A stretch of 40,542 nucleotides of DNA from Macrostomum lignano (taxonomy: Eukaryota): the NCBI GenBank assembly GCA_002269645.1, contig NIVC01004612.1, positions 1 to 40,542 of the forward strand. Direction: 5' to 3'. Position numbers and translations under genes: made by a program. Under the pieces are notes generated by a model, which worked only from the letters and a program-made list of their open reading frames with translations, was not told where the DNA came from and made no database searches. Shown in pieces: positions 1-40,542 of this stretch (position 1 is the stretch's first letter; each line of letters opens with the position of its first letter).

Positions 1-479
1 GTGCTCAACGTTCTCAATGCGGACAGCCGCGGAACGCGCCTAAGTTGTGTTCGGTTTCAAATGTGGGCTTCCGCGCCACAAATTTTTCGTATAGAAAGAT
101 AGAAGACATGATTTAGCAGTAGCAGCAGCAGCAGAGAGCTCTCTGACAGCCGTGCAGCGCCTTATATACCCCCGGATGGAGGGTGGGGTGATTTTTGATG
201 ATTTTGGTTGGTTCCTGGCGATTTGACCAATAACAGGCGAGCTGAGCAGGTTTTTTTAGTATATATACAGACCCCCAGAACAAGGATAGAGAGATAATCC
301 TTCTCTCTCCGCTCTCTCACGCTCTCTGTTTGCAAAAATGTCAAAACGCAGCGCAGCACCAACTGCTTTCCTGGCTGACAAGAGGCAGCGTCTTTATGGT
401 AAGTTTTAATTAACATCTGGCCAGTTGTTTATCAGTCTAGACGGGTTTCGGGTTGCTGGGGTGGGGTACCGTTTAGAAT

Positions 480-1010
480 TAGTAGGGGTGAGCTGCTGCG
501 ACAGCTGCAGGGTTTCGCGCTGACTAGACTAGAGTTGCTAGGGCTAGCGCCGATATGCTGCTGCGCGCGGGCTAACAAAGACTTGCTTGAGCTGCTGCTA
601 GGGTGCGGTGATAAAGAATGCGAGCTGCAAGGGTTAGCGAGGGGGTTGTCTGGACAAGTTTCAGCTGGGGGTATGCTGTTAATAAGAAATTGGCGGGGTC
701 TTTAGCAAAAACAGATAATCGTTGGGGTGCTGTGACAGAGTTGCTGGGGAGGACTAGACATGTTTCAGCAGGGTTAGCAGCAACAGCTGCAGGGTCTGTG
801 GGAATTGGCGAAGCAGGAGGGGTGCAGCAGAGGCTTGGCGCAAACAAAGACTGATAAGATTTGCCGCGGGTAGGGGTGCTGCTACAAAGAGCTGCCAGGG
901 TTTAGCGCTGACTAGACTAGAGTTGCTGGGAGGCTAGCGCTGCTGCTGTTGGATTAGGTTATTGATAAGAAATTGCTGCTAGGGTGCGGCGACAGGGGTT
1001 AAAAAATTGC
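480..1010. repeat. Degenerate short tandem repeat (gagctgc(a/t)agggttagcg-like units, reading ELQGLA/ELLGLA on +) upstream of the polB remnant
   Basis: Recurrent gctgactagactagagttgct (~519, ~907), gctgctagggtgcgg (~594, ~976) and ctgcagggtt motifs; no long ORF. Confidence 0.45.
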
Positions 1011-1224
1011 AGGCTCGTGCACAAGAGGTTAGCAGTGCTGTGACAGCTGCATACGGAGGGGCTGGCGAAACTCCAGAGCCGGCTGTGAGAGTTGGAGGGA
1101 GCGGGGAAACACGCTGGGGCAGGGGTCTAAGGAATTGACAGATTCTTCTGGTTTTTTTTATCTCCTTGTGTTTTTTCAGACGCATTTGCCCCGCCTGTAC
1201 AGCCAGAATCTGTTACCGGACCGG

Positions 1225-1292
1225 GTGAGTTATCTAGCCCCCATTCTCCAGACAGACCCACGGGCTGACTCACTCTCATTCATTCCCTGCAG
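1225..1292 (+). other. Predicted 68-bp spliceosomal intron in the polB 5' region
   Basis: GTGAGT donor at 1225, gctgac branch-like motif, cattccctgcAG acceptor at 1292; phase-1 join gives VTGPG-FTARLDNQRELPKFRAKG. Confidence 0.6.
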
Positions 1293-1855
1293 GTTTTACG
1301 GCCCGGCTGGATAACCAGCGGGAGCTGCCAAAGTTTAGGGCAAAGGGCGTTGAATATGTGGTGAAGTTAGACGACACAGTGATTTACGCGAGACATTCGC
1401 TAGTATGCTCGAGGTGTTTAAGCAGGATTTGGCGGGGGATGATTTTATGGCTGCAAAGTTTGAGAACGACAACATGCTTAAAGCGGCGCATACTCCTCCG
1501 GTGCGTGCAGCCCGCATGACGGCGGAATTGCTGTTCAAGCACATTGACAAGATTGTGCAGTCGGATGCCACTGTCCTGACGAGCAACTTTTCCATCCGTC
1601 TGCTCAAGGCCTGGGTGCCTCGAGGTGGCTGCGCCCTCGAGAACAAGCATCTGGAGGAGCGCCATGCTTTCTCGCGCCACTATGTCCGCATCACCAACAC
1701 GGACAAGAGCTGCCTGCTGCGAGCTCTGGTCGTGGCATGCGCCTATCTCCAACTTGTGGCCAAGGCGATCACCAAGAAAGTGTGGCAAACAATCAAGGCC
1801 AATTCGTCCGCCCAGACTAATCTAGCTACAGAGCTCCAAATTGAAGTAGGCCTCT

Positions 1856-2128
1856 ACACGATAAGTTATGCACGGATTTTCATGAAATTTTTACCATAAG
1901 GCTTACTAAAAAAATCATACTCTGAAGAGAATTTCAAATAATTTTTACACAGTATCATGGAATACTAAAAGAACCATTTTCTGATAGGAATTTTAACTAA
2001 TATGCATAGTATCAGGGATTACTAAAAGAACCATTTTATGGATTACTAATATACTTTTATACATATCAGGGATTACTAAAAGAATTGCCTTACCCCCCCC
2101 CCCCCTACACAGACTCTTCAAACTGTCT
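1856..2128. mobile_element. 273-bp AT-rich insertion interrupting polB
   Basis: tct at 1853-1855 and 2126-2128. Removing 1856-2128 restores the frame ELQIEVGLSQTGPFGVDVLPE. Three internal copies of tatcagggattactaaaagaa and a poly-C tract. Confidence 0.7.
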
Positions 2129-4198
2129 CGCAGACCGGCCCTTTCGGGGTGGACGTACTGCCCGAGGCGATCCTGGCCCTGAACCGCTTGCATCCTGGCC
2201 ACGATTTTGGTGTACGGGTGTACAGGGCAGAGGAGGCCAACACGTGCATCTTCAACCTGCCCGGCACCGAGATTCTGCACCTACACCTGGTTGAGCAGCA
2301 CTTCAATCTGGTCACCCGGTTGCCAGCGTTTTTCGGCTCCATGCACTACTGCTCCAAGTGCGAGATGGCCTACGACTGCACCAACGCCGAGCACAAGTGC
2401 GCCAACGCCTGCAGCACATGCAAGACTCCAGGTGCCAACTGCAAGGCTAACCGCGTATATGTGAGATGCCATGATTGCGGGCTAAATTGTTATAATGCTC
2501 AGTGTCTAGAAAATCACAAGCGCAAGAATAAGGCGGGTAGATCTCGCTGTGATTCAGTCTACGTTTGCGGCACGTGTGGCTATCTAGAAGAGCTAAAAGT
2601 AGGCCAGGCTCCAGAGAATCAGTGTGGTCACGTTAAGTGCCCAGTCTGCAAGCAGTACGATGAAACTGCCACCCACGAGTGCTTTGTCACCCCGCCTAAA
2701 GCTTAAGAGTCTAGCGCGCCGTACGTTTACTAAGATTTCGAGACGTACGTTGACTCTGACAAGCAGCACCGGGTACACTTGGTCACAGCAGCCACATCCG
2801 TGTGAGGCGTGTCCTAAACTCTTCCCCAGGCCCCGCTGCTGCGCGTGTGGGGGGTTGCACAGCTCAGCCAATTGCATTGCGGGGCGCGATCTGGCACGAG
2901 ATTTTACTGCCTGTCTCCCACAATGACTGTGCTTGCGGGATGCGAGAGTTTGTTTCAGTTGGGCCGCACTGAATTGACGCCTTTTACTGCTGGCTGACTA
3001 GTATGTTCAAGCAGGGCGCTATTGCTATTGCACACAATGGCTCTGCGTATGACGCATTCCTCCTGCTCGGAGCCCTACTCAACGGACTGGCCAAGAAGCC
3101 GCAAGTGATCTTCCAAAACAGCCGCCTAATGTACATGAAGAGCAATAAGATTTTATTCAAGGACAGCCTCAAATTCATCCCTATTGGTCTGGCGCAAATC
3201 CCAAAGGCGCTTGGTTTTGGCACCCAACTAACCAAAGGAAATTTCCCGCATGTGTTTAACCAGCCGCAAAACTGGGGCTACGTGGGGCCTTACTGCTCGA
3301 TTGAAATGTACGGCGGGAAGAAGAATAAGCAGCACGACTCCGTCGCAGACTGGCTGGCCAAGCAGGAGGGCCAAGTGTTTAATTTCAACAAGGAGTACCT
3401 GGACTACTGCCTGCAGGAAACTCTAATTTTGCGGGAACGCTGTCTTAAATACACCCGCCTGATTAAGAACATTTGCGGACTGGACGCATTTGCCCAATCC
3501 AACACCATTGCGGGCTTGGCCATGGCAGTATTCACAAAAGTTTATGGAGCCCACTAAACACTCTTGGGGTGATTTCCCGCCGGTCAGATGAGCAGTCGTA
3601 CAATGCGCGGTGCTGGCTTGCACATTTGAATGCAACCGAATTTGGCGGCAGTCTGCTGACAGCCGACTCTGGCGGCGAGGCTTTCGCCATGGGCCGTAAG
3701 GTGGACGGTTTCGACCGGGAGACTATGACAGTGCTCCACTCCAGTTTCATGACTGCTTCTACCATGGCTGTCTTAAGCGCTTCCCCAACGGCGACGTGCT
3801 GCACCCGCTTAAGAACCAGCCAATGCGGGCAATTTATGAGGAGACTGAGCGCTTTAATCGGCTGCTCTCCACTGTCCTGTCTTATCTCTCCTCTCTAGTA
3901 AAAATCCTGCGATCTTGGGCAAAAATATTTAGAATGTTAGTTACATCAACTTAGCTATATTGAAGTCATACAAAGTGAGGTTTATTTTTAGATGTCATTT
4001 TTACTCATCTCACAAAAGTGAAAGTTTGTTTTCACAATAACTAATTTTAAACTCAATTGGAGATGTTTTCCCTTCAGTTTATACTGAGCCCCAACTGGGC
4101 TCCCCCATCCTGAAACCTCTGGACGCGTCCCTGTATAGGCTCCATAGGCCCACAGTTAATTGGAGGCTGATACCGAAAGTGTGAGTTTGGGCCATTGT

Positions 4199-4526
4199 CA
4201 TCCACTTTTCTCTCTCCCACTGTTTCTGGTGCTCTCAAAGCACACAAATTCTTCCTCTACACAAGCAATATATTGAACACAGATCTCTGGATCCAGGAGG
4301 TTCGCACTGAGTATCTGAGTGACCTGCGAGACAACTAGAAAGAGTAGGCTACTAAAAGTAGTATGAGTGGAACATGTGCACTATGGTTTCTAGACATCAC
4401 TAGCATCATGTTTAAGGGGACGAAATTCATCATTATAGTTTCAAGATGGCGCGAAAAAATGGTCCCTTTCCACTCACACCTCTGGTTTCTTTTCCAGATG
4501 GATACAGCGCCACCGTCGCCAACGCC

Positions 4527-4557
<31 letters not shown>

Positions 4558-4570
4558 CATTCGGCGCCTA
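4199..4570 (+). repeat. Dispersed repeat copy 1: ~300-bp leader plus acceptor-like ttttccAG-ATGGAT and Pro-rich exon (MDTAPPSP...)
   Basis: Aligns by eye with 10487-10930 over the whole length and with 13748-13860 over the 3' part. Confidence 0.85.
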
Positions 4571-4641
4571 GGAAGCAGTGGTCTAAGGCTGACAATTAGT
4601 TAAAGTTAGACTGACGCTAACAATTTGCTTTTGTTTGCTCT

Positions 4642-5022
4642 CAGACTAACTTGTCTGTGTCTTAGTGTCTCAGTGTCTGTCTTAGTATGTCTTAGTGTCT
4701 GTCTGTCTGTCTGTCTGCCTGTCTGTGTCTTAGTGTCTGACTGTCTGTCTGTCTGTCTGTGTCTTAGTGTGTATGTCTGTCTGTCTGTGTCTTAGCGTCT
4801 GTCTGTGGGTCTTTCTATGTCTTAGTGTCTGACTGTCTGTCTGTCTGTGTCTGTCTGTCTTAGACTAGCCTAGTCTTAGACTAACTTGTCTGTGTCTTAG
4901 TGTCTCAGTGTCTGTCTTTGTCTGTCTTAGTATGTCTTAGTGTCTGTCTGTCTTAGTGTCTGTCTGTCTGTCTGTGTCTTAGTTTCTGTCTGTCAGTCTG
5001 TCTGTCTGTCTGCGTCCTAGTG

Positions 5023-5057
<35 letters not shown>

Positions 5058-5248
5058 TTATCTGTCTGTCTGTGTGTCTGTCTGTCTGTCTGTCTGTCTG
5101 TCTTAGTGTCTGTATGTCCGTCTGTGTCTTAGTTTCTGTCTGTCTGTCTGTGTCTGCCTGTCTGTGTCTTAGTGTGTCTGTCTATCTGTCTGTCTGTCTG
5201 TGTCTTAGCGTCTGTCTGAGTGTCTTTCTATGTCTTAGTGTCTGTCTG

Positions 5249-5325
<77 letters not shown>

Positions 5326-5330
5326 GTTTG
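4642..5330. repeat. Compound (TCTG)n microsatellite with tcttagtg interruptions
   Basis: Direct reading; internal duplication agactaacttgtctgtgtcttagtg at ~4643 and ~4878. Confidence 0.95.
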
Positions 5331-5382
5331 AATCTGAATCTCCGATTTCTGTATATCCCTTACATCCCACAATTACTTTTAG

Positions 5383-6339
5383 AATGGACACCTGCTCTCA
5401 AGGCTGAATACCAGGCTCTTACACAGGACGAGAAAAACGCTCTTAGGCAGAGGGCTAAAGATCGTCCGAGTGATTTTAAAAGCAGCATTCTGGTCGACTT
5501 GAAACGAGCTTAAAAATCTTTCTGCGTCGTTATTTCTCCATCCATACCAACAGATAAGCCCGAATGTTATGTTTCTGATAGAGTATCTTCCCGAGTTCAA
5601 GAGGAATTAACTGCAGCGGTGAAACAGCTTTCTGATATCATCAAGAAAGGAGAGGAATATTATCGAGAAGAAAAAATCGCCTCTCAAGCCCGAATGGAAG
5701 CTACGACAGAAGCATCAGTTCGAGCTGAAGCTACCGGACCTTCCAACGCTTTTCGTGATGTGAAGAAGCTGAGACTGTCAATCCAGGAGAAAGCAACGAC
5801 TGCTTTCAAGAGAGCTGGAAACAGAGGCCCGATTCCATGGAAGCAAATGGAGAGTGACAAGCGAAACAAAACCAGATTTGCACGCGGAAGATTTTCTCTC
5901 GATTTCAAGTCACCCCATCATTTAAACAGGGCGGAATGTGTTCAGTTGGTTGAAAAGTTGGAAAATACGGATTTGGTATTTGTCAATTACCAACATTCTG
6001 ACCTTATTGGAAGTGCAGGGCATTCGAGCGCCGCTACACCTGCCACGGCCGCTGCAACTGCTACACCTGCCACGGCCGCTGCAACTGCTACACCTGCCAC
6101 GGCCGCTGCAACTGCAACACCTGCCACGGCTACTGCAACACCAGCCACGAGTGCTGAAGTGAACATCCCGGCAGACAAACCTGATGAGTTTGATAACTAC
6201 GAGCTTGGACCTGGAATCAGTGCTTATCGAGATTTTTTTCACATGGAAGACAGCAGTGCAACAGTGCAAGCGCAGCCGCAGGGAGCTGCTATTGTACTGA
6301 CTAACGCCTGCGTCTCAAGTGTTAACAGTAATCAAACAG
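5383..6339 (+). pseudogene. Exon for a putative nuclear protein: HMG-box-like helix followed by a GTF2I-repeat-like domain and Ala/Thr repeat; one in-frame TAA (5511)
   Basis: Acceptor ttttAG at 5382 and donor GTATGT at 6340. ORFs 5220-5513 and 5619-6425 share a frame. [25 protein letters not shown] is HMG-like; LRLSIQE..FKRA..IPWKQM..FKSPHHL..LVEKL..LVF resembles the I-repeat pattern. Confidence 0.45.
6033..6149 (+). repeat. 27-bp coding minisatellite (ATPATAAAT) x ~4
   Basis: gctacacctgccacggccgctgcaact at 6033, 6060, 6087 plus a degenerate fourth copy. Confidence 0.95.
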
Positions 6340-6751
6340 GTATGTCTCATTCAGCTATAGAGACGAGAGCCAATCCGACTACTATCAGTTTATTTGGCCG
6401 CTCGGCTGCTTTTCGCTATAGTTAAGCATGCATTTATTCGAATTAAGAGCCAAAAAACTGTCTGTTTTAAACTTAACTGATGTTATACTCAGTAAAGCAA
6501 TCCTCAGTCTCTTTGCAAGACTGGCCGCTTTGCAGAAAATGCTGTGGCAGAAGATCTGGTTCACTGCTGTGACTTTGCCCACTTTGCAAATCAATTCTGT
6601 ATACTTTGCTGGGGTAATTATTGTCACTTTGCATACATCCAGATCCCCACTCCTGCGTTGTGATGACCTCTGCGTGGTGCAGGAGAGGCAACAACCCTGT
6701 TCACAAAAACACGGTTGGCTAACAATCACAGTTAGTATATAGCTAGTTAAA

Positions 6752-6862
6752 TCCCAGATCTCCCAGATTTCAGATCTCAGATTTCAGATCTCAGATTTCA
6801 TATATCAGATCTCAGATCCCAGATCTCAGATCCCAGTCTCAGATTTCAGATCCCAGATCCCG
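6752..6862. repeat. (tcagat/cccagat)n 6-7-bp repeat array
   Basis: Direct reading; same family as 7630-7985. Confidence 0.9.
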
Positions 6863-7299
6863 GGATTCTAAACTTTTAAATATACAAAATACAACAGTCA
6901 TTACCTATATTGTGCATATATTCTTAATGTCTTGTTTTCTCATGAAAATACCTGTGTATTAGAACTCCCACGACTCCAACTCCCTCTTCTCTTCTCTGTC
7001 TCCTCTTTCTTTCTACTGACTCCCTCCTCTATCGTGTATCATCTCTCTCCCATCTCCCAATGCACCCCAGCTCTCACTTCTCTCCCATTTCTTTTCCCTA
7101 TTCACCCTAAAGGTCACTTCTCTCCCATTTTTCCCTATTCACCCTGTCACCTCTTCCATTTCTCCCATATTTAGTATATAAAAATAAAAATTTCGAAAGG
7201 ATTAAAATTTTATATAATAGAATTTCTGTAATCATTTGCAGTAATGGCAAAAAAAATAGAAGAAGGGCCCCAAAAAGGGGCCCTGTTGACTGGGCCGCG

Positions 7300-7530
7300 G
7301 AGGTCGAGGCTGCGGCGGAGGCAGCTCCGGCGGCAGCTCCGGCGGCGGAGGCAGCTCTGGAGGCAGCTCCGGCGGCGGCTCCGGCGGAGGCAGCGCCTGC
7401 GGCGGCTCCGGCGGCTCCGGCGGAGGCAGCACCGGCGGCTCCGGCCGAGGCAGCACCGACGGCTCCGGCGGAGGCAGCTCCGGCGGCTCCGGCGGAGGCA
7501 GCACCGGCGGCCCCGGCGGAGGCGGCTGCC
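7300..7530. repeat. GC-rich ggcggctcc/ggaggcagc repeat (Pro- or Ala-rich on the minus strand)
   Basis: Direct reading; gives overlapping low-complexity ORFs in several frames. Confidence 0.85.
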
Positions 7531-7629
7531 AGACGGCGGGCGGGCCGCCGCTGGGCCCGCGTCCGCAAGAGAGAAACATTAGTACGTGCATTTGCTGCCT
7601 AAATCATTTCTATATATATCTTTGCTATC

Positions 7630-7985
7630 TAGATCTCAGATTCCAGATTTCAGGTTCCAGATCTCAGATTCCAGATCCCAGATCTCAGATCTTAAATCTC
7701 AGATTCCAGATCCCAGATCTCAGATCTTAGATCTTAGATTCCAGATCCCTGATCTCAGATTCTAGATCCCAGATCTCAGATCTTAAATCTCAGATTCTAG
7801 ATCCCAGATCTCAGATCTTAAATCTCAGATTCTAGATCCCAGATCTCAGATCTTAAATCTCAGATCCCAGATCCCTGATCTCAGATTCTAGATCCCAGAT
7901 CTCAGATCTTAAATCTGATTCTAGATCCCAGATCTCAGATCTTAAATATCAGATTTTAGATCTCAGATCCCAGATTCCAGATTCA
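7630..7985. repeat. AGATCT-rich array with ~34-bp higher-order unit (ctcagattctagatcccagatctcagatcttaaat)
   Basis: Direct reading; about 5 near-identical higher-order units built from 6-7-bp monomers. Confidence 0.9.
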
Positions 7986-8000
7986 ATTCAATTCAATTCA

Positions 8001-8445
8001 AGTTTGCTCCACGTATACAGCCATTGACTTCAAACTTTATACAATTCTTCAATGACTTATTATTTGTCGAAATATAAAGTCCAAACTCTGTACTTTTTGA
8101 CACAACTATTTGAACAACTATTTTGACACAATCGTATAAAGTTTCGAGTCTCGAAGTTAATTCTGAACGGCACTGTGTACTTTTAAAGTTAGTCTGCTTT
8201 TTGTCAGCGAGACAGCCACCCCAACCTCCGTCTCTCTCCTTCCTGGCCACTAGACAGATGTGTGAAAGGGGTTTAAAATTGAATAACTTTCAGCTGACAC
8301 AAGTTTGCTCCACGTATACAGCGATTGACTTCAAACTTTATACAATTCTTTATTGACTCATTCTCTGTCTAAATATAAAGTCTCAACTTTGTACTTCAGT
8401 TAGAACAAAAACTGTAGGCATGTGAAGTTTGTCTGCTTTTTGTTG
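8001..8445. repeat. Diverged direct duplication (8001-8210 vs 8302-8445)
   Basis: agtttgctccacgtatacag..ttgacttcaaactttatacaattctt present at 8001 and 8302. Confidence 0.8.
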
Positions 8446-10268
8446 TTTGTGCTACTGCACTCACTCATTCACCCAGACAAGGATCAGGTGATAGGGATAA
8501 CTGTGAGGGAAAGTTGAAATAATTTTTTATAGCCTTCTCTGGTAACGTTAAGCCATGACAGTACAGTAAGGAATTCAACTACTGTCCTACTACGAGCTAT
8601 CTGATTGCGACTTGAGAGTATTCTGTGCCCCCACAATGACAAACTGACCTTCCAAGCACTTGAACTGATGAGCCAGCAGATTTGTCTGTCTTGTGTGTCT
8701 GACCATACGCTCGTATATATTCTATATGTACTAATATACATTATAAATTCTAATTCTAAATTCTAGTATATTATATATAGTCGAATAGTTTTCCCATAAA
8801 AGTTTGAACGCTGACTTGCAAGCAGCCTACTAGGAGTTATCGTACATTGAGAGAGGGCCACCGTTCTACACCCACCCCAAAACTGAGCACGCGGGCCAAT
8901 GAGAATTCTTCCACGGTGAGTTAGGCAAGCCAACCCCTCCCTTTGATTAATGAGCCTCTCGCTTTTTGATTCAACGACGGCCACCACCCACGGTGTAAGT
9001 TAATTTGTGGCTTTATTCACCAGTATCAAGGAGCTTATATAAAGAGCTGGAAAGAAAAGGCTATCCTTGTCTCATTTCAAGCATAGGCCTGCATAGAGTA
9101 TAAATATTTGAGCGCAAGCTTAACGGCTATACTTGGTTATTTTTAATTTGTCTTTAAATATAGGTAAGTTCAAGGAATCGAATAATTTTAAAGCGAAAAT
9201 GCCACTGTTTGAATAATTCTTAGTAAAATTCAGTTTTGCTGCAAGCGCACGATATCAAGTTTTTTCAATGGAATATATTGGATTAATCTTTCAACGAGCG
9301 TCATAAGACTTGGCGCCACGTTTTTTTGATTGTGATTTTCGCTTGCACAAATTGTGGATGGCATTTTGAACTTTAAAATTGTTCGACTTCCTAGAGTCTT
9401 ACTTTGATAATACGCTTCATAATAACCAATATTTGCTTAGTTATAAGCATATATAGTGAGTTTAAGCTATGCGCATTTAGTTATAACAGAAGACTTAGAC
9501 ATTTATTATAGGTGGATATTTACAGTTCATAATAAGCTATATATATATTTATTAATAAGCTATATATAGTTATTTCCGTCATATATGTTATCTATCCTAG
9601 TGTCTATCTTAGTGTCTGTCCCAATGTCTTTCTTAGTGTCTGTCTTACTCCACTTCTCTCCCGTTATCTCTCCTCTGCTCTCTCTCCCATCTTCTTTCCT
9701 CTCTTAGTACTCTCATGGCTGTTCTCATGCTTTGATCATGTCTTCTTTCTTGCCAATTTGCAGTCCTGAAAGGAATTTGTGTATTTCCATCTCCACTGCA
9801 GTCTGCAGCAGTCTAACAACAAAGGAAATACGCAATTCTTAGGAGGAAATTTAAAATTCAAAGTACTCTAAGAGAAACCTAAAATTTCCATGGTGTGACT
9901 AATTTAGTAGGGTTGTATTGCATTGCATCGCCTTTTCATAAATCTTTCGCTTTTACAAACCATGCTGAATTCCCTCGATTTGCCATCCACTGTTAAACTG
10001 CTGCAGAGTTTGCCAATACAGAGGACAGTGGTTAGAATTTCTCACTAAACTGTCATGGCTAAACGTAGCCTTTCCACGCGCGGGGTACACAGAAGGCTAT
10101 TAAAAAGTTATTCTAAAACACTGTACATTTGCTATGTACATTCAGCCCTATCGCCTGACCCTTCGTCTGGGCTGGGGGAATGAGTGAGTGAGTGGCAAAA
10201 ACAACAGAAAAAGCAGACAAACTTCATATGCTTACAGTTTCTTTTTCGGTTGAGTTACAGAGTTGAAA
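8381..10268. repeat. Diverged inverted repeat pair (8381-8588 vs 10022-10268)
   Basis: Reverse complement of the right arm matches tgaagtttgtctgcttttt, cactcactcattc, gataggg, atagccttct, agccatgacagt and actgtcct in order. Confidence 0.8.
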
Positions 10269-10477
10269 CTTCCTATTTCAACTTGAAATTAAAACTTAAA
10301 TATTGAAACTAATCAATCAGCAGCCCTAAGAGGAATTTGTGTATCTCCAGCTCCATCACAGTCTGCGGCAGTGTAACAACCAAGGAAATATGCATTTTTA
10401 GGAGGCCATTTACATTTAAAAATTACCTTATGCGAATCTTAATGTTAAAATCTTCATGGCGTAACTAATTTAGTAGG
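9771..10477. repeat. Diverged direct repeat (9771-9911 vs 10331-10477)
   Basis: aggaatttgtgtat..cagtctgc..aaggaaata..taggagg..actaatttagtagg in both. Confidence 0.8.
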
Positions 10478-10486
10478 ATTACATAA

Positions 10487-10930
10487 TCATCCACTTTTCT
10501 CTTTCCCACCGTTTCTAGTGCTCCCAAAGCACACAAATTTTTCCTATACACAAGCAATATACTGAACACAGACCTTTAAATCCAGGAGGTTCACCCTGAG
10601 TATCTGAGTGACCTGCGAGACAACTAGGAAGAGTAGGCTACTAAAATTAGTATGAGGAGGACATGTGCACTATGGTTTCTAGACATACACTAGCACCATG
10701 TTTTAAGTGACGCAATTCATCATTATGGTTTCAAGATGGTGCGAAAAATGGTTTTTTTCACTCAACTCTGGTTTCTTTTCCAGATGGATCAGGATCAAGC
10801 GCCACCGCCGCCGGCGCCACCACCGCCGGCGCCACCGCCACCACCACCGGCGCCACCGCCACCACCGCCGCCGCTGCCTCAGCGCCGCCGCATTCGGCGC
10901 CGAATCCGGCGCCTCCGCAGCAGCGGCCTG
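10487..10930 (+). repeat. Dispersed repeat copy 2 with Pro-rich exon (MDQDQAPPPP...)
   Basis: Homologous to 4199-4570; ATG at 10784 directly after ttttccAG. Confidence 0.85.
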
Positions 10931-11004
10931 CGGCTATAAAAACTTGTGTATCTCCAAATGTGTGCGCAAAACTGTCAAGTGTCAAATTGCGCATTGCGCT
11001 GGGT

Positions 11005-11459
11005 GGGCTGGGCTATCTGATTGTGGGGAAAGTTTTCGGAATTTTTTAACATTTTTAAACAGATGTCCCTAAGGAATAAAGAATAATACCAATTCACAAA
11101 AAATCACTATTTCACTATTTCAGACAGACAGGCTAGCAGGCAGACGGATGGACAGACAGACAGACAGGCCGAGAGACAGGCAGACATACAGAAGGACAGA
11201 CAGACATACAGAAGGACAGACAGGCAGACAGACCGATACAGACAGACATACAGAAGGACAGACAGACTGACAGGCAGGCGAACCGATACAGACATACATA
11301 CAGACACACAGAAGGACAGACAGAGACAATTCCGAGAACTTTCCCTACAATCAGATATGAACCCTCGGGCGAAATGGTTTGAAGTGCGTAGATTTGTTTT
11401 GTTTGTTGTTTTGTTTTGCTTTAAATAAAATGGTTCGCCCGAGGGTTCTTACCCAGCCC
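11005..11459. mobile_element. MITE-like module with nested inverted repeats around a (CAGA)n microsatellite (DINE-1/pearl-like architecture), copy 1
   Basis: 30-bp IR 11014-11043/11328-11357 (2 mismatches) encloses (CAGA)n; perfect 15-bp IR 11359-11373/11434-11448; outer gggctggg/cccagccc. Confidence 0.55.
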
Positions 11460-11875
11460 CCTTTTTGGATTAAAAATCTTTGCCTTCAATTTCTTCCTTA
11501 TTTATTGATCATACCATAGTATAAGCTTGGCAAGTTGTAATCAGTAAAAAAGCATTGCACACTGTTACGATTTACATTAAAAAAATATTACTTAGGACTG
11601 CTGTTCAATGCAACCAATTAAGTTCAATTCCAGCCCCCAGCAGCCTTGGTTTGGCCACTCGGCTACGTTCTGATACTTGGCGGCACTGCATCCTACCATC
11701 CTACGAGTTATTGCATCCTACTACAACAGATAAGTACATTCCATCCACAATTGACTCGTTCGTCTTAAGCAAATACCCTCCAGAATCCACCCTGGGTCTT
11801 TACCCTCCAGAATCTTCAGCAATATGTAACGAAGACAAAACTAACCAGTTAAAAACATTTTGCACTCTCACTCAG

Positions 11876-12035
11876 ATTCTGCCCGATCGCTACGAGGGCT
11901 TCGAGCGCGCTCTGCCGTTGCCGGAGCTCTGGGCTGCCGGCTTTTTAATCTAGCCGGACCTGGGGCCCAGGATATTCAACGCCTATGGCCTGGCCGCTGC
12001 GATGCCATAGGGGCACCACAAATCTGCACCTGGAT
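11876..12035 (+). pseudogene. KDM3: KDM3/JMJD1-family histone demethylase JmjC fragment
   Basis: ILPDRYEGFERALPLPE..(NLA)..PDLGPRIFNAYG..GTTNLHLD matches the KDM3 motif string P.R...L..LPLPEY..LNLAS..PDLGPKMYNAYG..GTTNLHLD. Internal deletion, stops and a frameshift. Preceded by branch (actaac) and ctcactcAG acceptor. Confidence 0.8.
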
Positions 12036-12732
12036 ACCTGGATACTTTTGTCACCATAGCAAAACGAGTTGAAAGTGAGAAGCATATGAATGCTTATTTA
12101 AAACCAGTTTAATTATTGGTTTAGTAACTTTAGTTCAGTGAAAACAGAATTAACTGACTAACATTGACAATTTTAATATCTTCGCTATAGCTACCATAAA
12201 GCTCTCTAGTCATGCTACGCTATAAATTTACACTGAATGTTGACTGTTTACATACGTTACCAATTAATGAGCAATTAACTGATATCCACAGTCACTTATT
12301 ACTCTGTATCCATGACAATACCTGTAAACTATTTTTTACTACTTAAATCCATCACAATAGTAATCAATATTTTATTGCCTAATAACTGAGATATCTTTTA
12401 ATTCCATAATGTCAAATCCTATTTTACAATTCAATACATATCAGTTTTCAAATATCAATTCTCTACTTTTATTCGATCTATTTTGTACTGTACTTCGATT
12501 TATTTATATTGATGTACTGCTTTATTACTCGCACACCATTATATACAAACTGTAACCAATACTGTAAAAATATTTGAAATACAATAATACATAGTGGCGT
12601 AAGAGCCGGCCAAGCTGAAGCGCCGGGCATCCTATATATCCTAAAAATGAGTTGTCTGTATCTTATTTAATAAAAATGAGTTGCCTGTCGGTATTCTTTT
12701 CTAAGGCCCAAATACCAGTGCTTACTTTTAGT

Positions 12733-12844
12733 GCTAAAATGAGTGCCTGTGGAGCTAAAAGGAGTGCCTGCGGCGCTAAAATGAGTGCCTGTGGTGCTAA
12801 AATGAGTTCCTGCGGTGCTAAAATGAGTGCCTGCGGCGCTAAAA
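12733..12844. repeat. 21-bp minisatellite (gctaaaatgagtgcctgcggc) x5
   Basis: Units at 12733, 12754, 12775, 12796, 12817. Confidence 0.95.
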
Positions 12845-13747
12845 CTGATTTTGTTGCATTCGGGAATACAACAAATGGCATACTGAAAACATTAAAAAAC
12901 CTTGCTGCAGTCACTTACATGTACTTACCTAACGATTGCTGTAGTAACTGTATACCACCTGTATACTGGGACAGAAGTTCAGAACATACCGGATTGGGGA
13001 ATTAGAGATATGCGCAGTCTAGATGTATCTACAATTTGTAAAACCTTGCTACGTACTTGTACTTCAGGAATACTAACTTACTCATTCCTTGCCGCCGTTA
13101 TTTAGACTAGCATGCCTTTGCAATAAACAACACAGTCTAGACGGACTTCAGAAAGTGCATAAATACTTAAATTGGTTTTCCGTTAAACTTGCTGCCTGTA
13201 TAGTTCTTGGCTTGCCAACCTGCTAATTAAAAACTAATTGGCAAAGTTATATACGTTCAGAATCGTGTTTTATGCGCATAGCGCAAACTGTCTAAGAAGA
13301 ATAATTTATTCTTTTTTCTCTTTAGACTGTTATTTTTGGCTGCTAAGAAATTATTTTACCTCGCGTACTTCAGCCGCACTACTAAGTAGTGCAAAAAGGA
13401 TATGAAAGGTAGAATCGTGTTTTATGCGCATAGCGAATGACTTTGCGACTGTCAATACACATTACTGGACTGGTCACCAGAGGAAATTTGCTATAGCAAA
13501 TTAATCTATGCAACAAACACACTGCGCGAGAACACACTGCCCTTCCATGGGGGCGCTGTATTTGGGAGTGCTGTCTTTGGGTGGCGCTTGATCTCGCCAC
13601 ACTGATCCATTGGCACTGGAGTTATCGCAGCAACTCTTAACAAAAGAACTCAGGTTGAAAGAGATCTTCCAGAGTGGATCGCGAATCAGATATATTTGCT
13701 ACTTTTCCTCTGCAGTGCTTGAGGGAGGGAATACCCGAAAGCAACAG

Positions 13748-13860
13748 TTTTCAAGATGGTGCGAAAAATGGTCCTTTTCACTCAACTCTGGTTTCTTTTC
13801 CAGATGGATCAAGCGCCCCCGTCACCGCCGCCGCCGCCGCCGACACCAGCGGCCTGCGGC
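13748..13860 (+). repeat. Dispersed repeat copy 3 (short) with Pro-rich exon (MDQAPPSP...)
   Basis: ttcaagatgg..ctcaactctggtttcttttccAG-ATG at 13804; followed by a local duplication of gcggcctgcggctgtgacaaattgcgctgggtgggc. Confidence 0.85.
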
Positions 13861-13928
13861 TGTGACAAATTGCGCTGGGTGGGCGCCTCCGCAGCAGCGG
13901 CCTGCGGCTGTGACAAATTGCGCTGGGT

Positions 13929-14336
13929 GGGCTGGGCTATCTGATTGTGGGGAAAGTTTTCGGAATTTTTTAACATTTTTAAACAGATGTCCCTAAGGTA
14001 AGAATAATACCAATTCACAAAAAATCACTATTTCACTATTTCAGACAGACAGGCTAGCAGGCAGACGGATGGACAGACAGACAGACAGGCCGAGAGACAG
14101 GCAGACATACAGAAGGACAGACAGGCAGACAGACCGATACAGACAGACATACAGAAGGACAGACAGACTGACAGGCAGGCAGACCGATACAGACATACAT
14201 ACAGACATACAGAAGGACAGACAATTCCGAGAACTTTCCCTACAATCAGATATGAACCCTCGGGCGAAATGGTTTGCTGTGAATTATATTTTTTGTTGTA
14301 AATAAAATGGTTCGCCTTAAGGGTTCTGCCCAGCCC
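13929..14336. mobile_element. MITE-like microsatellite module, copy 2
   Basis: Same IR set: 13938-13967/14223-14252 and 14254-14268/14311-14326 (imperfect); outer gggctggg/cccagccc. Confidence 0.55.
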
Positions 14337-14964
14337 ACTTTTTAATTGAAAATCTTGGCTTTAATTTCTTCCTTATTTATTGATCATACCATAGTATAAG
14401 CTTGGCAGGTTGTAATCAGTAAAAAAGCATTGCACACTGTTCCGATTTACATTTAAAAAAATATTACTTAGGACTGCTGTTCAATGCAACCAATTAAGTT
14501 TAATTCCAGCACCCCAGCAGCCTGGCTTATTATAGCGTATTCATTCATATAAATACAATCCGTAAAGATTTAAACTGAATATATTTTAACTTTTATACAT
14601 GGAACTAAAGGAAGTCAAGTCGATGTGTGAATTTACTCTCTTAGTCGACAGCTATGCCCCAGTCATTTGTTTAAAGTCGTAAAACAAGTAACTATAGAAC
14701 TTTGTGTTCGATCGTGGGTCTAATGCAAAGTGAAAGGACATTCAGTCACCTATTATAGCAATAAAATTGTCTGGGCAAGCATACGTATTGGGGTGGGTGT
14801 TTAAATTTCGGACTAATTTGGGGGTTTCGGCCCAAAACCAACCCCCCCCAATCTTTGGTCTTTTCTCCGCCACGGCGTATCACATTTTATTCTAGTATTA
14901 TACATGTACTTAATAGAGCTATAAAGTTAATAGCCGAAATCCCACCTTAAGCAAATGACTATCG

Positions 14965-15180
14965 TCTCTACTCTCCTCTCCTCTCCCCTCTCCTCACCGC
15001 TCTCTTCTCCTTTTTCCTCTCTATTCTCTTCTCCCTTCCCTCCTCTCTCCTTTCCTCTCCTCTCTTATTCCGTCTCTCCTCTCGTCATCCATCTCTCTTC
15101 TTCTCTCTTCTTCTTTATTCCTTCGCCTCTCCTACGCTCGTAGTTCTCCTCTCTATTCCCTATCCTCTCTCTTCGGTCTT
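14965..15180. repeat. Polypyrimidine (TC-rich) low-complexity tract
   Basis: Direct reading; ends just before a tctgcAG acceptor-like site (~15189). Confidence 0.85.
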
Positions 15181-16532
15181 CGGTCTGCAGTTGGCAGAGA
15201 TCGCGGCCAGCTGGCTGTCCGAGCAAGACATTGCTTTGAATGCGGTCTAGCGAGGCCTCAGCAGCTCTAAACGCCCCTGCTGGCCGAAAAGGCAAGGCCT
15301 GTGCAGAGTCGAAGGTCATCCTCTTTGCCTGGTTTCGGCCTTATGCCCTACAGCGATAGTGATGATGACCCTGACAACACGCAGTTTGACGTTTTGGGAG
15401 TATTAGAGGACGTCCAATTTTCGGATGTACCTCAGCCGCCCCCGCCACCTGCAACGTCTGCAGCAGCATCAGCCAATGTGCCGAACCCGCCAGCGCCACC
15501 TCCGACAGCGGCTGCAGCAGCACTAGCTGCTGGTAGGACTCGGCCACAGTTTGAATTATGACCCGACCCTGAGCAAATTAGCTGCGAGGAACTCGCTTTC
15601 ATTCAGGAAAGCTTTCCTGTCAAAGAAAAGGGCCGCAAGATGACTGCGACGGCTGACACAACGTTTGGTTTGCTTCTGCCTTAATGCCTGTACTTGTATT
15701 CGCCTCAGCCTCGCGCCTGATGAGTGCTCAACCGGGCTGGCAGAGCGCACAAAGGCTCATCATACGCTGGCAGCCGCAGCAGCCCTTCATCCGTTCCGCT
15801 TGTTACCGGTGGCCATGGTACCGTTGGCAGCGGGGCGCTATGTACCGATATATTATACTTGGTGCCCCCTGCCATAATCTGTAGAACTTTTGTCACTAGT
15901 TTTTACAGATCCTATATACTAAAAATTATATATCTAAATCCGGGTCTGACAATGTCTGTAACAATAAAATTTGTTTTTTTATGTATGCACTTAATGCATT
16001 GATGACATGCTAAGCTAAATATTTAGTTGCTAAGCAATAGCTGAAGTTAGATTTAGTCAAAATGTAGAACTAAATAAAATAGTAATAAAATATTCTGTTA
16101 AAAGAAGACAGCAGCGCGCAATCCTGGAATTAAACGACTTCGAATGAAAAGAAACTAACCCTATCTTCTTCAAACATTGAAAATTGAAATATCTGTAATT
16201 GGCTAATACATTTCGCATTTGCATTGCAGAATCAACATTTTCATTTTATTGTTTGTATTATTGATATCTGCTTCATTTTCTTTTGCATATATTATTTCTC
16301 AAGTTTGTCATTCCTCAAGTATCGCCTATTTTATTTGTAGTCTGTAGCTGTTGCCTATTTATAATATTTAAGGAATTTTATTGCTACCGATATAGTCTAA
16401 ATTTTTCTTTAACTCTTGCCTTGTTGCCTTGTTTTGTTTCAAAACAGAAAAGCAAAAGTTGTTCAGGTTTAAATCTTATTTACTTCATAACACTTTACTA
16501 CTTCATAAAACTTTAAACAATTATTAAGGAGT

Positions 16533-17930
16533 ATGCCGCCGAAAAGACCTGGAAGGAAGGCTAGGCGCGTTACCTTCGGGCGTCCATTCGAGTCTAAAAA
16601 GAAGCCCGCCGCCGCTATTGATTGCAAGACAGGCAACCTTCTGCTGCTGCTGCTCCTGAGGCCGAAACAAACACTCCTGCTGTCGCTACTGTTGCGTCGG
16701 AAGTTACGAGTTTCATGGTTGCTGCTGCTGCTGATGCATCTCTCTTAAAGGAGATGCGACTGTGGACTGCGAATTGCGCAATGCTGCTGCTGCCTTAGGG
16801 GAGTGTGAATTCTGGAACGACACTCGTGGTAAGTGTTACTTCTTGCAATTGCCAATTTTACGGACAAATAGGTTGTAAAGGAACTAATTTAATTGTACGC
16901 CAATTGTACGAATAGTTGGATTCATAAAACGACTATTTCATAAAACTTTATTTTATTTCATAAGATTTCATAACATAACATGGATTCATAACATGGATGA
17001 TAAAGTTTAGAACGCTATTGCAATCTATATGCTTGAATTATAAGCTAATAACTTAGTATACTCGCCGTAATGTGCTTTAGAGTGCCAAATTCTTGTTGTC
17101 GTGTCTACTACGGATGAACTAACAAGACAACAAGCTGAATTGGACTAAGCTGCTGCACTTAAAGCAGGTTTTTGCCACACTGACGGTAAGCCATGCCTTA
17201 GTTTACTGTCTATTATGGGTGTAAAGCTTTTTAAATCAAGATTAAAGCTGATATTAGAATCTACAAGTGACACAACTGTTATTCAAGAATTTCTGGGATG
17301 TTTGGCCATATCTTAGATTTCTCAATAGAGACATTCCACAACTGTTACTTTGTATTTCGTCAATGCAGTATTGTGATGTCCTTTATTTGGTTCGACTGAC
17401 GTTTTTTACAGTCTAGGTTCAAGACTTAGGGGAGGAGCAATCTTGAAAGGTCATGGTTCGAGCAAGGAATATTCTTTCACCAATATTTAAAGCGCCATTT
17501 TTAAACCAATCTCGTTGGAGGACTTTTTGCTGGTTGGGTGGGTTTTTTATGGAAAATTAAGATTAGTAGTTTCAGTTTTGAAAGTGAGGTTTTCGGTAGT
17601 CACTTAAGTCACTGCAGATATAAGTTTTTTGAGGGTTGTAAAGCACTAGCACTATAGTGCTGTAAAGGCAGACCAAGGCAAGCTGATCCAATTCTTGAAT
17701 ACAAAAAGTATATGTATTTTAACCTTTAAAGGTAAATGACACAGAGGACCGAGCGACGGTCCAAGTTGGCCGTGCCCCACAATGGGTGCCTTTGTCTGCC
17801 TGCTGGTTGAAGCGTATCCCAGGTGATGGAAACTGCTTCTTTTCGGCTATGGCGGATCAATTGCAAGGCACAGCTTCGGAAATGAACTCAGACAGTCTTC
17901 GACAAGCGCTGGCAATTCAGCTGGATTTTG
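16533..17930 (+). pseudogene. Decayed multi-exon gene with an OTU-like cysteine protease fragment
   Basis: ATG 16533 MPPKRPGRKARR, GTAAGT donor ~16830, small exon ~17081-17185, and KRIPGDGNCFFSAMADQLQG..LRQAL (17810-17910), the OTU D-x-x-C catalytic motif. Linking these exons into one gene is inferred. Confidence 0.6.
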
Positions 17931-18189
17931 CTAAAACCCCATGGACCGCTAGGTCCGCCGCAGAACATTCCGCAGGGCATGAAATATGCTCGGAATCATG
18001 CCGTAGGTTGCATGTTTTATAAACTTATAAAATTTGTTTTTGGAGTCTGTAGAATCGCATAGATATATAGCTTAAAAACTACTAAAAGTAGTTATTTAAT
18101 GATATGGGAAAAATTAAAAATACTGGAAGAAAGTTGAGACTTTAGGCTTCAAAACAGTGTTGAACCCCGGCGAATCTGGGGCAAGAATC

Positions 18190-18335
18190 GTCTGATTCTG
18201 GGGATATTCTGGGAAGAGGTTTTGGGAAGAGATTCTAGGATGAGATTCTGGGTGACTCTTGGTGAGATTCTGGGCAGAATCGTGAGATTCTGGGCAGAAT
18301 CGTGAGATTATGGGGATAAGAATCGTGACTCGGGT
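18190..18335. repeat. Short gagattctggg(cagaatcgt) tandem repeats
   Basis: Direct reading. Confidence 0.8.
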
Positions 18336-18849
18336 AGTTTTAAATAAATGCTCCATTCTTTTATCTGCTTTACACCGTTGTAGGTTCTGTACTACATCGC
18401 CGGACTTCAATATAGCCATGGACTTTTTGTCGTTTAAAGGCGTTTAAAGCGGCTGTGCAGGCAGCTCTGACGCCGGTCCTTTTTGGGCGGCCGCGCTGGC
18501 AGCTCGCGATCGACGCCGCCAGTGACAGCAGCAGCGACAGCGCCACGCCGCTACCCCCCGCTGCCACGCCGCTAGGGTCGCCAGCCGCCACGCCAGCAGC
18601 AGCCGCACCAGCAGCAGCCGCACCAGCAGCAGCGCCACCGCGGTCCGCGGTCAGCGCCCCCGTGGGCACTGGTGCCGCCGCCGCGGACACTGGCGCCGCC
18701 AGCAGCAGCCGCAGCCGCAGCACTGTTCGCCAACTGCGCCCGCGGCAGACCCGGGTTACATACGGGCTGCGCCGGAAATGAGGACGAGAAGCATATAGAG
18801 AATTCCCTATATATAATTCCCTATATAAGCATATAGAGAAGCATGAGAA

Positions 18850-19322
18850 GAGAAGCATACCGCAATGTTTCATGCACGACTTAGACTTGATTTTAATAGA
18901 GATATATGAGAAATTAGCTTAGCCGCTGTCCACCGTGCCTGCAGGTGGCAGGTTTCAGGTGGCAGTGCTCGGAGATAAGTGCACCTCGGTCACGAGAGGA
19001 GCCCCTCCGAGACTCCAGGGACAAATCCTGGAGTGCTTTTTTGAGTAGTGCAGAATTAATACAACAAAATTAAGCCACTGATCAATCAAGTCCAGTCGTG
19101 CATGAAACATTGCGGTATTCTTCTATTCCAAGATCATCTTACCTCAGCTCAGTTCCTGGCCTACCAGTCTCCCAGATCCTCTGTTTCTGGGGCCACCAGC
19201 CTCCCAGATCCTCAGATCCTGATTGACTCTCACGGGGCTATAGAAGAATAAGAGAAGCATACCGCAATGTTTCATGCACGACTTAGACTTGATTTTTATA
19301 GAGATATATGAGAAATTAGCAT
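18850..19322. repeat. Three copies of a ~30-70-bp segment in +/-/+ arrangement
   Basis: ataccgcaatgtttcatgcacgac at ~18857 and ~19260; its reverse complement at ~19096. Confidence 0.8.
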
Positions 19323-19925
19323 AGCCATTTCCTTTGATTTTGCTTAGGACATACGCAAGGACAAGTGAAGACTTGCTGGTGCTCTGCACAGTGCACTTTT
19401 TCCCGCATGGACAAAGCCGCTAACGCAAATGTTTTTAACTGCGTCTACCTCGACACCAAGCATGCTATTTGCTGTATAGCCTCAGCGGATTCCGAGGCCA
19501 AGATTGAAGAGGTGACTTATGTGTCTGCCTATTGGCAGCTTGTGATGGCAGCGGCAAAATTTCTGCAACTTGCTGACCTCGACCTTAAGTGTCTACTAAA
19601 AGTACGTTGCTTTGTACATTAAGACCATCTAGCACGTGATGCTATCCAGTGAAGGTTGAGGTGGCTGGCTGAACCCTGTCATTGAAGGGCCAATCGAAAG
19701 AGTTGCCCTGGCTCCACTGCACAGTCCCGCCGACATGGCTTTTCGGCTAACCTGCACAACTACCAATGGTCAGGTTGAGTGTACTGTTGATAAAGCTTTT
19801 ATCTACCACGCATTATATTTAACTCTGTGCATTTATCAGCGGGCTGGTCAGCAAACCTGCACTCTGTTGGACTTTGCGCTCAACCATGATGGGACTGGTA
19901 ATCCACTTTACCTTATGCATTAAGC

Positions 19926-20579
19926 GGCTATCCTTCAGTTTTGTTCCTTTAATTATTTTTGGAGTCTTATATTATTTTTTACCCCTTTTTCAGCATGGCA
20001 GGTCGCCCATCTGCTCCGACGACGATTGTCCCACTGGCTGAGGTCAGGCTAACGACTGACCTATGCAATCTTCCGTTCATGAAGATGCGTGACCTCACTA
20101 TCCTGACTGCTGACACACAATCTGTGATGCGCTGGCTGGCGAAGTACCGGCTGCTGCCCAACAAGCGCCAGAGCCACAATGACAACTGCCCTACGACACC
20201 CCAAATACGGCTTCAACGTCGTCAAGGTGATCGTTACATTGATGGCTGGGCCTAAGCCTGCAAGGACTGCCGCACTCAGGAGTCTATCAGGAAGGGCTCG
20301 TTCTTTGAGCGTAGCCACCTGCAGCTAACCTTACTGATGGACTTCCTGTACTGGGTGAGCCACTACTAGCCTGCCTGAACACTCTTCGCGGCTAGTGTAC
20401 AGTAATTGTACCTGAACGATAAAACGGCCCTTTTCAGGGCCGCCAAATAATTTGATAGTTTTATTTCGTGTCGCGACAATTGTTGTTGGAGCAGATGGGC
20501 GACCCGCCATGCTGAAAAAGGGGTAAAAATTAATATAAGACTCTGAAAATAATTGAACGAACAAAACTAAAGGATAGCC
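19926..20579 (+). mobile_element. Merlin (IS1016/ISXO2-like) non-autonomous deletion derivative, 654 bp
   Basis: 105-bp imperfect TIRs (19926-20030/20475-20579) starting GGCTATCC; 8-bp TSD cattaagc/tattaagc. Transposase N-terminus WLAKYRLL..DGWA*ACKDC..SIRKGSFFERSHL..FLYW; no DDE core. Confidence 0.85.
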
Positions 20580-21962
20580 TATTAAGCTATACTATACTGG
20601 GCTATTAGTATCTGGTATACATTATCTAGTAGCACTAGGCCTAGCACATAGTTTTTATTGGCACACATTAAGAAAGTTGGCATATATTTAAAATTTATTG
20701 GTGTACAATTGAAAATTCAATGAAAATGTATCCGGCATACACAGAAAACCTGCCATATGGGTCATGCCCTACTTGCAGGACATAGAAAACAGTTACAAAG
20801 GGCAGCTTATTTGAGGGCAGCCATCTCACTGTCACCCAGTTGCTAGATTTATGTTTTAAGTATCTAAGCTGCTAGATTTCATTTACCTTTGGGCATGCAG
20901 CCTATCTATGCATTAGATTGAACGCATAATATGCATAATAGTAAATATAATTTACTATAATATAATAGTAGTGGGAAATCCATAATAGGATATTTCCAAA
21001 TGGCTTTACTGGGTTCAATCGACGCCACAATTCCTCTAAATATGTTTTTAATAGGGTTTATAAAGTACCATGCATGGTGCATAGCATAGCCTTGCTAAAT
21101 TTAAGACTTTACTTCCCACTGGGAACGGTTATGTCGTTACGACGTCGTTTTGACATTGCACGTCGCATATAGAAGAGGTTTAAAATTTTTTTTTCTCAAA
21201 ATCACGATGCACTGAGCAGCAAAAAATATTTTTTGCATTGAAGGCAAACGCAGACCCTAAAATAAAATTCTTTGCTACGTCGTATTTATGCTGCACTAAA
21301 TACTTTCGTTGCGACCTGAGTGAAAATAATTTGAATGACAGGCTTTTGTAATATTAAATTAGGTTTGGGTTAGTATTTGTATTTTCTAAACCTGATAGCT
21401 TCTTTAGTTAGATTCTGTTTGATTTTACTTATTGCAAAATAGTTCATTTGGGCCTTAGATAGTAGGAATATAATTTGAATTTAACCATTAGAATAATAAC
21501 TACCTTAAAAATAATATAAAGTTATAGGCTGGATATAAACATCAGAAGAAAAATAAAAAGACTAGAAAAGGGGACAAAAGATTTGAAAAGGTAAAGGGAC
21601 CAAGAAAAGGATAAAGTATTTAGAAAATATTAAATTTATATTTATATTATAATTGATCTTAAGAAAAATAGTAGTTGCAAATCTTGCAACTATTATCCAA
21701 ATAAAAACCTATAGATACATTTAAGTATATATGAAAGTGTAGAGGTTAGGGTACTGAGGTGCTGAGGGCTAAGCCCATCTTTCGCTACATTTGGTTTCCC
21801 TTCTATACCATTATAATATGTAGTTATTTACTGTTTCAGTAACTTGGTTTCCACTTTTCAATTTCAATATTTAAACCCTGAATCCTGACATAATCACAAC
21901 TTCCAACCCTAGGATCCCATAATCCAAATATATATGGGATTTTGGGATCCTGGGATTGCAAC

Positions 21963-21965
<3 letters not shown>

Positions 21966-21999
<34 letters not shown>
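21966..21999. repeat. (TA)17 microsatellite preceded by a 55-bp hairpin (21904-21958, 19/22 paired)
   Basis: Direct reading. Confidence 0.9.
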
Positions 22000-22005
<6 letters not shown>

Positions 22006-22134
22006 CTTTTTGTTGCCAGTTGTAGTTTGTAGCAAGTTTAAATGAGTTTATAGTTGCTTAAAGAGTAAAATAAGACCTGGAACTCTATTTTGGAATGAAT
22101 TAACAATCATATTTCCCAATATTCTGATTTTTAG

Positions 22135-23640
22135 ATGGCTGACAGCCAGGCATTCCTACTTTTCTACCGTGCTGATGAAAGCTTCCAAATTGTTCCAAGG
22201 GAACTTGTCTCTTTTCCCAATCCAGATGTTGCTTGCTATTCTAAGGAGAACTGGCTGGAATGTCTTAGTGAAGTGAATGTGATGGTCAAGTTGGAAGATG
22301 GTGAATATCAAGGTGTTGTTATTTAAGTGTCTGACAATGAGAGTAATTTGGTTGAAACATTGAAATCAGCACGCAAATTAAGATTTGAAAAGGCTTTACA
22401 GGTCTTTAACTTGCTGAGTTACTTCAAGCGATACAAGAGTGGCCGCGATAGGGACAAGGTTCCACCACTGAGCAATATTAGAACTGATACTGAGGTCAGC
22501 GATGTAGAGCAAGAAGCTACTCGGAGGCGCATCCAGAAGCTGGATGCTACACCCAAGTCTTACTCCAGGGGCTCCCGGCCCGCACTAGTCCCATTGCCGC
22601 CGATTCTATCTAGACCTGCACACCGAGACACCATGGAAACTGCACAGCAGGAACGATGCAACGCCATATCAACTCCACAGCAGCAGGAGCGAATTGGCAC
22701 CATGGCAACTCCGCCGGAACCAAATACTTTAAGGCGTGCTGGTTCCTAACGAGAGGTTAATGGCAGGTTTGGTCCAAATTTTCAGCCATACCCTGATTTA
22801 CTTGCTGTACGTGCCCTCACACCCGTGTCATTGGAAGGGCTATCGCATCTTGTGTTGCTTGCACTGAGTGAGTTAGCAAAGCTCAGGAACGAAGTGAGAC
22901 TTCTGCACGGGGCCTTCCAAGCTTCTGCGAGTACCACTGATGCAACAGTTCTGCCGTTAAATCTGGGACTTCCACTCCAGAACCGTCAAGAGTATGAGCA
23001 GTTTGTACAGAAAATACGCAGCGACTCTCAATTTGAGCAGCATGTTGTAAGTGGATTCTCAGTATTAATGTTTTGTATTGAAGAAGACAAACAATTACGA
23101 GCCTTACCCTGTTACATCAGAAAGCTTTCTGAACCTATTCTTAGGTTGATCATCTTCGGCGCATCGGAGGTAGTACTGCGGACCAAACAGTCACTCAAGC
23201 AATCGAAGCACTGCTGTGCCCCCTACTGCAAACACTGTTCAACCAAACCGGAAAGGATTACTCTGTTCAGGGCCGACCAACTGGAAGCTCCAAGCTTTCA
23301 TACCTGGAAGTAATCAATCCGCTGATCTGCAGTAAGTAGATTGACTCCACGGGTTCATATGGCAAATTTAATGATTATGGATACATGTAGTATGTGACAC
23401 TATGTTGCTTGTTGACACTTTGATCTTATCTGTTCCAGATGCAATGAGCAACCAGCCAGGCGTTACGCAGGCAGATATCGAGGCTAGGATCCGTCGATAC
23501 TTTAAGGATGCCGGTCAACGACTGAATCGCAAGCGTAAGAGCACGCCAGCTGTTGTCACCTCCAGTGCACACGAGGAGATCTCCGCTGACCACAATGGCG
23601 ACGATGGTGAAGATGACGATGATGACTACTTTGAAAATAT
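22135..23640 (+). pseudogene. CACTA accessory gene (DUF4806/BEN-like DNA-binding protein), spliced and decayed
   Basis: N-terminal FLLFY..FQIVPRELV; in-frame TAA at 22324 joins ORFs 22135 and 22327; LPLQNRQEYEQF; C-terminal IEARIRRYFKDAGQR typical of such accessory ORFs. Confidence 0.55.
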
Positions 23641-24068
23641 GCGCAGACCAAACTTATCGTATCACATATTGGATGAGTCGACGAATTACATATTTTCCCC
23701 ACGTTTCTGCGCACTATTGATCATTGAGTCAAGGCCATCTTATTTTTCAATCGCCCTCAGTCTGTCTGTTCTTGGTACTTGCTTATATGTGTATGAGTAA
23801 ATAAGTGCCAGCTTCTAATGTGAGCATCAGCTTGTAATCATAAGCATTTTTCTCAATGGTTGTAACTTCTTACTTATTACTTTGCTTGAGTAGCGAACAT
23901 GTTAGAAGGAAAAATGAACGTTATTATTTTAATTTTGTAATATTAAGGATATACCTCACCCAGCAGCAAAATTAGAGAATTAAGGATAAGTATAGAATTA
24001 AGAAAGTCTATCAAATCAAATTTTCAGCGGGCAATCATGTCAACTCAACAAAACTGTAACAAGAGGGC

Positions 24069-26070
24069 ATGGCATGGCATGCTATTCTCAAACTTTTGCA
24101 AGACTCGGTTCCATTGAACGTCGGAGGACACGAACACGAAGGTAGCACTAATGAAGAGGGGGGTGAGGTCGCCTTCGATGAATTAGACGATTTCGATTTC
24201 GAGGGCGACTGGCCGTCCTGTAATTCTGAGACCGAGAGTCCGCCAACAAGTGATGACGAGGATGATGAGGCAAGTCATGACGCTCCGGAGGTGCAGAAAG
24301 ATGGGTCAAGGGAGATGGAGCTCATTTTCGAATTGCTTTATTTCATGACTCATTTCGGGATCAGCAAGCGTGCCATGGAGTTTTGTCTTCTGATGTGGGC
24401 CAAGCGAGGGTATGCCGTGCCTCGATCTGTCCCAGGACTTCGGAAGTTTAGCCAGCAGACGTCCAGCTTTGATTGCGTGGCAGTTCCTAATGGGAAGTTT
24501 GGATACTGTGGAATTCTGGACAACATTAAATTTTGTGTTCAGCGAGGCATGTTGCTGCTGGGTGAGGTACAGAATCGTTTAACGATTTTCGTGAATTTTG
24601 ATTTCCAAGGTTGGGCTTTGGCCTATCCTTATGACTATTAGCGGTTGTTCGTATTCGATCCCACTCCCTGTTGCTGTCTTTTGTGGATATGGCAAGCCGC
24701 CTCTTGAGACCTACTTAGCTGCTTTTGTTGACGAGTTGCACCATCTTATGACTAATTTTGTAAGTATCGGCAACCAATTTGTTAAAATTGGGCATTGCAT
24801 AATTATTGCTGATGCGCCGGCAAGGGCTTTTTTACCATGGATGAATGAATAGAATGGATTGCTATTCTGGCTCTGGCTATTTTCGTTTTTGACTCTTTTG
24901 CATCCGGTTCCCCCCCGTGCCTTTTCATTGGTTGATGATTGCCATAGACAATTTCGCTCGTGTTTTGAAATAAAGGGGGAAGACCTACGAGCGCTCGATA
25001 TTCTCTGCAAGTAACTGACATTCTCAGTTCTTTGCGCTTGTGCATCGAAAGAAAGGGGCGAAGGCCGAAAATTGTCTATGGCAATCATCAACCAATGAAA
25101 AGGCACGGGGGGGAACCGGATGCAAAAGAGTCAAAAACGAAAATAGCCAGAGCCAGAATAGCAATCCATTCTATTCATTCATCCATGTTTTTTACTCGCT
25201 ATTTTATCTCATTCTGCTAAACTTGCGTGTGGCTACTGCAGAATTGAGGGGCATTTTTTGGCTGGAAGAATGTGCTTTCTGTATCAGCAGTGTGAAGCCC
25301 ATACTAATCGTGCATACATAGCCTTCCAGGAGAACAACCAAACATTAATGTCTCCATTTTTGGGTCTTATTGATTTTGTACGCGATGTTCCACCCGAGTA
25401 TATGCACTCAATTTTGCTTGGTATATTCAAGCGCATGTGCACGTACATTTTTTCTCACGTTAAAGGGGTTCGTTTGCGTTGCCAACTATCTTTAGCTCAG
25501 TGGGAACAATTTTTAAAGCTTATTGGCACAGTCGCCAAGTGTCTTCCTCGCAAATTCTATCACAAGCTTCGAGATCTGCGTGAATTTGAAAATTACAAGG
25601 CGGCCGAATTTCTTACTTTGTTCATTTATCTCGCACCTGTTGTTTTTAAGCATTTTCTTCCTACCGATTTCTTTGATCACTTGATGCTCTTGAACTTTGC
25701 AACCTACTGCTTTGTATCAAAAGAGTACCATGATATCCATTTTGCCCCGGCCTCTGCATGTTTAGATTGTTTTTTTCAGCAAGCTGAGGCATTGTATGAC
25801 TTTAAGCTACAATCATACAACACGCATCTCCTGCAGCACCTTGCATTTTTTGTCCGGCTTTATGGGCCAATGGATGAGTGGTCATCGTTCCCATTTGAGA
25901 ATTATAATTCAATTTTGAAGCGGCGCATTCATTCCACGCGGAAAGTTTTTGAACATGCAGTCAATACGATGTCAGTTATTTGGGATGTTTTTCCCGTGTT
26001 TCAGCTGAGCAACAATTTTTTTCTGCTTCATCCCCGGACAACTGTTGCATTCTGGGTCACAGCCAAATAA
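24069..26070 (+). pseudogene. EnSpm/CACTA-type DDE transposase, disrupted
   Basis: IFVNFD..WPIL..AVFCG.GKP..FVDEL..IADAPARAFL|LAILSHSAKLACGYC..EYMHSILLG..YKAAEF..YNTHLLQHL..YGPMDEWSSFPFENYN. Small deletion with frameshift near 24600 and MITE insertion at 24836. Confidence 0.9.
24836..25187. mobile_element. 352-bp MITE with perfect 119-bp TIRs and 8-bp TSD (hAT-like TSD length)
   Basis: TIRs 24836-24954/25069-25187 starting CATGGATGAATG; TSD TTTTTTAC at 24828-24835 and 25188-25195; excision restores ARAFLLAILSH. Confidence 0.95.
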
Positions 26071-27436
26071 TAAGAATTACGTATGTTTCATCTACTAATG
26101 CAGTTTACGGTCAGGTTTTTCAGTTTTTCCAAGATCTCTATATTTCTCCATACAGGTCACTTGAAATTCAAATTGGTATTTACTAACTTTCATCCTGGTA
26201 TGTTTGGAATGTTCGGCCGAAGCGCAAGTAGCAGTGAGTTTGGTAGCAGTGAGTTTGTAATTATCCCGTTTTGCAACTAACTTTGCCTTTGTTCCACTAC
26301 TGTTAATTCCTGATGTGTCCCTATATTTATGGCGGATTCATTTAGTTGCTGCTTGATTTGTGAATGATATTGTTTAATGCTGCACCAATTTTGTTAGTTT
26401 AAGTGCTACACCAACTTTAATTTTTTTTAATGCTACACTAATTTTACTTGTTTAAATGCTACACCAGACTTGGCAGATTCTGTCATCAAATTGTGCAAGT
26501 GTCTAAGAGCTGTTGATTGACAGCACGTTTTTGTGTACAAACTTTCTGTCTATTCCTTCCTAATTTCTTGTGACTTCTGCGTCTAAATGTTTTGTGTTTT
26601 GTAGTTTTGTGTCATAAAATATGCTCTTGTTATTGCTCAGTGTATTTTTTGTTATTCCATTTTGTGTGGCCAATGTTAACTTGACTTTTTCATGTTGCAT
26701 TTTGACTTTTATGTTTGTGCAATTATAAGCAAATAAAATTAATTAAAGCAGTTATCGTCTGGTTGGTTACACCCTGAAAACCTGTTTGTTACAAATGGTT
26801 GTTTTATTTAAATGGATCATAATAGTTGGTTTGTTGTTAACATTCAATTTAACATTATAGTGGATGATATCTACAGTATAAAAGACAGTAGCATACTACA
26901 TATAGTATGAAATAATATGCAAAACGATGTCAATACAATCTGCTTACGACGTTGAATTCATACTGAAATCTTAGGTTGCAACGACATTGTTGAACCAGAA
27001 ACTTAGTAACCTTTGAAACAACACAGAAAAACAACGTTGTTACAATGTGATATTTCCCAGTGGGTTTTAGTTATTTGTTATTTGTCAACTTGTTAAAGAT
27101 CATTGATGTTTAGATTTGACCATTGACCAAGCTATACCAAGCACTAAAATCCTATATTGAAAATAGACTTGGCATAGTAGCAGGCCAAGAAAGTATGATC
27201 AAAATTTCTTTAGCTGCGGCCCAGGATGGAATTTTTGTACAAAATTGAAGTCGATTTGGCTCCCGCTCGTGCAAGATGGCTCCCCTAAGGCTAATACATT
27301 CATTTTTTGGATTTCCCTAGCGCGTTTCGGATTCCCGCCCCCATAGACCATAGAATATATGTATATTGATCACGAACGACCCTCGTGATAGATTTCCTCG
27401 TTAGATTGTACATACCATAGATAGCCAATTATAATC

Positions 27437-29100
27437 GAGAGCCGAATTGACACACTACGGCTTATGGGAGCCAAATTGCACGAGCCATTGATTCTTATGG
27501 GAGCCGTTTTGACATACTGATCCTTATGGGAGTTGTTTTGACATACTGCGACTTATGGGAGCCATTTTGACACACTGTTGCTTATGGGAGCCGTTTTGAC
27601 ACACTGTTGCTTATGGGAGCCGTTTTGCACGAGCACTTTTGATACATAGATTCTTATGGGAGCCGTTTTGACACACTGTTGCTTATGGGAGCCGTTTTGA
27701 CACACTGTTGCTTATGGGAGCCGTTTTGACACACTGTTGCTTATGGGAGCCGTTTTGACACACTGTTGCTTATGGGAGCCGTTTTGACACACTGTTGCTT
27801 ATGGGAGCCATTTTGCACGAGCACCTTTGATACATAGATTCTTATGGGAGCCATTTTGACACACTGCGGCTTATGGGAGCCGTTTTGACACACTGCGGCT
27901 TATGGGAGCCGTTTTGCATGAGCACTTTTGATACATAGATTCTTATGGGAGCCGTTTTGACACACTGTTGCTTATGGGAGCCGTTTTGACACACTGTTGC
28001 TTATGGGAGCCGTTTTGACACACTGTTGCTTATGGGAGCCATTTTGCACGAGCACTTTTGATACATAGATTCTTATGGGAGCCGTTTTGACACACTGCGG
28101 CTTATGGGAGCCGTTTTGCCACACTGCGGCTTATGGGAGCCGTTTTGCATGAGCACTTTTGATACATAGATTCTTATGGGAGCCGTTTTGACACACTGTT
28201 GCTTATGGGAGCCGTTTTGACACACTGTTGCTTATGGGAGCCGTTTTGACACACTGTTGCTTATGGGAGCCGTTTTGACACACTGTTGCTTATGGGAGCC
28301 ATTTTGCACGAGCACTTTTGATACATAGATTCTTATGGGAGCCGTTTTGACACACTGCGGCTTATGGGAGCCGTTTTGCCACACTGCGGCTTATGGGAGC
28401 CGTTTTGCACGAGCACTTTTGATACATAGATTCTTATGGGAGCCGTTTTGACACACTGTTGCTTATGGGAGCCGTTTTGACACACTGTTGCTTATGGGAG
28501 CCGTTTTGACACACTGTTGCTTATGGGAGCCATTTTGCACGAGCACTTTTGATACATAGATTCTTATGGGAGCCATTTTGACACACTGCGGCTTATGGGA
28601 GCCGTTTTGACACACTGCGGCTTATGGGAGCCGTTTTGCATGAGCACTTTTGATACATAGATTCTTATGGGAGCCGTTTTGACACACTGTTGCTTATGGG
28701 AGCCGTTTTGACACACTGTTGCTTATGGGAGCAGTTTTGACATACTGGTTCTTATGGGAGCCGTTTTGCATGAGCACTTTTGATACATAGATTCTTATGG
28801 GAGCCATTTTGACACACTGCGGCTTATGGGAGAAGTTTTGACACACTGTGGCTTATGGGAGCCATTTTGCACGAGCACTTTTGATACATAGATTCTTATG
28901 GGAGCCATTTTGACACACTGCGGCTTATGAGAGCCAAATTGCACGAGCCATTGATTCTTATGGGAGCTGTTTTGACACACTGCGGCTTATGGGAGCCGTT
29001 TTGCATGAGCACTTTTGATACATAGATTCTTATGGGAGCCATTTTGACACACTGTGGCTTATGAGAGCCGTTTTGCAGGAGCACTTTTGACACACTGTTA
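27437..29100. repeat. Higher-order satellite of 29-bp and 43-bp units (cttatgggagcc core)
   Basis: 29-bp A (cttatgggagccgttttgacacactgttg), 29-bp A' (ending gcgg) and 43-bp B units arranged (A)n-B-A'A'-B with n=5,3,4,3,3; 33-bp variants at 27461 and 28924. Confidence 0.97.
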
Positions 29101-29549
29101 GTCAGACTGGAATTTTTTCATCTGAAGCAAAGAGTAAAAGCATTTCTGACAGTTCAAGCTTACTGGAGCCAATCTGCACAACTAAACTCAGCATATGGGG
29201 CGTATGAGAGCCGAATCGCATGAATGATTTTACCATAGACAGTTGAACGAAGTAGAATCGCGTAGATGGGTTACTAACGCAATTTGGTCGAAATCGAATC
29301 AGTCTATAGTGCATCTATATAATTAGCAATATCTGTTAACGATCAGACACGGCGACCTGTACAAAAGCGGTCTCAGTTAGGCGTGTTGGCCATAGACATA
29401 AAATATATATCGCGCGTTTCGTCGGTTATTTTAAACGATTAGCTCGGCAAATATAGAATTCTTCCCCTACTACGTCTTTTACACACTGAGCTTCTCAGTT
29501 AAATTTTATTACAAATTTACAAATTTATACATCTTCTTATCGAATTAAA

Positions 29550-31576
29550 ATGGCCGACGCTGTTATGACTGCTTGTCCGATTTGTGGCATGTTGATCTCT
29601 AATAAGAACATGGCCAGGCATATCGCCAAGCAACATAGTAATTATGTCGACGAATTCAATTGGAGCACTGTCGTCGAGCCTCAGCGACCGGCTGTTGATG
29701 CGCCGATTATACTCAAAGCGAAGGCAATTTGGCACTCGTTGCGAGTACGGCAGCAACCAGCTGGACAGCTTAACAAGCGACCATGTCCTGATTGTGGCAA
29801 GTATGTCAAACAATTGACAAGACATCTTGCCCATACATGTGCCCAAAGAAGACGTCGTCATCCAATTGTCGGACAAACCTGTCAAGCGCCTGGTGCGACG
29901 AGCGCATGCTTATCGGAGGCAAACTTGCATCGGACTGTTAACTGCCTGTCGTCAGTTTATCCGCTGGTCCATCTACAAGTGGTTTACTCGACGGTGTAGA
30001 CGTTGGACCAAGCAGTGATTCCAATTTTCAAACTGCGACCAAGACAGTCAACAGTGAACGCAGCCGCGCTCAAACGGTGACCCCGGCATCGAACACCGAA
30101 CGTCAATCGGCAGCTAAGTTCGCAACCGGGCCGACCAATGCCGCGCCTGAGCATGTTAGACCGTGTGTCGTCGAATCTGTCGACGAGTTGTACAACCAAG
30201 TCGAACAGAGACCATCTGGCGACGACCATGTTCATCCATCGTCTAACAATGATTCGGTCGGCAACAGCATCGCCGATGCGACAATTCGAAAGGCGCGCCA
30301 ATTCCAAGGTAATAATAATTAATCATTAAATTCTTCTATATTAGTAGATAGTATCGCACAATATTATTGTATACTTATCGACGTGTACCAATTACATAGT
30401 TAATGGATATTGTTTTATGCTTAAACAACCAACAGGCTATTTGACTGATCTGCAAAAAACAGCTAGTCAACTTGACAGGCTTGCAGAACAGCTTCGTCCA
30501 GACATGGAGACTAGCGACGTAGACATTGTCGATGTGACACGTGTACTCCGTGGTCACGTCGAATTGGCGTCTAAACAGCTGGTCCGTGCACTCGAGACGA
30601 GCATCAGTCAGGTCAAGCGTCCTGCTATCGATAGACTGGCCAGCGCGGTACAACGGCACCAAGAAGTAGGAGAAGAGATCGCGGTTGGTAACGTCGTCGC
30701 GACATCAGACGACGAGATTGTTGCCAGCTTATTGGACGCGATCGAACAGTGTGCCAAGGACAATGAAACTGCAGATTCTGAGCAGCAAGGCAGAGTCATT
30801 GTCGTACCAGCGCCGCCTGACAACGACCAAGCCGCCGACGTGTCGTCTGGTTCCGATGCCGACATTCAGGACGAAGCGGATGACAATGCGGGTGGTTCCG
30901 ACAGCAGTGTGAGCGAGACTGATGATCCACTTGCCGTGATCGACTATGGTGAAGCACAGTCTATCGCCGAGGACATGACTAAGCGACTTGTCGATATTTG
31001 GTGGAAAATTAATAACAAGATCGAAGAAAACAAGTCGCATGTCCATCGTCGGAAACAACTGACCACTGCGGTTCGAGGAACGCTTGCCAAATTAAAACAT
31101 AAGCTGGGTGTCAGTCTGGAGACTTGGTTAAATGCTCCGCACCAAGTTGCCACAGATTTGACAGAGATGAAAACCCGCGGTGTCTGGCAAGCAAGTACCG
31201 CCGGAGTAAAAGCATGCCAATTACAGTGCATCCTAGCCGCAGTCAAGACTTTATTGGAAAATGAGTCTGATTTCGGTGCCATCACTGTAATTAGGGCACT
31301 CCGGTTATCGGAACCACCCAACGGCGTATTCACTGGCGCAGCGGATGACGTCACTACCGCGGCCAGACTATTACATGGAATAGCCAGCGGAGTAAAGAAG
31401 TTGTCCAGCAATCTATACCATCGAAAGACAGTGTCTGCGTTTCTAATACCTCGAATCGATGCTGTCTACGTAAGTACCTGTTTGTTTGTTTGTTTGTTTG
31501 CTTGATTATATTTTTGAAATTATAATCTATATTATGTGTAGATTAGAACTATAAACTATGATTGTGCATATGATGG

Positions 31577-31646
<70 letters not shown>

Positions 31647-33579
31647 AAGAACGATAATGATGATAATGATGATACATAAAGATTAATTTTTGCTTCTCTT
31701 ATAATACACACAGGCGCAACTCGGACGGGTCAGCCGACAACAGGACAATCGGTACCATCTAAATGATGATGCGCGACAACAAAAATACACCGAGTTGTTC
31801 CTGACTGTCGAAGAGTATGACCTCGTAAGAAACAGGCTACTGGAATTGGTCAATATGATCGAGAAACATTCCTGGTCAGATTTACCAACAGAAGGTACCT
31901 GGTCCGACATTGCGCGGCTGGTCAATCAAACGAATTCTCCGCGAGGAAGATGGCGCGATTTCATAATGCCAATCAGTCGCGAGCTGGCATTCTTGGGCAC
32001 TGCAATATTCCATAGCAATCGTGTATTGCCGTGGATTTATCTGTGTCGGCATCACCTCGAAGACGCGTTAAAAAACAAAGGCTCCAGTATGGATACCGTC
32101 ATAACGCGATTACCACCTAGCGAGGTGCCACACAAGCAAGGTTCGCGAGGCCGTGGCGCAACACTGTTGTCACCGAGACGATTGTGTCAATCGTTCATTC
32201 TATGGTGCGAAAAGTTTGTCACGCCTGCGCTCGAAGACCTAGATGTGCAAGTGCCCGATGAAATGCAATATATCTTCCCTACTTCCAACGGGACGGCTCG
32301 AGTCACTGGTGACTATTCGAGGCTCGTGGTCGACGGTTCGGTTCGAGTGATTGGTCGCAAATACCGAGCCAGCGATGGACGGCGCAATCAATTGTCTGCG
32401 TATGCGCGTTTTCATCCGGACCAGATCGAACAGGTGACGCATTTGTACGACACTTCGAAGCCTGTTGTCACCCGGTACTACGCCGCCGCAGCAATTGACG
32501 CAGCCCGACTCGAAGTTGCTACCGACTTGAGGGACTGTTTCGAAAAGTTCGCTGTCAACCAAACTGGTGACGAGCGGAGCAAATCGAAATGCGCAAAAGT
32601 CCAACAGTCCATCTTGGATGCGTCGACGCTTGCGACAGCAATCGAGCAGCAGACCAGTGAGTCGGTGACGAAGACGACGACGACAACGGGAAGCAGACGA
32701 CGACGACGACGAAGCGTTAGCATCGTATTGCCAGAGCAGCACGATCAAGCCGACGTTGATACTGCACCGACTAAGACGTCTGGCAAATGTCGCCGCTCTC
32801 AGTCGCTGTCGCCGCGTCCACCATCGTCCGACAAATGTCGCCTCTCTAAATCGCCGTCGCCGCGTCCGCCATCGTCCAGCAAAGTTCGCTCATTACCGCC
32901 GTCTCCGCGCTCGCCGTCGTCTGGTAAGAGTCGTCTGAAATCAAACTCTCACCAGCTGGCGTCGACATTGTCATCGTCGTCGAGCAGAATGTCGCGATCC
33001 AAGTCGCCACATTCGCCACCAACAAAAAAACGACGCGGTATTATCAATTTGCCGAACGTCGATCTAGACGCCGACGATGATGACGATGCTGACGAAGACG
33101 CCGATGACGACGGGGCAACAACTGGCTGTCAAAGAAGCGATGACGCGACTCATACGCCAAATGTACAGACTAGCCATCGCCGCCGCTGTGACAACCGATC
33201 TGTACCTAAATCGGGGTCGTTGCTCTCCTCTGTACGTACACGCATTGGATCGAGCGTACCTGCCGATTTAAGTCGATTGGCTGCTGCTAACGATGATGCT
33301 GACGATCGGCGATTAGTCCAGACGCGGTCGGAGCGGCGCACTCGTTTGTCTGGTACATCGACTGACAGTGCTACGTCTTCAGTGGCTGTTAATCAGTCGA
33401 TTGCTGCGACATCGAATGTGCGATCATCGAGCAGGCGACGCAGATTGATGCAATTGACTGCGTTGCGACTGGATCGCGTGGGGGTCGACCGGATCAACAG
33501 CAACCGCAACAACACAGGAGCTGTATTGTCACCCGATCAGGTCGTGTCGTTCGGCGCACAAAGATGCTTGATTAAGTAA
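29550..33579 (+). CDS. Three-exon zinc-finger plus tyrosine recombinase (Crypton-like) gene, ~1219 aa, one 1-bp frameshift near 29945
   Basis: Exons 29550-30308, 30436-31469 and 31714-33579 join in phase through GT-AG introns. N-terminal CxxC..H fingers; YR-like motifs HSNR (32011-22), HKQ (32131), IFPTSNG, SDGRR (32371), LYDTS..TRYY (32443-81); S/R-rich tail with PPTKKRRG. Confidence 0.7.
30309..30435 (+). other. Predicted intron 1 of the YR gene (127 bp, phase 1)
   Basis: caag|GTAATA ... ccaacAG|gc; the join reads FQ-G-YLTD in frame. Confidence 0.75.
31470..31713 (+). other. Predicted intron 2 of the YR gene (244 bp, phase 0), containing (GAT)n at 31571-31673
   Basis: tac|GTAAGT ... acacAG|gcg; the join is open into ORF 31795. 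Confidence 0.8.
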
Positions 33580-35134
33580 AATATCGATTTATATCTATTT
33601 TTTTACCGATTACGCCACATCACAATGGTTGTGTCCAACACAAACAAGGAGGTAATTAGTAATTATTTCTTAGAAAAACAAATCAAGCTTCGACCATGTG
33701 AAACGAAATCGAAACTTATCATCAAGCCTCACTCAGTTGTAGACGCAACCATATGTGAATGAATATATGTAGCACAACTGTACATAAAATTATGCGCGCA
33801 CACGTGTATATATATGCATAGATGTATGTGCGTTTTCATGTCACTGATTCTTACATGAACCATTTGTGTATATAGATGGTGATTATTAATGTGATTATTA
33901 GTGTGTTTATTATTGTTGAATTATTGCAATGTAAATAGTATAGAGCGATTTAGCTTGATTGTGTGCGTTTCATACACCAAGATAATATCGAGCGCATTCT
34001 AACTAATATATTAATAACAGTCTATCTAATAATGCAATATGCAAGCGAGAAGCGAGACCAATCGATTGGCTGGTGGATTGTTAATTACAAAAAAATATCG
34101 CGCTCGATATCATCTTGTTTTTCTTTTCTTTTTAATTACTATTAAAAGCGATAGATCTACCTGTTGTTCTATCTATATTAATAAAGCTTTTTGGTCAGAA
34201 AAATATATTTCTATGTTAATTTGTGCTCGATAATACCTAATTTCCTAAGAAATGAGGTTTCTCGTCCTTCTACTTAAGTCGTCATTAAGTTCACCATGGC
34301 AACAGGTAACAAGTCTGTAAAAATACATTTTCATGTAAAAAAAAACAGTATAGATATCAGGGATATGAAATAATTAATTTCGATGTTTACTATTCTATCT
34401 TGACACTAAAATTCCAACAGAAAAATTTTGTTAATACGGGTGTTACATGTTCCTCAATTCTTTTCGAATTTTTACGATTACATTTGGCTTAAAAGCTAAA
34501 GTTGTTCAATAGATTTTAAATAACAGGTCCGTCCATGGATAATAATTATAATAAGCCGTTGTTAATTTTTACACTTGTTTTATTTGTGCGCATAATTGAT
34601 TATTAGATAAAGCAAGTGACAATACATTTCACTATTAATCGTAGTTGTCGAATCTAAAGTCAGCAATTAATTAAGACTAAATACAAGTAATTATATTTCA
34701 ATTGCATTGTACCTTATGGTTTGTTTGACACTTTGTTCTAAGAGAATTTACCTATGCTCTAAATACTAATTGGAATGAATTGTAATTGGCACAGTTAAAC
34801 AGTTCACACGGTGCTACCATAGTCGGAAAATTGCTTAAAAAATTCACCGGAAAAGTTATTTGTCACAATTGATACTCGAATTAGTAAGGATTCCTTAGAA
34901 GAAAAAATAAAAATCGTAGTTGTTCGTTTTAGCTCAAAAAGTGCTATTTTCAGTTTTTACCATAGACGAATTAATAAAAAAGCGAAGTATCACCGTACTG
35001 TTTAGAAAACAATTCGATTGAGTCTAGGATCAAATGCAAGCATTAAAAAACATGTTACTGATATTCATCAATGATTGGTTGATGCCTAAAAGCTACACAT
35101 TTGACTTGGATGGGCCTACCACAAGAGAGTCTTA

Positions 35135-35264
35135 AGGCCCATTCACACCGCCATCAAACGAGACCAAATTTCAAGTGATCACACGACATGTGCATAGTTT
35201 TTCATCCCTTTGTACGTAAGTCATTTGAGTTGGTTGCTTGTTTGATGGCGTTGTGAATGAGCTT
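35135..35264. mobile_element. 130-bp Tourist-like (PIF/Harbinger) MITE nested in the Chapaev 5' region
   Basis: Ends aggcccattcacaccgccatcaaac / gtttgatggcgttgtgaatgagctt; TTA on both flanks (35132-34, 35265-67). Confidence 0.7.
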
Positions 35265-35656
35265 TTATACTCGTACTCACCCTGTTCGGATGAGTCACTG
35301 GTTCAGATCCACCCAGCCCGCCCAGACCCAAAGCTTTATCCTCAGCCAATCCCTCCACCATTCTAAATACGTAGGTAAGCACTCGTACGCTGTGGCTTGC
35401 TCTCTCTCTTCCTGAGCTGTACATACAAAGTATGATATTGTACATTGGTGTGTGCTCTTTGCACCAAGCACTCGCCGAACCACCCTCAGTCTTGTAATGC
35501 CATCGTGCTCATTTATGTTTTTCATCAATATAAACGTCAAACCTCAAACGTAAGGAGGTCCCGTCTGAGGAGGTTTTGTTGTCCAACTCTGTCTAAAAAT
35601 GTTTCATCTAAACATTTAGTTGCAACGATTGTGCTTGCGTGTACACAGTTTTTGTC

Positions 35657-37680
35657 ATGCCACTGTCACACGAAGATTGCCTCAATCGGATCTGCATTTT
35701 GTGCTTTTCGAAGGCAAAAGAGTTGCGATCCGTTACGCCCTGGATGCTGGCCATCATCAATCGGCACAGTGGCTGGCTCTACGATCCGCACGATAATCGC
35801 GTTCCCAAGGCAATTTGTGGCACGTGCAGATTCGCTCTGCAGCAGCTGGAGAAGGGCCAACGGGCTGATGTGCCACCGATGTATGACTTCAGGGACGTGC
35901 AGCCACTGCCGGTGACCCGATCAGTGGGCCAAGATGGATGTGACTGTAAGATCTGCAGCACTGCCGGATGCAGAGTCCATCCTCCAGAAGCCAACGTCCC
36001 AAAGCGGTCTGTTGGGCGGCCGAGTTTGACGGCGGACGAGGCTACAACGCCCAAGCCCGAAATGGTCAAGGTCTGCTCCTTCTGCATCAGTCCTATTGGC
36101 AGGGGCAAGCCACACACATGCAACAGACCCACAAGACTGCAGAATGCGCATGCCCTGTTGCAGGAAGCGTCCCCGGAATTCCCAGAGCGGCTCGCCACAA
36201 CAATTGTGCGGCAGAAACTTATTACTTCAGGCTCCGGAGACACAGCCTCGGCATCACCGTGCTGGCATCCAACGCTGGACCCTCAATGAGGCTGGCCATG
36301 AATCCGCCGCCTCCGAAGCCAACAGCGGTCTTCACGGCGGATAATATGCGTCATCTGCAAGGTGAGCTGGGCCTCAGTTCGCGCAAAACGGAGGTTGTAC
36401 TTCGAAATCTTCGGTCTTCGATTGGCGCCTCAGCTGTCCAGAGCAACATCCGGCAGACATTGAGGGAGATGGATCACGAACTGGATGACCTCTTCCAAGC
36501 GAAGCAGCTGGCGTTTATCCGAGAAGAGAGGGGAAGGCAGACTCCAGCTGAGCAGTGGGCCGTTGTCTGCACTGATGTGGTCGAGCTCCTGGGCCGCATG
36601 ATTGCAAACCGCCGGCTGATGGATGTTGCTTCCACAGTCGTCAGAATTGGAATCGATGGTGGAGGTGGGTTCTTGAAGCTCTCGATATCCGTTTTTGACC
36701 TGTGCGTGTGTGCTGGTGAGGAGCAGCAGAAGGGGGCTGATCGCCGATTCCTCGACTCTGGCGTGCATCGGGCCGTCATCCTTGGCATCGCTCCCAACAC
36801 GCAGGAGAACCACAGGAACCTGGAGTGTCTCTGGGAGAGCTGCCGCCTGCAGCTTCTGTCGGCGAACATCAGCATCGCGTGCGACCTAAAACTTGCCAAC
36901 ATCCTGCTCGGCTTGATGGCCCACAGCAGCTCGCATCCCTGCACCTGGTGCAACGTCAATAAAGGGAGCCTTGACAGCTGCGGCGAGCCAAGGACCTTTG
37001 GCAGCCTCAGTGAGAAATACCAGGCCTACCTGGCTGCTGGTGGTGAACGCCAACTAGCTAAGCACTTCGATAACGTCGTCCAGCCCAGCATCTTTTCCGC
37101 TGGAGTTGAAGTCCCGGTGTTGCACATTGTCCCTCCGCCGGAGCTGCACCTGCTGACCGGTGCGGTCCATGTGCTGTACGAGGGTCTGCATGGTGTGTGG
37201 CCCGAGAGCGAAGCTTGGCTTACAGCTTGCAATGTCCAACGTGACAAGCATCACGGTGGCAGCTTCACTGGCAATGCGAGCCGCAAGTTGCTGCGCAACG
37301 TGGACCTGCTAGAAGCGATGTGCCTGATGGCAGCGCTGCCATTTGTTGCCGCCCTTCGAGCATTGAACTCGGTCGTGGTGTCATGCTTCGGGAGTGAGCT
37401 GCGTTCCAATTTCGAGCAGGCGATTCAGGAATTTCGCACCAGTTATGCCGATCTCGGCATTTCCATCAGTCCAAAAATCCACGCGATTTTCCACCACGTC
37501 GGTGACTTCTGCCGCGCCAAGGACAAAACAGGCCTGGGGCCATGGAGCGAACAATGCACGGAGTCGATGCACAGAGACTTCCTCCTGCATTGGGAGAGAT
37601 ACAAGGTGGCGAGCACGCATCCTCTCTTCGCTGAAAGGCTCCTGGCAGCTGTGCAGTGTTACAACAGTCGCCATTTGTGA
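35657..37680 (+). CDS. Chapaev transposase, ~674 aa with a single 1-bp frameshift near 36250
   Basis: Chapa domain H-x7-C-x2-C (HEDCLNRICILC), P-x3-C-x2-C (PKAICGTC), CDCKIC; core GIDGGG, ACDLKLAN..HSSSHPCTWC, PELH, KIHAIFHH, WSEQCTESMH. One extra G at 36250-51 fuses ORFs 35639 and 35968. Confidence 0.9.
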
Positions 37681-39374
37681 GCGTTTTATGGAAAGTGCGA
37701 ATCCGGAACTGCAACAGTTGAACTGCAACGCAAGTATTGGACAGTTATGAAGTCAGAAAATTTAGTAGCACAATTTTTCAACCCACTCAGTTATTGTAGT
37801 CAAAGCCTCCAGGAAAATCAACCCACTAAATGTCCCCTTTGAAGTCTATATATTAAATTGCAATTGTAACGATTCTAATTTGAATTGTAAGGTAATACAA
37901 AACTTTGTACGATAGGGGTGCTTTCACAAACCCGAAATTTCATAGCATCAAGAACATATTCACATGGTTTGGGGTTAGATATTAAGGTGAAAGAATATAA
38001 AAAATAATTTTTATGTTGTAAAATTTGGGGTTTGTGAAACGCCATAGCACCATGCTGCTTTGAGTTGTTTTGCTTCATGTAAGACAGTGTGCTAAGCTTC
38101 GAGTAAATTTAAAATGTGCATACAATACAATATTCATGGACTTGCTGAAAAAATTTGTGAATTTGTTTCGATTTAAAGTGTTATAACTTTTCTTTAATAC
38201 GCTTTTGACAACAATTTGAAAGAATTCAATTACAATGCAGTAAATTTCCAATATAATCTATGGTAAAAACAGAAAATTGTTTTTTTGAGCTAAAATGAAC
38301 GAGTACAATTTTAATTTTTTCTTCCATGGAATCCTTAATAACTCGATTGTCGATTGTGACAAATAACTTTTCCGGTGAATTTTTAAAGCAATTTTCCGCC
38401 TATGGTAGCACCGTGTTCATTATGATCTAAAATTTCTTTGATCTACATAGTTTGGCATACAATTGAATGTCTGACCCACTAGCTAGATCAATGTAAAGAT
38501 TATCTATGTCCTGTGTATAGATAAGCTACATTAATATAAAGCTAAATATATTGGTTAAGACAGACTACAACCATATTATGCTTTAATATTAATTTTCTTT
38601 GAATTGTATAAATAACCTATGAAAGTCAAATTTCAAATAATGAGTATTTGTGATGGACAAAACAACTTATTATTGATGCTCTTATCAATAATAGTTTTCT
38701 AATATCAATATGCATACAAGATATGCTAATTTATTGAATTAATTAGGAAGAAAATATATTTTATTAAAATATGATTAGCACATAGTTTGGTTTCCCGTTT
38801 ATTATGATTCAAGGCAAGACCAGATTTGGTCACAATGTCGCATATCACACCAATATAAATATAAGGATAACTATATGCAAAGGTCTGTCATTTTATATAT
38901 TGAATTTCAATTCTTTTCTTCTTTTAATAAAAAATAAAGGCTAAATGTAGCTAGGTCAAAGACAAAGTATGATAGAGAACAGCAAAATAATCAATTAGCA
39001 TGTTGGAACCAAGCCATATTGTATATTTATTGGCCAATTGCAATATAGAATTGGAATTAAATGACTAGATGATTAAATTGGATAGACTTCAACAAGGCAA
39101 AAATTAAGAATATACATATTTAGTTCAATAAGTCATTTCAATTTCAATAAGTCATTTGAATAGATTTTTAATTTGAGTTTTGGAACTCAGGGCATACAGG
39201 CAAAAAAAATAGAAAAATTCACATAAGTGACACTATATGAATGTATCTATTATTATTTATTTATTTATTTATTTATTACATAGTGTAAACATAGATAAGC
39301 CTAGTATTCTATGGCCTAGGCATATCTTATATGCCTATAATGGCTAAATAGGTATAATTGGCAACAATAATTGG

Positions 39375-40165
39375 CCGCGTCATTCAGTCCTTCTATAATG
39401 CAGTTCTGGCTAAGGTCATTCAATGACCTGGCCGGCCTGATGCAAATGTAGATGTCGACGCAGGCATCCACGCCGTCCTCATAACGATAGCAGCATATTC
39501 CATAATCTATATTCCATATTCCGCGTCATTGAGTCCTTCTATTATGCAGTTCTGGCTAAGGTCATTCAATGTCGGCGCAGGTATCCACGCCGTCCTCATA
39601 GCAGTAGCGGCATGCATAATACTCCTCCAGATTGGCTCGCCGTTCGAGGATTGGATGCTGGCCATAATGCCTGTCCGGCCTGATGCAAATGTAGATGTCG
39701 ACGCAGGCATCCACGCCATCCTCATAACGATAGCAGAATATTCCATTATACTATATATTTTATATTCCAGAATCCATATTCCATAGTACTTCCGATCGGT
39801 TAGCGTTCAGGTGGCTGTCCACTTCCTGTTCCATGAGCTGCGCACCACCAAGTAGCCTTGCGTTGTATTCATAATTGACGCCCCAATTAGTCGCTTGTGC
39901 GCCCGCTATGCTACCTGATTTACATACATCCGTTCCCAAGCTGGTAATTGCCGGTCTTGATTGTTAAGACTGTTTGCGATAAATATGAAGAATATAATAG
40001 ATAAATGATAAATATAATAGCATTTTCTCAAGGTTTGTAGCACTCCACCAGATTGGCTCGCCGTTCAAGGATCGGATGCTGGCCATAATGCCTGGCCGGC
40101 CTGATGCAAATGTAGATGTTGGCGCAGGCATCCACGCCGTCCTCGTAATGGTAGCGGCATAGCAG
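39375..40165. repeat. Patchy tandem and dispersed repeats (ggccggcctgatgcaaatgtagatgtcgacgcaggcatccacgcc family)
   Basis: Copies at ~39375-39500, 39521-39750 and 40049-40165. Confidence 0.85.
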
Positions 40166-40189
40166 CTATAGTATAGCACAACAATTTCC

Positions 40190-40350
40190 ATTTGGGGTGG
40201 CCGGCGCTGGTTGCATTTATGCATTTTATTTGGTGTGGCCAGCGCTGGTTAAATTTACGCATTATGTTGGGGGTGGCCAGCGCTGGCTGCATTTATGCAT
40301 TCTATTTGGGGTGGCCAGCGCTGGCTACATTTATTCATAATGTTGGGGCG
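40190..40350. repeat. ~40-bp tandem repeat (ggggtggccagcgctggctgcatttatgc...)
   Basis: About 4 diverged units by direct reading. Confidence 0.8.
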
Positions 40351-40542
40351 CCCGACTGTAGCGAGCAAGCCGAATGACTGTCAGCTTGGATCCAATGAGT
40401 ATAATATTATATACATTGGTTTCGGCAATAGAGATCTGTATATATTTGTGATATCCTTGTTAATTCCATGTTAATTAGGGTAGGGAACAAATCAATATAG
40501 TTGTTATAGCCAATGAAACTATGGCTGGTCCATAATCAGCTC

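Follow-up and report, generated by a model that had tools for sequence, protein, structure and literature searches.

The window analysed here, a 40,542-nt stretch of Macrostomum lignano DNA, carries a three-exon gene that is broken in the assembled copy by one missing base. It encodes two zinc fingers and a domain that has the key residues of a DNA-cutting tyrosine recombinase (YR). Since that domain is matched by no known family of proteins, a recombinase or transposon lineage not described so far may be represented here. Our preferred reading, to which we assign a probability of about 45%, is that the domain is a very divergent YR and the protein the recombinase of a low-copy, Crypton-style DNA element or of a very recent offshoot of such an element.

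The gene structure was observed directly on the forward strand between positions 29550 and 33579, where the coding sequence is divided among four open stretches: frame 0 from the ATG at 29550 to 29996, frame 2 from 29942 to 30319, frame 0 again from 30348 to 31502, and frame 1 from 31705 to 33576, followed by a stop codon at 33577–33579. With two GT-AG introns removed and the frame corrected by one base, these pieces give 3660 nt encoding 1219 aa, and the spliced, corrected model contains 1219 codons with no internal stops. An initial annotation made from the sequence had proposed this four-piece, two-intron arrangement, whose frames and splice sites add up to exactly 3660 nt. The first part of exon 1 (29550–29945, frame 0) is an open frame with the ATG start and a zinc-finger module, and the second part (29945–30308, frame 2) encodes a Ser/Thr/Ala-rich linker with 95% identity to residues 224–344 of P0006 (A0A1I8G604, 1084 aa), an intact paralogue. 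Exon 2 (30487–31469), which is 97% identical to P0006, encodes an acidic linker (30819–30926) and a region that was all-helical in both low-confidence AlphaFold models and that includes a conserved WWK motif (30990–31010) common to relative L002. The introns have a G+C content of 28–30% (30% in intron 1) and the exons of 51–53%; an (ATG)n microsatellite lies at 31570–31673, inside intron 2.

Both introns could be compared with gene models of other family members. Intron 2 (31470–31713, 244 nt, GTAAGT..CAG, phase 0) had been placed correctly, as its junction (donor 31469/GTAAGT, acceptor CAG/31714) is spanned by the UniRef entry A0A1I8GN39 (P0001), a gene model 100% identical to the window over 279 aa that crosses it as IDAVY/AQLGRV. 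The same junction is used in P0004 and P0005, while P0002, P0003, P0006 and P0007 use an alternative acceptor at 31744 (intron end 31743), reading IDAVY/DNRYHL. For intron 1, the annotated donor (30308/GT) stands, and in place of the annotated acceptor (AG/30436) P0006 uses TTGCAG/30487, with the junction QFQ/EQLRPD, which defines a phase 1 GT..AG intron of 178 nt (30309–30486). Both acceptors are in phase; use of 30436 would give a 127-nt intron ending at 30435, and the 17 extra codons that it entails are backed by no gene model.

The frameshift was located at 29942–29947, where the window is one base short relative to P0006. The switch is bracketed by a frame-2 stop (TAA, 29939–29941) and a frame-0 stop at 29997, and one base added in the CC at 29945–29946 restores the 1219 codons. 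P0006 reads QQTVEQPVVSLSAGPS uninterrupted through the place where the window shifts from frame 0 to frame 2; its sequence over the site is TVEQPVVSLSAG, and the window residues flanking the shift are ...HRTVNC / PVVSLSAGPS. Because P0006 reads through that place, the deficit annotated at around 29945 is real relative to an intact copy. A short intron replacing the frameshift was rejected, as the stretch 29942–29996 offers no fitting GT..AG pair and P0006 stays colinear across it. In the assembled copy the missing base would part the finger module from the body of the protein, so that either this copy was disabled only recently or the indel arose in the assembly.

That the frameshift is an assembly indel, the window copy being actually intact and expressed, seems to us somewhat improbable. 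This explanation would account for a lone one-base deficit in an otherwise stop-free coding sequence of 3.66 kb, and it agrees with the complete identity of P0001 to the locus. Long reads underlie the assemblies of M. lignano. The assemblies are known to be imperfect and redundant (PMC12801592). Against it, the run at the site is just CC rather than a long homopolymer, and the shift coincides exactly with the point at which identity to P0006 jumps from 34% to 95%, a coincidence more readily explained by an imprecise recombination junction than by a sequencing error at random.

Upstream of this point lie two zinc fingers whose ligand patterns are both conserved in P0006: a C2H2 finger of the form C-x2-C-x12-H-x4-H (29574–29636) and a C2HC finger of the form C-x2-C-x9-H-x4-C (29784–29840). 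The two or three N-terminal fingers annotated earlier are thus reduced to two, the third being ruled out by the absence of a ligand pattern. Their Pfam scores lie below the gathering cut-offs (zf-Di19, 22.6 vs 27.5; zf-C2H2_4, 20.2 vs 27), and P0006 is named "C2H2-type domain-containing" in UniProt. The N-terminal finger module is homologous to the N-terminus of P0006 (E 9e-24) with just 34% identity, in copies whose bodies are 93–97% identical, an observation new to this analysis. At the other end, a low-complexity S/R/P-rich tail of ~330 aa (32600–33579) contains a 48-nt coding repeat (32777–32877), the unit of which is present in three copies in P0006, an NLS-like PPTKKRRG motif (33016–33039) and an acidic run (33061–33114); the P0006 model exits the frame at a GT at position 32923. 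Acidic linker, S/R tail and NLS-like motif all lie where the initial annotation had put them. Overall, the predicted intact product is a nuclear protein of ~1190–1220 aa with two fingers, an acidic and helical region, a catalytic-type domain and a putatively disordered S/R tail with a basic nuclear-import motif.

The locus is probably one copy of a small, young M. lignano gene family. We found six to seven near-identical sequences in this species, amounting to at least six haplotypes that differ by 0.4–3% and show four-gamete patterns; the copies diverge least in the catalytic-type domain (~2%) and most in the tail. The other M. lignano copies come from protein models only, and no contig matched P0001, P0006 or two window ORFs in exact look-ups. 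As M. lignano is a hidden allotetraploid with a redundant assembly (PMC12801592), the haplotype count is not diagnostic of mobility. Beyond these copies there is a genuine and ancient wider family. When the core and two family alignments served as queries in word-index protein searches, the matches were M. lignano entries and P0010 alone, and a full HMMER scan of 1.84 billion representative proteins added P0008 and P0009 as the sole new relatives. The three distant relatives are 22–32% identical, all come from environmental eukaryotic contigs and none from an annotated animal proteome, and one of them has its own AT-rich GT..AG intron. Scans of metagenome and viral contigs found no further relatives, and no orthologue from other flatworms was present among the 1.84 billion representatives.

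YRs use an R-K-H-R-H/W-Y catalytic set, the order and spacing of which are established for Cre and lambda Int. In the window protein, the domain resembling these enzymes (31798–32520) extends from FLTVEEY to just beyond the candidate nucleophile and is conserved in the three distant relatives. The motifs HSNR, VPHKQ, SDGRR, YDTS and TRYY were all found where they had been annotated. Comparison of the family revealed that the candidate box I Arg (HSNR, 32020–32022) is invariant in all four members and that the candidate catalytic Lys (VPHK, 32134–32136) is the sole invariant one out of seven. An S-D-G-R sequence (32371–32382) replaces the HxxR box; its Arg is invariant, and the His position is not conserved, reading S, M, T or Y across the family, so that the tetrad is R-S-R-Y in the window and R-(M/T/Y)-R-Y in the relatives. 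The Thr that replaces the second His/Trp (YDTS, 32452–32454) is the only invariant one of 15, and the candidate nucleophile, the second Tyr of TRYY (32479–32481), is likewise invariant, in both cases in the three members that reach this region. The G-x-R-x-x-E context of box I is absent. The resulting layout is an LTxxE start followed by R-38-K-79-(S)xxR-24-T-9-Y, with the Thr 24 residues after the SDGR Arg and 9 before the Tyr; the corresponding spacing in XerD is 24, 72, 3, 23 and 9. The YR catalytic domain is helical, with a small beta-sheet that carries the Lys. In the low-confidence AlphaFold model, which is helical except for two beta-strands, the Lys falls between these two strands.

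These residues (two Arg, Lys, Thr and Tyr) had been picked from a single sequence, and all of them proved invariant in a family of 22–32% identity. The picks comprise two of the five invariant Arg, one of the two invariant Tyr, the only invariant Lys and the only invariant Thr, and the joint chance of all being invariant is ~8e-5. Such conservation, read from the sequences, represents a real but indirect gain for the YR reading of the domain, which is in part supported. For the variant-active-site YR-like domain annotated earlier, R, K, R, T and Y were found to be invariant, and the profile and Foldseek comparisons added no significant match.

Searches of Pfam, including PF00589 and DUF3504, gave no recombinase match for the exon products, for any family member or for the family consensus, the output consisting of sub-threshold finger matches only. 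Nothing matched in PHROGs or NCBIfam, and PDB sequence and profile searches yielded chance matches alone, to cytoglobin and TMPRSS6. When the family was aligned with eight phage recombinases, hhalign returned a probability of 0.1%, and the real score was reached by 58 of 100 column shuffles. As Cre against lambda-like integrases fails the same test, at just 0.3%, this negative was not counted against a YR. The greedy hhalign path runs colinearly along the catalytic domain of lambda Int, with FLTVEEY opposite RLTADEY, the box I Arg opposite R212 and SDGR opposite H308–R311; K and Y land 3–4 residues off. The AlphaFold models were too poor for structural comparison (pLDDT 37 from the single sequence, 46 from a 5-row alignment), and three Foldseek runs on them against PDB and BFVD gave no match with E < 2, so that the YR fold expected from the initial annotation was not recovered from these low-confidence models. 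Cre or Tre accounts for four of the 34 non-significant Foldseek matches (E 4–7, TM 0.12–0.18) and is the only enzyme family that recurs among them.

Alternatively, the protein may be no recombinase at all, being a novel, mostly helical domain in which the R..K..R..Y resemblance is coincidental; we regard this as quite unlikely. The uniformly negative profile and structure comparisons, with an hhalign score equal to that of shuffled controls, are in line with such a domain, as are the box I without G-x-R-x-x-E, the box II without His and the nearly all-helix models. Moreover, six family fragments are named "Ras-GEF domain-containing" in source databases through a UniProt automatic label. This identity is a database name only: RasGEF was unmatched in Pfam at E values up to 10, and no RasGEF chain appeared among the PDB search results. 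Coincidence is also hard to reconcile with the a-priori choice of residues that turned out to be invariant, and with an R-24-T-9-Y spacing and LTxxE domain start that match canonical enzymes, while hhalign is blind at such a distance.

We return to the preferred YR reading, in which the fold, the chemistry and the mobility are what we infer. Placement on DNA would be the task of the fingers and the helical region. The scissile phosphate would be held by two invariant Arg (HSNR, DGRR) and the leaving group protonated by the invariant Lys of the hairpin (VPHK), while the invariant Tyr (TRYY) would attack to form a 3'-phosphotyrosyl link. This family would manage without the HxxR His (S/M/T/Y) and would have a fixed Thr where the second His/Trp is usual. 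The likeliest role would be that of the recombinase of a low-copy, Crypton-style element of the cut-and-paste or circle-forming type, or of a very recent derivative. A bolder and unlikely version has the protein as the founding animal member of an unrecognised, profile-invisible eukaryotic YR branch with an R-K-x-R-T-Y site, carried on a new low-copy element that exchanges its DNA-targeting finger module among copies that are otherwise nearly identical.

Evidence bearing on mobility comes from the genomic surroundings and from the relationships among copies. The absence of other-flatworm orthologues and the patchy environmental relatives favour a mobile element, as do the at least six haplotypes with four-gamete patterns, the mosaic copies (finger module 34%, body 93–97%), the satellite- and transposon-rich setting and the single disabling lesion. 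Mobility is disfavoured by the lack of terminal repeats, of a TSD and of a second copy in the window, and by the six to seven near-identical sequences, which fit one locus in a hidden allotetraploid (PMC12801592). From the end of the satellite (29097) to the start of the next element (34806), our scan agreed with the initial annotation in finding no RT, RNase H, TIR or TSD. Such an absence is equally a feature of ordinary genes. Neither around the gene nor in the rest of the window was a long direct repeat or an RT found, and a DIRS/Ngaro-type retroelement was rejected, as there is no reverse transcriptase nearby. The next element, bounded by inverted repeats (34806–38416), holds an intact 570-aa ORF, so that the contrast drawn initially between this gene and its far more decayed neighbours holds only in part.

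The two introns with alternative acceptors and the 330-aa S/R tail give the locus the look of a host nuclear gene. It could be a non-mobile, lineage-restricted host or domesticated gene whose product, a nuclear DNA-binding or regulatory protein, has retained its recombinase-derived domain to bind DNA or to serve in a specialised recombination step of the cell. The several copies would then be alleles and homeologues of a single locus, and the one in the window would be either a homeologue turned pseudogene or the result of an assembly error. Such an origin, which we consider rather doubtful, agrees with a copy number (at least six haplotypes, 0.4–3% apart) within what a redundant assembly of a hidden allotetraploid would give (PMC12801592), with the NLS-like motif, with the missing terminal repeats and TSD, with the low divergence of the catalytic-type domain relative to the tail, and with the precedent of WOC/ZMYM for zinc fingers fused to a Crypton-derived domain (PMC3212892). 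It is at odds with the lack of an orthologue in other flatworms or in any annotated animal proteome, with a 34% finger module beside a 95% body, unlike uniform homeologue divergence, and with a location in satellite and transposon sequence, not among genes. Moreover, domesticated DUF3504 domains usually lack catalytic residues (PMC3212892; PMC13465315), whereas R, K, R and Y are invariant here.

If the protein is a working recombinase, it would add a new lineage beside the eukaryotic YR elements DIRS/Ngaro/VIPER, Crypton and Starship, and it would mean that a natural enzyme can have other residues in place of both the HxxR His and the His/Trp. In M. lignano, a regenerative model animal in need of transgenesis tools, it would also make available a recombinase whose modular zinc-finger part is apparently swappable. 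A host gene, for its part, would be one of the rare recombinase-type domains to have retained the catalytic residues. Either way, a family comprising M. lignano and three environmental eukaryotic sequences lacks a Pfam model and is publicly mislabelled "Ras-GEF".

We compared the window protein with known systems. It shares with Cre, XerC/D, lambda Int and Flp the LTxxE start, the box I Arg, the hairpin Lys, the xxxR, a residue at -9 and the Tyr. The distance from the second Arg to the H/W position is 24, compared to 22–23 in canonical YRs, and that from there to the Tyr is 9 in both. In contrast, box I to Lys spans 38 residues instead of 23–32, G-x-R-x-x-E is missing, the HxxR His is replaced by S/M/T/Y and the His/Trp by Thr, and sequence similarity is statistically undetectable. 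Telomere resolvases and type IB topoisomerases belong to the same DNA breaking-rejoining superfamily as YRs, and in these the HxxR His is replaced by Tyr in ResT and by Lys in vaccinia topoisomerase, with tyrosine cleavage kept. A His-less site alone is thus no proof of inactivity. These enzymes keep the second His, where the window family has Thr, and they gave no sequence or fold match; nor was there any indication of hairpin telomeres or supercoil relaxation for the window gene.

Crypton DNA transposons (CryptonA/I of animals; Kojima and Jurka 2011, PMC3212892) resemble the window gene in having a single YR-type protein gene with no RT nearby, no TIRs and no TSD, in an animal host, in repeat-rich DNA and with introns tolerated. 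Their recombinases are recognisable (PF00589/DUF3504) and keep R-H-R-Y, whereas the window protein matches neither profile and lacks the His, so that the Crypton(V)-like membership proposed initially was unsupported. Cryptons occur as multiple dispersed copies that share their ends, often alongside non-autonomous derivatives; the window shows a single copy and no element ends. Animal Cryptons also lack extra domains, while the window protein adds the two-finger module, a helical region of ~280 aa and the ~330-aa tail, and we found no literature linking M. lignano with Cryptons or tyrosine recombinases. Finally, the DUF3504 genes (WOC/ZMYM2-4, QRICH1, KCTD1, KIAA1958) combine, like the window gene, N-terminal fingers with a recombinase-type C-terminal domain in a nuclear protein, which is the architecture implied by the domesticated derivative that the initial annotation had offered as an option. 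The window protein differs in having no DUF3504 (PF12012) match and in its fingers, which are of the C2H2/C2HC and not of the MYM type. Conservation of the DUF3504 genes is broad, and their catalytic residues are for the most part gone, whereas the window family is phyletically very sparse and has kept R, K, R and Y.

The translated locus at 29550–33579 on the forward strand matched a UniRef entry of the same flatworm (A0A1I8GN39, 279 aa) with 100% identity, which identifies the window as Macrostomum lignano DNA. Four open stretches on this strand (29550–29996 in frame 0, 29942–30319 in frame 2, 30348–31502 in frame 0 and 31705–33576 in frame 1) had been joined in the initial annotation through two introns and a one-base correction. 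With its junctions (donor 30308/GT and acceptor AG/30436; donor 31469/GTAAGT and acceptor CAG/31714, both on the forward strand) and one extra base in the CC at 29945–29946, these pieces were confirmed to yield 3660 nt, or 1219 codons, with no internal stops. Both introns have a G+C content of 28–30%, compared to 51–53% in the exons. The second junction (IDAVY/AQLGRV) was seen in A0A1I8GN39 and in two other M. lignano gene models (P0004 and P0005), and an alternative acceptor at 31744, 30 nt downstream (IDAVY/DNRYHL), is used by four other models. The donor of the first intron was confirmed by A0A1I8G604, an intact, almost full-length paralogue (1084 aa) from the 90% cluster of A0A1I8GN39, but the acceptor at 30436 was not, as this protein joins QFQ/EQLRPD through TTGCAG/30487. 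Both acceptors are in phase, and the protein measures 1192–1202 aa with the paralogue-supported junctions. The A0A1I8G604 gene model also exits the frame (..PSS/EITR) at a GGTAAGAG donor at 32923, from which the tail may have a third intron, spliced alternatively.

The same paralogue bore out the single one-base frameshift proposed near 29945, as it is colinear with the locus and has no such deficit. It reads ...QQTVEQPVVSLSAGPS... straight across the point where the window changes from frame 0 (...HRTVNC) to frame 2 (PVVSLSAGPS), so the window is one base short relative to the intact copy. The frameshift position is also that of a switch in identity between both sequences: the finger module (29550–29945) is only 34% identical (E 9e-24), with identical ligand patterns, whereas the proteins encoded by the remaining 3.6 kb, 3' of 29945, are 93–97% identical. 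As judged from these sequences, this suggests that the finger module may have been swapped between family lineages, or that the body alone may have been homogenised by gene conversion. Since frameshift and switch point coincide, an assembly indel is no more likely than a true imprecise recombination junction, and we regard an assembly error as a rather doubtful origin for the missing base at 29945.

The 90% cluster of A0A1I8GN39 holds five more M. lignano members, and a seventh related entry (P0002) has its own cluster. Across the 279 aa common to the M. lignano gene models, at least six haplotypes were found, differing at 1–9 positions. All four combinations occur at several site pairs among these models, a sign that copies have recombined or undergone gene conversion. 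M. lignano is a hidden allotetraploid whose assembly is redundant (PMC12801592), and this alone can explain the haplotype count. Six UniRef gene fragments (A0A1I8GN39, A0A1I8G5E4, A0A1I8J0A6, A0A1I8H110, A0A1I8J9Q8 and A0A1I8J916) carry the name "Ras-GEF domain-containing protein", which was probably assigned automatically and in error, since no support for a RasGEF domain in them was found in Pfam or the PDB.

Two of the two to three N-terminal fingers initially described were recognised by their ligand patterns, a C2H2-type finger (C-x2-C-x12-H-x4-H) at 29574–29636 and a C2HC-type finger (C-x2-C-x9-H-x4-C) at 29784–29840, both on the forward strand and both under Pfam cut-offs; the third was not. 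A linker rich in Ser/Thr and acidic residues separates them from a helical region that contains a WWK motif, after which come the conserved core and a C-terminal S/R/P-rich tail of ~330 aa. This tail includes a 48-nt coding repeat as well as PPTKKRRG and an acidic stretch. The repeat (KCRxSxSxSPRPPSS, 32777–32877) is present in 2.1 copies here versus 3 in A0A1I8G604.

When 1.84 billion representative proteins were scanned in full by HMMER with the 495-aa core, only three proteins outside M. lignano were detected (E 2e-9 to 5e-4, 22–32% identity), encoded on contigs of 1.5–2.4 kb. Two contigs, L001 and L003, come from one sample (JGI metagenome 3300040801) and have a G+C content of 54% and 42%, respectively; the third, L002, comes from the Logan run assembly SRR31628394. 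The presence in L002 of its own AT-rich GT..AG intron near nt 1195–1290, together with the frameshift needed near nt 1200 in L001, argues that these relatives are eukaryotic. Word-index searches and contig scans added no further relatives, and no orthologue was detectable in other flatworms or annotated animals.

The candidate catalytic residues of the core had been picked from a single sequence following tyrosine recombinase (YR) logic. A four-sequence family alignment has 213 fully occupied columns, of which 23 are invariant; these include the box I Arg (HSNR), the Lys (VPHK) and the box II Arg (DGRR). The YDTS Thr and the second Tyr in TRYY were likewise invariant in the three sequences reaching the C-terminus. 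The picked Lys is the sole invariant one of 7, the Thr the sole invariant one of 15, and the two Arg belong to the 5 invariant ones out of 21, with a joint chance of ~8e-5 in a residue-by-residue calculation; given their choice from one sequence, YR logic was thus predictive. Spacing in the gene is R-38-K-79-S-x-x-R-24-T-9-Y; the corresponding distances in XerD are 24, 72, 3, 23 and 9, and the last two are 23/22 and 9 in Cre and lambda Int. The domain starts, like YR catalytic domains, with an invariant L-T-x-x-E-like motif (FLTVEEY). The residue in place of the HxxR His varies across the family (S, M, T, Y); telomere resolvases and type IB topoisomerases lack this His, yet are active.

Neither any family member nor the family consensus matched Pfam, including PF00589 and DUF3504; PHROGs and NCBIfam gave no match, and sequence and profile searches of the PDB produced chance matches only. 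Comparison of the family by hhalign with an alignment of eight phage recombinases, lambda Int and Cre included, gave a probability of 0.1%, with a score matched by 58 of 100 column-shuffled versions and so no better than shuffles. In the control, XerD-like and P4-like integrases reached 95–97% and Cre against lambda-like integrases 0.3%, which shows that this comparison cannot see YR kinship at such distances. The greedy hhalign path runs colinearly with lambda Int 165–353. It pairs FLTVEEY with RLTADEY, the Arg with R212 and S-D-G-R with H308–R311, but sets the Lys and Tyr off by 3–4 residues. For the proposed YR fold at 31950–32500, AlphaFold models were of low confidence (pLDDT 37 without alignment; pLDDT 46 and pTM 0.37 with a shallow, five-row alignment), and neither had a Foldseek match at E < 2. 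Cre or Tre made up 4 of the 34 non-significant PDB matches of the second model and none for the first. In the second model, which is of low confidence and helical apart from two beta-strands, the candidate Lys sits between those strands. The proposed YR-like domain with a variant active site is partly supported: it keeps its conserved R, K, R, T and Y and lacks a profile match. A novel domain that is not a recombinase would accord with the latter but hardly with the former, and seems unlikely; descent of the core from the YR superfamily, or possession of its fold, is somewhat favoured over the contrary.

Upstream, a 1.66-kb satellite array (27439–29097; 29-nt unit, higher-order periods of 101 and 231 nt) ends ~450 nt before the ATG of the gene, and a degenerate unit is still recognisable at 29196–29223. 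Downstream, inverted repeats of 135 nt, 90% complementary (34806–34940 and 38282–38416), enclose an ORF that matches zf-AD weakly (35639–36289) and an intact 570-aa ORF with no Pfam match (35968–37680), and bound a candidate DNA transposon. This element looks as undecayed as the recombinase-like gene, so the claim that the gene is far less decayed than its neighbours does not extend to all of them. Three broken ORF pieces at 1405–3557 on the forward strand, the last of which (3003–3557) matches Pfam DNA_pol_B_2 (E 2.5e-13), look like what is left of a protein-primed B-family polymerase after decay, and probably stem from a Maverick/Polinton-like element. A perfect inverted repeat (24836–25187; 119 nt, 100% complementary, 114-nt spacer) may represent a foldback structure, or else an error of assembly; it is flanked by ORFs of unassigned families (24069–24641 and 25258–26070). 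Dispersed repeats at 4193–4545, 10482–11585 and 13749–14460, 85–96% identical and ~2.9 and 6.3 kb apart, are segmental or tandem duplications or short-element copies, and adjoin (GTCT)n-like microsatellites (4615–5330, 11121–11342 and 14030–14243).

The gene belongs, as a frameshifted copy, to a small and young family that encodes a zinc-finger protein, whose recombinase-like core is kept at the predicted catalytic positions and is absent from every family library. A mobile element is favoured by the patchy phylogenetic distribution of the family, the mosaic nature of its copies and the recombination between them, and by the lesion in this copy and its location between a satellite and an inverted-repeat-bounded element. 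Against it stand the introns with alternative acceptors, the long S/R tail, a haplotype count compatible with ploidy, and the lack in the window of terminal repeats, a target-site duplication or a second gene copy, all of which would suit a host or domesticated gene, an explanation we consider possible but the less probable one. Our best reading, with a probability of about 0.45, is that the gene would encode the recombinase for a Crypton-style element of low copy number, or a product derived from such an element very recently.

Animal Cryptons have neither terminal repeats nor additional domains; they match known YR profiles and retain the R-H-R-Y tetrad (PMC3212892, PMC13465315). By these features the gene does not qualify as a Crypton, however it may work, and the suggested Crypton(V)-like membership is not supported: whereas Cryptons share profile and tetrad, this family matches neither PF00589 nor DUF3504, shows varying residues in place of the HxxR His, and adds zinc fingers and a tail to its core.
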